NCBI GenBank assembly: GCA_963667255.1
Contig: OY762940.1
Location: 608,001 to 672,000, forward strand
From: Candidatus Cloacimonadota bacterium
GTDB taxonomy: Bacteria; Cloacimonadota; Cloacimonadia; G963667145
Length of the DNA stretch: 64,000 nt
Direction: 5' to 3'
Shown: piece by piece, positions 1 to 64,000 of the stretch
How the letters are laid out: each line of letters begins with the position of its first letter
Numbering within the stretch: position 1 is the stretch's first letter
The notes under the pieces: model-generated
Told to the model about the DNA's origin: nothing
The model's database searches: none
The model's input: the letters and a program-made list of their open reading frames with translations, nothing else
Position numbers and translations under genes: made by a program

Positions 1-162
1 GCGAAAACTGTTTTCTTTGGCGATTTTTATGGCATTGTTCGGAGGAAAAAATGGAGTGGAAAAGCAGACAGGAATTACTTCAAATCCCAAATCTTGCATA
101 AGATAAACGATGAGAATGCTGTCCAATCCTCCGGAAAATAGGGAAATAACTTTTGGTTTCAT
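1..162 (-). CDS. PP-loop ATPase, ThiI/MnmA-like tRNA sulfurtransferase family; N-terminal part, runs off the window
   Basis: Hand translation from ATG 162 gives MKPKVISLFSGGLDSILIVYLMQDLGFEVIPVCFSTPFF, with the SGGLDS PP-loop; GAGG RBS upstream; not in the ORF track. Confidence 0.7.
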   Translation of the reverse strand, partial: MKPKVISLFSGGLDSILIVYLMQDLGFEVIPVCFSTPFFPPNNAIKIAKENSFR

Positions 163-256
163 TAATTTTGACCTCGACTAACCTCAACAAGAGTCTTGTG
201 CAAAAGAAAGATGTCAAATATTTTGTTAGCTATGCAGTAATATTTGCGGGGTATTT

Positions 257-2206
257 CTATTTTCTATCACTATTCTGCTCATAATCTTCCATTCTATTGA
301 ATGAATACTCATATTCGTAGCTCATGGGGACGATTTCGTTGTAATCGGCGATGGTTGCGTTGGACAAGCAAGCCTCAATAATCCGCTTGCCCGTCAGCAA
401 TAAATCGTCTTTAAGATATTTTTGCAATTCTGTTTTGAAAAACTCTTGGAGTATTTCTGCTCCAGCATCGTAGCCTTCGTATCCGACCTCCGATTGCGTG
501 TAAACTTTGAAGAATCTTGAAGGTATTTTTGAGCCTTCAAGTGTGAGATAATTTAATTCATAACCCAAGAGAGGACAACGGGCAGCTTGGTATTGGTCAG
601 GCTTTAGGCGTGCAACACCTCTTCTGGTTAGGTATTCTCGCATCAAGAGTTGTGGTTTAAATCCAACATTCCAAACACCAATATTTTGGTTAGGAACTAA
701 GGTGAAAGTGGTGCGGGGAGTTTCGATGATTTGCTTCAACAGCATATTTGCGTGTGGCACTCGTTTCCCGGTAGCAAATGGCCAGTATGAACCAACGCCC
801 TCGCTTTCCATTTTCCCCGAACTCACAATGCTCGGGTTGTCATGCCCACGAGGTGCAACAAGTCTCCAAAGCCAAGCCAAAGCCGGAGGCAAGATGTGAA
901 ACATTCCGATAATTCCATACGACGGATTTTCCTTTGAACAAACAGGCGTGCGTATACCAAAGCTCCTAATATCGACAGAAACAGGCTTGTTTACTATATT
1001 CGGGACTATCTCACGCGGGATGACCACTCTTGGGTTGGGACACGACTTCCCAGGCTCATCTTGTATGTGTTCCCAAATCAAAGCCGTGGAACTCGGTGTG
1101 GTTTCAATATTTAAAAACAATAGCGGGGAAGATGGACTGAGTGTTGTTTTTTCCAAAGTAGGGTCATCGCCATATTGCTTAACACTGTCAACTCGCACAA
1201 ACCAAGCGTTTTCGGCATCAATTATGCTAAGCTTCCCGTCTTTCCCTTGAAGCGAAGGATGGCAAAAAGCCATATCGTCCGCAACTGCGTTGAATGAGCA
1301 AAAGCGAGGTATGGAGATAAATCTTTCTTCAGAGGTTACAAGATTTTTGCCCAACGACACGCTGCCATCATATTCTCGCAGAATATGCTGATGCATTTCG
1401 CTTTTTCCTCCGCCACTGGCACCTTCGTGCATAAATGTGGTTAAGTTGTCGTAAGGGCTTATCGATTGCACAGCCGAACAGTGAGCGATTACCCACTCCT
1501 CTTTTTCGGCATGGTTGAGCATTACGCCGTAAAGCCCTTTCTTGGCACTTGGTCCAGGATATAGATTATAAGAGTAAAGTTCGTGAACTGTTTCGGTGCG
1601 GTTGTGGACAACGACCTGTTTCCCGTCAAAATGAGTATGCCTAAATATAGGTGCAACGAAGATTACCGATTTCAATTCATCTTTGCCCTCCAACTTATCT
1701 ACGGGGACTATTTTTTGGAGCATCGACAAGCCAAGAGCAAAAAATGCCGCATTTGCCGGAGTGATAGCTATTCCTATCGAGCCGATATTTTCTCTGCCTG
1801 CAAAATAGAAGAAAACAGCCAAATCTTGTTTTTTCAACCAATCAAAAGTCTCTGTTTGCAAGCCGGAAAATTCGTAGCCATATTTATCGACAAATCGCTT
1901 TTTATCTGTAGGACTATTATCAGCGATAGCCATTGTGTTAGGGTCTCTGCGACGCATATACGCTTCGGTATAGTTAGCCGAAATACCGTTTTTCACTCGC
2001 TGGACAACAGCCTCCGTAAAAAGACCTTTCCCTGGAACATCGTATTGAACTTCATACTGCATATTCTCTTTGCCGTTAGTGGATGCAACGGCCAACTCTT
2101 CGCAGGTATTGAATACGGTATAGCTTTTGCACTCACTCAATAATTTTGAGATATTGTCCGGCACAATAATATTTTTATCTTTTAAGATAGTTAATAAATT
2201 GTTCAT
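257..2206 (-). CDS. DUF4914 family protein (P-loop, PEP carboxykinase-like features)
   Basis: Motifs NYTEAYMRRRDP, HEGASGGGKSE, CPNPRVV, SEGVGSYWPFATG; start moved to ATG 2206 (MNNLL), which has an AGAGG RBS. Confidence 0.8.
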   Translation of the reverse strand: MNNLLTILKDKNIIVPDNISKLLSECKSYTVFNTCEELAVASTNGKENMQYEVQYDVPGKGLFTEAVVQRVKNGISANYTEAYMRRRDPNTMAIADNSPTDKKRFVDKYGYEFSGLQTETFDWLKKQDLAVFFYFAGRENIGSIGIAITPANAAFFALGLSMLQKIVPVDKLEGKDELKSVIFVAPIFRHTHFDGKQVVVHNRTETVHELYSYNLYPGPSAKKGLYGVMLNHAEKEEWVIAHCSAVQSISPYDNLTTFMHEGASGGGKSEMHQHILREYDGSVSLGKNLVTSEERFISIPRFCSFNAVADDMAFCHPSLQGKDGKLSIIDAENAWFVRVDSVKQYGDDPTLEKTTLSPSSPLLFLNIETTPSSTALIWEHIQDEPGKSCPNPRVVIPREIVPNIVNKPVSVDIRSFGIRTPVCSKENPSYGIIGMFHILPPALAWLWRLVAPRGHDNPSIVSSGKMESEGVGSYWPFATGKRVPHANMLLKQIIETPRTTFTLVPNQNIGVWNVGFKPQLLMREYLTRRGVARLKPDQYQAARCPLLGYELNYLTLEGSKIPSRFFKVYTQSEVGYEGYDAGAEILQEFFKTELQKYLKDDLLLTGKRIIEACLSNATIADYNEIVPMSYEYEYSFNRMEDYEQNSDRK

Positions 2207-2368
2207 TTTAAACCTCTTACAAATGCTTTGAAAAAATTTTGTTTTGTTAATGCTCACAGTCAGTGGCGTTCAAATTTTTGAACTCCTAAACGAAATCAAC
2301 CTAAAAATAGGTCAATGATTTTTTGTGAAAGTATGTTAGAAATGAGTCAATTCCGTGTGTTGATTGAG

Positions 2369-3418
2369 TTAAAACAGTCTCAACATCTCCAAATCCGCAC
2401 AAATTTTGAGCGAATAGGAATAGTTCAACTCTTTGTTTTTCAGATTGTAAACATTATCCAAGCAGAATTGAAAATCTATTTTGTCGCTGATGGCAAGGTT
2501 GTAATTGTAGAACAAGGAGATATTTTGCAAATATTCGTTTTTGTTGTCGGCTTCGGTGGTCGTCCAAAAAAGCCGGCTTCCTTGGGAGCAGTAAAAATTG
2601 TCGGCATAAAAATAGGACAAAACGATTTTGGTATTTTGGTAATGAAAATTGCCGAGAAGATAAACTCCGTTGCCCTCACTGGCTTTCAATCTTTTCACAC
2701 TGGTGGCTTCGCTGAAACGGAGGTAGTAGCCTTCCAAGTCAAAATAGTCGCCGAATGAATAGCCAAGCCCTTGTGCCAGAGAGAAAATCGATTGAATGGG
2801 AGCATCTTGCAGGGAGTCGTTTATCACGATTTTCGCACTGTCGATTTCTCCGCCTTGATGAGTGATAACTCCTTGAAAGGGAAAGTATAAGTTGCCGATG
2901 AGCTTGCTTTTGCCACTATAGCCAACCGCAAATTTTTCTTGTTTGGCGGAAGCGGGAAAGATGAACTCTTGCCAATCGAGCCAAAGTTCAATTTTGCCGA
3001 TAGAGTTATCAAATTTGAATTTCACTCCGCTTTTGCTGAAATCTTCAAAATCTTTTTCTTTTTCGGAGAGGGGAGCAATTTGCTTTCCGTCGGGGGAAAA
3101 ATTCCCCAATGAGGCAGAAAAGTTGTCGCCGAGTTTGACTTCCATTCCCAAAAATGGAGAAGTTTTGGCAAATTTGTCGCTTCCGCTGTAGCTCAATAAG
3201 AAAGTGCCCAAAGTGATTTTGGCTCTGTTTTTATACTTGTATTCTATCGACGGAAACAAATTGTAGCCGGTAAGAGTGTAGCCCTCGGTGGTCGCATATT
3301 CGTTGTTTTTGAAGTAAGTTTCCGCTTTGAAATTCAAAGCAAGCGAATCTGTATTTTTATCAAAAGCGAACAATAAGCCAAACAGAAGAAACAGGAAAAT
3401 TAGATAGTTACGGAGCAT
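2369..3418 (-). CDS. Hypothetical outer-membrane beta-barrel protein
   Basis: Signal-peptide-like N-terminus, alternating aromatic/Gly strands, C-terminal Phe; motifs NNEY..GYTL.G and HQGGEID. Confidence 0.55.
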   Translation of the reverse strand: MLRNYLIFLFLLFGLLFAFDKNTDSLALNFKAETYFKNNEYATTEGYTLTGYNLFPSIEYKYKNRAKITLGTFLLSYSGSDKFAKTSPFLGMEVKLGDNFSASLGNFSPDGKQIAPLSEKEKDFEDFSKSGVKFKFDNSIGKIELWLDWQEFIFPASAKQEKFAVGYSGKSKLIGNLYFPFQGVITHQGGEIDSAKIVINDSLQDAPIQSIFSLAQGLGYSFGDYFDLEGYYLRFSEATSVKRLKASEGNGVYLLGNFHYQNTKIVLSYFYADNFYCSQGSRLFWTTTEADNKNEYLQNISLFYNYNLAISDKIDFQFCLDNVYNLKNKELNYSYSLKICADLEMLRLF

Positions 3419-4208
3419 AAACGATTTTCAAACCCGTTTTTTCTTGATACTCTTTGTAATCTCTTCCGGAGCTTTTTTGCTTGGAATAAAAAATACCGAG
3501 CCTGGCATTGCCAATTTTGTAGGTTAATGATGTGCTTCCATTGATAGAATTTTCGTAATCTTCGTCTATGTAAGCCAATTCTCCGGAAAAGCAAAATTTC
3601 TGGAAAAAATTGTAATCGGTGGCGGTGCGAAGAAAGAATTTGAGGTCTCTGCCAGTAGCGTGATAATAGTAGCCTCCGCCGAAATAGCAAGTGATTTTTT
3701 CTGTTGGTTTGTAGCCGAAATTAAGAATAACACACTCATGGCTTATTCCTTCCAACTCTTCGTCCGTGAATTTATTTTTTAAGCTGTCTGCCCTTGATGG
3801 TGATTTTAGTAGTCCGTCCAAGTAATGGCAAGATTCGTGATACAAGGGCAAGAAATTTACTTGCCATTTTTCACTAATTGCATAAGTAAAATTTATTCCA
3901 ATAATTCCATACAAATCGTTTAAAGCATAATGTCCTCGGAGGTCGCTTGGGGCTTGGATAAACAAGTTCAGTCCGTAAAAAACATTATAAAGGCATTTAT
4001 CTTTTTTCACTGTAAAGAGATTGTTGATAACTTTGGGATTGACTTCAATTACATCGTAATAAGCGTTATAAGAGATATTTAAGTCATTGTAAGTGGATTT
4101 AGGATTTTCGAGACATTGGTAGGCAAAAATATTTGCACTTCCTACTAACAACACAAAAAACAACAGATGCTTTTTGTAAGCAAACTTTGGGAAATTCATT
4201 GAATTCAC
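3408..4208 (-). CDS. Hypothetical exported protein, DUF1207-like
   Basis: Signal peptide; YHESCHYLDG resembles the HESxHLGD motif of DUF1207; beta-strand-rich. Confidence 0.45.
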   Translation of the reverse strand: MNSMNFPKFAYKKHLLFFVLLVGSANIFAYQCLENPKSTYNDLNISYNAYYDVIEVNPKVINNLFTVKKDKCLYNVFYGLNLFIQAPSDLRGHYALNDLYGIIGINFTYAISEKWQVNFLPLYHESCHYLDGLLKSPSRADSLKNKFTDEELEGISHECVILNFGYKPTEKITCYFGGGYYYHATGRDLKFFLRTATDYNFFQKFCFSGELAYIDEDYENSINGSTSLTYKIGNARLGIFYSKQKSSGRDYKEYQEKTGLKIVYAP

Positions 4209-4296
4209 TCCTTCTTTATAGGAGCGACACTTTTTATTTTTTGTGGATAGTCAAGACATCTTTTGGAGATTTGTGGAACTCGTCATCTCTCAAAAC

Positions 4297-4371
<75 letters not shown>

Positions 4372-4383
4372 TCTATAAGAAAT

Positions 4384-4887
4384 TTAAAAATCAACGGAAA
4401 GGCTTACCTTTTGTTCTTCCGGTTGGAACTCCAAGCGAATTTCCTTTTTCATTATGTAATAGTTGTATAGTCGTGCATCTACAAAGGCGTCCAGCATAGA
4501 ATAAAGTGTAATCCCTATAACCCAACCGATGTAACTCTGTCTTTTGTCGTAAAAGTGTTCGTAGAGAGCTTCATGTTCACTTTTCTTTATTTTTTGTAGC
4601 TCTTTGTTGTTCTCGTAGGCTTTGCCCAGATGGTGCACGAAAAGTCCTGCAACCACGAACCCTTTCAAATAACTCTTGCAATAAAACTGCCCGCCTCCGG
4701 GTATGACAGCAGAGAGGAGCAACGCTTTATACGAATTTTTTGTGTCAAAAAGATATTTCCCTTCCACCTTATTGGGACTAACGGATTTCCCGTCATCGAT
4801 TTTTTCAATTTCGTCTTTGGTGCTTTCTTGCAAACCCGACAAGATACCGAAGATTAACAAAAAAATCAGAAGTAAACTCTTTTTCAT
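4384..4887 (-). CDS. DUF5683-like membrane protein
   Basis: ALLLSAVIPGGGQFY motif and YSMLDAFVDARL. Confidence 0.65.
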   Translation of the reverse strand: MKKSLLLIFLLIFGILSGLQESTKDEIEKIDDGKSVSPNKVEGKYLFDTKNSYKALLLSAVIPGGGQFYCKSYLKGFVVAGLFVHHLGKAYENNKELQKIKKSEHEALYEHFYDKRQSYIGWVIGITLYSMLDAFVDARLYNYYIMKKEIRLEFQPEEQKVSLSVDF

Positions 4888-5411
4888 CCCAAGTAGCGTT
4901 CCTGTTCGCTATAGATGCACCCGCAATATTGCTGACGATACATTTCTTCCTGCTTGGACATTTCTATGCCTTCTTTCCAATAAACTCTCAAATCAGTGTC
5001 CAAAAATTCGACACCATATTTTTTGGCAAGATTTTTGCCAATTTCCACGATTTTATCGTGATTTTGGAACTTGCTATACAAAAGAGTCGTGGAGAAGTAG
5101 TCGAAGTTTCCGTTTTTGGCAACAATTGCAGTGTATCTCAGCCTTTCGTAATAACAAATTACACAGCGACTATTTTCTCGGAAACACATTTTTTGCAAGA
5201 AATTGTTCACTTCATATTCGTCCTTGATAATCGATTTTATCCTGTTTTCCCCAACAAAATTCTTGAGACAGTTCAACCGTTTTTCGTATTCCGTGTAGGG
5301 ATGAATATTGAAATTCGACCAAAAAGCGGTGATGTCAAACTCCTCTCGCAGATGATGATAGGGAGCAATAAAGCACGGAGCACAGCAGACATGCATCAAA
5401 AGCGATTTCAT
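4884..5411 (-). CDS. queH: Epoxyqueuosine reductase QueH (DUF208)
   Basis: LLMHVCCAPC, NIHPYTEY, RCVICY..RL, FSTTLLYS, YRQQYCGCIYS. Confidence 0.92.
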   Translation of the reverse strand: MKSLLMHVCCAPCFIAPYHHLREEFDITAFWSNFNIHPYTEYEKRLNCLKNFVGENRIKSIIKDEYEVNNFLQKMCFRENSRCVICYYERLRYTAIVAKNGNFDYFSTTLLYSKFQNHDKIVEIGKNLAKKYGVEFLDTDLRVYWKEGIEMSKQEEMYRQQYCGCIYSEQERYLG

Positions 5412-5530
5412 TTTTTGTCTATCAAAATTAGCGGTTTCGCCCCGAATCTATTCAGCAGGCGATTCCCGATGATGATGTCCGCACAGGCTATTAGCAATAG
5501 AATATACAGTTTTTTTCGATTAATTTTCAT
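5408..5530 (-). CDS. Possible 40-aa small ORF bridging yqeG and queH
   Basis: MKINRKKLYILLLIACADIIIGNRLLNRFGAKPLILIDKK*; ATG overlaps the yqeG end; TGA overlaps the queH ATG (ATGA). Confidence 0.3.
   Translation of the reverse strand: MKINRKKLYILLLIACADIIIGNRLLNRFGAKPLILIDKK
5428..5492 (-). ncRNA. Candidate structured cis-regulatory RNA in the queH leader
   Basis: GC-rich stretch in AT-rich context; GCGG/CCGC closing helix around ACAUCAUCAUCGGGAA, plus hairpin UCGCCU-GC-UGAA(UAGA)UUCG-GGGCGA. Confidence 0.4.
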
Positions 5531-6017
5531 CTTTCTTCAATTTCAAAAATGGCTTGATTGCCTTTTCGCAAATTCTCCAAAATTTTGTAAGAAAAAACTC
5601 TTTTTTCCGTAGAGGGTCCAAAAGAATTGTGGTCAAGTTTAGATTGTTGGCAAAGTAAATATCCGTAATGAGATTGTCGCCGATGAACAGAGTTTTTTCG
5701 GGATTTATTTTCTCGCTGATGATTGTTTGGACTGCACTCTTTGTGCAGGGTTTGTGACAATTTCCATAAGCCTTGACGGGAAGATTGGCACAACTCTTTT
5801 CTATTCTTTTTTGCTTGCCGTTGGAGAAAACGAAGAGGCGAAATTTTTTGCTCAAGGTGTTCAGTTTCTGGGCAATTTTATAAGGAATTTCTCCGCTCCA
5901 AGCCGTCAGCGTGTTGTCGTAGTCGAAGATAATGGTCTCGTAGTGGACGAAGTTGCTAAAGTCGATTTTGTCCAAAGAAGAGTAGTAATGGTCTGGGCGG
6001 AATTTGTCGAGTATCAT
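5520..6017 (-). CDS. yqeG: YqeG-like HAD IIIA phosphatase
   Basis: IFDYDNTL (motif I), SN, KP, IGDNLITDI. Confidence 0.85.
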   Translation of the reverse strand: MILDKFRPDHYYSSLDKIDFSNFVHYETIIFDYDNTLTAWSGEIPYKIAQKLNTLSKKFRLFVFSNGKQKRIEKSCANLPVKAYGNCHKPCTKSAVQTIISEKINPEKTLFIGDNLITDIYFANNLNLTTILLDPLRKKEFFLTKFWRICEKAIKPFLKLKKDEN

Positions 6018-6697
6018 TAATACAGATGTTCCAAAAGGTCGTTGAATAGGCTGTTTATACCGAGGCTGATGCTGTAAGTTTGGTAGGTTGTTTTGAGATT
6101 ATAATAGTCAGCATTTCCGGTTTCTTTGCCTTTGGAATCCAAAATGTTATGAGCGAAACCGGAGTTGTCGGCAGAGAAGTTCTTGAACATAAATTCTATG
6201 GAAATATCGGAAAAAACAAGAGCCCCGATGCCGAGTCCGAAATATGAACCGTCTTCTAAGTTGCCACTATTGTAAGGGCTACTGCCTTTTTGGAAGGTCA
6301 TCCCTTGATGATAAATGGCGTAACAGTCTATTTTCCCTTTGTAGTTGTAAAAATGGATATTGCTCATAAAATACACGGGAATAAAGTAAAAATCCCCGAA
6401 ACTGCCACTGGAAGTGGGGACTTGGAAATTGACACCTGCTCCCAAATCCAAAATCCAAACTCTGGAGAACAACTCTATGCCACAGGAAAAAGTGTTGTAA
6501 TCTTTGGTCTTAGGGTTAAAAGTGGAGTCAATCACAGTGGATACAGGTGTATAGTCGATGTTTAATTTTCCCGATTCCAAACTGCTCTTTGCTCGGAAAG
6601 TCAAAGGGAAACTGTCCTTGAAAATGGTTTTCAAACGACTTTCGGAATGCAACAGGCAAGCGAATGTGAATAAAATAAAGAGGGCAGTTTTTTTCAT
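6017..6697 (-). CDS. Hypothetical exported protein, likely outer-membrane beta-barrel
   Basis: Signal peptide MKKTALFILFTFACLLHS; beta-strand pattern (FYFIPVYF, YFGLGIG). Confidence 0.5.
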   Translation of the reverse strand: MKKTALFILFTFACLLHSESRLKTIFKDSFPLTFRAKSSLESGKLNIDYTPVSTVIDSTFNPKTKDYNTFSCGIELFSRVWILDLGAGVNFQVPTSSGSFGDFYFIPVYFMSNIHFYNYKGKIDCYAIYHQGMTFQKGSSPYNSGNLEDGSYFGLGIGALVFSDISIEFMFKNFSADNSGFAHNILDSKGKETGNADYYNLKTTYQTYSISLGINSLFNDLLEHLY

Positions 6698-6714
6698 ATA
6701 AGTTTTCTAAAAAA

Positions 6715-6791
6715 TGGCGTCCCCGGACCGATTCGAACGGTCGACCTTTTCCTTAGGAGGGAACTGCTCTATCCTACTGAGCTACGGGGAC
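6715..6791 (-). tRNA. tRNA-Arg(CCT)
   Basis: Reverse complement GTCCCCGTAGCTCAGTAGGATAGAGCAGTTCCCTCCTAAGGAAAAGGTCGACCGTTCGAATCGGTCCGGGGACGCCA; anticodon CCT. Confidence 0.95.
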
Positions 6792-7027
6792 ATAAATTGG
6801 TTCATTATTCTTTGTAGTTTGAACCAACTTCAACTCATTTTATTTTGCTTATATCAGGCAAGGAAATTTTGTTTTTTTTAGTTAAGAAATTTTTTATTGT
6901 CCATTTTTGCGAGATAGAAGAATTGTTATTTAGCTTCTCTGAAAAATGGGGGAAAAGAGTCAGCTCAAAAAACGCTTGACAGTTTACTGAAATAATCGGA
7001 CTTACTTGGCAAAAAAGTAGGGGGTGA

Positions 7028-8236
7028 GTGATGAACAATTTGACTGAAAAGTTGTCTGCCTTGGCAAGTAAAGGCGAACGCTCTCTCATTAGAGAAATTT
7101 TGAAATTGCTGGATAAAGGCGATGTTATTTCGTTTGCTGGAGGTCTCCCGTCGCCAGAGTCTTTTCCGACTGGGGACATCAGCAAGGTTACAGCCAAGAT
7201 TTTGGCAGAAGAGGGTGAAATCGCTTTGCAATACGGAGCTACCGAGGGCGACAAGATTTTGTGTGAGCAATTGGCTCTTTACAATAACCGCAAGGGATTT
7301 GGCATTAAACCCGAAAATGTTTTGCCGACAGCTTCGTCTCAACAGGCGTTGGATATTATCGGGAAGATGTTTTTGGATGCGGGCGACAACATCGTCATGG
7401 GGCTTCCGTCATATCTCGGAGCGATTAACGCTTTCAAGGCTTACAATCCGAACATTATCGGAGTCAAGCATGACGAAAAAGGTTTGTCGGCTGATGGGTT
7501 GCGAAATGTTTTGAAGGGGTTGCAAGCGAAAGGGGAAAGAGCTAAATTTGTATATCTTGTTCCCGATTTCCAAAATCCAGCCGGAATCACTATGCCATTG
7601 GACAGAAGAGTGGAGATTTTGGCAATCGCCAAGGAGTTCGACTTGCTTATCATCGAGGACTCTCCTTATTGCGAGATTCGTTTTTCCGGCGAACATCAAC
7701 CGACCTTTTATAGTTTGGACGACATGGGACGAGTTTTGAATTTGGGCACTTTTTCCAAAGTGTTGGCTCCGGGATTTCGTTTAGGTTGGATAATCGCTTC
7801 TACAGAAATTTTGGATTCCGCCATCGTGGTAAAGCAGACGATGGATTTGTGCACCAGTCCGTTCATTCAGAGGATTGCCGGACGATATATGGAAGCCGGA
7901 TATCTTGAGGCGAATTTGGGAGGTATCATCGATTCCTACGGGAAAAAAGCTCAAACAATGTTGAAAGCGTTTGAGGAGTTTATGCCAAAAGGCGTTACTT
8001 GGACGACTCCCGAGGGCGGATTGTTTCTATTCCTAAGATTGCCCGAAAATATTGATACCGAAAAGCTTTTGGAAGTGGCGATTAGAGATTACAAAGTCGC
8101 TTTTGTTCCGGGAGTTGTTTTTCATTGCGATGGCTCCGGCAGAAATACCATGCGAATGAATTTTTCTTACGAATCGGAAGAGACGATACGCGAAGGTGTG
8201 AAGCGACTGGCTGAGGCTATCAAGGCGAATATGTGA
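7028..8236 (+). CDS. PLP-dependent aminotransferase class I/II (LysN/Aro8-like)
   Basis: ISFAGGLP, LQYG.TEG, PDFQNPAG, IIEDSPY, GTFSKVLAPGFRLGW (PLP lysine). Confidence 0.92.
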   Translation: MMNNLTEKLSALASKGERSLIREILKLLDKGDVISFAGGLPSPESFPTGDISKVTAKILAEEGEIALQYGATEGDKILCEQLALYNNRKGFGIKPENVLPTASSQQALDIIGKMFLDAGDNIVMGLPSYLGAINAFKAYNPNIIGVKHDEKGLSADGLRNVLKGLQAKGERAKFVYLVPDFQNPAGITMPLDRRVEILAIAKEFDLLIIEDSPYCEIRFSGEHQPTFYSLDDMGRVLNLGTFSKVLAPGFRLGWIIASTEILDSAIVVKQTMDLCTSPFIQRIAGRYMEAGYLEANLGGIIDSYGKKAQTMLKAFEEFMPKGVTWTTPEGGLFLFLRLPENIDTEKLLEVAIRDYKVAFVPGVVFHCDGSGRNTMRMNFSYESEETIREGVKRLAEAIKANM

Positions 8237-8901
8237 TGATGAAGTGTAAATTTTGCGGACTAACGATAATTGGCGACCCAACTTTTTGCAAGGGTTGTCG
8301 CAAGTCAACGGGACTTTTGAGGAACGAACTCAGTGCCATCAAGTCGTTGCGATTTTCTTTTGGAAATGTGAAGTGGAAAGAGCATCGTTTGCTTAGTGCC
8401 TTGCTCCTTTTGCCTTTTCTTGCTTTTGTGTTTTCGTTGTTCTTTTTCGACTACTTGCCATACTATTGCGGGTTAGTAGTTTTTCTACTGCTGTTTTTGT
8501 CGCCATTGGCACAGGACAAAGTTTGGCTCAAGAAGATTTATAGATTTGTGCCGTTTTCTTTGACTTTTGTCGCTTACATTTTTCTTCTTCGTCTCATTTG
8601 TCAGGGCGACCCGATATTGAATTTGGTTTACTTCATTATGTGCAATTACGGGCTAAGCCTTTCTCTACCCATTGTTTATAAGCTTGGCAAAGGCTGTTCT
8701 CTTCGCCAATCTTTTTCTTGGAGTTTTAAGACGATAAAAGAGAGCAGATGGCAACAGATGTTTTTGCTTTGGGCTTTGTTTGCCCTCAATCTGTTGGCGA
8801 TTTTGCCTGTTGGTTTGGGACTATTTTTTACCCTGCCTCTTTCTTATCACGCTATCTCTCACTATGGCGAGCAGTTGGAAGAGCATTACAAATCCTTATA
8901 G
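8233..8901 (+). CDS. Hypothetical membrane protein with N-terminal zinc ribbon
   Basis: CKFC..CKGC followed by several hydrophobic helices; overlaps the upstream stop. Confidence 0.6.
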   Translation: MMMKCKFCGLTIIGDPTFCKGCRKSTGLLRNELSAIKSLRFSFGNVKWKEHRLLSALLLLPFLAFVFSLFFFDYLPYYCGLVVFLLLFLSPLAQDKVWLKKIYRFVPFSLTFVAYIFLLRLICQGDPILNLVYFIMCNYGLSLSLPIVYKLGKGCSLRQSFSWSFKTIKESRWQQMFLLWALFALNLLAILPVGLGLFFTLPLSYHAISHYGEQLEEHYKSL

Positions 8902-8910
8902 ATAGACAAT

Positions 8911-9804
8911 ATGAGCGGGACTAACACGGAAATTATATTCATCCACGGCTTAGGGCAGAAGTTGCCTGAGGAGATTTTGCTTTCTTGTTGGCGAAAGTTC
9001 TTGCTTGCCAGTCAGATTGACATCCCCGAAGAGACTATGAGTATGGCTTATTGGGCGGATTGTATCCCAAATCATATTCCGGAAAGCATCCGGCCATCCA
9101 CAGACAAAGCGGTTGAGGATTTACTGGATTTTGTGTCTGCGAACAAAGACAGTTTTCATGTCGGCACAGGAGATGAAGTTGACAAATTTTTCGCTCACAA
9201 GGGGAAAGAGCTGATAAGCATTTTAAACTCCGCAATAGTCCTCAAGGAAAACATTATCAGTTCCGTGTCTCAGGACGCAAAATATTATATCAACGATTCT
9301 CATATTGGGCAACAGATGCGAGGGATTTTGCTCTCCAAAATTGTTTCCGCTTGGGAGAGAGACAAAAAAGTGGTGGTTATCGCTCACAGTTTGGGTTCTG
9401 TGATTGCTTACGATTTGTTTTGGCAATTGTCATATCGTGCTGAATATGAAGAATATAGAGATAAAAAAATTGAAGCTCTTTTTACACTCGGTTCGCCACT
9501 GAGCAACGAAGAAATTTTGGCAAATCTTCTTTCGTCATCTTATCGCAAGAAAAGTTCGTTTTATCCCACAAATATGCAAAATTGGTTCAATTTTTCTTGT
9601 CTCGGAGATGTCGTTACTCACAATTCGAAAATCGGAGAAATTTTCTTGGAGCCAATGAAAAACTTGGGTCTTTTGCAAGATATTCGAGATTATAAAAATC
9701 TGTATAATCCGTATGTTTGCTCGGGGTATCATAACCCGCACAAATCCTATGGCTATCTTGTTCAACCCAAATTAACTAAGTGCTTGAATAAAATTTTATT
9801 TTAA
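8911..9804 (+). CDS. Alpha/beta hydrolase fold protein
   Basis: IFIHGLG, AHSLGSVIAYD nucleophile elbow, FTLGSPL, GDVV, NPHKSYGYL. Confidence 0.75.
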   Translation: MSGTNTEIIFIHGLGQKLPEEILLSCWRKFLLASQIDIPEETMSMAYWADCIPNHIPESIRPSTDKAVEDLLDFVSANKDSFHVGTGDEVDKFFAHKGKELISILNSAIVLKENIISSVSQDAKYYINDSHIGQQMRGILLSKIVSAWERDKKVVVIAHSLGSVIAYDLFWQLSYRAEYEEYRDKKIEALFTLGSPLSNEEILANLLSSSYRKKSSFYPTNMQNWFNFSCLGDVVTHNSKIGEIFLEPMKNLGLLQDIRDYKNLYNPYVCSGYHNPHKSYGYLVQPKLTKCLNKILF

Positions 9805-9921
9805 GCAAAAAATATAGCAATTTTTTCATTTTGTTGTGAATTGATAGTTGAAAATCTTGAAACTTGGGCGGGTATTTTAGTTTTTACCGCCTATTTGTAA
9901 ATTATTTTAGGAGTATATGCA

Positions 9922-11457
9922 ATGAAAAAAATTGGAGAAATTGTTAAGGGTAAAAATAGAATTAAAAGTTTGTTATTGTTCCTAATTGTAAGTTCGGTCT
10001 TTTTAAATATTTTAACATTAGATTACAGCCATGATTGGGGAGGAGATTTTGCTGGATATGTTGGTCAAGCAAATGCTCTTGTAAATGACAATGTTGAGAA
10101 ATTCATAAAAGATTCGGAATTTCGATGTATGTTTTCTGAATCGAAGGTGATAGGTCCTGTCGCTTATCCTTGGGGATACCCTCTAATTTTATATTTTCCC
10201 ATCAAAATTTTTGGAATAAATTTTTTAATTTTAAAAGTAGTAACTTTCATTTTTTTTATTGCTTCTTTATTTATAATTTATTTTTTGTTCAAAAATGAAA
10301 TATCCAAAATAAATAGTTTGTTATTGATACTTATTTTTTCGGCTTCACCTTTCTTTTTTAGTTTTAAACAAAATGTGTTATCAGATATTCCTTCTCTGTT
10401 TTTCGCACTACTTTCCCTTTTATTAATAAAAGTAATTTACTATAATGATGTAAACAAATTATCTCACAAAAAAGAATTTTTTCTATTGATTCTATTAGGA
10501 CTGTCTATTTTTTTGAGCCTATTCATAAGAACAAATTTAATTATTCTTCTACCTTTAATGTTTATAGTTCAGGTATTAAAATATAAAAAGACAATAGTGA
10601 ATAAGAAGTATATATTTCATTTTCTTTTACCGTATTTAATTGTTGGTTTTTCCTATATGCTTACAACTATAGTTTTGCCAATTTCATCATATTCTAGCGT
10701 ATTATCCTTTGGGCTTTTTAAACTATTCCCAATAAGAGCCATAAGAAATATTTATTTTTATTTGTATGTTTTTAGTATTTTTTGGGGGAATTGTTCAGAA
10801 TTTTCTAAACTAATGATGAGAGCTAATATATATGGTTTGGATTTATTTGCAGTAATGCATGGATTTTTTTCAGTTTTTTTTGTAGTAGGATTTTTGCACT
10901 CTGCAAAAGAAAAGTCTTTTTTTGTATTTTTTTTCTTAATTTCTATCGTATTGTTTATATGTTTTCCTTATTTACAAGGATTAAGATATGTTGTAACATT
11001 GATCCCTTTTTATTTATTATTTATATTTAAAGGAATTCTAAAAATAAAATTTAACAAGATAATTGGAGTTAGTTCTCGGAAGATTTTGTATTATGTTTCG
11101 TTGCTTTTGTTTTTGTGCTTTTTCATTCAAAATATTGGGTCTATTGTTGTTGGGAAGACTAAGTATGCAAATAAAGTTGATGGTCCTTTTTCAGAAACTT
11201 CTCAAGAATTGTTTTCTTATTTAAAGAAGAATACTTCTCAAGATTCAATTATAAGTTTTTTTAAACCAAGGGTTCTTTATTTTTTTACAAAAAGAAAATC
11301 TTTTGAAATAAATAGTGTCCCCTATTTTCAAAAAGTTAACCCTAACTATTATGTGTTTTATAAAGGTGGCGATCAAAAAATGCATTTATTTTTGAAAAAT
11401 AATTATAAGCTAATTTTTGAGAATAGATGTTTTGAAGTTTTCAAAATATTTGATTAG
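9922..11457 (+). CDS. GT-C fold membrane glycosyltransferase (ArnT/GT39-like); very AT-rich
   Basis: WGGDFAGYV, YPWGYPLIL, VLSDIP, RYVVTLIP; many transmembrane helices. Confidence 0.7.
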   Translation: MKKIGEIVKGKNRIKSLLLFLIVSSVFLNILTLDYSHDWGGDFAGYVGQANALVNDNVEKFIKDSEFRCMFSESKVIGPVAYPWGYPLILYFPIKIFGINFLILKVVTFIFFIASLFIIYFLFKNEISKINSLLLILIFSASPFFFSFKQNVLSDIPSLFFALLSLLLIKVIYYNDVNKLSHKKEFFLLILLGLSIFLSLFIRTNLIILLPLMFIVQVLKYKKTIVNKKYIFHFLLPYLIVGFSYMLTTIVLPISSYSSVLSFGLFKLFPIRAIRNIYFYLYVFSIFWGNCSEFSKLMMRANIYGLDLFAVMHGFFSVFFVVGFLHSAKEKSFFVFFFLISIVLFICFPYLQGLRYVVTLIPFYLLFIFKGILKIKFNKIIGVSSRKILYYVSLLLFLCFFIQNIGSIVVGKTKYANKVDGPFSETSQELFSYLKKNTSQDSIISFFKPRVLYFFTKRKSFEINSVPYFQKVNPNYYVFYKGGDQKMHLFLKNNYKLIFENRCFEVFKIFD

Positions 11458-11610
11458 GAAATTTGGATAAGTTTTTAATTTATAACTTTAACATGGGCAA
11501 AAAGTTAATTATTCTTAAAATTTTACTGAGAAACTAATTTTACTTGACTTGGATAACTGCTTAATTTTTTTGGTTTGGCAAGAAAATATTAAATTGAAGG
11601 AATTTGCATA

Positions 11611-11889
11611 ATGGTTAAGTTAAGATTGAAAAGGATGGGCAGAAAAAATATCCCGTTTTACAGAATTGTGGCTGTTGATAGTCGCAAAAAACGAGATGGA
11701 GCATATATAGAAGCCTTAGGTTATTATAGTCCCAAAAGTGAAGATGATAGGGTAAAAATTGATGCGGTGATTGCTAAAAAATGGCTCAATTTGGGTGCTC
11801 AGCCTACAGATACAGTAAAATCTCTGTTGAGAGAAGAAGGTATTCTCAAGGGTTGGCACGAAGAAAAAGTTGCTGCGGCTAAAAACTAA
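11611..11889 (+). CDS. rpsP: 30S ribosomal protein S16
   Basis: [28 protein letters not shown]. Confidence 0.98.
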
Positions 11890-11891
11890 GC

Positions 11892-12128
11892 GTGCAAACG
11901 AAAGAGCTGTTAACTGTATTAATAAGTGAGTTGGTTGATTTTCCTGCTGAAGTTGTCGTTGAAGAGTTTGATGGAGATTTCGGGGAAATTTTTCAAGTGA
12001 AATTAAATAAAGAAGATATTGGGAAAGTTGTCGGGAAAAAGGGTAAAACTGTTTCCGCTTTGAGACAATTGTTCAAGAGCATTGCTCGCAAAAGTGGAAA
12101 GTCGTTCGAGTTGGAGATAGTTGAATAA
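11892..12128 (+). CDS. khpA: KH-domain RNA-binding protein KhpA
   Basis: DIGKVVGKKGKTV (GxxG); position after rpsP. Confidence 0.9.
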   Translation: MQTKELLTVLISELVDFPAEVVVEEFDGDFGEIFQVKLNKEDIGKVVGKKGKTVSALRQLFKSIARKSGKSFELEIVE

Positions 12129-12627
12129 TTCGAGTGTAATTGTTTTGGCTTCTTTTCGAGGTTATTTGTTGAGTTCGGAAAGATTTGTGAGGCTGAAACT
12201 AAATAGAAGTTGGCATAGAAGTGTTAGTAAAAGTGACTATTTTTTGTTACTATTCGGTCGGGAGATTAGATACTTGGACAGTTTTAGATTGGAGTATCCC
12301 GAAGAGAGTGACGAGGCTTGTATAGCGATAGATGACGAGGATTTGGTGCAAGAGCTTTTGCAGTCCAAAAATGTTGGTTTGGGTTTATTGAAGAAAGATT
12401 ACCAAGGTTTGACTTCCGATGGTTGTCCCTACAGCGGATTTGAGGTTTATTATCAAGACGAATTGATGGGCAAGGTTCTCGGTTATAGCAATGAAAGTGG
12501 CTTGCCTGTTTTGGAGATTGATGTGAATGGCGAAGTGTTGTTAGTTCCTAAGGTTGATGAGTATATTGCGAGTGTTGATGATAACGCATTGCGATTACAG
12601 AATATAGAAGATTTATTGCAGTTATGA
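12121..12627 (+). CDS. rimM: Ribosome maturation factor RimM (divergent)
   Basis: Position between khpA and trmD; C-terminal PRC-barrel-like GKVLGY..VLEI..EVLLVPKVDEYI. Confidence 0.65.
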   Translation: MNNSSVIVLASFRGYLLSSERFVRLKLNRSWHRSVSKSDYFLLLFGREIRYLDSFRLEYPEESDEACIAIDDEDLVQELLQSKNVGLGLLKKDYQGLTSDGCPYSGFEVYYQDELMGKVLGYSNESGLPVLEIDVNGEVLLVPKVDEYIASVDDNALRLQNIEDLLQL

Positions 12628-13295
12628 AGATAGATGTTCTAACGATTTTTCCGGAGATGTTTCCCGTTTTTTTGGAGACAAGCATTGTCGGTCTTGCTCA
12701 TCAGAAAGACCAATTATCGACAAGAATCGTTGATATTCGAGATTTTTCCAGAGACAAGCATAAGAAAGTGGACGACTATCCTTATGGTGGTGGCGGTGGA
12801 ATGGTGATGTCGCCTCAACCGTTGACGGACGCTTTGCGGGATTGTGATTATCAGACAGCTGATGAGGTTATCTATTTTACTCCGCAAGGAAAACCGTTGT
12901 TGCAAGCCGATTTACACAGCTTGAAAACGAAGCGAAAGATTGTTCTGGTTTGCGGACATTACAAGGATATCGACCAAAGAATCCGCGAAAAATATATCAC
13001 CAAGGAATTTTCTGTTGGCGATTATGTTCTTTCTGGAGGCGAGTTGCCGGCGATGATTTTTATCGATGGGATTGCCAGACTATTGGATGGAGTTCTTGGA
13101 AATATTGAATCTGCATTGAGCGACTCTTTTGAAGACGGGATTTTGGGTGCTCCGAGTTATACGAGACCAGAGGAGTTTGAGGGGATGAAAGTTCCAGCTG
13201 TTCTTCTTGGCGGTAATCACGCAGAGATAAACAGATGGCGAAAAGAGAAAGCCTTGGAAATTACCGAAAAGAATAGAAAAGATTTGCTGAAATGA
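12624..13295 (+). CDS. trmD: tRNA (guanine-N1)-methyltransferase
   Basis: MKIDVLTIFPEMF, VDDYPYGGG.GMV, SVGDYVLSGGE, YTRP. Confidence 0.97.
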   Translation: MKIDVLTIFPEMFPVFLETSIVGLAHQKDQLSTRIVDIRDFSRDKHKKVDDYPYGGGGGMVMSPQPLTDALRDCDYQTADEVIYFTPQGKPLLQADLHSLKTKRKIVLVCGHYKDIDQRIREKYITKEFSVGDYVLSGGELPAMIFIDGIARLLDGVLGNIESALSDSFEDGILGAPSYTRPEEFEGMKVPAVLLGGNHAEINRWRKEKALEITEKNRKDLLK

Positions 13296-13840
13296 AAAGC
13301 GTTTACTTGGCTTTGCTCCATTGCGATGTTGTTGACAAGAGCGGGAACGAGGTTGTGACCTCCATCACTAATTTAGATGTTCACGATATTTCTCGCAGTT
13401 GCACATCTTTTGGAGTTGACGGCTTTTTTGTGGTAAATCCACTATCGGGGCAGAAAGAGTTTTTGCAAAGAGTTTTGAATTTCTGGGAGACAGATTTTGC
13501 TCGGGAATACAATCCCGATAGAGTAGAAGCGTTGAGAGTCACTGAGTATGCGAAAAATTTAAAAGAAGTAATAAATAAAATTATAGATAGAGATAGTGAA
13601 TATCCGATAGTTGTGAGCACTACAGCGAAGAGAATGGATAATCAAATAGAGATAGAAACTCTGAGAAAGATGAGTGATAAGCCGCTATTGTTGTTGTTTG
13701 GAACAGGTGGTGGTCTTAGTAACCAAGTGCATGAGAGTGCAGATTACATATTAGCTCCTCTGCAATGTGGAGGCAAGTATAATCATCTTTCGGTTCGGAG
13801 TGCCGTTGCTATTATTTTGGATAGGTTGCTGTCTATATAA
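13292..13840 (+). CDS. SPOUT-class RNA methyltransferase (DUF2168-like)
   Basis: TSITNLDVHDISRS, LLLFGTGGGL, YNHLSVRSAVAIILDRL. Confidence 0.85.
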   Translation: MKSVYLALLHCDVVDKSGNEVVTSITNLDVHDISRSCTSFGVDGFFVVNPLSGQKEFLQRVLNFWETDFAREYNPDRVEALRVTEYAKNLKEVINKIIDRDSEYPIVVSTTAKRMDNQIEIETLRKMSDKPLLLLFGTGGGLSNQVHESADYILAPLQCGGKYNHLSVRSAVAIILDRLLSI

Positions 13841-13852
13841 GGAGTTGATAAA

Positions 13853-14200
13853 ATGGATATATTAAACGAAGTTGGTAAAGAACTGGTAAGAACCGACCTT
13901 CCTGAATTTGGAGTTGGGGATACCGTGCGAGTTGATTATAAAATTAAAGAGGGTGCTAAAGAGAGAATACAAGCTTTTCAAGGTATTGTTATTCAAAAGA
14001 GAGGAAGCGATGTTTCCAAGACTTTTACCGTGAGAAAAGTGAGTAACGGTGTAGCTGTGGAGAGAGTTTTTCCTATGTCCACTCCTCTTATTGCCAAGTT
14101 GGAAGTCTTGAGATTTGGCAAAGTCAGAAGAGCTAAGTTGTTCTATTTGCGTGAAGCCAGTGGAAGAAGAGCTAAGATTAAAGAGAAAAAACAATATTAG
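13853..14200 (+). CDS. rplS: 50S ribosomal protein L19
   Basis: [30 protein letters not shown]. Confidence 0.98.
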
Positions 14201-14210
14201 ATTTTTATAA

Positions 14211-15038
14211 ATGCTGACAGGTAATGCTTACGCCAAGATTAATTTATATTTGGATACTTTGTCCAGAGGCGAGCAATATACCGAGATAAGGACGATTTTT
14301 GCCGAGATTGATTTGCACGATGTCCTGAGAGTGGAAAGAAATAGAAGTGGTGAGGTTGGGTTTGGATGTGATGATAAACAGTTGCAAACCGAAGAAAACC
14401 TTGTTTGCAGAGTTGCAAAGTATCTGCAAGATAGATTTGAGGTCTCGTGGGGAGTAGATATTTTTTTACAGAAAAATATTCCCGTTGCCGCAGGATTGGG
14501 CGGGGGCAGTAGCGATGCTGCGAAAATCCTCACCATGCTCAACGATGAGTGGGATTTGGATTTGTCTTTCGATGAGCAGAACGAGATAGCGTCTCTTTTT
14601 GGTAGTGATATTAATTTCTTCCTGCATGGAGGGACTTGTATTGGCACCGGACGAGGGGAGAAGATTAGCAAGATTGATTTAGTAGTAAACGATAAAATTT
14701 TGTTAATAAATCCTAATGTGCCTATCTCCAGCAGAGAGGCTTATCAAGCGGTAGAGAATTTCGAGGCTACGGAGAACTTCGACAAATTTATAAATTCTGC
14801 TGACACGAAGTTTTGCTATAACGCTTTGCAAGCAGGAGTTGAGAGACTTTATCCTATTATAAAGGAGAGTGTAAACGGTTTGCTTGACAGCGGAGCAACT
14901 TCTGCGATACTTTCTGGAAGTGGGGCTACTATAATCGGATTTTTTGACGATATGAGCTCTTTAAGTTTGGCAAATAATTATTTTAAAAAGAAAAATTTTT
15001 GGACATCAATTACTAAAATTGGAAGGAGTGAAACATGA
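14211..15038 (+). CDS. ispE: 4-diphosphocytidyl-2-C-methyl-D-erythritol kinase
   Basis: AYAKINLYL, KNIPVAAGLGGGSSDAA, GSD, LSGSGAT. Confidence 0.95.
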   Translation: MLTGNAYAKINLYLDTLSRGEQYTEIRTIFAEIDLHDVLRVERNRSGEVGFGCDDKQLQTEENLVCRVAKYLQDRFEVSWGVDIFLQKNIPVAAGLGGGSSDAAKILTMLNDEWDLDLSFDEQNEIASLFGSDINFFLHGGTCIGTGRGEKISKIDLVVNDKILLINPNVPISSREAYQAVENFEATENFDKFINSADTKFCYNALQAGVERLYPIIKESVNGLLDSGATSAILSGSGATIIGFFDDMSSLSLANNYFKKKNFWTSITKIGRSET

Positions 15039-15304
15039 ACATTACAAAAGTAGAAGTATTCTTGAGAGACGATGACAAACCATTGAAGGCTTTTGTTAAT
15101 CTCATTTTTGATGATAGCTTTATCGTTAGAAATGTAAAAGTTATCGACGGTAGCAACGGTATGTTTGTTGCTATGCCAAATCGTCAGTTGGGTGATGGAT
15201 CTTACCGCGATATTGCACATCCTCTTAACTCTGATACGAGAAAAGAGATAGAGGAATTGGTGTTGCAAAAGTATGAGGAAGAAAAAAGAAATTCTGAAGC
15301 TTAA
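15035..15304 (+). CDS. spoVG: SpoVG family nucleic-acid-binding protein
   Basis: MNITKV, VKVIDG..GMFVAMP, YRDIAHP. Confidence 0.93.
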   Translation: MNITKVEVFLRDDDKPLKAFVNLIFDDSFIVRNVKVIDGSNGMFVAMPNRQLGDGSYRDIAHPLNSDTRKEIEELVLQKYEEEKRNSEA

Positions 15305-15340
15305 AATTGCTGGCAATTTTTAGTTAATAAGGAGAATAGC

Positions 15341-16375
15341 ATTAAAATATTTTCAGGCAACGCTAATAAATATTTAGCGAAACGGGTCTCTGAATATATA
15401 GAGGGCGAAGGTGCCGTAGATGTTATGGGTAAGGCGGAGGTCTTCGAGTTTTCCAATGGAGAGACTTTCGCCAAACTTTGTGAAAGCACCAGAAATAGGG
15501 ATGTTTTTGTTTTTCAACCTATCTGCCCATCGGAAATAGTGGAGAGAGAAGACAAGAACAAATATCGCACCGTTAATGACAATTTAATGGAACTTTTGAT
15601 TTTGATGGACGCTTGCAAGAGGGCATCTGCCAAAAGCGTAAGTTGTGTTATCCCTTACTATGGCTATTCTAGAACTGACAAAAAAGACCAATCCGGCTCT
15701 CCTATCACGGCGAAGCTCGTAGCGGATATGCTGGAATCTGCCGGTGCTCAGAGGATTATCACTTTTGATTTGCACTCTCAACAGATACAAGGTTTTTTTA
15801 ATATTCCAGTTGATAACTTGTCGGCTTCTTATCTTTTTGCCAAACATTTTTACGATGGATATGGGATTGAAGTTATCGTTTCTCCCGATTCGGGAGGAGT
15901 AGCCAGAGCCAGAGAGTTGTCCAAGCGGATTAACTATGCTCGCCGAAGTGATAAAAAGTGTGTGGAAAAGATTCAAACTGCAATTGCTTTCGGAGATAAG
16001 AGACGAGTTGGGAATGATGACAATGCCGATTTGACCCATATAATCGGTGATGTTGAGGGGAAAAATGTCTTAATCTCGGACGACATTGTAGATACTGCAG
16101 GGTCTCTCGTAAAAGTCGCTTCCGCCTTGCGTAAGCACGGAGCGAAGAAGATTTATGCCGCTTGCGTGCACGGAGTGCTTTCCGGTCCTGCCATAGAAAG
16201 ATTAGAAAATTCTTGCTTGGAGAAAATTTTTATAACGGATACGATTCCTCTGTCAAAAGAGGTTAGAAGTTGTAGTCGTTTGGAGATTATCTCTATAGCA
16301 AAACTTTTAGCAAAAGCTGTATATAATATTAGTGAAAAGAAATCCGTCAGTGAATTGTTCATGATGGATTTGTAG
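15341..16375 (+). CDS. prs: Ribose-phosphate pyrophosphokinase; probable non-canonical ATT start
   Basis: FSNGE, NDNLMEL, PYYGYSR.DK, DLHS.QIQGFF, SPDSGG, DDIVDTAGS; conserved N-terminus IKIFSGNANKYLA lies in frame upstream of the ORF-track ATG (15425), and TAAGGAG sits 6 nt before ATT 15341. Confidence 0.93.
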   Translation: MKIFSGNANKYLAKRVSEYIEGEGAVDVMGKAEVFEFSNGETFAKLCESTRNRDVFVFQPICPSEIVEREDKNKYRTVNDNLMELLILMDACKRASAKSVSCVIPYYGYSRTDKKDQSGSPITAKLVADMLESAGAQRIITFDLHSQQIQGFFNIPVDNLSASYLFAKHFYDGYGIEVIVSPDSGGVARARELSKRINYARRSDKKCVEKIQTAIAFGDKRRVGNDDNADLTHIIGDVEGKNVLISDDIVDTAGSLVKVASALRKHGAKKIYAACVHGVLSGPAIERLENSCLEKIFITDTIPLSKEVRSCSRLEIISIAKLLAKAVYNISEKKSVSELFMMDL

Positions 16376-16394
16376 GAAAAAGAGGTAGCTTAAG

Positions 16395-17015
16395 ATGGAT
16401 TTTAATTTAAAAGTTGAAAAAAGAGCTGTGGCTCAAAAGAAATCTGATAGTAAAAATATTAGAAATGCGGGATATATCCCTGCAATCATTTATGGAGATG
16501 GGAAAGAAGGCGTTCCTATTAAACTGAAATCTAATGAGTTTGTAAAAGCTTATAATAGGTCTCTTGGGGAACTTGTTTTCTTTAATCTTGATGTTGACGG
16601 CAAGAACTATAAGACGGTAATCAAGAGCAAGCAAGTGCATCCAAGCACTAGAAGATTGCTCCACATCGATTTTATGGAGCTTACCAAAGGGCACACAGTT
16701 ACGGTGGATATTCCGATTAAATTGGTTGGGGACTCCGTTGGTGTGCGTGAAGGTGGTATAGTCGATTTTTTATTGCACACTCTTTCTGTCAGTTGTCTTC
16801 CTTCTCAGATTGTTTCCGAGATTGAGGTTGATATTAGCAACTTGGCTATTGGAGAAAACTTGCGTGTTCAAGACATAAATCTTGGAAAGTTGCATGCGAA
16901 TGTTGACCCTGAGAACTCTGTTGTTAACATTCTTCCTCCTATCAAAGCAGCTGCTGATAGTGAGACTGAAGGTGAGCAAGAGGGAAAAGCCGAGGCACAA
17001 ACTCTGGCTGAATAG
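16395..17015 (+). CDS. rplY: 50S ribosomal protein L25/Ctc
   Basis: IPAIIYG, QVHP...LLHIDF, GVREGG. Confidence 0.95.
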   Translation: MDFNLKVEKRAVAQKKSDSKNIRNAGYIPAIIYGDGKEGVPIKLKSNEFVKAYNRSLGELVFFNLDVDGKNYKTVIKSKQVHPSTRRLLHIDFMELTKGHTVTVDIPIKLVGDSVGVREGGIVDFLLHTLSVSCLPSQIVSEIEVDISNLAIGENLRVQDINLGKLHANVDPENSVVNILPPIKAAADSETEGEQEGKAEAQTLAE

Positions 17016-17018
17016 TTT

Positions 17019-17597
17019 TTGGTTACTCTGATAGTTGGGCTTGGGAATATAGGCAATAAATACGAAAATACCAGGCATAATATAGGTTTTATGTTGATAG
17101 ATTATTTGGCTTCCCAGTGGGGAGTCAAATTTTTTAGTTCGGCTAATTTCTATTTTGCACGGAAGAGAGATTGTGTTTTGCTTAAACCTCGAACGATGAT
17201 GAATTTGAGTGGTGTGGCTGTTAAGGATGCTTGCAAGAGATTTAATCCCGAGAAGGTTTTGATTGTCTTTGATGATGTGAATATCGATTTTGCTCAGTTG
17301 AGGATTCGTAATTCCGGCTCTGCCGGTGGGCACAACGGAGTGAAGTCTATTATCGAAAAATTGCAGACTGATGAATTTGCAAGACTTCGGATTGGTGTTG
17401 GTGGTGGAGAAAAGGCGAGTCTAATCGGGCATGTTTTGGGTAATTTTAATGCTGACCAAAAGAAAAAATTGCTGGTAGTTTTGGGATTTTCCGCAGAGCT
17501 CTTGGATGTTTTTATTGAGCAGGATTTGACCAAAATGTTGGAATATTACAGTAAAAATAAAAAGACCTATTCTGAACGGGTTGTTCAGGATCTTTAG
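17019..17597 (+). CDS. pth: Peptidyl-tRNA hydrolase
   Basis: LIVGLGN.G..Y..TRHNIGF, KP.T.MNLSG, GSAGGHNGVKSI, RLRIGVG. Confidence 0.96.
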   Translation: MVTLIVGLGNIGNKYENTRHNIGFMLIDYLASQWGVKFFSSANFYFARKRDCVLLKPRTMMNLSGVAVKDACKRFNPEKVLIVFDDVNIDFAQLRIRNSGSAGGHNGVKSIIEKLQTDEFARLRIGVGGGEKASLIGHVLGNFNADQKKKLLVVLGFSAELLDVFIEQDLTKMLEYYSKNKKTYSERVVQDL

Positions 17598-17623
17598 GAA
17601 TAAAGACCAAAGGAGAAATTAAT

Positions 17624-17905
17624 ATGAACTACGAAAGTATGTTTTTGATTAATCAGGATTTGTCGCAGGAAGAAGCGGACGCTATCAACCAAATTGTCCT
17701 CGATTATATCAAAGATAACGGAGGAGAGGTTACCTCCAGTGAGAGCATGGGTAAGAAGCAATTGGCTTATCCGATTAAAAAGAGAGAAAGTGCTTACTAC
17801 TATCTTAACTATTTCAGTTTGGAAGTAGATAAACTCGACGGTTTGGAGAAACTTTATCGTTACAACGAAAATGTAATAAGGTTTTTGACGACTGTTAGAG
17901 ATTAG
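17624..17905 (+). CDS. rpsF: 30S ribosomal protein S6
   Basis: YESMFL, GKKQLAYPIKK, VIRFL. Confidence 0.95.
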   Translation: MNYESMFLINQDLSQEEADAINQIVLDYIKDNGGEVTSSESMGKKQLAYPIKKRESAYYYLNYFSLEVDKLDGLEKLYRYNENVIRFLTTVRD

Positions 17906-17940
17906 AGTGGTTTTATTTTAGAAGAAGAAAGGGGTGAATT

Positions 17941-18381
17941 ATGAGTAAAAAATTTAGATTACCAAACATTAATTCTGTTACTATTTCCGGAAGATTAACT
18001 CGTGATTTGGAGCTTCGTTACTTAAATTCGGGGACACAAGTTGTTACTTTGCCTTTGGCTTTTTCTCGTAGTTATCGGGATAAGCAAGGTCAGTGGCAAC
18101 AAGAGACCAGTTTTTTGGATGTGATAGTTTGGAGTGCGGTTGCCGAGAGATGTGCTCAAGTTTTGAAGAAAGGTGATCCTGTCTTGGTTGAGGGTAGTTT
18201 GCGAACCAGAATGTATACAACCAAAGATGGCAAGAATATGAAAATAACTGAAATTCAAGCCAATAGAGTTCATTTTTTGGAAGTAGAGGACAATGGTAGT
18301 TCTGCTCAAGATTCCGGCTCTGGCGACTCTCAGTTCGTTGAACCCAAAATGGATTTTGATGACGAGAGCGTGCCCTTTTAA
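17941..18381 (+). CDS. ssb: Single-stranded DNA-binding protein
   Basis: NSVTISGRLTRDLELRY, KGDPVLVEGSLRTR, acidic tail DDESVPF. Confidence 0.96.
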   Translation: MSKKFRLPNINSVTISGRLTRDLELRYLNSGTQVVTLPLAFSRSYRDKQGQWQQETSFLDVIVWSAVAERCAQVLKKGDPVLVEGSLRTRMYTTKDGKNMKITEIQANRVHFLEVEDNGSSAQDSGSGDSQFVEPKMDFDDESVPF

Positions 18382-18406
18382 TTAAATTAAATAAGGATTT
18401 TTAATT

Positions 18407-18640
18407 ATGGCTTTTAGAAAGAAAAAAATAGTTTTTAAGAAAAAAAAATGTAAATTCTGTGAAAACAAAGAGTTAGAGATTGATTACAAGAATGTGGATT
18501 TATTGAAAAAGATGATTTCGGAAAGTGGCAAGATTCTTTCTCGCAGATTTTCCGGTAATTGTGCCAAACACCAAAGAGCGGTTTCAAGGGAGATAAAAAA
18601 GGCAAGACAAGTAGCTTTATTGCCCTACAAAAGAGTATGA
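18407..18640 (+). CDS. rpsR: 30S ribosomal protein S18
   Basis: [28 protein letters not shown]. Confidence 0.97.
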
Positions 18641-19458
18641 TTTTTTTGTACGCAGTAATTTATAGTGTACTTGCTTACTTAAATCCTTTTTTGGCGACTA
18701 TTTATGGAGTGGGTTTTGTTGGGGATAGGTTGCTAAGGAGTGGCAAATTGAATCAGTTTTTTTTGGCTTCTTTAGTTTTGTCGATTTTGGCTACGATTTT
18801 TGGTTTTGTTTCCAAGGTAGATTTCTTTGAGATTTTGCTCGCACAACTGTCTCTTTACATTTACTTTTATTTGTTGGTGAACAAAGGGAAATACGATTTG
18901 GCGATTTTGGGAACAGGTGCTTTTTGCCTTGCTGGAGAAGTGGTGCTTTTCATCGTTTTTAATGCTTACTATTTGCAGGTTATTGATACCGCTTTTGCTG
19001 TAACCCAAAATATTTTAAATTCAAATCAAGAATATTTAGGACTTGTTTGGAGACTTTATAAAGAGAATTTCCCGTCTTTGCACAGTGTAATGTTTTTGCT
19101 TGCTTTGTATCTGGGGTCGCTTTTGTTAGGGCGAAAAGAGGAAATTCCCCGTTTTGATTTCAGGGGATTTGCTTTGCCCAAAGTTATTGATTTGTGGCTA
19201 TTGGCAGGAATTGTTCTTTTGGTTTTCAAGAAAAGTATTGGTTGGTCGATAGGAAGCAATTTGCTGATTGTTGCCTCTGTTGCGTTGTCTTTGGCTGGTT
19301 TAGGTGTGATTTTCACGATTTGGCAAAAATGGTTTGAGAAGTATAAAATACTGTATTTACTGTTTGTAGTTGTTTTGTTGTTTAATAATTATTTAATGTT
19401 TATTTTGTCTTTCCTAGGATTACTTGATCGTTGGTTTAATTTTAGGAAGCTGAGTTAG
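18637..19458 (+). CDS. DUF2232/YybS family membrane protein
   Basis: Multi-TM protein between rpsR and rplI; ends [12 protein letters not shown]; start set at the ATGA overlap 18637. Confidence 0.75.
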
Positions 19459-19466
19459 GAGGAAAA

Positions 19467-19979
19467 ATGAAAGTTATTTTGACTGAGAATTTGTATAAAG
19501 TGGGAGAAGCCGGGGGCGTAGTAGAAGTTAAGGATGGTTTTGCCAGAAATTTTTTGTTGCCACAAGGTAAAGCTGTGAAAGCTGACAAGGGCAATATGAT
19601 GAGAATTGAGGCTATCAAAAAGAAAGCTGAAGCATCAAGACTTCGTCTTTTATCTGAGCTCAAAGAGTCCGCTTCTGTTTTGGAAGGGAAGACTTTGGAG
19701 TTCGAAATGAATTCTGATAAGGATGGTAAACTTTACGGTTCAGTTTCTGATGTTGAGATTAGTGCTAAGATTAAGGAAGTTTTTGGTTTGGAAATAAAAA
19801 GAAGAATGATTGAACTTCCCGAGAGAATTAAAAATGTCGGAGAGTTTCAAGTTGTTTTGCATTTTGGACCGGAAGTGGCAGTGAATGTCAATGTTTTGGT
19901 TAAAAACAGCGAGTTGAAATTGGAACGGGTAGAAGATAACAAGGAGCAAGCAGAGGCTTCTGTAGAGGAAGAAGCTTAA
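19467..19979 (+). CDS. rplI: 50S ribosomal protein L9
   Basis: MKVIL....VG..G.VVEVKDGFARNFLLPQGKA, GKLYGSVS. Confidence 0.97.
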   Translation: MKVILTENLYKVGEAGGVVEVKDGFARNFLLPQGKAVKADKGNMMRIEAIKKKAEASRLRLLSELKESASVLEGKTLEFEMNSDKDGKLYGSVSDVEISAKIKEVFGLEIKRRMIELPERIKNVGEFQVVLHFGPEVAVNVNVLVKNSELKLERVEDNKEQAEASVEEEA

Positions 19980-19991
19980 TTTGTTTTAGTT

Positions 19992-20315
19992 GTGGGAGGA
20001 ATTAAGAAATTTAATCCCAAATCTTTTATTTTGCGAGTTGCCGGTGAAAAATATAGGGACTTTGCTCTTGTTTTGGTGAATTGGGGAGAATGTGTAGGCG
20101 AGTTGCTGGCTTCTTATAGTAATGTTGAAAAATACGAAGATGGTATAATATATATTTCTGTAGTCGACAATGTTTGGCTACAGGAATTTTTTTTATTGAA
20201 GAGTCAAATTATAGAGCGGTTGCACGGTAAAACCGATTTGGCTATCAGAGATATAATTTTTTATGCGAAAAATAGGGAGAAATACAAATGGTTGAGAAAC
20301 AAAAAGTTCTTGTAG
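19992..20315 (+). CDS. DUF721/DciA-like protein
   Basis: W.E.VGE.LA, IYISV.DNVWLQE. Confidence 0.65.
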   Translation: MGGIKKFNPKSFILRVAGEKYRDFALVLVNWGECVGELLASYSNVEKYEDGIIYISVVDNVWLQEFFLLKSQIIERLHGKTDLAIRDIIFYAKNREKYKWLRNKKFL

Positions 20316-20932
20316 CTCCGTCGTTGTTGTCTGCGGATTTTTGCAATTTGAAGAGTGAAATGGACAATTTGCAATCTGCTGATATGTTGCATTTGGATGT
20401 GATGGATAACCATTTTGTCCCTAATCTGACTTTTGGATTTCCGATTATCGAGTCTATCAGGAAGAACACGAAGATGCCTTTGGATGCTCATCTTATGGTG
20501 GAGTCGCCCGAGGAGTATGTTGATAGATTGGCGATGATAGGCGTGGAGTATATCTCTTTTCATTTGGAAGCGACAGTGCATGCTCATCGGTTGCTTGCCA
20601 AGATTAAATCTTTGGGGATTAAAGCAGGAATTGCTCTCAACCCTGGGACATCTGCTTGTTTGCTTGAGCCACTTTTGGCGGAGGTTGATTTTGTGTTGCT
20701 AATGAGTGTAAATCCGGGCTTTGGCGGACAAAAATTTCTTCCTCTTGTTTACGATAAGTTGAGCTATCTGCGACCGTATAAGGAGAAATTCGGATTTCTA
20801 TTGCAAGTTGATGGTGGAGTGAGCGACAAGAATTGCCAATCTCTCGTGGAAGCTGGAGTGGATATTTTGGTTGCCGGCAACTTTGTTTTTCAAGGGGACT
20901 ACAAGCAGAATATTGCCCGTTTGAAGCTATAA
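20288..20932 (+). CDS. rpe: Ribulose-phosphate 3-epimerase
   Basis: APSLLSADF, HLDVMDNHFVPNLTFG, DAHLMV, MSVNPGFGGQKF, VDGG. Confidence 0.97.
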   Translation: MVEKQKVLVAPSLLSADFCNLKSEMDNLQSADMLHLDVMDNHFVPNLTFGFPIIESIRKNTKMPLDAHLMVESPEEYVDRLAMIGVEYISFHLEATVHAHRLLAKIKSLGIKAGIALNPGTSACLLEPLLAEVDFVLLMSVNPGFGGQKFLPLVYDKLSYLRPYKEKFGFLLQVDGGVSDKNCQSLVEAGVDILVAGNFVFQGDYKQNIARLKL

Positions 20933-20933
20933 G

Positions 20934-23132
20934 TTATTTCTTGGAAAATTCAAACGAATCGAAATCGTGTCCGAAGGTGAAGTAGAGGGTTTTGTTTTTT
21001 TCATCGTCCATGGCTACGCCCACTCTGGAGAAGAATAGAGGATGGTAGTAAGTAAACGATGTGCCGAGACCCCTCTTGTAGGTGCTGTATTTGCTGTCGA
21101 AAATGTTTAGATAGTCTTTATTTCTCAGGTCAACAAAGTTTCCGCCGAAGTCCCAAAAGAGTTTGTTTTTAAATTTCCACCTAATCCCGAGATAGACTGT
21201 TTTATACACAGGAGTGAGGATTGAGTTGGTTCTGAATCCCAAAAAGTTGTCTAATCCGCCGAGATAAAATGGGTCGTGTTCTTTTGCTATTGTGCTGTTG
21301 GTGGACAAGTTTCCGTATTCCAGCCTCAATTTTACACTAAATCTATCTTCAACGATGGGAAGAATTTTTTTGTATTTGAAGCTGAACTTTTGATAGTCTG
21401 TTTCGCTTCCGACTTTTTTGTTGCTTATGTGGTATTTTGACAAAATAGACTCGCCGTCCATCGGCATATATGAGTCGTCCAAGTACTCATAATAGACCTT
21501 AATCCCGAGACCATTTGTAGAGAAAGAGCTGTTTTCAAGTTTTTGGCTTACATTGTCGGTGAATTTGGAGCGGGAGTAAAAATAGTATCCTTCGACAATC
21601 GTCGATTTATTGGTAAACATACCGCTTCCGAGAGTAACTTCGATTTCCTCTTTATCTTTTTCTTCGGTTTTCTCAAAAGATTCGGCATCATAGATGTATA
21701 GAGGTTGATTTTTGTAGCAGGCAAAAGCTCTGAGATAAGTCCCCCAACTATCTCCTCTGTTCCCGAAATTTTTGACGAAATCAAAGTCAAACTCCTCTTT
21801 TTTGCCGATTTCTCCATTTATCAAAAGATTGGAGTTCGGGAGAAGTCTATTGTCAACCTGCAACAGTGAGCCGATAGAAAACATAGTGTAGTCGTTGACT
21901 TTGGCATAAAATCCGATTTTTTGTCGCAATTTCTCTTCGACAACTATAGTCAGCGTATCTTTGTTGAGAATGGGGTAGCTGTATTCAAAGAAGCCGGAAG
22001 TAAATATTTCGTTACAAAGATTGCTGATATCGTATCGGTTTTTCAGTTGACTGGCTTTTAGCTTACTCAGGGACAAAATGGTTTTTTCGTCCAAGTAGTA
22101 ATTCCCAACAATCCTTATTGTTGTTACCGCAAACGAGTCTTTTTTTGTTAAGAAATCTTTCTTTTTTTGTTGCAATAGAGCAAATTTTTGTGGGTCGGAG
22201 AGTTTTTGTAGTTCGTCCAAATGCTTTAATGCTTCTCTTTTGCCAAGCTCGACAAGGTCTTTTAAATTGTTAAGTCCCAAAAAAGTCATCTGCTTTTTTA
22301 CTTGAGGATAAATGAGAATTGTTGCATATTTCTCCGATTCCTTTACATTGCTATTCAGAGCAAGGGTAACAGTTTTGTTGAGGATAGAGAAGAGATTTTC
22401 GTTGCTTTCCTTGGCAATTGGCAAGGAAACTTTCACTCCGATTATGGTGTTTGCATTTTTTTTCACCAAATCTTTTGTGGGGAAGTTGTCTAAAATACCG
22501 CCGTCCAACAGAGTGAGAGAGTCTATTTCCATAGGCGAAAAGAATGAGGGAATGCTCATAGATGCACGCAAAGCCAAGTGCAGATAGCCTTTGTCCAAAA
22601 TTACGGAATTGTGTCTATAGAGGCTTGTTGCTTTGCAAAAAAATGGGATAGGTAAGTTGTTGAAATCTCTGATGTCGTGAGCAGGGAAAGTCAATTCGAA
22701 CATTTTATTTGTGATGTGTGACCCTTTCAAAATTCCATTGGGAAAGACAGGGAAGAAATTGTCTGTAAGGTCGAGAGATAAGCGGGTAAAATTTTTCCAC
22801 CGCTTTTTTCGTCCGTAGTAGTTTTGTCTGGAGATGGACTCGGTAAAAAGTTTGTTCCAGTCGAGTTGGGAGACGATTTTCTCTATCTCTTTCCCCGAAT
22901 ATCCGCAAGAGTATAGCCCGCCGATGATAGCACCCATACTGGTTCCGGAGATGATATCGATGGGGATTTGCAGACTATCGATGACTTGCAAAACACCGAT
23001 TTGTGTCAGGCATCTTGTCCCTCCGCCCGAGAGTGCCAGCCCGATTTTCGATGAGTTGGCAAATAGGCAAGGTGTCCAAAAAATCCAAAGCAACAGAACG
23101 GCTATGAATTTGATAGATTTTCTTTTGTCCAT
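20934..23132 (-). CDS. Patatin-like phospholipase with POTRA and C-terminal beta-barrel (PlpD/type Vd-like)
   Basis: Signal peptide, ALSGGG, GTSMG, ASMSIP, DGG; POTRA-like IRIVGN segment; barrel-like C-terminus FYLGG..F.G. Confidence 0.85.
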   Translation of the reverse strand: MDKRKSIKFIAVLLLWIFWTPCLFANSSKIGLALSGGGTRCLTQIGVLQVIDSLQIPIDIISGTSMGAIIGGLYSCGYSGKEIEKIVSQLDWNKLFTESISRQNYYGRKKRWKNFTRLSLDLTDNFFPVFPNGILKGSHITNKMFELTFPAHDIRDFNNLPIPFFCKATSLYRHNSVILDKGYLHLALRASMSIPSFFSPMEIDSLTLLDGGILDNFPTKDLVKKNANTIIGVKVSLPIAKESNENLFSILNKTVTLALNSNVKESEKYATILIYPQVKKQMTFLGLNNLKDLVELGKREALKHLDELQKLSDPQKFALLQQKKKDFLTKKDSFAVTTIRIVGNYYLDEKTILSLSKLKASQLKNRYDISNLCNEIFTSGFFEYSYPILNKDTLTIVVEEKLRQKIGFYAKVNDYTMFSIGSLLQVDNRLLPNSNLLINGEIGKKEEFDFDFVKNFGNRGDSWGTYLRAFACYKNQPLYIYDAESFEKTEEKDKEEIEVTLGSGMFTNKSTIVEGYYFYSRSKFTDNVSQKLENSSFSTNGLGIKVYYEYLDDSYMPMDGESILSKYHISNKKVGSETDYQKFSFKYKKILPIVEDRFSVKLRLEYGNLSTNSTIAKEHDPFYLGGLDNFLGFRTNSILTPVYKTVYLGIRWKFKNKLFWDFGGNFVDLRNKDYLNIFDSKYSTYKRGLGTSFTYYHPLFFSRVGVAMDDEKNKTLYFTFGHDFDSFEFSKK

Positions 23133-24526
23133 TGCAGAGCTTCTTGAATATAGTTTTTCGGTGGAAAAGGAATAGAGTTGGTGTAGTTGCGGATTCTTGT
23201 GATTTCTTCATCACACTTTTTTGCCAAAAATTCCGGATTCACTTCCAAGTTGTTTAATTTGTTTTGTTTGATTTCGGTGGAAATATTTTTTACCAAAGCT
23301 GACACAAGCGAAGAATCTTCCATTTTTGGCACGATATTGGTAGGTGTCAAGTCTTCGGCTTTAACATGGCTCGCTATAGTTTCAGCGGCTACCAAAGCCA
23401 TAGAGTCCGTAATTTTTGAGGACGCAGTTTCTATCACTGCTCGGAGCAATCCAGGGAAAACCAAAGAGTTGTTCAGCTGATTTGGGAAGTCGCTTCGTCC
23501 TGTGGCTACGATGAAAGCACCGGCTTTTTTAGCTTCTTCGGGGTAAATTTCTGGAACAGGATTTGCACAAGCAAAAACGATTGGGTTTTCGCTCATTTTC
23601 TTTATCATATTGGCAGTTATAGTGTTTGGAGCGGAGACACCGATGATGATATCGGCATTTTCGCAGGCTAACATTGGAGAGTCGATTTTTTGCGGATTTG
23701 TGCTTTTTGCGAGATTCCATTGTTTAAAAAATAATGGGTTCTCTTCCAAATCTTTTCTGTCTTTGTGCAAACCGCCTTTGTCGTCAAAAATGTAGAACTT
23801 CTCGGGATTTGCACCTGCCTTTAGTAAATATTCAGCTATTTGACTTCCGGCTGCACCTGCACCGATAAGGACGATTTTAGCTTCGGAGATTTTTTTTTCA
23901 ACAAGTTTCAGCGAGTTCAATATTCCGGCAAGAATGATGCAGGCAGTGCCTTGAGCGTCGTCATGCCAAACGGGAATGTCTAACTCTTCTTGTAGCTGAT
24001 GAAGGACTTGGTAGCAATTTGGTTGGCTGATATCTTCCAGATTGATAGCGGCAAAACTGGGACTACAGGCTTTTACTGTGTCGACAATTCTTTTTGCTTC
24101 GCTTTTGCCATCGGAGTTTCTGGAGTCGATACACAAGGGGAAAGCGTCCACGCCGGCTAAATACTTCAGAAGTAGAGATTTGCCTTCCATTACGCCAAGT
24201 CCACCCGAAGGCGTGCAGTCTCCATCTCCCAAAACTCTGGTGGAGTCCGAGACGATTGCCACAGTTTTCCCTCTGAGAGTCAGCGAGTTGGAGAGAAAAT
24301 TGTTTTCTCGTATTTGGCACGATACTTCGGAAACTCCGGGAGTATACCACACGCTAAAACTCTCAGGACTCCAAACTGGGACTTTTGGCATTATTTCCAG
24401 TTTCCCATTGTAATGACGGTGCAACAATAGAGATAACCTTTTGTAAAAAAGCGTCTTAGCCTTATTTAAAACTTGTGAATCAAACTCTTGCTTCAAAAGA
24501 GTTTCCAATCTGATTTGGTTAAACAT
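23102..24526 (-). CDS. NAD(P)-dependent malic enzyme
   Basis: YTPGV, SDSTRVLGDG, VMEGK, INLEDI, HDDAQGTA, GAGAAG, FACANPVPEI, ATGRSDFPNQ; start set to ATG 24526 after GGAG. Confidence 0.92.
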   Translation of the reverse strand: MFNQIRLETLLKQEFDSQVLNKAKTLFYKRLSLLLHRHYNGKLEIMPKVPVWSPESFSVWYTPGVSEVSCQIRENNFLSNSLTLRGKTVAIVSDSTRVLGDGDCTPSGGLGVMEGKSLLLKYLAGVDAFPLCIDSRNSDGKSEAKRIVDTVKACSPSFAAINLEDISQPNCYQVLHQLQEELDIPVWHDDAQGTACIILAGILNSLKLVEKKISEAKIVLIGAGAAGSQIAEYLLKAGANPEKFYIFDDKGGLHKDRKDLEENPLFFKQWNLAKSTNPQKIDSPMLACENADIIIGVSAPNTITANMIKKMSENPIVFACANPVPEIYPEEAKKAGAFIVATGRSDFPNQLNNSLVFPGLLRAVIETASSKITDSMALVAAETIASHVKAEDLTPTNIVPKMEDSSLVSALVKNISTEIKQNKLNNLEVNPEFLAKKCDEEITRIRNYTNSIPFPPKNYIQEALQWTKENLSNS

Positions 24527-24611
24527 AGTAAACTCCAAAATAAATTACTGCAAACAAAAACTCCCAATCCAATTTTTCATAAAGAAAACGAGTGTGTAAA
24601 AGGTCAAGAGA

Positions 24612-25379
24612 TTAGTTTCGCAAAAATTTCTTGCTGATTTCGTAAAGTGCTATGCCACAACAAACACTCACATTCAGAGAGTTTTTCCAGCCTTGCAAGG
24701 GGATTTGAAAAATATTGTCGCATTGCTCAAGAGTTGTTGATGCGATGCCGAGAGCTTCGTTCCCCAAGATTAGAGCGATTGGAAAATCAACAGGAATGTT
24801 TTCTATAGGCAAAGATTTTGTGGTAGTTTCCATGGCAAAAATTTTGTAATTTTGTTTTCTATAGTTGCTAATGGCTTCGATAGTTGTAGAGAAAATAAGA
24901 TTTTTAGTAAAATCGCAACAGCCCATCGATGTTTTTTGCACTTTTGGATTTTCGTGATTTGGTGTCACACCGCAAAAGGCGATTTCCGTGATGTTGAAAC
25001 ATTCGGCAGTTCTCAAAATCGAACCCACATTGAAGGCGGAACGGAGATTGTCCAAAATCAAAACTACAGGAAGTTTTTTGGTGGTGCTTTTTCGCTTTGA
25101 GTTGTCGTTGCTCAAAATCTCCCAATCTTTTTTTGACCTGCCATACCTATTTTCCAAGCCTATTTTTGCTAACAAAAACGCTCTTAAACTGGCAAATTTT
25201 GCTCGCGAAAAATAGTTTAGTTTTGGGTTTAGAGGGATGAGTGAAATAAATTCGGCTTGCAATTTTTCTCTTGTTTCGGGATTTTGCCAATTCATTTCGA
25301 TTTTATCCAAGAGAATGAAGACCTCTTTTACTTGTTTTTCAGAAGAAAAAGAGGCGAATTTCTTTTCCGAGAAGCTCAT
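24612..25379 (-). CDS. TrmH/SpoU family RNA methyltransferase
   Basis: LDNLRSAFNVGSILRTA, LILGNEALGI, IPLQGWKNSLNVS. Confidence 0.9.
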   Translation of the reverse strand: MSFSEKKFASFSSEKQVKEVFILLDKIEMNWQNPETREKLQAEFISLIPLNPKLNYFSRAKFASLRAFLLAKIGLENRYGRSKKDWEILSNDNSKRKSTTKKLPVVLILDNLRSAFNVGSILRTAECFNITEIAFCGVTPNHENPKVQKTSMGCCDFTKNLIFSTTIEAISNYRKQNYKIFAMETTTKSLPIENIPVDFPIALILGNEALGIASTTLEQCDNIFQIPLQGWKNSLNVSVCCGIALYEISKKFLRN

Positions 25380-25395
25380 ACGATAGCGGAGTTGA

Positions 25396-27495
25396 TTACA
25401 GTTTGAACATCATTTCCCAGTATGATGGCACAGGCCAAACATTCGCAGGCAAGAGATTTTCGAGTTGGTCGATTTCCAATCTCAAATCGGCTAAATTTTT
25501 GTTCAGTTCTGTGGCACAGAGTTCGGCTTTATCTTGGTCGCTCTTAGTAGCTGTTATGCTGTCCATTGTTTTGATTAGAGTGTCCAGACAACGATAAGCA
25601 TTGGAGAAATGGGAGTTTATTTTGTCCAAAATTGAGAGCTGAATTTTGTGTTCGCAATTAATACTTCTCAAAGTTTCGATGGATTTTGCCAATTTGCCGA
25701 TGTAATCCATGATAGAGGGGAAATATTCTGTTTTGACCATACGAGTTGCAGTTTTGGCTTCGATAAGAGCTTGCTTGTAATATCTTTGGTAATAAATTTC
25801 CGCTCTAGATTTCAACTCTTGGGAAGTCAAAATATCTGTAGAAGCAAATAAGTTTTCAGCTTTTGCTGTTTGATAGGCGGAGATAGCTTCAGCCGAATTT
25901 TGCAAGTAAGGCAAACCCTTTTCCATAGCCATTTTGCGATACTCTTCGGAGTAGTTGTCGCCGTTGAAAATAATCTTTTTCGCTTGAGAGATGCTCTCTT
26001 GCAAATAGGCGTATATCTCTTTGTTTGTATCTTGGCAATTCTCCAATCTTTCATTTAGGGTGCGTATCTCTTCCGCCATTAGCCCGTTTAGGACGACATT
26101 TGGCATAGAGATAGAAGCCGAGGATGGCACCATCCTGAACTCGAACTTATTGCCCGTGAAAGCCAAAGGAGATGTGCGGTTACGGTCGGTGTTGTCTTTG
26201 GGGAGTTTGCTGAGAGTATTGACACCCAATTCCAAGAAATCGCTTTCTTTACTGGCGACATTTTTGCCTTTCTCTATATTCAACAAAACATCGGTCAGAG
26301 CATCTCCCAAAAATACGGAGATGATGGCAGGAGGTGCTTCGTTTCCGCCCAAGCGATAATCGTTGCCGAGATTTGAGGCTGACGCTCGGAGCAAATCTGC
26401 GTGCTTATTAAATCCCTTGAGTGCTGCGACGAGGAAAACCAAGAACAACTGATTTTTTTCAGGTGTTTTCCCTGGAGCGAAGAGATTGATGCCGGTGTCG
26501 GTGACCAAAGACCAGTTGTTGTGTTTCCCTGAGCCGTTTACTCCTTGGTAAGGTTTCTCGTGCAAAAGGCAAACTAAATCGTGTCGTTTTGCCAATCTTT
26601 TCATCGTTTCCATCACAACTTGGTTTTGGTCTGCCGCCAAATTTGCTTGCGTGTGGATGGATGCAAGTTCAAACTGGCTGGGAGCGACTTCGTTGTGCTT
26701 GGATTTTGCCGTTATTCCCATTTCCCAGAGATGAGTGTCCAAATCTTTCATGAAGTTTGCCACTCGGTCTTTGATTTGCCCGAAGTAGTGATCTTCCAAC
26801 TCCTGACCCTTCGGGGCGTTTGCTCCGAAAATAGTGCGTCCGCAGGTGATTAAATCCAAGCGTTTGGAGAAATATTTTTTATCAATCAGGAAATACTCCT
26901 GCTCCGCTCCGACACTGGGACTGACATTTTTTACATCTCTATAGCCGAGCTTATGCAACAATTTTGTCGCCTCTTTGTTGATGGCTTGCATCGAGCGAAG
27001 GAGCGGTGTTTTTTTGTCCAGCGCTTGTCCGTTGTATGAGCAAAAGGCAGTGGGAATACAGAGAGTTACGCCGGCTGTGTCCTCTTTTAGGAAAGCGGGA
27101 GATGTGTAGTCCCAACTGGTATAACCGCGAGCCTCAAAAGTGCTTCTGAGACCGCCCGAAGGGAAACTGGAAGCGTCCGGTTCGCCTTGGATTAGTTCGG
27201 CTCCAGATAGTGTTAACTCTATGCTATTGCCGTTCTCTACGGGATTTATAAAAGAGTCGTGCTTTTCGGCGGTAGAGCCTGTGAGAGGCTGAAACCAGTG
27301 GGTGTAATGGGTCGCACCTTTCCCAATCGCCCAGTCTTTCATAGCTGTAGCTATCTTATCAGCTAACACTTCCGGCAATCTAAGATTGTTTTTAATGCAT
27401 GATAGGAACTCATTGAAATCTTGATTTGACAACCTTTTTTTTATAGATGCGTGGTTGAAAACTTTTTTCCCGAAAATCTCTTTTATATCACTCAT
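25396..27495 (-). CDS. glnA: Glutamine synthetase type III
   Basis: GATHYTHWFQPLTG.TAEKHD, EPDASSFPSGGLRSTFEARGY, HEKP..GVNGSGKHNNWS, DRNRTSP.AFTGNKFEFR; about 700 aa. Confidence 0.95.
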   Translation of the reverse strand: MSDIKEIFGKKVFNHASIKKRLSNQDFNEFLSCIKNNLRLPEVLADKIATAMKDWAIGKGATHYTHWFQPLTGSTAEKHDSFINPVENGNSIELTLSGAELIQGEPDASSFPSGGLRSTFEARGYTSWDYTSPAFLKEDTAGVTLCIPTAFCSYNGQALDKKTPLLRSMQAINKEATKLLHKLGYRDVKNVSPSVGAEQEYFLIDKKYFSKRLDLITCGRTIFGANAPKGQELEDHYFGQIKDRVANFMKDLDTHLWEMGITAKSKHNEVAPSQFELASIHTQANLAADQNQVVMETMKRLAKRHDLVCLLHEKPYQGVNGSGKHNNWSLVTDTGINLFAPGKTPEKNQLFLVFLVAALKGFNKHADLLRASASNLGNDYRLGGNEAPPAIISVFLGDALTDVLLNIEKGKNVASKESDFLELGVNTLSKLPKDNTDRNRTSPLAFTGNKFEFRMVPSSASISMPNVVLNGLMAEEIRTLNERLENCQDTNKEIYAYLQESISQAKKIIFNGDNYSEEYRKMAMEKGLPYLQNSAEAISAYQTAKAENLFASTDILTSQELKSRAEIYYQRYYKQALIEAKTATRMVKTEYFPSIMDYIGKLAKSIETLRSINCEHKIQLSILDKINSHFSNAYRCLDTLIKTMDSITATKSDQDKAELCATELNKNLADLRLEIDQLENLLPANVWPVPSYWEMMFKL

Positions 27496-27522
27496 ATTAC
27501 CTTCTATGTTCTTGAAAGTTTC

Positions 27523-28353
27523 TTATTTTTTCAAATATTCTTTGAATTTCTCTTTGTTGTTTTTAATAAAATCGGCAGCCAAAACAAGAAAAACTGAAAG
27601 GAAGAAACAAATGAAAAAGGTTACTAAGGTTAAAACTGTTTTGCTTGTTCCTTTTTTAGAAAGCTCTTGCTTCTTTTTCTTGCTAAGTTTTTCTTTTTCT
27701 TGAATACTTAATTTAGGATTTTTGGCATTCTGTAAAACAGATGTTTTCTTATAATCAGGAAGATGAAAATTTAAATTATTGTAAGCGTTGTCGGCTGAAC
27801 TAATAGCCAAAGTTAATTGTATTAAATCGTCCGAATTTTTTAGAAGCTTAGCATTTTTTTCTATCTTATCTATTGAATTTTGAAGAGCTATTTTTAATTT
27901 TTTTTGATAATTTTTTTTTTCGTTTTGTGTTTCTAGTAAGATATAATATTTGTTTTTGAAGAGGGAATCTATAATTTCTGTTGCGTATTGGGCAACCGGG
28001 GAAACTATTTCTTTGTTTTTTGAAGTTACATAAACAGTAAAAAAGGATGCATTGTCCGTGTTGGCATCAAAATTTTCTCGCAATAAATTGGGATATCTTT
28101 CTTGAATCTTTTCTATAAAATCTTCGGAATTGTAGCAGAAACTAATGCCTGAAGCATATTCTCCAGGATATATTTTTATAGAAGATTGAGCATTATATAA
28201 TTCAACTCTTTTTATGTTGATTAGGGCATAAGCTACCATCAATAAAGTAGGAATAATGGTAATCAAAACAATCGTCCATTTTCTTTTCCAAAGTTTGGCG
28301 ACTATCTCCAGCAAATCTATTTCGTCAGTTTCTATCGGTTGGTTATTCTCCAT
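27523..28353 (-). CDS. Wzz-like polysaccharide chain-length determinant
   Basis: DEIDLLEIVAKLWKRKW, two TM segments flanking a coiled coil; start set to ATG 28353 (AGGAG RBS). Confidence 0.7.
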   Translation of the reverse strand: MENNQPIETDEIDLLEIVAKLWKRKWTIVLITIIPTLLMVAYALINIKRVELYNAQSSIKIYPGEYASGISFCYNSEDFIEKIQERYPNLLRENFDANTDNASFFTVYVTSKNKEIVSPVAQYATEIIDSLFKNKYYILLETQNEKKNYQKKLKIALQNSIDKIEKNAKLLKNSDDLIQLTLAISSADNAYNNLNFHLPDYKKTSVLQNAKNPKLSIQEKEKLSKKKKQELSKKGTSKTVLTLVTFFICFFLSVFLVLAADFIKNNKEKFKEYLKK

Positions 28354-28633
28354 CGGTATTTCTCCTATTTTCAATAAGTTTATAATAATTAACGCTGTCA
28401 ATTTTGGAAACATTCCCCTTGGGTATCTGCAAAATGTCAACGATTTTTGTGTAACCAGCAAGGTAAATCTCTATCGTGTCGTTGGCAAAAACTTTTTCGG
28501 AAGGCTTGCAAATTTTTTTGTTGACTTTTACCAAAGATTTTTGACAAGCTTTTTGAGCAATGGAGCGGGTTTTGGTCAAACACAATTTACTCAAAAGAGC
28601 GTCCAAACGCATAAAATCGGAACTATTTTCCAT
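28343..28633 (-). CDS. S4-domain RNA-binding protein (Hsp15/RqcP-like)
   Basis: MRLDALL..LCLTKTRSIAQKAC...VKVN...KPS. Confidence 0.85.
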   Translation of the reverse strand: MENSSDFMRLDALLSKLCLTKTRSIAQKACQKSLVKVNKKICKPSEKVFANDTIEIYLAGYTKIVDILQIPKGNVSKIDSVNYYKLIENRRNTDGE

Positions 28634-29711
28634 GTAACCCTTGTTTTATGTATTTGTAATAATTTTGATTTTTTATCCCATAATAGCTAAAAAAGGCGAG
28701 TCCGCCCAAATCTTTTTTCAGGGCAATGTTGATTTTCGCCAAAATCTCTTTCCCTCTGTAGGCGTTATCGTCGTCCCAAGAACGCAATCCCACAACAATT
28801 TGCTTTCTTTGTTCCAGCGAGGAAGCGAAGTCCAATTGTTTCTTGATTACCTCGTTTTCCTTTGCGTATGCCATCAAATAGACTTTGTCGATGATGCCGG
28901 ACTGTAGCCATTTTACCCACTCCTGACTTCGTGTATAATAGGCATCGTCATAGTTGGCGAAAACCGCTGCGGAAACAGTAAGCTGAGGATTTATTTTTTT
29001 CGCACCTTCGTAGATTTTTTTCACGAAATTTGTGACATTGTCCCTTTTAAATTCCTGATAATCCACAAAATTGCTTTCTTTAAAATGTTTCAGAGCCAAA
29101 GGATTGTAGCCGTAATTTTTGGACGGATAGCGGATGTAATCCATTTGGATGCCGTCAATTTTGTAATTATTAATCACATCCATAAAAATATTGAACAAGT
29201 AGTCTTGTACCTCAGGGATTGCAGGGTCGAAATACGCTCCTTCCTCTTCTCGGGGGAGCATTCTGTCTCCTTGGGAGTTATGCGTAATCCAAAAAGGGTA
29301 AGTAAGATAAGGATGTTCCAGTCCGATATTGTCCGTTTCGTTGCCGGTAATCACGAAAGTCGTGAGCCAAGCTACCAGCTTCAAATCTCTTTGTTGGCAA
29401 AGTCCGGAGAGATACTCCAACGGGTCAAAATCTTGGTCGCTTAGTTTATAATTGCGAGGTTCTTCGTTGGGGGAACTGGAGTCGTATTTGTTCGGAAAAT
29501 ACAGAGCATCCCCTCTGTAGCGGACTTCGGCTATAATAGTATTGATGCCACATTCGGTGATTTTGCTTATCATTTCATCTATTTTTTCTTTGCTATCTAT
29601 ATCCCATGGAGTTGCCCAAACGGCTTTTTCCAAAGCTGAGAGAGGGCAAAAAATAAGAAGAAAAAAAAGGAGAAAAAATTCTCCTTTTTTATAAAAATCA
29701 GTTAAAAACAT
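28623..29711 (-). CDS. Glycoside hydrolase-like family 10 (YddW/DigH-like)
   Basis: VRYRGDALY, FDPL, FDPA.PEV, Y.IDGIQMDYIRYP, Q.W..W. Confidence 0.85.
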   Translation of the reverse strand: MFLTDFYKKGEFFLLFFLLIFCPLSALEKAVWATPWDIDSKEKIDEMISKITECGINTIIAEVRYRGDALYFPNKYDSSSPNEEPRNYKLSDQDFDPLEYLSGLCQQRDLKLVAWLTTFVITGNETDNIGLEHPYLTYPFWITHNSQGDRMLPREEEGAYFDPAIPEVQDYLFNIFMDVINNYKIDGIQMDYIRYPSKNYGYNPLALKHFKESNFVDYQEFKRDNVTNFVKKIYEGAKKINPQLTVSAAVFANYDDAYYTRSQEWVKWLQSGIIDKVYLMAYAKENEVIKKQLDFASSLEQRKQIVVGLRSWDDDNAYRGKEILAKINIALKKDLGGLAFFSYYGIKNQNYYKYIKQGLHGK

Positions 29712-29720
29712 TTAGAAAAA

Positions 29721-30845
29721 TTATCTCACTCTCAAAGGCATCAAAAGGAAACGAGCCTCAAGATTTTCGTCAACTTGCTCATTATTGTAAATCAGAATAG
29801 CCTCTGTCGGACTCTTGAAGCAAAATTTCACATTTTCGCTCGTGATTACATTAAGAATAGCGAGCAAAAATTTGTAATTAAGTGTAATTTCCATAGATTC
29901 CGAGTTGATTTCCGCTGTTTGCAAATCCTCACTTCCAGAACCTTTGTCATCGTTGGAAGAGCTGAGCGTCAACTCGTCATCCTTTATCGTGAGCAAAACT
30001 CTGAAATCTATATCGGAAGAAGCAAGAGAAACGCGTTTAATAGCTTCGCTGATTTCGTTTCGGTTGACGACGACAATATTATTGTTTTCTATTTGGAAAG
30101 CTCTTTTGTAATCAGGAAACTCTCCCTCAATAACATGAGAGAAAATAATAAAGTTCTCATAGTTGAAAACGATTCTGTTTTCCTCAAAAAGCACCTTGAT
30201 TTTATTGCTGTCTTCGTCCAAAATTTTGCTGATAAACAAAGTTGTTTTCACAGGCATAATTTTGCTGATTTCGTTGGTAACATCAAGATTTTCTTTCACG
30301 GTAACTTCAGCAATTTTGCTGGCATCGGTTGCAACCATTATTTGCCCTTGAGGGCTGAGTTGCCAAAAAATTCCGTTTAATACCGGAGAGTTTATTCGAT
30401 TAGATACGGCGAAAGATGTGTTATCTATCATTTTTGTGAAAAGGTCCATCTCGAACTCAATTGCCTTGTTGAAATCAATTTTAGGAATGATAGGGAAAAC
30501 TGAAAAGTCCTCCACAATCGGAGTTGAGAATTTGGAGTTTCCGCAATTTATTTTGAGTTTGTTTTCGTTTTGCTGTATGTAGATGGTGCTGGATGGCAAA
30601 GCCGCGATAATATCGCTGAAATATTTGGCAGGCACAGCCGTTTTGCCAGACTCCAAAACATTGGCTTTGATTTTGGCAGTTACTGTTATCTCCATATCCG
30701 AAGCACTGATGGTAATAGTCTCATCATCTTGATTGGCTTCAAGAAGGAAAGTAGTCAGAATTGCCATAGTATTTTTAGTAGGAACTACGGTAACCAAGTG
30801 AGCAAGCTTGCCAGCTATATCTTTTTTCTCTATAGAAAATTTCAT
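29721..30845 (-). CDS. dnaN: DNA polymerase III beta sliding clamp
   Basis: ASDMEI, FP.IP, MVATD, IEGEFPDY, C-terminal LLMPLR; 374 aa. Confidence 0.95.
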   Translation of the reverse strand: MKFSIEKKDIAGKLAHLVTVVPTKNTMAILTTFLLEANQDDETITISASDMEITVTAKIKANVLESGKTAVPAKYFSDIIAALPSSTIYIQQNENKLKINCGNSKFSTPIVEDFSVFPIIPKIDFNKAIEFEMDLFTKMIDNTSFAVSNRINSPVLNGIFWQLSPQGQIMVATDASKIAEVTVKENLDVTNEISKIMPVKTTLFISKILDEDSNKIKVLFEENRIVFNYENFIIFSHVIEGEFPDYKRAFQIENNNIVVVNRNEISEAIKRVSLASSDIDFRVLLTIKDDELTLSSSNDDKGSGSEDLQTAEINSESMEITLNYKFLLAILNVITSENVKFCFKSPTEAILIYNNEQVDENLEARFLLMPLRVR

Positions 30846-30924
30846 TTTATCTCCTTATGCAGATATTCTATCTGAAAATCTTTAATACTCTCCACAACTA
30901 ACAGAAATTATTAAAAACTCATCA

Positions 30925-30969
30925 ACAAACAATAGGCAAGAGCCTTAATTCAAATCAAAACTCTTGCCT
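30925..30969 (-). terminator. Probable intrinsic terminator after hup
   Basis: AGGCAAGAG (30934-30942) and CTCTTGCCT (30961-30969) form an inverted repeat with a U-rich tail on the minus strand. Confidence 0.55.
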
Positions 30970-30993
30970 TTAATAGTTTGAAAATTTTGCAAA

Positions 30994-31266
30994 TTACTTG
31001 ATTGCGTCTTTCAATCCTTTGCCGGCCTTGAATGAAGGAACATCTCTGGCAGGAATAGTGAGATCGGCACCGGTTTGTGGATTTCTTCCTGATCTTTCAG
31101 ATCTGTGTTTAACAGAAAAAGTCCCGAAACCCACTAAAGCAACTTTATCTTTTTTGGACAAAGCGTTAGTCACGCTACCCAAGAAAGATGAAAGGGCTGC
31201 AGAGGCTTGCTTTTTAGTAATATCAGCGTCTTTGGCAATCTTGCTTACAATTTCTTCCCTTGTCAT
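30994..31266 (-). CDS. hup: HU DNA-binding protein
   Basis: VALVGFGTFSV..R..R.GRNPQTG..L.IPA..VPSFKAGK.LK; start set to ATG 31266 after AAGGAG. Confidence 0.96.
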   Translation of the reverse strand: MTREEIVSKIAKDADITKKQASAALSSFLGSVTNALSKKDKVALVGFGTFSVKHRSERSGRNPQTGADLTIPARDVPSFKAGKGLKDAIK

Positions 31267-31427
31267 GTCTTCTCCTTTATGTAATAGAGTATTACCCATC
31301 TGCTAAGGCATCTCTATATCTTGTCAACAAAAAATATCAATAAAATGTTCATCTCAAGATGGTTATGGATTATTTTTGAAAATTTAGCAAGAGGTAATTC
31401 ATTTAATTTCAGTGTATTGTGTTAAAA

Positions 31428-31795
31428 TGGTGGAGGTGGCGAGATTCGAACTCGCGTCCAAAAGTCAACCGCTACCGGCTCTACATACTTAGTTGTTTTG
31501 GTTTAACCAAAAGCAAGGGAAACAATCAACCTAAACTGATGGCGATTTCTCGATTTGAGTTTCGCAAAAAAGACGAGAAAGACTCTCTTTTGCTATTTGA
31601 TTAAAAATGATACCTTGTTTACGGGGAACAACCAAAGAGTTTCCCGAGGAGGCAGGAGCCTAATTAGGCTGCCATTGCGTAGTTATCGTTTCCGTCTACT
31701 TATTAATTGTCCAAGCATTTTAACGGGATAATTGAACATTGCCCGGTATGCACCGAAAGTCGATTTAAACCTCTGTCTAAACCAAATTCACCCCC
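31428..31795 (-). ncRNA. ssrA: tmRNA
   Basis: 5' end GGGGGTGAATTTGGTTTAGAC; 3' end GACGCGAGTTCGAATCTCGCCACCTCCACCA; internal tag ORF GNDNYAMAA* at 31693-31664. Confidence 0.95.
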
Positions 31796-31996
31796 AAATT
31801 ATTATAATCAGTTGAAAAGACAGTTTTTCAGAACAATGGTAATGTCAATAAAATTCTTCATCTTGAATGGGGACTACAAATTGAATTAAAAAACAAAAAA
31901 AATCTTGAATTGTATAGCTTAAAAAAATATCAAGTTTGAGATAAAAATACAAGTTTGTCTGTTTCGGATACAGACTGTTTGATTTGAGGTGGGATT

Positions 31997-32638
31997 ATGA
32001 TAAAAATTAAAAATTTTGTGTTGTTGCCCGGATATGAAACAAACACTTATTTGGTGTATGAGCAGGAGTCTAAAAAAGCTGTCTTAATTGACCCGGCTGC
32101 TCCGGGAAGTTCTGTCAGAGATTTTATAGAGGAGAACGAATTGGATTTGGTTTACATTTTAAATACGCATGGTCATTCTGATCACATAGGTGGCAACAGC
32201 TATTTTAAAAGGCTTTGTCCTGAGGCGAAATTGTTAATTCATCCCGCTGATAAAAAGATGTTGTTCGATTCGAAAGTTAATCTTAGTGTTTATTATGGTA
32301 GCAGTGAAATTTTTTCTCCGAGTGAGGACGGCGAACTTTATGACGGACAGGAGATAGAGTTTGGCAAAAGCGTTATAAAAGTAATGCATACTCCTGGTCA
32401 CACTTTGGGTGGTGTTTGTTTTTTGATTGATAATTGTTTATTTTCTGGAGATACCCTTTTTGATATGAGCGTTGGTAGGACAGATTTACCCGGAGGTTCT
32501 CCTGCAAAATTAATGAACTCTATAAAAACAAAATTGATGGATTTGCCGGACGAGTTGTTGGTTTATCCCGGACATGGTAATAGCACGACCTTGGGTGTGC
32601 AAAAGAGGAGAAATCCGTTCTTTAGGGATTTGAGTTAG
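31997..32638 (+). CDS. MBL-fold metallo-hydrolase (glyoxalase II-like)
   Basis: THGHSDHIG, HTPGHT.G, FSGDTLF, VYPGHG. Confidence 0.92.
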   Translation: MIKIKNFVLLPGYETNTYLVYEQESKKAVLIDPAAPGSSVRDFIEENELDLVYILNTHGHSDHIGGNSYFKRLCPEAKLLIHPADKKMLFDSKVNLSVYYGSSEIFSPSEDGELYDGQEIEFGKSVIKVMHTPGHTLGGVCFLIDNCLFSGDTLFDMSVGRTDLPGGSPAKLMNSIKTKLMDLPDELLVYPGHGNSTTLGVQKRRNPFFRDLS

Positions 32639-32642
32639 CTTT

Positions 32643-33290
32643 ATGATAATTGCGATAGATGGACCAGCTGCTTCAGGAAAGAGCACCACAGCCAAAAGAA
32701 TTGCCGATGAATTGGGGATAAACTACATAGATACGGGAGCTATGTATCGAGCTTGTGCCTTGAAAATATTCGAAATGGGAATAGAGTTGGCAGATTCTCC
32801 TCAATTGAGAGAAATTATAGATTCCATAAAGATAGATTTTGATAATAATGGGCGAACTATTCTTTTGGATGGAGTCGATGTGAGTGCTGAGATAAGGACG
32901 GATGTAATTTCCGCAGGTGCTTCCAAAATTGCCACCATTGGTTTTGTTCGGGAGAAGATGACGGAGTTGCAGAGGAGAATTGGTTTGTCCAAATCGGTTG
33001 TTATGGACGGCAGGGATATTGGCAGTGCTGTTTTCCCTAACGCTGATTTCAAATTCTACTTGGATGCGTCAGTAGATGCTCGTGCTAAAAGAAGACATTT
33101 GGAAGCTGTGGAAAAGAAAGAGAATTTGAGTTTGGAAGAGATAAAAAGCAGCATAATTGCCAGAGACGAGGCTGATATGAATAGAGAAATTTCTCCGTTG
33201 GTAAAGGCTGAAAATGCTATAGAAATTGACACTTCAGACCTCACGATACCACAACAGGTTGCAAAAATTTTGGAGATTGTCGGCAAGTGA
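32643..33290 (+). CDS. cmk: Cytidylate kinase
   Basis: IAIDGPAASGKST, IDTGAMYRA, DGRDIG..VFP.A, RD..D..R..SPL. Confidence 0.97.
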   Translation: MIIAIDGPAASGKSTTAKRIADELGINYIDTGAMYRACALKIFEMGIELADSPQLREIIDSIKIDFDNNGRTILLDGVDVSAEIRTDVISAGASKIATIGFVREKMTELQRRIGLSKSVVMDGRDIGSAVFPNADFKFYLDASVDARAKRRHLEAVEKKENLSLEEIKSSIIARDEADMNREISPLVKAENAIEIDTSDLTIPQQVAKILEIVGK

Positions 33291-34138
33291 AATCAATTAT
33301 TGAAATTGCGGAACATTCCGGATTTTGTTATGGAGTGAAGCGGGCGATTGACATAGCTCTGGAGACCGCCAAGAATGAAAGCGGAAGAGTTGTGACGATA
33401 GGTCCGATTATTCACAATCCGCAAATGGTCGAGAAATTGAAGGAGCGGAATGTGCAATGTTTGCAAGGCTTGGATGAAGTGCAAGACGGCGACTGTGTGA
33501 TAGTTCGTTCTCATGGAATGGTGAAGGAAGATTTATGTTGGCTACAAAAAAGAGGTGTGAAGATTGTTGATGCGACTTGCCCGAATGTAGCCAAAATTCA
33601 CAGACTTGTGCAGGAAAGTTCCCAAAGAAAACAAGCGGTAATAATCTTCGGTGATGAAAATCATCCAGAAGTTGTGGCTATAAAATCTTATGCTGGAGAA
33701 AAATCTGCAATTGTAAAAAGAATTGAGGATGTCCCGACAAATTTTTTGCTCTCGGAGTCTGTTCTCTTGGTTTCACAAACTACTCAGAATAAACAGAAAT
33801 TTGCCGAATTTGAACAGCAACTAAAAGAGAATTGCAAGAATTTGCGGGTGGTGAATACTATATGTAACGCCACGGAAGTGCGACAAAGCTCTACTCAAAA
33901 ACTTGCTCAAGAAGTCGAAGTGATGATAGTAGTTGGAGGTTTGAACTCTGCAAACACAAGGACTTTGGCAAAAATTGCCGGCAGATACAGCAAAACTTTT
34001 CACATAGAAACACCTGAAAATTTGGAAGTTAGAATGGTAAAAGGTTTTGACAAAATCGGCTTGACAGCGGGAGCTTCGACACCAAGTTGGCTAATAAAAA
34101 GTGTACTTTCTAAAATTGATGAGTTGTGCTCTTCATAA
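33287..34138 (+). CDS. ispH: 4-hydroxy-3-methylbut-2-enyl diphosphate reductase
   Basis: GFCYGVKRAI, IIHN, DATCP.V, HPEV, TICNAT..RQ, SANT, TAGASTP. Confidence 0.96.
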   Translation: MKSIIEIAEHSGFCYGVKRAIDIALETAKNESGRVVTIGPIIHNPQMVEKLKERNVQCLQGLDEVQDGDCVIVRSHGMVKEDLCWLQKRGVKIVDATCPNVAKIHRLVQESSQRKQAVIIFGDENHPEVVAIKSYAGEKSAIVKRIEDVPTNFLLSESVLLVSQTTQNKQKFAEFEQQLKENCKNLRVVNTICNATEVRQSSTQKLAQEVEVMIVVGGLNSANTRTLAKIAGRYSKTFHIETPENLEVRMVKGFDKIGLTAGASTPSWLIKSVLSKIDELCSS

Positions 34139-34171
34139 ATTTGTGATTTTAGTAAGATTAGGGGAAATATA

Positions 34172-35815
34172 ATGTCTAATAAAGAAAAAATGCTGGCAAT
34201 GATGGAAGAATCGTTCGGTAATATCAAAAAAGGAGAAATCGTAGAGGGGACGGTTGTCAGTATTGATGAAAGCAATGTTGTTGTCGATATTGGTTATAAA
34301 TCCGAAGGGGTTATTTCTCTTAGTGAATTTAGTGATGATGTGCCCGAAATAGGTCAGCAAATCAATGTATATATTGTTTATATGGAAGATGCTTCGGGAA
34401 GAGTTAAACTGTCGAAGAAGGTGGCGGAAAAGGAAGAAATTTTCCAAAATCTTGTGAAAGCACATGAAAATGGTGACATAGTTGAGTTTCAGGTAAAAAA
34501 ACTTGTTAATGGCGGTTTTTTTGTTACGGTGAACGATTGTAACGCTTTTTTACCCGGATCTTTGGTAGATATTAAGCCTGTTAAAAATTTCAAGCACTAT
34601 TTAGACCAAACTTTGGAAGGGAAAATCATCAGTATTGACAAAGCAAAGAAGAGTATTGTAGTTTCTCGCAAAGACTCCCTTTTGGACAAACAGAATAAGA
34701 AGAAGTTGGAAGTTTTTGAACACTTGGGAGAAGGTGCCGAAGTTGATGGTGTGGTAAAAGGGATTACTGATTATGGTGCTTTTGTGGACATAGGTGGGTT
34801 TGACGGACTATTGCATATTTCGGATATGAGTTGGTCTAATATCTCTCATCCTTCGGTTTTGTTCAAAGTCGGAGATAAGATAAGAGTAAAGATTTTGAAG
34901 ATAGCTTCCGAGACGAATAGGATTTCTCTTGGTGTAAAACAACTTTTGCCTCACCCATGGGAGAATGTTGACCAAAAAATTTCGCAGGGCGATACGGTGA
35001 AAGGTGTTGTTACTAAGCTGACATCCTATGGTGCTTTTGTGGATTTGGAAGTTGGTCTGAAAGGATTTATCCATAAATCTGAAATGTCATGGACGAGGAC
35101 GATTAATCATCCAGGGCAAGTTTTGAATGAGGGCGACGAGATTAGTGCAATTGTTTTGAATATCGATAAAGATGAGAAGAAAATCTCTTTGGGTCTTCGT
35201 CAAATGATTATTAATCCTTGGTTGACCATCGGTATGAAATATGAAGTTGGGCAGGTGGTTACCAGACCTGTTAAATCTATTACCAGTTTCGGGATGTTCT
35301 TGGAGCTTGATGATGACATTGATGGTCTTGTTCATATTGCCGATGTGGCTTGGAGCAAGAGAATTGATAATCTTAAGTCTGTTTATAAAGTTGGGCAAGA
35401 GGTTGAGGTTAAGATTTTGGACATTGATGCTTCTGCGTATAAGGTGTCTTTTGGCATTAAGCAATTAACCGAAAATCCGTGGGAAAAAGCTGATTTGCTG
35501 AAAAACGGGCAAAGCGTAAAAGCCAAAATACAAAAAGCTATTCAAAATAAAGGTGTTGTTCTTGATTTGGAGCATGAAGGAATGATTTTCGAAGGATTTG
35601 TTCCTTCTTCTTTTGTTTCTTTGGATCAAGGGGAAAGCCTTTCAGACAAGTATCCTGAAGGCTCTATGCATGAATTTTTGGTTTCCAAGGTAGATCGTAA
35701 GGGTTGTAGGATTATATTGAAACCTGCCGACCAATCTTATGAATCTCATAACCAAAATGAAGAAGTTCCAGTAGAATCTTTTCACGAACAATTAGATAAT
35801 TTGAATTTAGATTAG
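34172..35815 (+). CDS. rpsA: 30S ribosomal protein S1
   Basis: Repeated S1 domains (YGAFVDIGGFDGLLHISDMSW, RISLGVKQL..PW). Confidence 0.96.
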   Translation: MSNKEKMLAMMEESFGNIKKGEIVEGTVVSIDESNVVVDIGYKSEGVISLSEFSDDVPEIGQQINVYIVYMEDASGRVKLSKKVAEKEEIFQNLVKAHENGDIVEFQVKKLVNGGFFVTVNDCNAFLPGSLVDIKPVKNFKHYLDQTLEGKIISIDKAKKSIVVSRKDSLLDKQNKKKLEVFEHLGEGAEVDGVVKGITDYGAFVDIGGFDGLLHISDMSWSNISHPSVLFKVGDKIRVKILKIASETNRISLGVKQLLPHPWENVDQKISQGDTVKGVVTKLTSYGAFVDLEVGLKGFIHKSEMSWTRTINHPGQVLNEGDEISAIVLNIDKDEKKISLGLRQMIINPWLTIGMKYEVGQVVTRPVKSITSFGMFLELDDDIDGLVHIADVAWSKRIDNLKSVYKVGQEVEVKILDIDASAYKVSFGIKQLTENPWEKADLLKNGQSVKAKIQKAIQNKGVVLDLEHEGMIFEGFVPSSFVSLDQGESLSDKYPEGSMHEFLVSKVDRKGCRIILKPADQSYESHNQNEEVPVESFHEQLDNLNLD

Positions 35816-35842
35816 TTTATTGCCGTATTGTAAGGAGAGTAT

Positions 35843-37165
35843 ATGCGTAAGAAAACTTTTAAGCACGGGGTGCATCCTCCTGATTTTAAAAGTCTTAGTA
35901 GTGATTTTGCCATTGAGATGCCTGATTTACCGAAGGTAGCTACTTTGTTTTTGTCACAGCATTTGGGCAAGCCTGCCATTCCGATTGTGGCTGTGGGCGA
36001 CAAAGTAAAAACAGGTCAACTTATAGCCAAACAAGATGGGTTTATTTCTGCTAATATTCACTCTTCCGTTACCGGAGAAGTGATTGCTATTGATTCGTTC
36101 ATTGACCCGACAGGCAAAAAGAGCAAGGCTATTCAGATTAAAGCTGCTAGCGAAGATGACTGGGTTGAGCTTGTGGACGATGAGAACTATTTGGAACTTC
36201 CGACGGAAGAGATACTCAAAAGAGTTCAGGATGGTGGCGTTGTTGGTATGGGTGGTGCAGGATTTCCGTGTTATGTCAAGTTGATGAGTAAGAATATCGA
36301 CACTGTTATCCTCAATGGTGTGGAGTGCGAGCCTTTTATTACTTCTGATTACAGGATTATGCTGGAAAGAGGCGAGGAGATTATCTCCGGTCTGAAAATC
36401 TTCATGAAGGTTCTCGGTGCTAAGCAAGGCATTATCGGGATTGAGGACAATAAGCCGAAAGCTATTAAAGCTATGCAGTCTCTTCTCGTTGGACAGAGCG
36501 ACATCTATGTTCAGCCACTGGAACTGAAATATCCGCAAGGCGGAGAGAAGCAATTGATTTTTGCTTGTGTGGGCAAAGAAGTTCCCAATAAAGGCGGTTT
36601 GCCTACCGATGTGGGTGTGGTGGTGCAAAATGTAGGCACGGCGATAGCTGCTTATCAAGCCGTTCGTTATAAAAAACCTCTGATAGAGAGAGTGATAACT
36701 GTTACCGGTTCTGCCGTGAGAAGTCCCAAAAATTTCTGTGCTCGCTTGGGCGTGAGTTTCGATTATCTTTTGGAAGAAGCCAAAGGTGCTATTGCTCCTG
36801 TAGCCAAGATTATTTCTGGTGGACCGATGATGGGTTTTGCTGTAGGCGATGCAAGTGCTTGCATTACCAAAACGAGTTCTGCCGTGGTTTTCCTTCGCAA
36901 ATCTGAGATATTCCAAAGCCAAGAAAGCAAATGTATAAGATGTGCCAGATGTGTTGATGTTTGTCCGCAAAATTTATTACCCGGTAAGATTGGCGATGCG
37001 TCTATGAACGGACTTTGGGACGAGGCTGCTAATGGTGGTGCGTTGGATTGTATCCGTTGCGGTAGCTGTGCGTATGTTTGTCCGGCTCACATCAAGTTGG
37101 TGCAATGGATAGATTTAGCTCGTTTGGAATTGGCGAAAAGACCGAAATTGGAGGAGAAAAAATGA
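35843..37165 (+). CDS. rnfC: Rnf complex subunit C
   Basis: GVVGMGGAGFP, NGVECEP, YPQGGEKQLI, GGPMMG, two CxxCxxCxxxCP motifs. Confidence 0.95.
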   Translation: MRKKTFKHGVHPPDFKSLSSDFAIEMPDLPKVATLFLSQHLGKPAIPIVAVGDKVKTGQLIAKQDGFISANIHSSVTGEVIAIDSFIDPTGKKSKAIQIKAASEDDWVELVDDENYLELPTEEILKRVQDGGVVGMGGAGFPCYVKLMSKNIDTVILNGVECEPFITSDYRIMLERGEEIISGLKIFMKVLGAKQGIIGIEDNKPKAIKAMQSLLVGQSDIYVQPLELKYPQGGEKQLIFACVGKEVPNKGGLPTDVGVVVQNVGTAIAAYQAVRYKKPLIERVITVTGSAVRSPKNFCARLGVSFDYLLEEAKGAIAPVAKIISGGPMMGFAVGDASACITKTSSAVVFLRKSEIFQSQESKCIRCARCVDVCPQNLLPGKIGDASMNGLWDEAANGGALDCIRCGSCAYVCPAHIKLVQWIDLARLELAKRPKLEEKK

Positions 37166-38256
37166 AACTTGTAGTTAGTGCGGCTCCTCATCTTCACGAT
37201 AAGTTGTCGACCAAATCGATTATGTGGAATGTTGCTTTTGCTCTGTTGCCTGCGTTGTGTTTTTCCGTGTATTACTTTGGTCTAAAAGCTCTTTTACTAA
37301 CTGTTTGTGGGATTGCTTCCGCTATGCTTAGCGAGGCTTTAATTCAGAAATTTAGAAAAGTGCCTGTAACGATAGATGATGGCAGTGCCTTTGTTGCCGG
37401 AATGTTGGTGGCTTACAATATCCCTGTCAGTGCTCCATGGTGGATACCTGTTGTCGGTAGTGCTTTCGCTATGGCTGTGGGCAAGCACGCTTTCGGAGGA
37501 CTGGGTTCTAACATCCTTAATCCGGCTCTGTTGGCGAGAGCTTTCTTGATGGCTTCATGGCCTACGATTATGACGAATTGGAGCAAGACGACTCTTGGTT
37601 CTATCAGTGGAATGATGGGTGTTAGTAGAGATTTGGTCTCCGCCAAAGCTAAGGTTTTGGTTAGCAGTGCCACTCCTTTGGGAGTTGTTAAGTTCTTGCG
37701 AGACCAGAATTTTGTGGATGGTTTGGGTGTTACCGCTCAGCAAGGGAAAGAGGTTGCTCTATTGCTGATGAATAAACTCTCCAGCTTTGAAGTTTTGCAA
37801 AATCTTTTCTGGGGAAACTGTGGAGGAGTTTTAGGCGAGACTTCTGTAATTGCCTTGTTGCTCGGAGCAGGATGGTTGGCTTATAAGCATATAATTGAGT
37901 GGCGAATACCGACTTGCTATATATTGACCGTGTTTGTTCTTACCTATATTTTCGGTGGTATAGACGGAATTTTTTCTGTCTCTATTCTGTTTGCTGCTTT
38001 CCAAGTTTTTGCTGGTGGACTTATTCTCGGTGCATTTTTTATGGCAACGGATATGGTGACTTCGCCGGAGACGAGAAAAGGTAGAATAGTTTTCGGTATA
38101 GGTTGTGGGATTTTGACGGTGTTGATTAGACTAAAAGGTGGTTATCCTGAGGGTGTTTGTTATTCCATCTTGCTGATGAACCTGACCGTGCCCCTGATAA
38201 ATAGATGGACGATGCCAAAATTTTTCGGCTCAACCGGAAAAGGAGGAGCTAAATGA
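37162..38256 (+). CDS. rnfD: Rnf complex subunit D
   Basis: GK..FGGLG.N..NPA, SSATPL (FMN threonine), GETS, GAFFMATD..TSP, GGYPEGV; start set at the ATGA overlap 37162. Confidence 0.95.
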   Translation: MKLVVSAAPHLHDKLSTKSIMWNVAFALLPALCFSVYYFGLKALLLTVCGIASAMLSEALIQKFRKVPVTIDDGSAFVAGMLVAYNIPVSAPWWIPVVGSAFAMAVGKHAFGGLGSNILNPALLARAFLMASWPTIMTNWSKTTLGSISGMMGVSRDLVSAKAKVLVSSATPLGVVKFLRDQNFVDGLGVTAQQGKEVALLLMNKLSSFEVLQNLFWGNCGGVLGETSVIALLLGAGWLAYKHIIEWRIPTCYILTVFVLTYIFGGIDGIFSVSILFAAFQVFAGGLILGAFFMATDMVTSPETRKGRIVFGIGCGILTVLIRLKGGYPEGVCYSILLMNLTVPLINRWTMPKFFGSTGKGGAK

Positions 38257-38801
38257 AAAACTATTTAAGACTTTCCGGAATTCTCCTCATTATTTGTGTT
38301 ATTGCCAGTGCAACTTTGGCATTTGTTAACAAAAAGACCAAACCGATTATTGATAATATAGCTGCTCAAGAAGAGAAAAAAGCGATGCTTTTTGTTTTGC
38401 CTGAGGCGGAGTCTTTTGAGAAGCACGAAGATGGCGAATTTGTCTATTACTTGGGACAAAAGAGCGGTGGAGAGTTGATTGGATATGTATTCATCGCAAC
38501 TGGTCAAGGGTATTCCAGTTTGATACGGACTGTGGTCGGTTTGAAGACAGATTTTTCCGTGAATTGCATCAAAGTTATTTCCCAATCTGAGACTCCGGGT
38601 CTTGGTGCGAATAGCGAGAAGCGAGAATGGCAAGACCAATTCAAAGGTAAAAAATGTGCTCAAATATCCGTGGTCAAAGACGGCGGAGAGATTACTAGTA
38701 TAACTGGTTCGACAATAACAAGCAGAGCGATTTCCAATTCTATCAATGCTGGAATTAAGCTTTTGGAAGTGGCAGTCGTGAAAGAGGGAGGCAATAAATG
38801 A
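38253..38801 (+). CDS. rnfG: Rnf complex subunit G
   Basis: N-terminal TM, GY, ETPGLG, ITGSTITS (FMN-binding). Confidence 0.92.
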   Translation: MKNYLRLSGILLIICVIASATLAFVNKKTKPIIDNIAAQEEKKAMLFVLPEAESFEKHEDGEFVYYLGQKSGGELIGYVFIATGQGYSSLIRTVVGLKTDFSVNCIKVISQSETPGLGANSEKREWQDQFKGKKCAQISVVKDGGEITSITGSTITSRAISNSINAGIKLLEVAVVKEGGNK

Positions 38802-39391
38802 GGCTTAAAGATAATCTCTTAAAAGGATTTGTTAAAGAAAATCCAATTTTTAGTATGGCTTTGGGGCTTTGTCCGACTTTGGCAGTTACCTCCTCTTTGG
38901 AGAACTCTCTTGGTATGGGGCTTGCCTCGACTTCCGTTCTTATTGGGTCGAATGCGATAATCTCGCTCATCAAGAATTTTATTCCCGACAAAGTGAGAAT
39001 ACCTTGCTACATCGTGGTGATTGCTTCCTTTGTGTCGGTTGTTGATATGTTGATGCACGCTTTTTTGCCGGCTCTGCACAAGAGCTTGGGGCTTTTTATT
39101 CCGCTGATTGTGGTGAATTGTATCATACTTGGTAGAGCTGAGGCTTTTGCCTCCAAGAATGGAGTGTTCGACAGTCTGGTTGACGGTATCTCTATGGGAC
39201 TTGGTTTTACCTGCTCGCTTTCCGTGTTGGGCATCATCAGAGAGATATTGGGTGCTGGCAAAATATTGGGATTTCAGATTATGCCGGACTCTTATCAGCC
39301 GATGTTAATAGCGATATTGGCTCCCGGTGCTTTTATCACGCTTGGTTTCCTTATGGGGATGATCAAGATGATGCAAAAAAAGGAGAAATAG
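38798..39391 (+). CDS. rnfE: Rnf complex subunit E
   Basis: LGLCPTLAVT, FIPLIVVNC.ILGRAEAFA, PGAF. Confidence 0.95.
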   Translation: MRLKDNLLKGFVKENPIFSMALGLCPTLAVTSSLENSLGMGLASTSVLIGSNAIISLIKNFIPDKVRIPCYIVVIASFVSVVDMLMHAFLPALHKSLGLFIPLIVVNCIILGRAEAFASKNGVFDSLVDGISMGLGFTCSLSVLGIIREILGAGKILGFQIMPDSYQPMLIAILAPGAFITLGFLMGMIKMMQKKEK

Positions 39392-39394
39392 ATT

Positions 39395-40000
39395 ATGGAA
39401 CTTTTATATAAATTACTTTTTATCTCTATTTCCACCGTATTTGTTCAGAACTTTGTGTTGATGAGGTTTTTGGGGCTCTGTCCGTATATCGGAGTTTCCA
39501 AAAAACTGGATTCTGCTCTCGGAATGGGTATGGCGGTTATTTTTGTAATGAGCATGGCGTCCTGCATCACATATCTTATTCAATACTATCTACTTGTGCC
39601 TTTCGGTTTGGAATATCTGCAAACTATCGCTTTCATTTTGACGATAGCTTCTTTGGTGCAATTTTTGGAGATGGGTATCGCCAAATACGCGCCTGCTTTG
39701 TATAAGGCTTTGGGTGTGTTCTTGCCGCTTATCACCACCAACTGTGCGGTTCTCGGTGTTGCTATTTTGAATATCCAATCGACATGGGCAGACGGGACAC
39801 CGTTTAATTTTATCGAATCTATTTTGCAGGGATTTTTTGCCGGTATTGGATTTACTCTTGTGCTTGTCTTGATGGCAGGGATTAGAGAGAAGTTGGAATA
39901 TTCTCCGGTGCCTGAGTCGCTAAAAGGTATGCCGATTGCTTTCATAGTTGCAGGTTGTATGGCGTTAGCGTTTCTCGGATTTGCCGGTTTCAAAATTTAG
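39395..40000 (+). CDS. rnfA: Rnf complex subunit A
   Basis: NFVL.RFLGLCP, FLPLITTNCAVLG. Confidence 0.95.
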   Translation: MELLYKLLFISISTVFVQNFVLMRFLGLCPYIGVSKKLDSALGMGMAVIFVMSMASCITYLIQYYLLVPFGLEYLQTIAFILTIASLVQFLEMGIAKYAPALYKALGVFLPLITTNCAVLGVAILNIQSTWADGTPFNFIESILQGFFAGIGFTLVLVLMAGIREKLEYSPVPESLKGMPIAFIVAGCMALAFLGFAGFKI

Positions 40001-40015
40001 CTACTGGAGGAAATT

Positions 40016-41005
40016 GTGGAATTTATTTTATATCCGGTGGCTATCATCGGAGGATTAGGTGTTATTTACGGTTTGATTTTGGCTTTTGCTTCCGTTAAGT
40101 TTAAGGTCGAAATCGATCCCAAAATAGAGCAAGTGATGGAAGTTACTCCCGGTGCGAATTGCGGTGCTTGTGGTTACCCTGGCTGTTCGGCTTATGCCGA
40201 GGCTATCGTGAAAGAAGGTGCTGCGATAAACAAGTGTGCTCCCGGTGGTCAGGCTATGGCGGAGAAAGTGGCGAAGATTATGGGAGTGAAGGCTGGTGCT
40301 CAAAAAAGGAAGGTTGCCGTGATTTTGTGCGGTGCCGGTGGAACTGATAGAACGAACACCACATTTGAGTATAACGGAGTGAACCATTGCAAGATAATGA
40401 ACACTGTCGGTATCGGCACGAACGCTTGCACTTACGGCTGTCTCGGTGGCAATAGCTGTGTGGATGTGTGTTTGTTTGGGGCTATCTCTTTGGACGAATT
40501 TGGCAACAAAACAGTGGATAGAGACAAGTGCACCGGTTGTGGTGCTTGTGTGAAAGAGTGTCCGCGAAATTTGATTGTGTTGGCTGACATCGGCAAAGAG
40601 GTGCATGTATATTGTAGCAACAAGGACAAGGGTGCGGTTGCCAAGAAAAATTGCGGGGCAGTTGCTTGTATCGGCTGTAAAATTTGCGAAAAGAAATGTC
40701 CAGTAGGGGCTATCACTGTGGAAGATAATTTGGCACGGATAGATTATGACAAATGTGTCTCTTGTGGTTTATGTGCCTCGGTGTGTCCGACAGGAGTTTT
40801 GGTTGACAACAAAGAGAAGAGAGGAAAAGCTAGAGTTACTGACGATTGTATTGGCTGCACTCTCTGTGCCAAAGTGTGCCCGACAGAGGCTATTAGCGGT
40901 TCTTTGAAAGAGAAACATGTAGTTGACCCTGAGAAATGTATCGGTTGTGAGGCTTGCGTGAGCAAATGTCCGAAAAAGGCAATTGAAGTAGATTACGCCG
41001 ATTAG
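40016..41005 (+). CDS. rnfB: Rnf complex subunit B (long polyferredoxin form)
   Basis: TM anchor, PGANCGACGYPGC..YA, several CxxCxxCxxxCP motifs. Confidence 0.95.
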   Translation: MEFILYPVAIIGGLGVIYGLILAFASVKFKVEIDPKIEQVMEVTPGANCGACGYPGCSAYAEAIVKEGAAINKCAPGGQAMAEKVAKIMGVKAGAQKRKVAVILCGAGGTDRTNTTFEYNGVNHCKIMNTVGIGTNACTYGCLGGNSCVDVCLFGAISLDEFGNKTVDRDKCTGCGACVKECPRNLIVLADIGKEVHVYCSNKDKGAVAKKNCGAVACIGCKICEKKCPVGAITVEDNLARIDYDKCVSCGLCASVCPTGVLVDNKEKRGKARVTDDCIGCTLCAKVCPTEAISGSLKEKHVVDPEKCIGCEACVSKCPKKAIEVDYAD

Positions 41006-41026
41006 ACTTAGAGATTGAAATTGTTT

Positions 41027-41071
41027 ATGACCTTAGGGATTTTGAATAAATCTTTTAAGGTCATTTTTTTT
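41027..41071 (+). terminator. Intrinsic terminator after the rnf operon
   Basis: ATGACCTTAGGGATTT-loop-AAATCTTTTAAGGTCAT followed by a T run. Confidence 0.7.
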
Positions 41072-41097
41072 AAAAAGGAATGAAGGAGGTGAGTCGA

Positions 41098-42957
41098 ATG
41101 AGCTTGAAAAAAAATCTTGGATTTTGGGATATTTTTTGCATCTCTTCCGGAGCGATGATTAGTTCGGGATTGTTCATTTTGCCGGCAATCGCTTACGCTA
41201 TGTGTGGCAAGAGTGTTTTTGTGGCTTATTTGATAGCGGGGATTTTGGTTCTTCCGGCTCTTTTTTCCAAAGCTGAGTTAGCTACTGCTATGCCCAAAGC
41301 GGGTGGAGACTATTTCCATATCGAGAGGAGTTTGGGTCCTATCGCCGGAACTTTGTCAGGAATTTCCGCTTGGTTTTCACTCAGTTTCAAGAGTGCCTTT
41401 GCCCTTCTCGGTATCGGAGCTTTTGTTCGCATTGTCCTTCCTGATTTCCCTATGTGGCAGATTAAGCTGGTTGCGGTTGGCTTTTGTTTGCTTTTTATGC
41501 TTGTTAATATTTACAGCACGAAGCATGCGGGAGCGATGCAAATTTTCTTGGTGCTCTTCCTTTTGGCAATTCTGTTTTATTTCGTGGCGGTCGGATTGCC
41601 GAGTGTCGATTTTGGGTATTTTGATTTTGAAAAAGATTTTTGGCCGAGTCACAGAGTTTTATTGGGAACTGCCGGAATGATTTTCGTCTCTTACGGAGGA
41701 TTGACCAAAGTGGTGAGCGTCGCCGAGGAGACTGAGAACGCTTCTTTCAATATTCCCGTGGGAATGTTTACATCCTTTTTTGTGGTTACCACTCTTTATG
41801 TTTTGGTGGTTTTCATTACCGTGGGCGTGCTTAGAGGCGATTTGTTGGTAGGCGGAGAGCCGACTTTGACACCCATCTCGGATGCAGCGAATATTTTTAT
41901 GGGACCTGTGGGCAAAGTCATTTTGGCTATTGCGGCTCTCTTGGCTTTTATCTCCACAGGCAATGCCGGTATCATGGCGGCTTCCAGAACTTCTATGGCG
42001 ATGGCAAAAGACAAATTGTTGCCGAAGTTTTTCGGCAGACTATCCGGCAAGAGCCAAACTCCGATAATTTCCATTGTCATCACGGCGTTGTTTATGATAG
42101 TGGTCATTCTGTTTTTGGACATCAAGATGCTCATCAAGACCGCATCCACTCTCAAGATTTTGCTTTTTGCGACGGTGAATTTCGTGGTAATCGTGATGCG
42201 TGAGAGCAAAATTGCCAACTATCGCCCGAAATTCAAAACGCCGTTTTATCCGTGGATGCAGATTTTTGGCTTAATCTCTTACGCCTTTTTGCTTTTTGAG
42301 ATGGGGAAATCTCCTCTGCTGATTTCAGGTGGATTTTTGCTTTTGAGTTTTTTGTGGTATTGGTTTTATGGCAGAGTGCATTCGGACAGGACTTTCGTTT
42401 TGATGAATATTGTTGATAGGATTGTCGGCAAGAAATTGACTGACGAGAAATTTTCGGAAGAGTTACGAGAGATTTTATTGGACAGGGAGCAGATTGTTAC
42501 CGATTTTTTTGATGAAACTGTTTTGAAGTCGGTTGTGATTGACATTCCTGCTATTACCGATAGAGAGAGCGTTTTGGATATGATTAGCGACGAATTGTCA
42601 GGGAGATTGGGCGAGAGCAAAGATTACTATTTGCAAAAATTCCAAGAGCGAGAGGCACAGAGTTCGACCTTGATAAGTCCATTTTTGGCGATACCGCATA
42701 TCATTTTGGAGGGAAAAGAGTTGTTTGATTTGGTGATAGTTCGTTGTCGGAGAGGTATAGATTATGGAGGAGAAAATCTCGGTGTGCAAGCTGTTTTCGC
42801 CTTGGTTGGCTCTATGGACACGCGGACTTATCATCTCAAGGCTCTTGCCGCTATTGCTCAGATAGTGCAAAATCCCAAATTTGAACAAAGATGGATGGCT
42901 GCACGCACTACGCAAGATTTGAAAGATGTGTTGGTTTTGGCTTCAAGAAGGAGGTAG
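41098..42957 (+). CDS. APC-family amino acid permease fused to a C-terminal PTS EIIA-type domain
   Basis: GAMISSGLFILP, AELATAMP.AGG, about 12 TM; C-terminal ERE..SST....LAIPH; start set to ATG 41098 after GGAGGT. Confidence 0.85.
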   Translation: MSLKKNLGFWDIFCISSGAMISSGLFILPAIAYAMCGKSVFVAYLIAGILVLPALFSKAELATAMPKAGGDYFHIERSLGPIAGTLSGISAWFSLSFKSAFALLGIGAFVRIVLPDFPMWQIKLVAVGFCLLFMLVNIYSTKHAGAMQIFLVLFLLAILFYFVAVGLPSVDFGYFDFEKDFWPSHRVLLGTAGMIFVSYGGLTKVVSVAEETENASFNIPVGMFTSFFVVTTLYVLVVFITVGVLRGDLLVGGEPTLTPISDAANIFMGPVGKVILAIAALLAFISTGNAGIMAASRTSMAMAKDKLLPKFFGRLSGKSQTPIISIVITALFMIVVILFLDIKMLIKTASTLKILLFATVNFVVIVMRESKIANYRPKFKTPFYPWMQIFGLISYAFLLFEMGKSPLLISGGFLLLSFLWYWFYGRVHSDRTFVLMNIVDRIVGKKLTDEKFSEELREILLDREQIVTDFFDETVLKSVVIDIPAITDRESVLDMISDELSGRLGESKDYYLQKFQEREAQSSTLISPFLAIPHIILEGKELFDLVIVRCRRGIDYGGENLGVQAVFALVGSMDTRTYHLKALAAIAQIVQNPKFEQRWMAARTTQDLKDVLVLASRRR

Positions 42958-42960
42958 TTG

Positions 42961-45546
42961 ATGAGAGTGCGGTTTTTTCTTTTTTTGGTTTTCCCTTGTG
43001 TTTTGTTTAGTTCCACTTGGAAATGGGAATACATTAGTTCCCCCAATTTTGACGGCTACTACAAGTCAGGAGAGAAGAATAAAGCGGTTAAGGGGCTTTA
43101 TTTTCTTGAGAAACACAAAGCAGAAATTGATTCGTTGACCGGATTTTCTCAAACGGGGGCTTTTAATTTCGGTTCATATTTTTTGGAAATACCGACTGTG
43201 ATTTCCGATGGAGAATTTAATCAGAGAATCCCGATAGTTTTCCAAGATATGGGGACAGCTAACGGATATGCCGACCCGACGATTCCCAAAATTTCGTTGT
43301 TTCACAATGGGATAAGTGCTAATGAATTTGTTTGGGGAGAGAGTTGGTATAGATTGGTGGGAGTGCACGAATATACGCATATCGCCCAGATGTCGCCGAG
43401 AAGAGGCAATTTGGCGGCTGCAATTTTCGGTTATTGGCTTTGTCCCAACATCTATCAACCTTTGTGGATTTTGGAAGGCTACACTGTTTATAGTGAGTCT
43501 CAAGTTTCTTCGCACGAGGGTCGGCTCAATAATGGTGGCTTTCACGCCATAGCCAAGTCGCAAAAATTTTTCGGAACAACTCCAACTTTGGAAAGCCTCA
43601 CTTACCACTCTGCCAAGGATTTTCCTGCCGATGCTCAGTATCTCTATGGCGGGATTTTGACGGAATATCTATCGCAGACTTACGGAGAGCGGTCGTTAAC
43701 CGATTACAATAATCTTGTGGCAAAGCAAGGTTGTTTGGGGATTTTCAATATATTCTTCCCCAATCTTTTTATGAATAGGGCTGCCAAAAAAGTTTTTGGC
43801 GAGGATTTCCATTCTTTATACAAAGAGGCGATAGCAAATTTACCAGAAATAGAAATTGACACGGATTTGGAGCTGAAAGGGCAGAAAAAAGGGAGCGTTC
43901 AGGAGTTTGTGGTAAAAGATGAGATTTGCTATTACACTGTGCAAACTCACGATTTTTCAGGCTCTTCCGTGAGCAATCTGTATCGTTGGGGAAATGGGGA
44001 ATCTGAATTTATAAGAAGTTTTCTGGCTGCCGATGATTATTCGTTTCAGTTGGTTGGAGATGAGTTGTATTATAGAAAATATGTGTTCAAATCGGGATTT
44101 GCCAATGTAGAGAAGACGGGCTTTGGAGTTAGCAGAGAGCTTTGCGTTTACGATCTCACTAATAGAAAAGAGCGGTCTGTTATCTCGGAGAGCTTGGAGA
44201 GTTTCTTTGTGGATGAGCAGAAAAATATCTATTACACCAAAGAGCGAGCTGATGAGTATGGGAGTGAGTTGTATCTAAAGAAGAGCGGGGGAGAGGCTCA
44301 ATTACAGTTGACTACCGATATGAGCATTTCACAGTTGACGGGCGATGAAGAAAACGGCGTGCTGTTTTTGACTGCCAAATCGGAGCTTGGTTCTTTGGGG
44401 GTATATTCTTGGGAGGTTGGCGACAGCAAATTGAAGAGGATAATCAACTCGGAAGCGGTTGAGATTTATCCTTCCGTGAAAGATGGGAAACTCTTTTTTA
44501 CGGCGAACTATAACAAGAAATTGGGTGGCTATTGCTACGACTTGCAGAGCCTCACGCTAAACAAAATCACAGAGGCTGAATTTGCCAAAGCTGCCAGAGC
44601 GGATGGCGATTTTGCTTACTATTTAGGTTTAGGGAAAGACGGTTACAGGTTATGCCGGGACGAGATTAAAACTGAGAGAGTTGCTGTGCCTGCAAATAGC
44701 GAAGACGAGAAGTTGGATATTTCGGATTTTGCGTATGTTGATAAGGGCGGAGCGACGGCAAGAAATTTGGCTTCTCTCTTGATTCCAAATATCAGGACTT
44801 TCTACTCTTTCAATCAAGGTGCGGATTTATTGGGCTCTACCAGCTATTCGTTGGGAATGAGCGAATCGTTTTTTCTGAACGCTTCCACGACTTTTTTTGA
44901 CCCGTTCATTATCAATTTTGCCATGAGAGCGAAAAAGTATTATGCGGTTAGCGGATTTTTGCCTGTTTACACCTCATTAGATTTTGGGCTTAGCAATCTT
45001 TATCTTTTGCTTGGTTATGAGTTCGACGATGACAAGAAAGCACCGAAAGACAAAGAGTCGCTTTTTACCGGTTTTAATTTCATTTTTGGCTTTCCGCACG
45101 ACTATTTGAGCATTACCTCTACTTATGATGATGCGAATAATGTGGATTGTAAGCTGACTTGCTACCATTATTTTCTCTATTCTCAATTGGGATTTGTCGG
45201 CAGTGTGGAGAAGATTACGGATAAGGATTTGCAATGGTCGCAGATGGAGAAAGAGGCGAACCTTTTTTATTTGCAAAAAATATGTGATGTGAAAAAAGGG
45301 GTATGGACGCCGAGTGTGTATTTGCAAGATTTGAATGTGAAATTTTTTGTGGAGTATGATAAGGGTGAGGCGTCTAAAAACAGCTACGAGATGGATACCG
45401 ATTTTGGTGTCGGCTTGGTTTCTAACATTTTGACTTTGTTGGGAAATTTGAATGGGAATCTTGAGCTTGGGTCTCGTTGGGAGAAGAAGGCAGAAAACAA
45501 AGATTATCAACCTGCGTTTTACTCCAAACTACTGTTTTCGTATTGA
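42961..45546 (+). CDS. Exported protein with HExxH metallopeptidase-like domain, beta-propeller-like middle and beta-rich C-terminus
   Basis: Signal peptide; HEYTH...PLWILEG...ES; GRL; repetitive blade-like segments. Confidence 0.6.
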   Translation: MRVRFFLFLVFPCVLFSSTWKWEYISSPNFDGYYKSGEKNKAVKGLYFLEKHKAEIDSLTGFSQTGAFNFGSYFLEIPTVISDGEFNQRIPIVFQDMGTANGYADPTIPKISLFHNGISANEFVWGESWYRLVGVHEYTHIAQMSPRRGNLAAAIFGYWLCPNIYQPLWILEGYTVYSESQVSSHEGRLNNGGFHAIAKSQKFFGTTPTLESLTYHSAKDFPADAQYLYGGILTEYLSQTYGERSLTDYNNLVAKQGCLGIFNIFFPNLFMNRAAKKVFGEDFHSLYKEAIANLPEIEIDTDLELKGQKKGSVQEFVVKDEICYYTVQTHDFSGSSVSNLYRWGNGESEFIRSFLAADDYSFQLVGDELYYRKYVFKSGFANVEKTGFGVSRELCVYDLTNRKERSVISESLESFFVDEQKNIYYTKERADEYGSELYLKKSGGEAQLQLTTDMSISQLTGDEENGVLFLTAKSELGSLGVYSWEVGDSKLKRIINSEAVEIYPSVKDGKLFFTANYNKKLGGYCYDLQSLTLNKITEAEFAKAARADGDFAYYLGLGKDGYRLCRDEIKTERVAVPANSEDEKLDISDFAYVDKGGATARNLASLLIPNIRTFYSFNQGADLLGSTSYSLGMSESFFLNASTTFFDPFIINFAMRAKKYYAVSGFLPVYTSLDFGLSNLYLLLGYEFDDDKKAPKDKESLFTGFNFIFGFPHDYLSITSTYDDANNVDCKLTCYHYFLYSQLGFVGSVEKITDKDLQWSQMEKEANLFYLQKICDVKKGVWTPSVYLQDLNVKFFVEYDKGEASKNSYEMDTDFGVGLVSNILTLLGNLNGNLELGSRWEKKAENKDYQPAFYSKLLFSY

Positions 45547-45595
45547 GGGGAATAGGCGAAAAAGGGTTTGATAAAGATAATCGGGGAATGAAATT

Positions 45596-46591
45596 TTGAA
45601 AAAAATCTACAAAAAAATTCTGATAATTCGTTTCAGTTCTATTGGCGATATTATCATCACTACGCCGATTTTGAGGAGTCTGAGGGAGAAGTTTCCCGAT
45701 GCTACCATCGACTATTTGACCAAGATTGACTTTGCTCAACTTTTGACGAATAATCCCGATTTGGACAATCTGATAGGTTACGATAAGGCTAAATGCGATG
45801 TAAAGTCCCTTAAAAAAGAGTTGAAAGCGAAGGAATACGATTTGGTGGTAGATTTGCATAACAGCTTGCGTTCTCGCTATTTACGGTTCAATTTGGCTAC
45901 AACTGTTTTGGTTTATTCCAAGCCATATTTTCGCCGTTGGCTTTTGGTGAGATTTGGGATAAATTTTTTGAAAAATGCAAAATCGATTTATTCGCGTTAT
46001 TATGAGGTTTGCAAAAAATTGAATTTAGTTGAGCATAAAAGCTATTTTGTCCATTTTACTCCCAAAGAAGCCAAGAGCATTTCAGATTACACAGCGGGGA
46101 AACCCCCTATTTTAATCTCTTTATCGGCTGCTCATTTTACCAAAAAATGGGCTTTGGGAAAGTTCGCCGAGGTTGTCTCTACTTTGCAGGACGAGAATCT
46201 GGTAGTTCTTGGTGGAGCGAAAGAGAAGAAAGATGTGGAAGAGTTGAAAAGATTGTTGCCGAGAGAGAGCAAATTTGTGGATTTGTGCGGGAAGTTGGAT
46301 TTGTTGCAGACGGCAGCTCTGATGAAGGAGTCCAAGCTTTTGCTTTGTCACGACAGTGGTTTATTGCATTTGGCACAGTCGCAAAACTTGCCATGCGTGG
46401 CGATTTTCGGTTGCACTACTCGAGAGCTTGGCTTTTTCCCCATCAACGCAAATTGCGTGGTAGTTCAGGCTGATTTGCCGTGTCGCCCCTGCACCACTAT
46501 GGGGTTGAGCAGATGCCCGAGGAGACATTTTGGCTGCATGGAGATGATAACCGTTCAGACTGTTTTGGAGAGAATAAGAGAGAAATTATGA
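45596..46591 (+). CDS. Glycosyltransferase family 9 (LPS heptosyltransferase)
   Basis: KILIIRFSSIGDI, DLH..LRS, K.W, HDSGL.HLA, IFG.T, CRPC. Confidence 0.9.
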   Translation: MKKIYKKILIIRFSSIGDIIITTPILRSLREKFPDATIDYLTKIDFAQLLTNNPDLDNLIGYDKAKCDVKSLKKELKAKEYDLVVDLHNSLRSRYLRFNLATTVLVYSKPYFRRWLLVRFGINFLKNAKSIYSRYYEVCKKLNLVEHKSYFVHFTPKEAKSISDYTAGKPPILISLSAAHFTKKWALGKFAEVVSTLQDENLVVLGGAKEKKDVEELKRLLPRESKFVDLCGKLDLLQTAALMKESKLLLCHDSGLLHLAQSQNLPCVAIFGCTTRELGFFPINANCVVVQADLPCRPCTTMGLSRCPRRHFGCMEMITVQTVLERIREKL

Positions 46592-47853
46592 TTTGGCTTT
46601 ATAATTATTTGTTTTTACCGCTTATTTTTTGTGCGTTGCCGATTGCCAAAATTTTTGTCAAGAAATTGCGTGAGGGCTTAGACGCTCGTAAAGATTTGTT
46701 TGCCCGATTAGAGAGTGAACTGTCGAAATTTGATGACAACAGACAACGGGTGTTGGTCCACAGCACTTCCGTGGGCGAGTGGCTACAGGCAGAGCCGATA
46801 GTGAAAAAGCTGAAAGAGGGAAATCCGAATTTGTTGGTAATTGTCAGTTTTTTTTCGCCGTCGGGGTTCAACTTCATCAAGCCCAATCACGAAGTAATCG
46901 ACATAAAAACATATTTGCCGTTGGATACTCCAAAAAATGCCAAAAGATTTTTCTCTTTGGTCAGACCTGAATTTTGGATTATTTCCAAGCTTGATGTGTG
47001 GGCAAATCACTTGTTGGAGGCAAAACGCCGAGGGATAAAAGTTTTTTTGACTTGTGCGACTTTGACCAAACTTTCCAAGCGGGATAAAGGGCTTTCCGCT
47101 ATGTTCCACAGAAAATTGTATTCCAAGATTGATGCTATGTTCCCTATTTCTGAGGAGGATAAGAACAGGTTAGGGAATTTGTATCAAGGCGAAATGGTTG
47201 TTTGTGGAGACACGAAATACGATTTGGTGATTTCTGTCGCTAACGAGAGGAAATTTGTTACGCCTCTGCGATACGGCAAAAAAGATGTGGTTTTCATAGC
47301 CGGTAGTATTTGGGCTGAAGGTGCAAGATTTTTGTTCCCTGTGCTTAAAAAATTTTTAGATAAATATGCGAATTTCAAAGTTATTTTAGCTCCTCACAAT
47401 TTAAAATTTGTTCCAGTTTTTGCCCAAGAGTTTGCAGGTGCGAAATTGTATTCACAAGTAAAAGACGGGGAAAATCCGCAAGTTGTGGTGGTGGATAGTA
47501 TTGGGCAATTGGCAGGGCTGTATAGTTTGGCACAGATAGTTTATGTTGGTGGTGGATTTGGCACTGACGGTTTGCACAATGTGGTAGAGCCGGCTGTTTT
47601 CGGAGCGTTGCTTTTCTTCGGACCTAATTTTCATTCGTCCTACGAAGCGGAGTGTATGCTTGAGGAGAAAGTGGCGAATGTGGTCGCCGATAGCGAGCAG
47701 ATTGAGGAGTTGCTTTCTGCGTTTTTTGCTGATAGTCCCGTCATCGCCGAGCAAAGAAAAAATTGTGCCGATTTTGTCCTGAGGAATAAGGGAGCGACGG
47801 CGAAGATAGTCGCTCACATCGAGCGGATTTTGCATGAAAAGAATACCTTATAG
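46588..47853 (+). CDS. waaA: 3-deoxy-D-manno-octulosonic acid (Kdo) transferase
   Basis: VHSTSVGEW, SFFSPSG, YLPLD, GDTKYD, APH, YVGGGF..GLHNVVEPA.FG; ATGA overlap start at 46588. Confidence 0.92.
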   Translation: MIWLYNYLFLPLIFCALPIAKIFVKKLREGLDARKDLFARLESELSKFDDNRQRVLVHSTSVGEWLQAEPIVKKLKEGNPNLLVIVSFFSPSGFNFIKPNHEVIDIKTYLPLDTPKNAKRFFSLVRPEFWIISKLDVWANHLLEAKRRGIKVFLTCATLTKLSKRDKGLSAMFHRKLYSKIDAMFPISEEDKNRLGNLYQGEMVVCGDTKYDLVISVANERKFVTPLRYGKKDVVFIAGSIWAEGARFLFPVLKKFLDKYANFKVILAPHNLKFVPVFAQEFAGAKLYSQVKDGENPQVVVVDSIGQLAGLYSLAQIVYVGGGFGTDGLHNVVEPAVFGALLFFGPNFHSSYEAECMLEEKVANVVADSEQIEELLSAFFADSPVIAEQRKNCADFVLRNKGATAKIVAHIERILHEKNTL

Positions 47854-48199
47854 GGAGATTTTTCGGATTTTTACCAAGTCTGATGTGACTTTGATTTGTG
47901 TGCTTGTAGCGGTTTCTTTGGTGGTCGGTTTTTTCCAACTCACAGCGGAGTCTCCACAAATTGTGCAGATTTTCAAGAACGATTCGTTGGTTGGCGAATA
48001 CGATTTATCTAACGACCAGTTGATTGATATGGAGTGCGTTGTGGCGAAAATCGAAAATCATAAGATAAGCATTGTTTATTCTACTTGCCCGGGACAGCAT
48101 TGTGTTCATCAGGGCAGTCACTTGCCGATAGTTTGCCTGCCCAACAAGGTGGTAATTAAGGCGAAAGAGCGGAAAGAGGAGATGCTGATTAGTAAATAA
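47834..48199 (+). CDS. NusG domain II-containing protein (DUF1312-like)
   Basis: N-terminal TM; STCPGQHCVHQG, IVCLPNKVVI. Confidence 0.8.
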   Translation: MKRIPYREIFRIFTKSDVTLICVLVAVSLVVGFFQLTAESPQIVQIFKNDSLVGEYDLSNDQLIDMECVVAKIENHKISIVYSTCPGQHCVHQGSHLPIVCLPNKVVIKAKERKEEMLISK

Positions 48200-48220
48200 T
48201 CTTTAGCCGATTAAAAGCAT

Positions 48221-49213
48221 CTAAATATTCACAATCATAGAATATCCGATAAAAGAACAAGTTCCGATTCTAAATTGTCCATGTGGGGAGACCCCATTAT
48301 AATAGCGAAAATAATGCCCTATGGATTTGACGGTATTAATAAGTTTTGGTCTGTAATCGTAGCCGACATAGACACTAGCACACCAAACTCGTTCTTCATT
48401 ATCAGAATTTCTGTAATCATACTTTATTCGATTACGCAATTCCAAAGAAATATTTGGCTTCCACTGTTTACTGGTAAGGAAACCGCTGACCTTTTTATAA
48501 TTGAAATCAGCATAAAATTCGCCACTATGTTTGCTGGGATAGAGAGTGTTGTTCCCAATTTCGTTTTTAAATAGGGTGTAATATCCATTACTTGGGTTTA
48601 TCAATCCCATAAAGCCCAATCTCAAAGATAGAGTATTTTCGTCCAACATTTCAGGGTCGTTTAGAGTTAGGCTCAGTTCGTAGTATTCATAGGTTATATT
48701 CACTCTGTAAAAGCTGGAATCATCTTGAAACCCCATGATAGTAAACTCATCACCCAAGTGGGTACTTTCGTGAGCGAACGGTTTTATTTCAAACGAAAGA
48801 TTTTTGATGTAAGGGTTATTTAAAGTGAAGTGTCCCGTGAAAGAAAATCCGAACCGATAGTCGTTATTCAAAACTGGCGAGGTCTCTTTTTCCAAAGGAT
48901 ACCAAATCATATGTGAACTGATTGGCAGAGAAATAGCCCACTTGAATTTGTTTTTGTTGGAGTAAATTAACGGGACATCAATCCCGAGATGAAGATCATT
49001 TGCAGAAAAAACTTTGGTTCCTTTGCCTGAAATTTTAGTGCTTCTTACCTCACCATAAGAAATATTATTTAAGGGGCTACTGATTTCCGATACAAAGGGT
49101 TTATTAAAATCTCTACTTGTGAAAAAGTGAAATCCCTCTTCAGTTTGTGAATAAGCATAGGCAAGGGAAAAAAAGAGAGTAAGAAAACTTAGCAAATATT
49201 TCGTTAACATCAA
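48221..49213 (-). CDS. Exported DUF1207-like protein
   Basis: Signal peptide; LNNDYRFG, HESTHLGDEF, YY.G.SPHGQFR. Confidence 0.65.
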   Translation of the reverse strand: MMLTKYLLSFLTLFFSLAYAYSQTEEGFHFFTSRDFNKPFVSEISSPLNNISYGEVRSTKISGKGTKVFSANDLHLGIDVPLIYSNKNKFKWAISLPISSHMIWYPLEKETSPVLNNDYRFGFSFTGHFTLNNPYIKNLSFEIKPFAHESTHLGDEFTIMGFQDDSSFYRVNITYEYYELSLTLNDPEMLDENTLSLRLGFMGLINPSNGYYTLFKNEIGNNTLYPSKHSGEFYADFNYKKVSGFLTSKQWKPNISLELRNRIKYDYRNSDNEERVWCASVYVGYDYRPKLINTVKSIGHYFRYYNGVSPHGQFRIGTCSFIGYSMIVNI

Positions 49214-49225
49214 AAATTTCCCTTT

Positions 49226-49558
49226 TTATATATAGTCTTCCCTCACAGGCGAAAAAATGTCCAAAACCACAGAATTTTCCACAGCCTCCGCAGTGTGCTC
49301 AACATTTCCCTTGATACACCAACTGTCGCCTGGCACCATTTCGTGCCTTTCTCCGTTGATTATCAGTATCATATGCCCCGAAATTAAGTATCCTGTTTGC
49401 TCTTGAGGGTGTTTGTGGCTTGGCATCGCACAACCCTTTGTCAACTTAAATTTGACCATCAAAGTGTTGTCGCCGTAAACCAGTGTTTGTCTATCAATCC
49501 CTTCGATTGCTTTGATGTAGCCGTCTTCAGACGATTTTTTCGTTTGGTAGTTTGCCAT
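49226..49558 (-). CDS. Cupin-domain protein
   Basis: H.HPQEQTGY..SG, PGDSW.I...VEH, DIFSPVREDY; start set to ATG 49558 after GGAG. Confidence 0.88.
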   Translation of the reverse strand: MANYQTKKSSEDGYIKAIEGIDRQTLVYGDNTLMVKFKLTKGCAMPSHKHPQEQTGYLISGHMILIINGERHEMVPGDSWCIKGNVEHTAEAVENSVVLDIFSPVREDYI

Positions 49559-49581
49559 AATTTTAACTCCTTTTATTTTTT

Positions 49582-50457
49582 TCAATCCGCTTTATGTTCA
49601 AAATCGTGTGGTTCCACATGCACGGTGGCGATTATATCAAATTGTTTGAAAACGATTTCCTCAATGCTCGTGGCGATGTGATGACCTTTCTCGATACTCA
49701 GATTTTTGTCCAATTTTATATGAAAAGTAATCTCGCGGTGATTTACATAGTTGTGAATGTGAAAATGGTGAAGTTGTAGATTTGTGCCGAAATGTGTAGT
49801 GGTTGCCTCTTTTATTTTTGCGATTAATTCGGGTGTTGGCTCTTCCCCCAAGAGTTTACGAATGGCTTCGTGGGCAATCTGTATCACAGCGTAGAAAAGC
49901 ATAAGCGAAATGACAATTCCCAAGGCACTGTCTATCCACCAAAATTTCTTGGCAAACATAATACCGACCAAGACAACTACCGAAGACAAGGAGTCCGAGC
50001 GATGATGCCATCCGTCAGCTTTAATGCTTACATTTTCGGTTTTGCGAGCCAAGTAAAAGGCAAATTGTGCCAAAAGTTCTTTGGTGATTATGGATACAAC
50101 GGTCACAGCAATGGCGATAGTGCCGAATTTTGCTGCCTGATGTGTTTGGAAACGAGCGATGGCATCACAGACGAAGCCGAAAGCTATAAATCCCAATAAA
50201 AAGGCGATAAACAGAGCTGCGATTTGCTCAAAACGACCGTAACCAAAGGGGTGCTTGTCGTCAGGTTTTTTGGCGGAGAGCTTTGTGGCGACAATCACGA
50301 CGACGGAACTCAGAGAGTCGGACAGAGTGTGCCATGCGTCAGCCGTCAGGGCGATGGAGCAGGTCGTAATTCCTGCCCAAAATTTAAGAACGAACAGAAG
50401 GCAGTTGACTATTACAGAGACTATCCCTTCCCAGTATCCAGCTTTTGTAGTGGTCAT
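49582..50457 (-). CDS. Cation diffusion facilitator (FieF-like) metal transporter
   Basis: ADAWHTLSD, HPFGYGR.E, ADGWHHRSD, HVEP. Confidence 0.92.
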   Translation of the reverse strand: MTTTKAGYWEGIVSVIVNCLLFVLKFWAGITTCSIALTADAWHTLSDSLSSVVVIVATKLSAKKPDDKHPFGYGRFEQIAALFIAFLLGFIAFGFVCDAIARFQTHQAAKFGTIAIAVTVVSIITKELLAQFAFYLARKTENVSIKADGWHHRSDSLSSVVVLVGIMFAKKFWWIDSALGIVISLMLFYAVIQIAHEAIRKLLGEEPTPELIAKIKEATTTHFGTNLQLHHFHIHNYVNHREITFHIKLDKNLSIEKGHHIATSIEEIVFKQFDIIATVHVEPHDFEHKAD

Positions 50458-50459
50458 GT

Positions 50460-51110
50460 TTATTTTCTTCCATCAAATAAAGTTTGTAATTTATTAGCAG
50501 TTATAGTTTCAAATCCTTTTATTTTCGCTTTATATTCTGTTGCAATATCGAGATTTTCAATTTCTTTTTTCCTGCAAATACTGATGTCTAAATATGCTTT
50601 TTCTATATCAATCCCTAAAAATTTACGCTCTGCAAGATTTGCCGCAATACCAGTTGTACTGCTTCCTGTGAATGGGTCTAATATCCAAGCTCCTTTTTGT
50701 GTTGAGGCAAGTATTAACCTTGTAAGTACTGACAAAGGCTTTTGTGTGGGATGTTTAGTACACGATTTTTCCCAAGGAGCAATCGCTGGTAAAGTCCAAA
50801 CATCTTTCATTTGTTGATTGTTATTCAAGTATTTCATTAAGTCATAATTGAAGTAATGAGGAATTTTTTTAGATTTTCTTGCCCAAATAATTTGTTCTGT
50901 TGAGTATGTAAAATATCGTTTGGAAAAGTTTGGTGGAGGGTTTGTTTTTTGCCAAGTAACAATATTTAAAATTTTGAATCCTAATTCTATTAAAATGTGT
51001 CCAACACTAAAAATATTGTGCATTGTACCACTAATCCAAATTGTAGCGTTGTCTTTCATTTTATCAATAGCTAATGTTAACTATTTAAGATTAAAATCGT
51101 ATTTAATTAT
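50460..51110 (-). pseudogene. Truncated beta-class adenine DNA methyltransferase (DpnA/M2.DpnII-like)
   Basis: TIWISGT.HNI, W.KTNPPPN, STE.IIWARK, HPTQKP, ILDPFTGSSTTGIAA are present but the catalytic DPPY motif is absent; upstream of ATG 51059 the frame reads DFNLK*LTLAIDK, with an in-frame TAG at 51083-51081. Confidence 0.8.
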
Positions 51111-51334
51111 GTAACTTGGTCAATAATCCACATCCAATCTTCATACATTGATAAAAAAGAACCAAAATCAATCTTATATTCTATTCCATCAATTCCTTCA
51201 TCAATTAAATATTTGCCTTTTTTATACATAAAATGTGTCGCATAACACCCATAACCCAATACTAATTGAGCTTCAATGTGTTTTGATGGATTGCGTGATA
51301 TAAAATCTAATAATTCTTTAGTTGAGATTCTCAT
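51107..51334 (-). CDS. Hypothetical 75-aa protein
   Basis: AT-rich ORF starting 2 nt after the DpnI stop. Confidence 0.55.
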   Translation of the reverse strand: MRISTKELLDFISRNPSKHIEAQLVLGYGCYATHFMYKKGKYLIDEGIDGIEYKIDFGSFLSMYEDWMWIIDQVT

Positions 51335-51336
51335 TT

Positions 51337-52116
51337 TTAATATTTATTATTGTTTATTTTTTTATAACTTCCTCTACCTTTAAATTCAATAATTCCTTTA
51401 TCCCTAAGAATTTGTAATTGCTGTCTAATCTTATCTTTGATAAAGTTGTTGTTGGGATATTTTTGTTTCAAATTTTCTTCGAAATAATACATACTCTCAA
51501 GAGAGAAATCTTCAGTTGGGATAGTATCAACACACTTCATAATATCAAGAATCCATCCTTTTGATTCTTTCTTTTTATCTCTCAGAAATAATGTTTTTTC
51601 AAAAGATTGAGTTACAATTTTGGGGTCAATTATTTTTGTATTTTTAACTAAAAAGACCTTTCCTGCATTTGCAACTTTTGAAATATTTATATTACAGACA
51701 ATCCATCCTGCTCTTCTTGCTGTTTCTTTAAGTGGCGGTCTTTTAATAATAATTTCTTCTGTGAAAAATTGTTTTGGTATTATTAAGAAGTTTTCAACTT
51801 TCCAATTTTTTGAATATGTGAGAAAAAAGAAATTCGGATTATTTTCTGAGTTTATTCTTTCAATCATTGTTGAATAAGCACCATCTGTAATAGTAGTAGA
51901 TAATTTGCCATTTTTGCTTTTTAATTCAAATTCTTCTTTGCAATTATTACAAAAAAAATCAGCAACAGGGCTGTTATTTTCAAATTCATTCAATGGGATA
52001 TTTCCACAATGTGGACAATATGAGTTGTGCAATACCCAATCTTCTGTTAATCTCCGTGCTATTTGAGAATTGCTTTTATAACCTTCTGCTAATTTCAAAT
52101 TAAAATCTAAATTCAT
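51337..52116 (-). CDS. dpnC: DpnI-family (Dam-replacing) methyl-directed restriction endonuclease
   Basis: YKS.SQIAR.LTEDWV....YCP.CG, N.PVADF.C..C.E.FELKSK, DGAY.TM..R, C-terminal winged-helix YP.NN.IKDKIRQQLQ.LRD.G.IEF.GRG.Y. Confidence 0.92.
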   Translation of the reverse strand: MNLDFNLKLAEGYKSNSQIARRLTEDWVLHNSYCPHCGNIPLNEFENNSPVADFFCNNCKEEFELKSKNGKLSTTITDGAYSTMIERINSENNPNFFFLTYSKNWKVENFLIIPKQFFTEEIIIKRPPLKETARRAGWIVCNINISKVANAGKVFLVKNTKIIDPKIVTQSFEKTLFLRDKKKESKGWILDIMKCVDTIPTEDFSLESMYYFEENLKQKYPNNNFIKDKIRQQLQILRDKGIIEFKGRGSYKKINNNKY

Positions 52117-52305
52117 TTTGAAGATTTATTCGGTTGATGGGATAAGTATATGATATTCATTTTCCCACTTTTGCACATAATAGTTCAAAAAAGACCATAT
52201 ATCATTTACCTCTTCGCATATATTGATTCATTTAAAGATAATTTTATTCTATTGCTCACTTATTGGTTAATTTCTCTCTCTTCGTCAAGAAATAAATCTT
52301 CAAAA
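52116..52305. repeat. Perfect 15-bp inverted repeat flanking a 160-bp segment
   Basis: TTTTGAAGATTTATT at 52116-52130 and its exact reverse complement AATAAATCTTCAAAA at 52291-52305. Confidence 0.85.
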
Positions 52306-52317
52306 AACAAATTTTAT

Positions 52318-52362
52318 TTGACACCAATCCTCAAAATTATTTCGTGCATATGCACATAATAA
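52318..52362 (+). promoter_or_regulatory. TTGACA promoter element plus palindromic operator candidate
   Basis: TTGACA at 52318-52323; TTATT-N2-GTGCATATGCAC-N2-AATAA at 52337-52362, overlapping the start of the AAGGAG RBS. Confidence 0.65.
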
Positions 52363-52369
52363 GGAGAAA

Positions 52370-52657
52370 TTGATGCCAAGAAATCGTAAAATCAGAAAAT
52401 GTAGATATCTCGGAAAGGACAGAGTGTTCAAGCCATTGGGATTCCCAGGGTGCGAACTCGGAGAAGTTGTAATTAGTTCCGAGGAGTTCGAGGCACTCAG
52501 GCTTTGCGACTACGAAGGTTACAGTCAGATAGAGGCAGCCGAGAAGATGAACATTTCCAGAGGGACATTGCAGCGAGATTTGGCATCTGGTTCCAAAAAA
52601 ATATTAGAGGCGATTTTGAACAATAACTTATTGATAATCAAGGGAGATGAGGTGTAA
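52370..52657 (+). CDS. DUF134 (UPF0251) HTH protein
   Basis: MPR.RK.R, FKP.G, EEFEALRL.D.EG.SQ.EAA.KM.ISR.T.QR.L. Confidence 0.9.
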   Translation: MMPRNRKIRKCRYLGKDRVFKPLGFPGCELGEVVISSEEFEALRLCDYEGYSQIEAAEKMNISRGTLQRDLASGSKKILEAILNNNLLIIKGDEV

Positions 52658-53460
52658 TGGAACAAGATAGAGCAAAGCAAATGGCAGAGCAAGATGAGAA
52701 AATTGCTCAAACTTTGTCGGGCATAAAGCACAAAATTATTGTGATGAGTGGCAAAGGTGGAGTTGGTAAGTCCACTGTTACCAGCAACATAGCTTACGGA
52801 TTGTCGCGAAAAGGTTACAAGGTTGGCATTCTCGATGCGGATTTGCACGGACCGAATATTCCCGTGATGTTCGGCAGTTACGGCAAATATCCTGCTGAGT
52901 CGGGCAAACCATACCAAGTGGATGAGAATTTGTGTATCGTGTCTCTCAGCTTTTATTCGGCTAATGTGAACGACCCTGCGATTTGGCGTGGACCTGCGAA
53001 AATCGGCGTTATTCGTCAGTTGCTTGCCGACATCAATTGGGGCAAACTGGACTATCTCGTGGTCGATTTGCCTCCAGGAACTGGCGACGAGCCTTTGACC
53101 ATTGCTCAGACAATTCCCGATAATGATGGCTGTGTGATAGTGACCACTCCGCAAGAGGTTGCTCTTGCCGATACGCGTAAATCTATTGGATTTGCGGGAC
53201 TTCTGAATATGAAAGTGATTGGAGTTATCGAGAATATGAGCGGGTTTGTTTGTCCTCATTGCGGGAAAACAACGGACATCTTTAGCACGGGCGGAGGAGA
53301 AGCGACTGCCAAGAAGTATAAACTTGATTTCTTGGGCAAAATCCCTCTCAATCCGCAAATAATGATAGGAGCGGACAACGGCACACCGCATATTGGGCTG
53401 GCTGACGATTCGCCGTTTATTGCCATTGTAGATAGAGTTGAAGAGAAAACGAAAAATTGA
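52657..53460 (+). CDS. Mrp/NBP35 (ApbC) Fe-S carrier ATPase
   Basis: SGKGGVGKST, DADLHGP, WRGP, DLPPGTGD, VTTPQ, ENMS.F.CPHC. Confidence 0.93.
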   Translation: MEQDRAKQMAEQDEKIAQTLSGIKHKIIVMSGKGGVGKSTVTSNIAYGLSRKGYKVGILDADLHGPNIPVMFGSYGKYPAESGKPYQVDENLCIVSLSFYSANVNDPAIWRGPAKIGVIRQLLADINWGKLDYLVVDLPPGTGDEPLTIAQTIPDNDGCVIVTTPQEVALADTRKSIGFAGLLNMKVIGVIENMSGFVCPHCGKTTDIFSTGGGEATAKKYKLDFLGKIPLNPQIMIGADNGTPHIGLADDSPFIAIVDRVEEKTKN

Positions 53461-53469
53461 GGAGGAAAG

Positions 53470-53682
53470 ATGCCAAGATTTGACGGAAGCGGACCTAATG
53501 GTCAAGGAAGTATGACAGGCAGAGGTATGGGGAAATGCGTGAGTGAAGAAAATGTCAGAGAGCAAAACGATGTGGATAGAGGAAGAGGATTTTTTTGCAG
53601 AAGGGGCAGAGGTATGGGCTTTGGCAGAAGAAACAGATTTTTCACCAAAGATATAACAGACAAAAATAATGCTAAAGATTAA
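53470..53682 (+). CDS. DUF5320-like Gly/Arg-rich small protein
   Basis: MPRFDGSGP.GQG.MTGRG.GKC, followed by GRG repeats. Confidence 0.8.
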   Translation: MPRFDGSGPNGQGSMTGRGMGKCVSEENVREQNDVDRGRGFFCRRGRGMGFGRRNRFFTKDITDKNNAKD

Positions 53683-54577
53683 CGAAGCGAGTTCCGAAAA
53701 GAGAAAAGATTTCCGAGTGGCGATTGCCAGTGGCAAGGGTGGCACGGGCAAAACGACTTTGGCTGTAAATCTCAGTTTATTGTGTGCCGAGAAGTGCAAA
53801 GTTCGCTTGGTGGATTTGGATGTGGAAGAGCCAAATTCCGGACTGTTTCTCTCTTTGCCGACTTTGGATGAAAAAATTGTTGAAAGAGCAGTTCCGTCGT
53901 GGGACAAGGAGAAATGCTTTTTTTGTGGGAATTGTCAGGAAGTTTGCAATTTTAACTCCATTATCCAGACGAAAGCTGTGGTGATGGTTTTTGAGCAACT
54001 TTGTCATAGTTGTCGAGCCTGTTGGGAGTTGTGTCCATCCGGTGCTTTGCAAGCGAAATCTTATCAGGTAGGCAAAATCAGTTTTTACCGTGAGGGCAAT
54101 TTGGAGTTCATCGAGGGTCGGCTTGATGTCGGTCAGGAGCAAGCTGTTCCCGTGATTGCCGATGTGTTTTCGCATTTGGACAAAAATCCGTTTGAGCAGG
54201 GGCTGACTATCATAGATTCTCCGCCGGGCATTGCGTGTCCCACAGTAGAGACTTTCGGCAGTGTCGATTGCATTTTGTTGGTTGTAGAGCCGACACCTTT
54301 CGGGATTTATGACGCTTCGTTGACTGTGGATGTTGCCCGTAATCTGAACAAGCCTGTTGCTGTTGTCGTGAATAAATACGCAGGCGAAGACGATTTGTTG
54401 GGTAAATTTGTGGCTGACAAATCTGTAGAGATAATTGCGAAGTTCCCGCTGGATAAAAAGGTTGCGGAGATTTACTCGCAGGGATTGCCGATTTATGCCG
54501 TCAATCGTGAGATTACAGAGGGATTTTCGCAGGTTTTGGACTATTTGACGACAATGATGGAGCGGGCGAGATTATGA
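53669..54577 (+). CDS. MinD-superfamily ATPase with inserted 2x[4Fe-4S] ferredoxin (COG1149)
   Basis: ASGKGGTGKTT, D.DVEEPN, CFFCGNC...C, CHSCRAC...CP, DSPPG..CP, EPTPFG. Confidence 0.9.
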   Translation: MLKINEASSEKRKDFRVAIASGKGGTGKTTLAVNLSLLCAEKCKVRLVDLDVEEPNSGLFLSLPTLDEKIVERAVPSWDKEKCFFCGNCQEVCNFNSIIQTKAVVMVFEQLCHSCRACWELCPSGALQAKSYQVGKISFYREGNLEFIEGRLDVGQEQAVPVIADVFSHLDKNPFEQGLTIIDSPPGIACPTVETFGSVDCILLVVEPTPFGIYDASLTVDVARNLNKPVAVVVNKYAGEDDLLGKFVADKSVEIIAKFPLDKKVAEIYSQGLPIYAVNREITEGFSQVLDYLTTMMERARL

Positions 54578-55452
54578 GTGATATTAGAGAAATAGTGGTC
54601 ATCTCGGGTAAAGGCGGAACGGGGAAAACCAGCATCAGTGCAGCTTTGGCGATGGTAGCAGGCACGGAAATCGTTTTGGTGGATTGCGATGTCGATGTTC
54701 CCGATTTGCATCTGATAATGTCTCCGCAAGTGCAAAAGCGTGAAGATTTTTACGCTGGAGAGTTGGCTGAGATAGACGGCGAAAAGTGTATTGGTTGTGG
54801 AGTTTGCCAAAAAATTTGTGTCTTCGGAGCGGTTCAATCTTCGGCTGAGAGGAAGTTTTCGATTGATAGTTTGAAGTGCGAGGGTTGCGGATATTGTGCT
54901 AGAGTTTGCAGGGTAAATGCGATTGCCAATTACCCGCGACTGACAGGCGAAGCGATGGTTTCCACGATAAAAACTGGGACGAAATTGGTGCATGCCAACT
55001 TATCCTTGGGCGGAGAAAATTCTGGTAAATTGGTCGCAGAACTCAAAAAGAAAGCCAGAGTAATTGCCGAGGAAGAGGGCAAAGATTTTATCTTGGTAGA
55101 TGGCTCTCCCGGGATTGGCTGTCCGGTTGTTTCGGGGTTGTCGGGAGCATCTTTGGTCTTGCTGGTGGTAGAGCCGACAGTCTCCGGATTTCACGATTTG
55201 AGGCGAGTTTTGGAGTTGGTGCAGATGTTCAGTTTGCACGCAACTGCCATCATCAATAAAGCCGATGTTAACCCGAAATTGACTCACGAGATGAAGGAGT
55301 TTTTTGCGGAAAATGAGATTGAGATTTTGGGAGAATTTGCTTATGATACAGCTTTTTCTCGGTCACTTTCTGAGGGGAAGACGATAGTTGAAGCTGAGCA
55401 GTCTTATTTACAAAAGTTTGAAAAAATATACGAAAAAATTAAAAAAGCGTAG
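54574..55452 (+). CDS. MinD-superfamily ATPase with inserted 2x[4Fe-4S] ferredoxin (COG1149), second paralog
   Basis: ISGKGGTGKTS, DCDVD.PDLH, CIGCGVC, CEGCGYC, GENSGKLV, DGSPGIGCPV, EPT.SG.HDL. Confidence 0.9.
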   Translation: MSDIREIVVISGKGGTGKTSISAALAMVAGTEIVLVDCDVDVPDLHLIMSPQVQKREDFYAGELAEIDGEKCIGCGVCQKICVFGAVQSSAERKFSIDSLKCEGCGYCARVCRVNAIANYPRLTGEAMVSTIKTGTKLVHANLSLGGENSGKLVAELKKKARVIAEEEGKDFILVDGSPGIGCPVVSGLSGASLVLLVVEPTVSGFHDLRRVLELVQMFSLHATAIINKADVNPKLTHEMKEFFAENEIEILGEFAYDTAFSRSLSEGKTIVEAEQSYLQKFEKIYEKIKKA

Positions 55453-55460
55453 GAGGAAAA

Positions 55461-55796
55461 ATGAAATTTGCAATAACTTCCAGAGGACAAAGTTTGGCAG
55501 ACCCAATGGATGCAAGGTTTGGCAGAGCCGATTACTTGTTGATTTGTGAAGACGAAAAAGTTTTGAAAGTGATAGACAATACGGGAAACACGACTCAAGC
55601 ACACGGAGTCGGTCCAGTTACAGCGGCGAAATTGGAAGGCGAAGAAGTGGAGGTGCTTATCACTGGCAATGGTCCTGGTGGCAACGCCAAAAGGGTTTTG
55701 CAAGAGTTGGGCATCAAGGTTTTTGTCGGAGCAATGGATATGAGCGGCAGTCAAGCTGTTGCTGCTTACAAAGCTGACAAATTAAAAGAGTTTTAA
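55461..55796 (+). CDS. NifB/NifX-family (Orange protein-like) metal-cluster-binding protein
   Basis: D.RFGRA.Y, N....AHG.G..A, LITG..GPG.NA..VL...GI. Confidence 0.85.
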   Translation: MKFAITSRGQSLADPMDARFGRADYLLICEDEKVLKVIDNTGNTTQAHGVGPVTAAKLEGEEVEVLITGNGPGGNAKRVLQELGIKVFVGAMDMSGSQAVAAYKADKLKEF

Positions 55797-55812
55797 GAAT
55801 AAAGGAGAGAAA

Positions 55813-56163
55813 ATGAGAATAGCTTTTCCCACAAACGATAAGGTCAATGTAGAAGAACATTTTGGTCATTGCGAATTTTTCGCTTTGGTGGATGTCGAGG
55901 ATGGCAAGGTTGTTGCCACGAATTTTGAGAAATCTCCCGAGCATCAACCGGGTGTAATGCCAAAATTTTTGGGAGAAAAGAAAGCCACAGCGATTATCAC
56001 AGGCGGTATGGGTGCGATGGCGGTTAATCTTTTTGCAGAACAAAACATCGAGGTTGTTTTGGGAGCAAAAGGCACTATCAAGGAACTTACAGCAAAATAT
56101 CTTGACGGGAAATTGACAAGCAGTGGTTCTATCTGCAACGCTCACGAGCATGGTTGCCATTAA
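55813..56163 (+). CDS. NifB/NifX-family metal-cluster-binding protein
   Basis: HFGHCE.F, P.HQPG..P, IITGGMG..A, His/Cys tail CNAHEHGCH. Confidence 0.88.
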   Translation: MRIAFPTNDKVNVEEHFGHCEFFALVDVEDGKVVATNFEKSPEHQPGVMPKFLGEKKATAIITGGMGAMAVNLFAEQNIEVVLGAKGTIKELTAKYLDGKLTSSGSICNAHEHGCH

Positions 56164-56191
56164 ATAGAGTTTTATAAAGTTTCATACTAAT

Positions 56192-56240
56192 TAAACAGTG
56201 AGGGGTTTTCGTGGCGATTTCGGAAATCCCTTGTTGTTTA
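56192..56240 (+). terminator. Long hairpin, probable terminator after the NifX-like genes
   Basis: TAAACAGTGAGGGGTTTTCG pairs with CGGAAATCCCTTGTTGTTTA, with G-U pairs. Confidence 0.5.
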
Positions 56241-56265
56241 GAAATCAAGCAAAAGAGGTAAAGCG

Positions 56266-57000
56266 GTGAAAGATTATTTGCAGTTGGCTTTGGATAAGGT
56301 CAAGGAAAGCCTGAGAGGAGAGTTACAAAACGAGGTGAGTATCTCGATTAGAGGTCTGAGCGTGCAGGAGGCTATCGGTAACCCCAAAAGGCAAGATTAT
56401 CCTATCCAGAAGAGTAAGGAAATAATGATACAGGCTGATTATCAAGGCTATAAGGGGCAAGCGTTTACCACCAACCCGACAGAGTTTCTTGGGACATTGC
56501 AAGAGATTTTCGAATTGGACAGCAAGAATCTGCCGAACAGAGCGATTTTGGTAGCGACTTTGAACGCTTTGGCGGCTTATCTCGGATTTTGCAAGGGGAC
56601 AATTCATTGTCACGACCAAGAACCCGAAGAGTGTGGGAAGTGGATAGTCGAGCAGTTGCTTCCTAAAAAATATAAGGTCGGAATGATAGGGCTCAATCCT
56701 GCGATTTTGCAACATCTCTGCGAAGCTGGCATCACGGTTCGTTGTAGCGATTTGGACGCTGATTTCATCGGCAAAAACAAGTTCGGTTGCACGATAGAGG
56801 ACGGTAGTTTGGTTAATGTGGAGATGGTAAAAAATACCGATTTTACTCTTTTCACCGGTTCCACTCTTTGCAACGACTCTTTCGACAAAATAATGGAGAC
56901 AATAGAAGCTAACAAGAAGGATTACGCTATTTTCGGGACAACAGCAGTGGGAGTTTGCGGAGTGCTTGGTCTAAATAGATTTTGTCCGCTGTCGAAATAA
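56266..57000 (+). CDS. DUF364/Rossmann-like domain protein
   Basis: EAIGNP.R.DYP, GQAFT, RA..VATLNA, T.HC.D.EP..C, TGSTL.N, FGTT, RFCP. Confidence 0.7.
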   Translation: MKDYLQLALDKVKESLRGELQNEVSISIRGLSVQEAIGNPKRQDYPIQKSKEIMIQADYQGYKGQAFTTNPTEFLGTLQEIFELDSKNLPNRAILVATLNALAAYLGFCKGTIHCHDQEPEECGKWIVEQLLPKKYKVGMIGLNPAILQHLCEAGITVRCSDLDADFIGKNKFGCTIEDGSLVNVEMVKNTDFTLFTGSTLCNDSFDKIMETIEANKKDYAIFGTTAVGVCGVLGLNRFCPLSK

Positions 57001-57065
57001 ATTTTGATTAAATTCCTAAAAAACTGGTTGACAGGAGAAGCGGTCAAAATTTTATGAGAAAAAAT

Positions 57066-57140
57066 GCGGAAGTAGCTCAGTGGTAGAGCCTCACGTTGCC
57101 AACGTGATTGTCGCGAGTTCAAATCTCGTCTTCCGCTCCA
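57066..57140 (+). tRNA. tRNA-Gly(GCC)
   Basis: GCGGAAGTAGCTCAGTGGTAGAGC...TTGCCAA...GTTCAAATCTCGTCTTCCGCTCCA. Confidence 0.96.
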
Positions 57141-57147
57141 TTTTTTT

Positions 57148-57221
57148 GGCGACATCGCCAAGTGGTAAGGCAAGGGTCTGCAAAATCCTCATCCCCAGTT
57201 CGAATCTGGGTGTCGCCTCCA
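57148..57221 (+). tRNA. tRNA-Cys(GCA)
   Basis: GGCGACATCGCCAAGTGGTAAGGC...CTGCAAA...GTTCGAATCTGGGTGTCGCCTCCA. Confidence 0.96.
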
Positions 57222-57234
57222 GTTTCAATTACTT

Positions 57235-57321
57235 GCCGGAGTGGTGGAATTGGTAGACACAAGGGACTTAAAATCCCTCGGGCTTTAGTCCGTGCCGGTT
57301 CAAGTCCGGCCTCTGGTACCA
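57235..57321 (+). tRNA. tRNA-Leu(TAA)
   Basis: GCCGGAGTGGTGGAATTGGTAGACAC...CTTAAAA..., long variable arm, GTTCAAGTCCGGCCTCTGGTACCA. Confidence 0.96.
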
Positions 57322-57327
57322 ATTATT

Positions 57328-57358
57328 AAAGTCGCTTTTATCGAAGGCGGCTTTTTTT
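57328..57358 (+). terminator. Intrinsic terminator after the tRNA Gly-Cys-Leu cluster
   Basis: AAAGTCGCTTT-loop-GAAGGCGGCTTT followed by a T run. Confidence 0.7.
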
Positions 57359-57373
57359 ATAAGAGGTTTTAGT

Positions 57374-58654
57374 ATGTCGGAAATTCCCAAGATTGTTTCC
57401 ATTATCTCCTTCGGTTGCAAAGTCAATAGCTACGAGTCCGCCTGTATAGCCGAAGATTTTTCCCAAAAATACAAAGTAGTCTCCAAATATAACGCTGAAG
57501 CTGTGATTTTCATAGTCAATACTTGTGCTGTAACCGCCAGAGCAGGAGCAAAATGCAGGCAGACTATCCGCAAGATTTTGAAACTCAAGGAAGTTAATTC
57601 GCGAGTGGTTTTAGTAGTTACGGGATGTTTGGCGAATGTGGAATCGGATTCCTTGAAAGAGATAGGAGATATCGACTATTTTATCAAAGACAAGTCGCAG
57701 ATTTTCAATATTGTTCACGATTTAGAAAACCCAGTCCAATCCACTGGCTACATTGAGCAGAAAACGAATAAAATGTATAATCGCACGCGTGCTTTTGTCA
57801 AAATTCAGGACGGTTGCAATTTTTTTTGTGCGTATTGCATTATCCCTTACGCGCGGGGTGTCCCAACTTTTCGTGATTTTGGCGATGTCATCAAGCAGAT
57901 AGAGATTCTTGTCGAAAATGGCTATCGCGAGGTTGTTCTCGGTGGCATCAATATTGGTTTGTATAACTATCACGGGAAAAATCTTAAGGATTTACTTTTT
58001 GCCATAGAGGAAATTGCCGGTCTAAAAAGGATGAGGATTTCGTCCATCGAACCGCAACATGTGAAGTCGATTTGGAATTTTATTTGCTCCAGTAAGAAGC
58101 TTGTTCATCATCTGCATATTCCCTTGCAATCGGGCAGTGATGAGATTTTGCAAGCTATGGGCAGACGATATGAGGCGAAGGAGTTTGAGGATTTGGTCGA
58201 AGATTTGAAGAAATTTGATTCTCATTTTGCTATCGGTTGTGATGTGATTGTGGGTTTCCCAAATGAGAGCGAGGAGAATTTCCAAGAGAGCTATTCGTTC
58301 ATCAAGAAATTACCGCTTTCCTATTTGCATGTTTTCCCATACTCTTTGCGGAGAGGCACGAAAGCAGCAGGAATGAACGGGCATTTATCCCAAGAAATAA
58401 AAAAGAGGAGAGCCCATCTTTTGGGAGAGTTATCGCTAACAAAGAAAAGAGAGTTTGCGGAGTTGCTCATCAAGGATAAGGTTGTTCTAACCGCACAATT
58501 GGAGCAGAAGAAAGGGAACTATGCGACAGGTGTCAGCGACAGATATTTGCCAGTTTATGTGGCGGATTTACCCGCAGATGGCAGAGAGGTGCAAATTTTG
58601 CCAGGTACTCTATTCAATGACGGTGTGCTTGGGAAATGGAATGGCTTAAAATAA
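57374..58654 (+). CDS. mtaB: tRNA t6A37 methylthiotransferase (MiaB-like radical SAM)
   Basis: FGCKVNSYES, NTCAVT, VTGC, KIQDGCNFFCAYCIIP..RG, R.RISSIEP, HLHIPLQSG, HVFPYS.R.GT. Confidence 0.9.
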   Translation: MSEIPKIVSIISFGCKVNSYESACIAEDFSQKYKVVSKYNAEAVIFIVNTCAVTARAGAKCRQTIRKILKLKEVNSRVVLVVTGCLANVESDSLKEIGDIDYFIKDKSQIFNIVHDLENPVQSTGYIEQKTNKMYNRTRAFVKIQDGCNFFCAYCIIPYARGVPTFRDFGDVIKQIEILVENGYREVVLGGINIGLYNYHGKNLKDLLFAIEEIAGLKRMRISSIEPQHVKSIWNFICSSKKLVHHLHIPLQSGSDEILQAMGRRYEAKEFEDLVEDLKKFDSHFAIGCDVIVGFPNESEENFQESYSFIKKLPLSYLHVFPYSLRRGTKAAGMNGHLSQEIKKRRAHLLGELSLTKKREFAELLIKDKVVLTAQLEQKKGNYATGVSDRYLPVYVADLPADGREVQILPGTLFNDGVLGKWNGLK

Positions 58655-58686
58655 GCACTTACAACCATTTACCCAAATAGAAAGTT

Positions 58687-59142
58687 TTATCCAATAGTAA
58701 TAGTATAAGCTTGCTCACCTTCAATATGTAAATTTGGTTTGCTTCCATCAAACCTAAAATATTTACAGCCTTTACACCTATCAATACCATGGTTTCTTTG
58801 AGAGAGACATCCTAAACAACCACCGTGAAATATTATGTTAGGGTTATTACCTCTAATTACCTTAGCATCAGGTAGGTACTTTTTATACATTTTACTACTA
58901 TTTTGGTCTTTCCAAATATGATAATCTATGTAGTCATTATCTCTCAAAGAATCACTATCACCATATCTACCATCAATTTTTTCAGCAACCCAAATTTGCT
59001 CAAACTTATCTTCCTTAATAAAACTACTGTCTATATTCAGGCTTGTTTCTCCCAATTCCGTAGGATTACTATCTATAACAACATGTATATCACATTGCTT
59101 AGTTTCTGTCTTTTTACCAAATAATCGTTTAATCCAATTCAT
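58687..59142 (-). CDS. Hypothetical protein with C-terminal CxxC...CxxC
   Basis: AAGGAG RBS; GGCLGCLSQR...RCKGCKYF; AT-rich. Confidence 0.65.
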   Translation of the reverse strand: MNWIKRLFGKKTETKQCDIHVVIDSNPTELGETSLNIDSSFIKEDKFEQIWVAEKIDGRYGDSDSLRDNDYIDYHIWKDQNSSKMYKKYLPDAKVIRGNNPNIIFHGGCLGCLSQRNHGIDRCKGCKYFRFDGSKPNLHIEGEQAYTITIG

Positions 59143-59262
59143 TTTATCTCCTTAAATTTGTTCTTAATTCCGCAACGTGGCATACACAAAACGTTCTTTA
59201 TAAATAGGGGGAAAATTACTTTTTAATCTCGTTTGTCTTTTGTATCCAATTTGTTGTTTCTA

Positions 59263-60924
59263 TTACACAAAGCCAACTTTAGTTGCCGTGTTACTTAAAG
59301 TTTCATCAGTACAAAAGCCCATCAATTTTGAAAATGAAACTTTCTCATTATAAATTATTTCATGGATTTCATTTTTGCGGAAAATATTATCAATTTGGCC
59401 ACTCGAGAAATCAAATTTTTCTGCCAATAAATCACAATTCTGTTGAGTTAAAAAAGGCAATTTTAGTTTCCAAATTTTTGATCTAACATCAATATTAGGC
59501 TTTTGGAATTTGATTTTAAATAAAAATCTTCTTTCAAAAGCAGAATCGAGATTATTTGATAGATTTGTAGTTGCTATCAAAATTCCTTCAAAATTTTCTA
59601 ACTCTTCCAGAAGAATATTTTGTATCGCATTTTGAGTTTGACCAGTACTGGAAATGTTGATGTCTATTCTTTTAGAAATTATAGCGTCAGCTTCATTAAA
59701 AAATAGAATAGGTACCTTAGAGCAATCTTTTGAATAAAAATTATAATCAGTAAAAATTTGTTTTACTATTTTTTCACTTTCTCCAAACCACATTGATTTT
59801 GATTGGCTTAAATCTACATGAATTATCTCTCTTTTGGTTTCTCTAGCTATCTGTTTCACTATTTCTGTTTTGCCAGTGCCAGGTGCTCCATATAGCAGAA
59901 CAACAATTCCTTTTGGCAAATTTTTCTCTGTTAAACGTTTTTGGGTACTTTTGAATTTTCTTTCTTTCAATAAATTTTTTAATAGGTAAAGTTGTTCCAT
60001 CTCTGTGTTGCTAAAAATTAATTTTCTTGAGGGTATTTTATCAGAGAAAATTATGTTTTTTTCATTTTTTTTATTAATGGTTATATTGATTCCACATTCT
60101 TTAAGTAAATTTAGAGAAAAATCTGTGAGAGCAACTTGTGTATCTTGCACAAATCTTGCTTTTACAATTTCGATTAAATTTTGTTCTATAAGAACATTTT
60201 CCCCAGAGCTAATTTTTTGTAAAATTTCCACCACTTTTACAGTTTTATCATAGATTATATCTATAACTCTTCTAATTTCAAAGCTTTTAGTTCCTCGCAT
60301 TGTATTCCAAATTAAATGGACATATATGTAAAAATTTTCAACATCTAATTTTAAAGAATTTATCTTTTTTAATAGAGGAAAGTGCTTGTTCGCTTCTCTT
60401 ATCTCTTCAACAGTTTCAAAAAATTCTTCGGTTGTAATATTATCATCATCGCGATTATATAATGCTTGTGAGAAGCTCGACAAAACATCATAAATATTAG
60501 AAATCTCATTTTCTTTTATTTGGGGAATAGGCTTATTCTGGATAATTGCTCTAGATATTTTGCTATTTACTCTATATAAATGTTTGCATATTCTACCTTT
60601 TACTACAGCATTCCAGAAAGGTCTTAGTAAAATACCAGAGCGAATTAGATTTAAAATTTCTTCTTGAAACTTAAAGATTTTTACTGTGCTACAACAAAAA
60701 TGGTCGGCTAACTCCTTATAAGTTGGAGATTCTTCTTGAGATTCAAAAGCAAAGATAAGAGAAATAAAAAAAGCTTGTATTTTATTAGTTTTGAATTGTT
60801 TTGCAAGGTAGGTTAATTCAGGGTCTATCTTTGTAAAAAAAGTTTCCTCTAACTTAGAATCATTAGATTCTTCATAAACTTTTTCTATGGTTTCTATAAT
60901 TATGAATTTACCTTTTTTTGTCAT
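59263..60924 (-). CDS. AAA+ ATPase with long N-terminal region
   Basis: Walker A GAPGTGKT, SMWFGESEK, variant Walker B ILFFNEAD, ATTN....LD.AFERRF. Confidence 0.9.
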   Translation of the reverse strand: MTKKGKFIIIETIEKVYEESNDSKLEETFFTKIDPELTYLAKQFKTNKIQAFFISLIFAFESQEESPTYKELADHFCCSTVKIFKFQEEILNLIRSGILLRPFWNAVVKGRICKHLYRVNSKISRAIIQNKPIPQIKENEISNIYDVLSSFSQALYNRDDDNITTEEFFETVEEIREANKHFPLLKKINSLKLDVENFYIYVHLIWNTMRGTKSFEIRRVIDIIYDKTVKVVEILQKISSGENVLIEQNLIEIVKARFVQDTQVALTDFSLNLLKECGINITINKKNEKNIIFSDKIPSRKLIFSNTEMEQLYLLKNLLKERKFKSTQKRLTEKNLPKGIVVLLYGAPGTGKTEIVKQIARETKREIIHVDLSQSKSMWFGESEKIVKQIFTDYNFYSKDCSKVPILFFNEADAIISKRIDINISSTGQTQNAIQNILLEELENFEGILIATTNLSNNLDSAFERRFLFKIKFQKPNIDVRSKIWKLKLPFLTQQNCDLLAEKFDFSSGQIDNIFRKNEIHEIIYNEKVSFSKLMGFCTDETLSNTATKVGFV

Positions 60925-60956
60925 ATAATGAACTCCTTTATTTTATTATGAAAATG

Positions 60957-61313
60957 CTATTTTTCTTTTATTTTTTCGAGACAATATTTGCAGTCCTCCT
61001 CAGAAATTTTCCCTTGATCTTTGAATGATGTAAGAATTGGCATTGCAAAGTCGTTGGGTAAAGTATGCCAAGTTGGATATCCTCTAGAGTTTGGATCTCC
61101 GATTTTTGACCAAAACCAACGTGTTGCCAACCTGTGGCTTCCTTCCCACAACAATAGAGCCAATGCCCATCTATTTTTTTCATCTATATAAATTATTTTT
61201 TTGACAGATGAAATTTTTTGTCTGGGGAAATTAATCAGTTTAGCATTTTCTTCTGTAACTTTAATCCACCCATCTTCGTCTAATTCAAAACCGTATTTTT
61301 TAAGATCTGCCAT
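60957..61313 (-). CDS. Hypothetical Trp-rich 118-aa protein
   Basis: AAGGAG RBS; W.LA.L.WEG...LA.RW...G.PNSRG.PTW..LP. Confidence 0.7.
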   Translation of the reverse strand: MADLKKYGFELDEDGWIKVTEENAKLINFPRQKISSVKKIIYIDEKNRWALALLLWEGSHRLATRWFWSKIGDPNSRGYPTWHTLPNDFAMPILTSFKDQGKISEEDCKYCLEKIKEK

Positions 61314-61328
61314 GGCTTATCTCCTTTT

Positions 61329-62012
61329 TTAGTGTTTTTTCCACATTTCACAAATATTTTTTATTGCTTCTAAATATTGATTATAATTTGGTATAGAAGG
61401 ATGCTTTATAGAGTGAATAATGGATTTATTCAAATTGGTACTCTGTTTATATTTGAGAATATTATCACCACTCATTGCATTGAAACTATTACATCCTGCC
61501 TTTCCGCCTATAATAATTATGTCAGCTTCTAAAGCCTGAATTTCAGCATATATTTTCTTTCCGAGACAACTTTTCCCACTATCAATAATTGCAGTATAAT
61601 TTTCTCTTTTTGTTGAATTAGAAGTTGGACGTATATTATAATAAGTGATTTTGTTCAAAGTATCATTTTCTATACTCTTAATATTGTTGTAAGCCTCTTT
61701 CAAATCTTTTCTTGTAGGTTCTTTTCCTTTTTCTAAGCAATCCAATACTACTTTAGCAAAAGCTAAAGAGTATCTTACGGTTCTTGTTCTTGTGTTGCCT
61801 TTATCATTTAGCCAATCGCAGAGAGTCTTTTTACCAACATCAAAAATCTTACATTTTTCATATCCGTAAGGCTCTTCATTGATAATTAAAACTTTAATTT
61901 CTTGCTCCCAAAACAAATTTGAGATAGGACTATAAAACATATGATGCTCAATATGTCGTTGATCAATAAACTTTTTTGTTTCTTTTCTTGCATTTTTAAA
62001 AATTTCCTCCAT
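61329..62012 (-). CDS. Hypothetical protein, uracil-DNA-glycosylase-like fold (tentative)
   Basis: KVLIINEEPYG, YYNI, EI..L.ADIIIIGG and C-terminal HPS follow the UDG-superfamily motif order; start set to ATG 62012 after GGGAGG. Confidence 0.55.
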   Translation of the reverse strand: MEEIFKNARKETKKFIDQRHIEHHMFYSPISNLFWEQEIKVLIINEEPYGYEKCKIFDVGKKTLCDWLNDKGNTRTRTVRYSLAFAKVVLDCLEKGKEPTRKDLKEAYNNIKSIENDTLNKITYYNIRPTSNSTKRENYTAIIDSGKSCLGKKIYAEIQALEADIIIIGGKAGCNSFNAMSGDNILKYKQSTNLNKSIIHSIKHPSIPNYNQYLEAIKNICEMWKKH

Positions 62013-62174
62013 TAGTTCCTCCCATATTTTTATATTAAACCAGAGAAAGAATTCGGAGAAAATTGTCAACATAAATGATAATCTTTATTATAACTGACGT
62101 CAGCATAATAAAACTCTTATTTTTTTAGTTTTATTAGAAGGGTCGTTTACTATAAAAACAATAGAATAAGTTAC

Positions 62175-63539
62175 TTATCGGAAGGTTTTATTTAGGGGGT
62201 AAAATTTTTTCAAACTGATGTTGATTGAGGTGTATTTTTTGATTTCGCTCAAATAGATGAGGTTGTCTTCGGTTCGCAGTTGACAGCCAGTAAAGGTTTC
62301 GACCTCAAAATTTCCCATAATTTCCAAAACGATTTGGTCTATGTCAAAATTGCTGGCAACCTCAATAATATTTTTATCGGTAACGAATTTCAGTTGTTTG
62401 CGTTTTTTGAGCCAAGTTTTTATCTCTTTTTGGCTATCAAAATAAATCTCCGGATTATGCCCGATTTTGACTATTTTTTTTATTAGATTAAGAGAATATT
62501 TAATGTCATACAAATCTGAAAATCTGAAAGAAAATCCGATAGCTCCATTGGTTTGATATGCATAATCTATGAGCGACGAAATTTGGGTTTGAGCTGAGGA
62601 TTCATCCGCTATTTTATAATCTCCATCCATCAAGTCTTTGCTGGAAAAGGAAGCAAATAGTTCCTCTTTTTCGGATGGGAAAAAAATGTTCTTTTTGACA
62701 GGCAAATTCTCTGTATCGGCTTTTACCAGATTTTTGTTTATTCGGAAGAGCTCTTTTTTTACCTCTAAATTTTCGGGGTCAAAATTGCTGTTGTTTTTTA
62801 GTAAACAGTAGGTCAATTTGGGAATGGCTTCTAATAAGTAAAAATTCCAATATGGTTCATCATTTTTGAAATTGAGGGTAAAGTATTCTTTGATGGCTGA
62901 AATCGGATGCGAAAATAGATTCTTGATAATTTTCTTCAATGTTTTCGAATAGCTTTTCCATTTGTAAAGTCTGTCAATTTCTGCAATTAGGGATATAGCG
63001 AATTTTTCGTTGTTAGGCCACATTTTTTTGCGTATCATACAATGGTCATCATCGACACACTCTTCTATGAAGGTTAAAAAGTTGTTCAGCAGTAAGTTGC
63101 AGATAGGTTTATTGGAGGAATCTACTTGATAAGTGGAAAACTGATAGATATTACCAAACAAATCGAAATTGTAAAAAAAACATCTCGTAAAATCGTCTTT
63201 CTTTTCTTGGATGTCAGGAGGCATAGGGCTCAAAACATGGAATGTAGAGAACTCTTTTTTTAATTTCTTAGATTCTGCTTCGGTCAATTTTTCGTATAAA
63301 TCGGGATTGAATGAAACAAAGAAGATGTTGGAGCATTTGCAGTATTTTATCAAGTCGGTAATTTCACGATTTTTGGGTCGATTTAGCGAATAACACATCA
63401 GAATGTCGTCCTCTTCAATCTCCATAAGTCCTGCAATAATCTCGTGTTGAAAGCCCAAATATTCAAAGCTGAGGTCCAAAACTTCCGTTATTTTTTCTGT
63501 ATAAGTTTCTAATTTTTCGTCAATAATAAGTTTTATCAT
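62175..63539 (-). CDS. Hypothetical protein, degenerate polysaccharide deacetylase-like
   Basis: WPNNEKFAISLIAEID resembles the WP..K.FA..LTHDVD segment of deacetylase-like proteins; start tentatively ATG 63539. Confidence 0.45.
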   Translation of the reverse strand: MIKLIIDEKLETYTEKITEVLDLSFEYLGFQHEIIAGLMEIEEDDILMCYSLNRPKNREITDLIKYCKCSNIFFVSFNPDLYEKLTEAESKKLKKEFSTFHVLSPMPPDIQEKKDDFTRCFFYNFDLFGNIYQFSTYQVDSSNKPICNLLLNNFLTFIEECVDDDHCMIRKKMWPNNEKFAISLIAEIDRLYKWKSYSKTLKKIIKNLFSHPISAIKEYFTLNFKNDEPYWNFYLLEAIPKLTYCLLKNNSNFDPENLEVKKELFRINKNLVKADTENLPVKKNIFFPSEKEELFASFSSKDLMDGDYKIADESSAQTQISSLIDYAYQTNGAIGFSFRFSDLYDIKYSLNLIKKIVKIGHNPEIYFDSQKEIKTWLKKRKQLKFVTDKNIIEVASNFDIDQIVLEIMGNFEVETFTGCQLRTEDNLIYLSEIKKYTSINISLKKFYPLNKTFR

Positions 63540-63691
63540 AAGTCCGTTTGTTTGAATTCCGTAGATAACTTGTTTTATTTGCAAATAATAATAAGAGCCA
63601 ACACAAACAAAAAAAAATCGATTTAACTGCCGTCAAGTAAAATTTGTGTTGACATTGCTTACTTGGGTGTTGATGTTGTTACAATTGAACG

Positions 63692-64000
63692 ATGAGTGTA
63701 TTAATTGATAACCGAACGGATTTCAAAATTAGTTGCAAGAGATTAGAGCAAATTTATGAAAAAGCTGTAAAGATTGGGGTTTTGCCAAAGGGTTATGAGC
63801 TTGATGTTTGCTTGTGTGAGAGCGATTTTATTTGCCAATATAACAAGGATTATAGAGGGTTGGCAGCTAAGACCGATGTTTTGTCTTTTGAGTTGAGTGA
63901 ATTTGCGGGGAGTGTTCTTATTTGTTTGGAATATTTGTGGGAAAGAAGTGGAAAGGAGCAGTTTGAACAGGATTTATTTTCCGTGTTTGCTCATGGCATT
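63692..64000 (+). CDS. ybeY: rRNA maturation endoribonuclease YbeY; partial, runs off the window
   Basis: Hand translation MSVLIDNRT...YNKDYRG...KTDVLSF...VFAHGI; not in the ORF track. Confidence 0.85.
   Translation, partial: MSVLIDNRTDFKISCKRLEQIYEKAVKIGVLPKGYELDVCLCESDFICQYNKDYRGLAAKTDVLSFELSEFAGSVLICLEYLWERSGKEQFEQDLFSVFAHGI

Follow-up and report, generated by a model that had tools for sequence, protein, structure and literature searches.

In Streptococcus pneumoniae, alternative DpnI (dpnC-dpnD) and DpnII (dpnM-dpnA-dpnB) cassettes are found at one locus (PMC12707154, PMC3812788, PMC4687349). In Neisseria, a DpnI-like gene known as drg (dam replacing gene; NmeBII, Ngo0007) is inserted in the dam locus, where it truncates dam (PMC4269198). 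Helbrecht et al. 2024 described an ‘avoidance of genomic conflict’ in which adjacent 4mC/6mA methylases are in ‘some cases’ inactivated by frameshifts (PMC11037411). The PD-(D/E)XK–wH enzymes of that study, FcyTI and Psp4BI, belong to the same family as the nuclease considered here, and CP064983.1, which the paper names, is locus L051 of the present analysis. The occurrence of DpnI beside an inactivated methylase is therefore already in print and the principle is established; the available text of the paper concerns frameshifts and mentions neither two-sided clipping of dam and dpnA, nor this lineage, nor a Gly140 variant (PMC11037411). A search that covered mainly the open-access literature turned up no paper that takes the clipping of dam–nuclease–dpnA operons on both sides as its subject.

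The locus analysed here lies in a window of 64,000 nucleotides (the whole stretch of DNA that was studied) from a Candidatus Cloacimonadota bacterium whose genome (G000) is a single 1.59-Mb contig that is 98.9% complete; five genomes of the same genus (G001-G005) were compared with it. As in S. pneumoniae, a DpnI nuclease with a small downstream gene is associated with a DpnA-like methylase, and GATC-restricting and GATC-methylating states occur within one genus. Unlike the pneumococcal cassettes, which alternate at one locus, the DpnI gene lies inside a clipped operon of the order dam–nuclease–dpnA, its passenger is not DpnD, Gly140 has been lost, and the sites differ between species. Alternation at one chromosomal site was not seen across the six species-level genomes, and a minority allele is present in the source sample. 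The locus resembles Neisseria drg in a GC content lower than that of the host and probably in having a DpnI-like gene at a truncated dam locus, and differs from drg, where dam lies beside leuS, in that a two-methylase restriction-modification (R-M) operon appears to have been clipped on both sides, with only a probable scrap of dam left (PMC4269198). This dam-like scrap measures 24-32 bp in the window; the placement of DpnI within a truncated dam locus is clear in G002 and in 42/87 DpnI loci. We favour, with moderate confidence, an interpretation in which the 1.8-kb low-GC block is what remains of a dam–nuclease–dpnA operon that likely methylated GATC, and in which DpnI and a passenger ORF likely took the place of its middle part; the substitution of Val for Gly140 is predicted to impair this DpnI.

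The boundaries of the foreign block (50458-52280) are defined by comparison with the syntenic region of G001, with similarity ending at 50457 and restarting at 52281. The block occupies a variable cargo site and has a GC content of ~26-33% per 500-bp bin, versus 39% genome-wide. Both flanking genes lie outside the cassette: a cation-efflux (CDF) gene on the minus strand (49582-50457; PF01545, PF16916) that is common to G001, and a DUF134 gene on the plus strand (52370-52657; PF02001) that heads a conserved operon and is present in 5/5 same-genus genomes. A perfect 15-bp inverted repeat (52116-52130 and 52291-52305) flanks the 160 bp that separate the start of dpnI from the region upstream of DUF134, and no inverted form of this segment was seen in the two sequencing runs that hold the stretch. 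Promoter and terminator scans of the locus returned chance-level signals only. A second AT-rich stretch (26-36% GC) is found at 58500-64000 of the window, after a tRNA cluster and a gene at 57374-58654.

The nuclease gene (51337-52116, minus strand) has an open frame and encodes a 259-aa protein with both DpnI Pfam domains over their cut-offs, the N-terminal PD-(D/E)XK domain (PF06044, 265 bits) and the C-terminal winged helix (PF17726, 122 bits), which confirms the full-length DpnI-family gene of the original prediction. The protein also matches the PADLOC model of a methyl-directed REase (E 3e-118), and the R.DpnI structure 4esj aligns with it over residues 1-254 (E 9e-106). The alignment retains the catalytic residues D53, E64 and K66 and the methyl-binding cleft residues L129, R135 and W138. 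DpnI passes the family cut-off in only 3/232 genomes of the phylum, and in a quick tree with weak support the window protein nests among Bacteroidota-type proteins.

The residue that packs against Trp138 is Gly140 in 84/84 homologues and in R.DpnI, and is Val in the window protein (codon GTC, 51699-51697, minus strand), where it constitutes the sole deviation among 111 columns conserved at ≥95%. Position 49 is Ser, versus Arg/Lys in 81/84 homologues. Since 52/84 homologues deviate in at least one conserved column, a single deviation of this kind is not in itself a sign of decay. Structural work describes Gly as required at position 140, where a C-beta of any kind would clash with Trp138. The W138A mutant of R.DpnI loses nearly all activity, L129A and R135A retain partial activity, and the enzyme is fairly robust to cleft substitutions (PMC4117772). 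The available text of that paper reports no G140 mutant (PMC4117772). Because Gly140 is invariant and is described as required for the methyl-reading Trp138, the window enzyme is quite likely to be impaired, as far as the alignment can predict. Loss of Gly140 bears on whether the enzyme is active and not on its descent from the R.DpnI family, and the word ‘intact’, which the original prediction applied to the nuclease, is true of its reading frame only. In practice, DpnI genes called intact should be checked at Gly140, and the natural Val140 variant is a test of the structural claim made for this residue.

Downstream lies a 5′-truncated, DpnA-like beta-class methyltransferase sequence (50460-51098, minus strand) that corresponds to residues ~75-272 of a 296-aa relative in G001, with 79% identity. 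Its open frame (199 aa, ATG at 51059; 50460-51059, minus strand) matches PF01555 starting only at model position 43. The SAM-binding motif is retained and DPPY is absent, as was originally reported, with ~74 first codons missing relative to the G001 protein. The in-frame TAG (51083-51081, minus strand), said to stand where homologues have Trp, falls at conserved Trp80, which is W in 95/95 homologues. Upstream of the remnant the frame reads stop-PSYIIKYDFNLK-stop-LTLAIDKMKDNATI. Homology to the whole G001 protein starts only at residue 75 (window ~51098), nine bases past the stop of the 75-aa ORF, and therefore the DPPY region has been deleted and not merely cut off by the TAG. On this alignment the ORF is to be regarded as a remnant, not as a working DpnA-like member. 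The frame is stop-free over 199 codons and deviates at 4 of 100 conserved columns, a pattern that fits recent damage, and neither a second dpnA copy nor the missing 5′ part of dpnA was found elsewhere in the G000 genome. We assign the remnant to the second methylase of GATC-type operons, with GATC specificity suggested by gene context and not by a characterised homologue.

On the other side of the nuclease, ~30 bp upstream of dpnI, is a probable scrap of DpnM/dam (52144-52175, minus strand; 24-32 bp, ~codons 85-95), of which 22/24 bases match the dam of locus L057. The match is weak, with a score of 38, where the best of 120 GC-matched control segments reached 36, and an nhmmer E of 0.007 in a search of a 400-bp region, but it lies in the expected place and on the expected strand. 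Next to it is an 11-bp repeat of sequence from upstream of DUF134. The 75-aa ORF between DpnI and the methyltransferase remnant is present as predicted (51107-51334, minus strand). It has no Pfam or PADLOC family, a word search returns only the ORF itself, and its Atlas scores are <0.8; it represents a small unnamed family of passengers with 52 other proteins at E≤0.001. A homologue lies directly behind DpnI in L086, and another ahead of a clipped dpnA in L187. In L086 (2538-4955), DpnI and the homologue have a MutH-like gene on one side and, on the other, a beta-class methylase from a different subfamily that is clipped at its C terminus; this is the same cassette in another operon type.

The possibility that the TAG or the truncation was a read or assembly error, which the original prediction had named among its own refutations, found no support. 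Between 50200 and 52600 there are zero differing letters or indels in the Logan contigs that hold the stretch in both runs; the runs belong to a single sample and study from which this DNA may itself have come, and are not independent support. With the two runs of one sample agreeing letter for letter, sequencing error was rejected as the origin of the TAG, the truncation or G140V, and an assembly slip at the cassette is unlikely. Run X1 also holds a minority contig (2646 bp, depth 3.5 versus ~70) that joins 50457 to 52311 via 2562 other letters, an alternative close in size to the intact operon of G001 (2392 bp) plus a leader. No 90% match of this contig to the dpnA remnant is found among the matches listed or in the depth table, and therefore it is not the direct parent allele. 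On a 5085-bp contig of run X2, two matches of 19-21 bases (52292-52312 and 51947-51965) are separated by ~1 kb more than they are in the window, which may be due to chance.

The arrangement of GATC-type systems varies among the six congeneric genomes: one has an intact dam–MutH-like–dpnA unit, two have dam with another nuclease, two have DpnI wrecks and one has none. The intact unit is that of G001, where dam matches DpnM (2dpm, E 2e-50) and the nuclease is a 202-aa MutH/Sau3AI-like protein. G002 carries a 31-codon dam stub, DpnI, DpnD and a dpnA that lacks 32 codons. In G003 (L129:1501-3601) and G004 (L130:1495-3601), an intact Dam-family gene precedes a DUF6996/6997/7226 nuclease, which gives the genus a third arrangement of the GATC type. 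The site beside DUF134 holds five unrelated genes in G001, another R-M island in G004 and other genes in G002, G003 and G005. Conversely, the G000 site that corresponds to the operon of G001 is occupied by an unrelated frameshifted gene (two ORFs, 599998-600779 of contig C1), which presumably resembles an acyl-ACP thioesterase, and the site of the G002 cassette is empty in G000; a cassette remnant at either site was accordingly rejected. In quick trees with weak support, dpnA of G000, G001 and G002 forms one group that also takes in a single outsider (SH-aLRT 85), and the G000 and G002 DpnI proteins are paired (support 94, long branch); the divergence of dpnA and DpnI among same-genus copies is similar to that of flanking genes. 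These observations fit genes that have long resided in the genus, within which the swap could well have occurred.

The original prediction interpreted the locus as a DpnII-to-DpnI switch in which DpnI displaced part of a GATC-methylating system, and it proposed a search of relatives for an intact methylase with a DpnII-type nuclease. The swap itself is real and recurs elsewhere, but a switch at this site is not demonstrated, as the relatives carry unrelated cargo here and have their Dpn cassettes elsewhere. The search did find an intact operon in G001, at another site and with a MutH-like nuclease. Displacement of a GATC-methylating system agrees with the presence of the remnant's subfamily in dam–nuclease–dpnA operons; DpnII as the displaced nuclease is not upheld, that of G001 being MutH/Sau3AI-like, and the lost nuclease may have been of either the DpnII or the MutH-like type.

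The recurrence of clipped operons is evident from two sets of loci. The best 80 of at least 138 metagenome loci of the dpnA subfamily, with the whole G001 protein as query, contain a full DpnII (36 loci), a partial DpnII (6), a MutH-like nuclease (1), DpnI (7), a HARE-HTH nuclease (7) or none of these nucleases (23). With the window DpnI as query, the best 80 of 134 genome loci include 43 with a dam and/or dpnA piece, 29 of them with both, and 37 with neither. In the 87 DpnI loci of the two sets combined, dam is broken in 42/42 and dpnA in 38/40 (by alignment ends) or 37/40 (by a motif-based rule), counts that express association and overstate independence because the loci are related and the two sets come from different queries. 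In the other 73 loci, which lack DpnI, the judged end of dam is intact in 39/42 (alignment) or 37/42 (motifs) and dpnA is intact in 54/71, and several of the 17 ‘broken’ dpnA calls are probably diverged N-termini. The swap of DpnI into methylase operons is real and recurrent. Exclusion between DpnI and dpnA is not absolute, as a whole-looking dpnA is kept in two to three DpnI loci (L093, and L089 or L073 and L103 depending on the rule). At L093, the whole-looking dpnA (1736-2620) lies ~880 bp behind a DpnI that has no conserved-column deviation; a Dam-family gene was not found in that genome (G032), and DpnA alone may be tolerated beside DpnI.

Breakpoints vary among the loci, with dam ending at residues 25-288 and dpnA starting at residues 1-211. 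Breakpoints cluster at dam residue 282, immediately ahead of the last strand, and fusion to a Flavo-1 repeat is frequent there; Flavo-1 RNA was detected in 2/7 and 13/20 chosen DpnI loci. The Flavo-1 motif (RF01705) lies on the opposite strand between the clipped dam and the dpnI start, as in L055 (3912-3997) and 14 other DpnI loci, and the dam frame often reads through it to stop 1-3 bases ahead of the dpnI ATG. Flavo-1 may mark a recombination point or may maintain translation coupling. No Flavo-1 RNA was found at the window's locus (L047).

These patterns can be accommodated by a model based on incompatibility. We infer that an active GATC m6A methylase and an active DpnI cannot share a cell, in which case only events that clip both methylases would survive. 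Clipping would remove the final strand of dam together with the beginning of dpnA, after which more sequence would be lost; here dam would have been reduced to scrap and dpnA would have lost DPPY. The block probably reached the variable site already as a unit, or moved there once the swap had occurred. A nuclease with wild-type residues would cleave G(m6A)TC in incoming DNA and spare the unmethylated host chromosome. The Val140 enzyme probably cuts poorly or not at all, so that the cassette would appear to be in late decay. The suggestion that defence had been turned against methylated DNA is not supported for the present genome, since its DpnI carries G140V, which makes full activity doubtful.

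With regard to host methylation, searches of the 98.9% complete genome found no DpnII, MutH, C5 methylase or DpnM-type dam, and DpnII, MutH or a C5 methylase elsewhere in G000 was therefore rejected. One Dam-family gene in G000 passes TIGR00571, and the genome holds further methylases. Over its length, the Dam-family protein shares 41% identity with a methylase from a Psychrobacter plasmid, an enzyme shown to be GAWTC-specific, and both genes adjoin DUF3883. The G000 protein keeps residues that we take to be Dam-like recognition residues; despite these, it is probably a GAWTC methylase, and a conflict with DpnI was judged unlikely because its closest plasmid homologue is GAWTC-specific. GAATC/GATTC is depleted to 0.59 of expectation in G000.

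GATC occurs 552 times in G000 versus 6172 expected (0.09), and samples of 27-28 kb from G001-G005 give 0.10, 0.23, 0.26, 0.51 and 0.55 of expectation. Six palindromes fall below 0.2 of expectation in G000, namely ACGT (0.03), GCGC (0.03), GGCC (0.06), GATC (0.09), GTAC (0.15) and CTAG (0.19). This pattern of palindrome avoidance varies among the five relatives sampled, which suggests fast turnover of restriction systems in the genus. Depletion of GATC is general among DpnI carriers, being found in 38/42 of them (PMC4687349). For both of these reasons, it was rejected as proof of a recent switch. The depletion shows a long exposure of the genus to GATC systems and not its present state, because ACGT, GCGC and GGCC are lower still where no C5 methylase was found.

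One alternative to a block that arrived as a unit is a replacement on the spot, in which an active DpnI took the place of the 5′ part of a GATC system already resident here and both alleles persist in the population as in pneumococcus. The preserved operon order, with dam scrap upstream and the dpnA remnant downstream of dpnI, would be expected from such an event, as would the deep depletion of GATC, the grouping of same-genus DpnI and dpnA copies in the trees and a minority allele of near-operon size in run X1. We nevertheless consider it unlikely: G001-G005 carry unrelated genes beside DUF134, the minority contig has no 90% match to the remnant among the matches listed, other palindromes (ACGT, GCGC and GGCC, 0.03-0.06) are depleted more strongly without a C5 methylase, and G140V speaks against full activity. 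The substitution likewise makes it improbable that the cassette is fully functional, with Val140 tolerated and the methylase remnant carried as inert baggage. All catalytic and methyl-cleft residues are present in an open frame, and the window DpnI is 77% identical to the DpnI of Flavobacterium cyanobacteriorum at locus L067, which we take to be FcyTI. Active FcyTI has been purified from that species (PMC11037411), and the L129A and R135A variants of R.DpnI are partly active (PMC4117772). Against this stand the invariance of Gly140, the predicted clash of a C-beta with Trp138 (PMC4117772) and the change to Ser of a second, nearly invariant position, Arg/Lys49.

The remnant might also never have been a GATC enzyme, in which case a methylase of another specificity (for example GANTC, CcrM/HinfI-like) would have been stacked beside DpnI by chance at a cargo hot spot. 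The site does accept unrelated cargo, and the nearest NCBIfam model of the dpnA-like protein is CcrM, with 172.9 bits far below the cut-off of 830. This explanation is very improbable given that DpnM-like dam and DpnII genes precede the relatives with ~60-80% identity, that the partner dam in G001 matches DpnM, and that the same subfamily adjoins the nuclease in 40/87 DpnI loci. If the wreck of a GATC-methylating operon is the correct reading, this Candidatus Cloacimonadota genus joins the lineages that alternate between GATC-methylating and methyl-GATC-cutting states, and such alternation is relevant to their gene flow and to the range of their phages.

Clipped methylases may also serve as a genomic flag for new modification-dependent nucleases. 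A ~240-aa protein, placed by Atlas in HARE-HTH / NmeDI_C clusters (score 0.98), lies between a clipped dam and a clipped dpnA, without DpnI, in L187 (422-1141) and L229 (1468-2208). Two-sided clipping is the signature expected of a methyl-directed nuclease, which makes the protein a candidate for this activity. HARE-HTH domains more likely sense cytosine marks (PMC11037411). An even sample of 401 genomes included 6 with a HARE-HTH nuclease, of which 0/6 had dam or dpnA within 1.5 kb; the nuclease was thus rejected as a constant partner of clipped operons, and the link holds for part of the family. Tentatively, and with considerable doubt, the middle of dam–nuclease–dpnA operons might be a general landing slot for methyl-directed nucleases, including the HARE-HTH + NmeDI_C type, and the window might represent the last stage of a cycle (methylating, then methyl-directed, then a disarmed nuclease) with a different allele still in the same population. 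If true, HARE-HTH + NmeDI_C would add a new architecture to the m6A-dependent restriction enzymes. In five other loci (L204, L206, L208, L211 and L217), the HARE-HTH/NmeDI_C protein occupies the position of dam and is followed by a broken DpnII gene and a dpnA that looks whole. HARE-HTH/NmeDI_C loci carry DpnD-like or 75-aa passengers, the 75-aa homologue being that of L187.

Follow-up and report, generated by a model that had tools for sequence, protein, structure and literature searches.

The island of four genes between mtaB and the next core gene is a real foreign insertion of 3.5 kb, most likely an accretion of unrelated mobile genes and not an undescribed four-gene system. It lies in a 64,000-nt stretch of a Candidatus Cloacimonadota genome that was analysed as a whole (the window; Table 1). 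Of lasting interest is gene 1, a candidate glycosylase that may act alone in defence and belongs to an unnamed, mobile family with the uracil-DNA glycosylase (UDG) fold, whose predicted catalytic motifs are intact. As a first-pass annotation had described, the four genes are co-oriented minus-strand open reading frames convergent on mtaB, the first three are separated by 15 nt (genes 1 and 2) and 32 nt (genes 2 and 3), and strong ribosome-binding sites precede the genes (GGGAGG at 62023-62018, and AAGGAG); the gap between genes 3 and 4 is 120 nt. All four reading frames and motifs are intact, and GC3 is alike across the genes (0.20-0.29). The start of gene 1 is most likely at 62012, since its relatives begin at the same point.

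Table 1. Features of the insertion and its flanks (window coordinates)
Feature	Position	Strand	Description
Insertion	58655..62174	.	3520 bp between the stop codons of mtaB and the core gene
Gene 1	61329..62012	-	227 aa UDG-superfamily protein, predicted DNA glycosylase
Gene 2	60957..61313	-	118 aa, widespread small family
Gene 3	59263..60924	-	553 aa classical AAA+ ATPase with a long N-terminal region
Gene 4	58687..59142	-	151 aa, two CxxC pairs, likely metal-binding
mtaB-like radical-SAM gene	57374..58654	+	Left core flank; orthologs in congeners, broken in G004
Unnamed core gene	62175..63584	-	Right flank, on the island's strand; matched in 5/5 congeners
Palindrome CTGACGTCAG, then TATAAT	62085..62103	-	Single copy in genome; possible operator and -10 box

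The island is a foreign insertion

Foreign origin, proposed at first pass from base composition and GATC sites, is shown directly by an empty site in 5/5 same-genus genomes, where the DNA match ends at mtaB and restarts in the next core gene, and is further supported by words that the host avoids. In one of these genomes (G001), 3 nt separate the two convergent stop codons, compared with 3520 nt in the host. The island is the lowest-GC 3.4 kb stretch of the window (29.3% GC vs 39.2% for the window), which bears out its reported AT-richness, and GC as low as this was seen in 3.6% of 469 genome tiles. The four GATC sites reported earlier are present, along with a fifth at 59480 (5 observed vs 1.2 expected, P=0.008); across the host genome, GATC occurs at 0.09 of the expected frequency. 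Both ACGT (6 vs 0.12 expected) and GTAC (6 vs 0.8) are stronger foreign signs than GATC. Pooling six host-avoided words gave 21 occurrences in the island, a count equalled in 3/451 genome tiles, which we take to be rRNA operons from their appearance. Two runs of one sample each contained one contig spanning the island and both flanks with zero differences, and a contig in one run of a second sample from that study covers mtaB to 60429, although these samples may include the source data.

No terminal repeat or target duplication above chance was found at the island's ends, and no integrase scored over the cut-off anywhere in the host genome. An attC search of the window copy returned nothing at E<2.8, using a model built from 7 sites that could miss divergent ones. 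Neither of the features that define an integron cassette array (attC sites and an integron integrase) was thus found for the window copy. A cluster of tRNA-Gly, tRNA-Cys and tRNA-Leu lies upstream of mtaB (57066-57321); integration at a tRNA was rejected because the three tRNAs are 1.3 kb off, beyond mtaB.

Some further observations were made around the site. The host genome strongly avoids GATC, ACGT, GCGC, GGCC and GTAC (0.03-0.15 of expectation). The window also holds a gene for a DpnI-family methyl-directed restriction endonuclease (51337-52116, minus strand) in an AT-rich patch of its own (27% GC). In G004 (L015/L020), mtaB is largely deleted and stop-interrupted, with both flanks retained.

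The four families were not found together

The first-pass annotation had suggested a sensor/effector module for base-modified or uracil-containing invader DNA. In such a system, the glycosylase fold of gene 1 would detect modified DNA, and the response would fall to the ATPase together with the two small proteins. Co-orientation, strong ribosome-binding sites, short gaps, and intact frames and motifs are what such a system would show. However, no other island family was found near the relatives of gene 1 (0/24 loci), gene 2 (0/17), the ATPase (0/15) or gene 4 (0/2), a survey in which many loci were short and the closest relatives seen in context numbered one for gene 2 and two for gene 4. The gene-2 and gene-4 families were likewise absent from whole genomes carrying gene 1 (0/13, mostly incomplete MAGs), and single-gene cassettes (see below) show that gene 1 travels alone. 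The neighbourhood conserved across genomes that would mark a multi-gene defence system was thus not found. The first-pass annotation had itself named homologs that never co-occur as grounds for refutation, and every locus examined showed this. As co-occurrence is absent, the claim of a four-gene system is unsupported and largely refuted, and we consider it very improbable. Searches of the literature found no description of the four-gene set, though such searches cannot exclude one. The fallback offered at first pass, accretion of unrelated genes, fits best, given that no adjacency was seen in any locus. The tight spacing, similar GC3 and scar-free junctions would also fit a block that was pre-assembled in a donor.

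Genes 2, 3 and 4

Gene 2 belongs to a family with the motif RW..G.PNSRGYPTW. It matched no named family in Pfam, PADLOC, NCBIfam or PHROGs, and the Atlas gave unnamed clusters. Its structure model (pLDDT 89) had no Foldseek match at E<=0.001, and the best Z of 5.8 (PipX) is within background. The 231 other genomes of the host phylum yielded one weak, stop-interrupted match (E 6e-4). The 17 gene-2 loci comprised 15 from metagenomes (some of them duplicates, with only L043 close, at 66%) and two from plasmids. Some relatives are embedded in clusters of type I restriction-modification or methyltransferase genes, or have rhuM and a recombinase as neighbours; in L055-L057 (about 6812-7170), the hsdS and hsdR genes of a type I restriction-modification operon flank a family member.

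Gene 3 matches PF00004 (E 6e-26), with Walker A (GAPGTGKT), Walker B (FNEAD) and AFERRF all intact. The variant Walker B (FFNEAD) pointed out earlier is present, but it is no peculiarity of this copy because NEAD is invariant in 9/9 aligned family members. Distant members of the family were found in 13/40 relatives, all outside the host's genus (E 1e-26 to 1e-42), and the best plasmid relatives are from Bacteroidota and Arcobacter. The 15 ATPase loci comprised five from plasmids, one viral and nine from the host's class (1.5 kb flanks). The plasmid relatives are mostly near WYL, DUF262 or HAD genes: a WYL gene lies within 6-8 kb in 4/5 plasmid loci and DUF262 genes are present in two. In the closest plasmid relative (Chryseobacterium balustinum, L067 7977-9649), the ATPase is split into two open reading frames in a DUF262-WYL-dynamin cluster.

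These plasmid loci bring up another reading, that the island came from a donor as one block, as part of a larger defence or stress cluster under WYL regulation, in which some neighbours (the ATPase and gene 2) may pair. WYL genes near gene-1 relatives in L038 and L075 (the latter recognised by eye), the lack of internal scars in the island, and the resemblance of its upstream palindrome to the promoter of a gene-2 relative (see below) are also consistent with it. However, the ATPase loci lack the families of genes 1, 2 and 4, the island has no WYL gene, and the best relatives point to different sources, namely Verrucomicrobiota-type integrons, Bacteroidota plasmids and phages. We regard this reading as rather improbable.

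Gene 4 is likely metal-binding, judging from two conserved cysteine pairs (C109-x2-C112 and C123-x2-C126). It has 84 relatives, up to 77% identical; the contexts seen were two viral contigs, along with a partial match in Cellulophaga phages. It matches phrog_29620, a PHROG of unknown function, with otherwise no usable library match, no PDB sequence match and nothing usable in the Atlas. No match was found in the 231 other genomes of the host phylum, using a profile that does recover the host copy.

Gene 1 is a predicted glycosylase of the UDG superfamily

The UDG-like fold suggested for gene 1 held up in both structure and profile comparisons. Its structure model (pLDDT 91, built from 8 sequences) was compared by Foldseek, where all 45 matches listed were UDG, TDG, MUG or UdgX structures (E from 7e-4, TM 0.33-0.44), and by a VIA search, which ranked T. 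maritima UDG first (Z 10.0, rmsd 4.0, 163 residues aligned), followed by T. thermophilus UDG, UdgX and BdiUNG. The model thus places gene 1 in the alpha/beta UDG fold, as a predicted glycosylase.

By sequence, gene 1 belongs to an unnamed family of about 160 clusters (160 in a profile search at E<=0.001). We aligned 127 members (8 seeds and the 119 roughly full-length sequences of 150 clusters listed, omitting fragments and fusions). The family profile matches family-4 UDG structures (E 3e-4), with HPS aligned to HPA/HPS. Pfam UDG was matched by 16/127 members at E<=0.01, and TIGR00758 weakly by 8/127 (best E 2e-4). Gene 1 itself had no usable match in Pfam, PADLOC, NCBIfam or PHROGs and does not reach the cut-off of the curated family-4 UDG HMM, having no UDG match in Pfam or NCBIfam; no PADLOC model matches it, nor does any match as many as two of the 127 members. 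Its motifs are N45-E-E47-P-Y-G-Y, Y-Y-N126 and H204-P-S, in which E47 (95%), N126 (97%) and H204 (97%) are conserved across the 127 members and all intact in the host copy.

Relatives of gene 1 are sporadic and mobile

Gene 1 had no match in the 231 other genomes of the host phylum (1/232 in that phylum overall), and the family was found in 14/401 genomes sampled in one phylum, a sporadic distribution; no relatives were found in viral contigs or plasmids. We considered 24 loci, 13 with close relatives from the genome collection and 11 more distant ones (1.5 kb flanks) from these 14 sampled genomes. Integron attC sites were scored with a covariance model built from 7 attC-like hairpins, none of which immediately follows a gene-1 relative. 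In 4/13 close loci (L027, L028, L029 and L035), the model scored a site immediately after the gene-1 relative; the 13 loci include the near-duplicates L037 and L038, and several are short or end near the gene. L026 has an attC-like sequence there by eye, without a covariance-model score, and in L035 a true integron integrase over the cut-off adjoins the gene-1 relative. No attC was found within 1.5 kb of the distant relatives (0/11). Since single-gene cassettes carry its relatives, gene 1 moves independently, partly as single integron cassettes. Two observations concern individual cassettes. In L029 (7980-9476), a single attC array holds two different UDG-fold cassettes side by side (hhalign probability 97.7%). 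In L027 (51-125), a group II intron end, the sole Rfam match, lies directly upstream of the gene-1 cassette.

We also scanned selected neighbours of gene-1 relatives, without a background comparison. Nuclease-like or mobile matches lie beside the relatives in L033, L034, L031, L038, L075 and L078, including a PDC-S02-like protein (L033), a weak type IV restriction match with a serine recombinase (L034), and an integrase and reverse transcriptase (L031). One distant relative sits between hsdR and an integrase, and housekeeping genes adjoin several relatives (L027, L076, L079). The ATPases at gene-1 loci are unlike gene 3, being double-ring in L038 and Clp-type in L032. Taken as a whole, the family shows the context of Brig-type glycosylases, which is sporadic, mobile, and AT-rich or defence-associated.

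Upstream signals

The first-pass annotation had placed a TTGACA at 62069-62064, upstream of gene 1. The hexamer is there, but its role as a promoter was rejected, as no -10 box lies at 16-18 nt and it is absent among 28 sites listed (17.8 expected by chance). Further upstream, the region of the palindrome and TATAAT (Table 1) resembles the promoter of the close gene-2 relative (L043 2708-2732) in 22/25 columns. This score was reached by 18/3000 shuffles, is a single case found after the fact, and was nearly matched by chance in another upstream region (L071, 26 vs 28). Viral contigs contained no exact copy of the motif. The likeness would fit gene 1 having been inserted between gene 2 and gene 2's promoter. 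A bolder proposal is that gene 1 represents an unnamed, partly integron-borne clade of about 160 clusters of UDG-fold glycosylases, which protects against phages through excision of a modified base that Brig1-3 do not target, and that gene 1 in this island has captured the gene 2 promoter and may be acquiring helpers; we find it doubtful.

Proposed role of gene 1

The explanation we favour, held at about even confidence, is that unrelated mobile genes have accreted and that gene 1 is a predicted stand-alone DNA glycosylase that likely defends by excising a non-standard phage base. The four genes would have come together from unrelated mobile sources. The enzyme would flip a modified or deaminated base into a pocket around E47, N126 and H204 and hydrolyse the glycosidic bond of this non-standard base in invading phage DNA, and the many abasic sites left behind would then halt replication of the phage, in the manner of Brig1-3. 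Genes 2 to 4 would not be obligatory partners of this enzyme but passengers transcribed from a shared upstream promoter. The substrate is more likely to be a pyrimidine, since by motif position Asn126 appears to correspond to the Asn with which family-4 UDGs read uracil. Against this explanation stand the low TM values given above, the lack of attC in the window copy and near the distant relatives, the housekeeping neighbours of several relatives, the lack of a PADLOC model, and the low share of integron UDG-like candidates that gave defence (one of seven; see below), as well as the tight spacing, similar GC3 and scar-free junctions already noted.

A defence role for gene 1 alone is plausible by analogy with Brig1, Brig2 and Brig3. 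As far as the available texts of these reports describe, Brig1 excises a base, leaving abasic sites that block phage replication (PMC11078745), and both Brig2, found among integron cassettes (10.1101/2025.10.29.685425), and Brig3 (10.64898/2026.02.25.707755) defend through abasic sites in the same way. A preprint on integron cassettes reports that many unknown cassettes are defence genes, with glycosylases unmentioned in its available text (10.1101/2024.07.02.601719).

An alternative that keeps the accretion is that gene 1 plays no part in defence and serves as an accessory glycosylase in the repair of deaminated or oxidised bases. The closest solved folds to gene 1 are repair enzymes, and integron cassettes in general carry many non-defence functions. 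In addition, the available text of the Brig2 study describes 27 integron UDG-like proteins in 11 clusters, of which seven candidates were tested; one gave defence and six did not (10.1101/2025.10.29.685425). However, the host already owns a canonical housekeeping UDG, encoded separately elsewhere in its genome, and the sporadic, mobile pattern of the gene-1 family is the one described for defence glycosylases in the portion of that study available (10.1101/2025.10.29.685425). We judge a pure repair role to be unlikely.

Should gene 1 prove to remove a modified base from phage DNA, it would add to the few defence glycosylases described and might supply an enzyme with specificity for such a base. 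Defence by glycosylases is an already published principle, so what would be gained is a new family and, perhaps, another substrate.

Comparison with known systems

For gene 3, the best PADLOC and NCBIfam match is IetA/IteA of the IetAS system, with which it shares a classical AAA+ module. However, it scores 82.5 bits against a cut-off of 510 and is 553 aa long compared with about 370, and the island has no S8 protease partner, so that it does not constitute an IetAS system.

For gene 1, the best structural and profile matches are family-4 UDGs (TIGR00758, 4zbx, 1l9g), which resemble it in the Glu of the first motif, the Asn and HP(S/A), although identity is only 9-13%. Family-4 UDGs have four Fe-S cysteines, and these are not conserved in the gene-1 family.

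No Brig model surfaced in the libraries scanned with gene 1 and its family, so the Brig proteins were compared by description, as given in the accessible parts of the reports. Brig1 requires a Glu (E147) where UDGs often carry Asn (PMC11078745), whereas in the gene-1 family Asn126 appears to occupy this position. Brig3, whose fold is likened to AAG, has residues N50-P51-S52, E55 and D127 (10.64898/2026.02.25.707755), in contrast to N-x-E-x-YGY and N126 in the gene-1 family. It shares its operon with a helper gene, BapA (10.64898/2026.02.25.707755), whereas gene 1 has no conserved helper. With Brig1 and Brig2, gene 1 shares the description of a single-gene UDG-superfamily protein that is unannotated by sequence, sporadic, and located in AT-rich mobile regions. 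The gene-1 family may even be one of the 11 integron clusters of the Brig2 study, which bears directly on its novelty.
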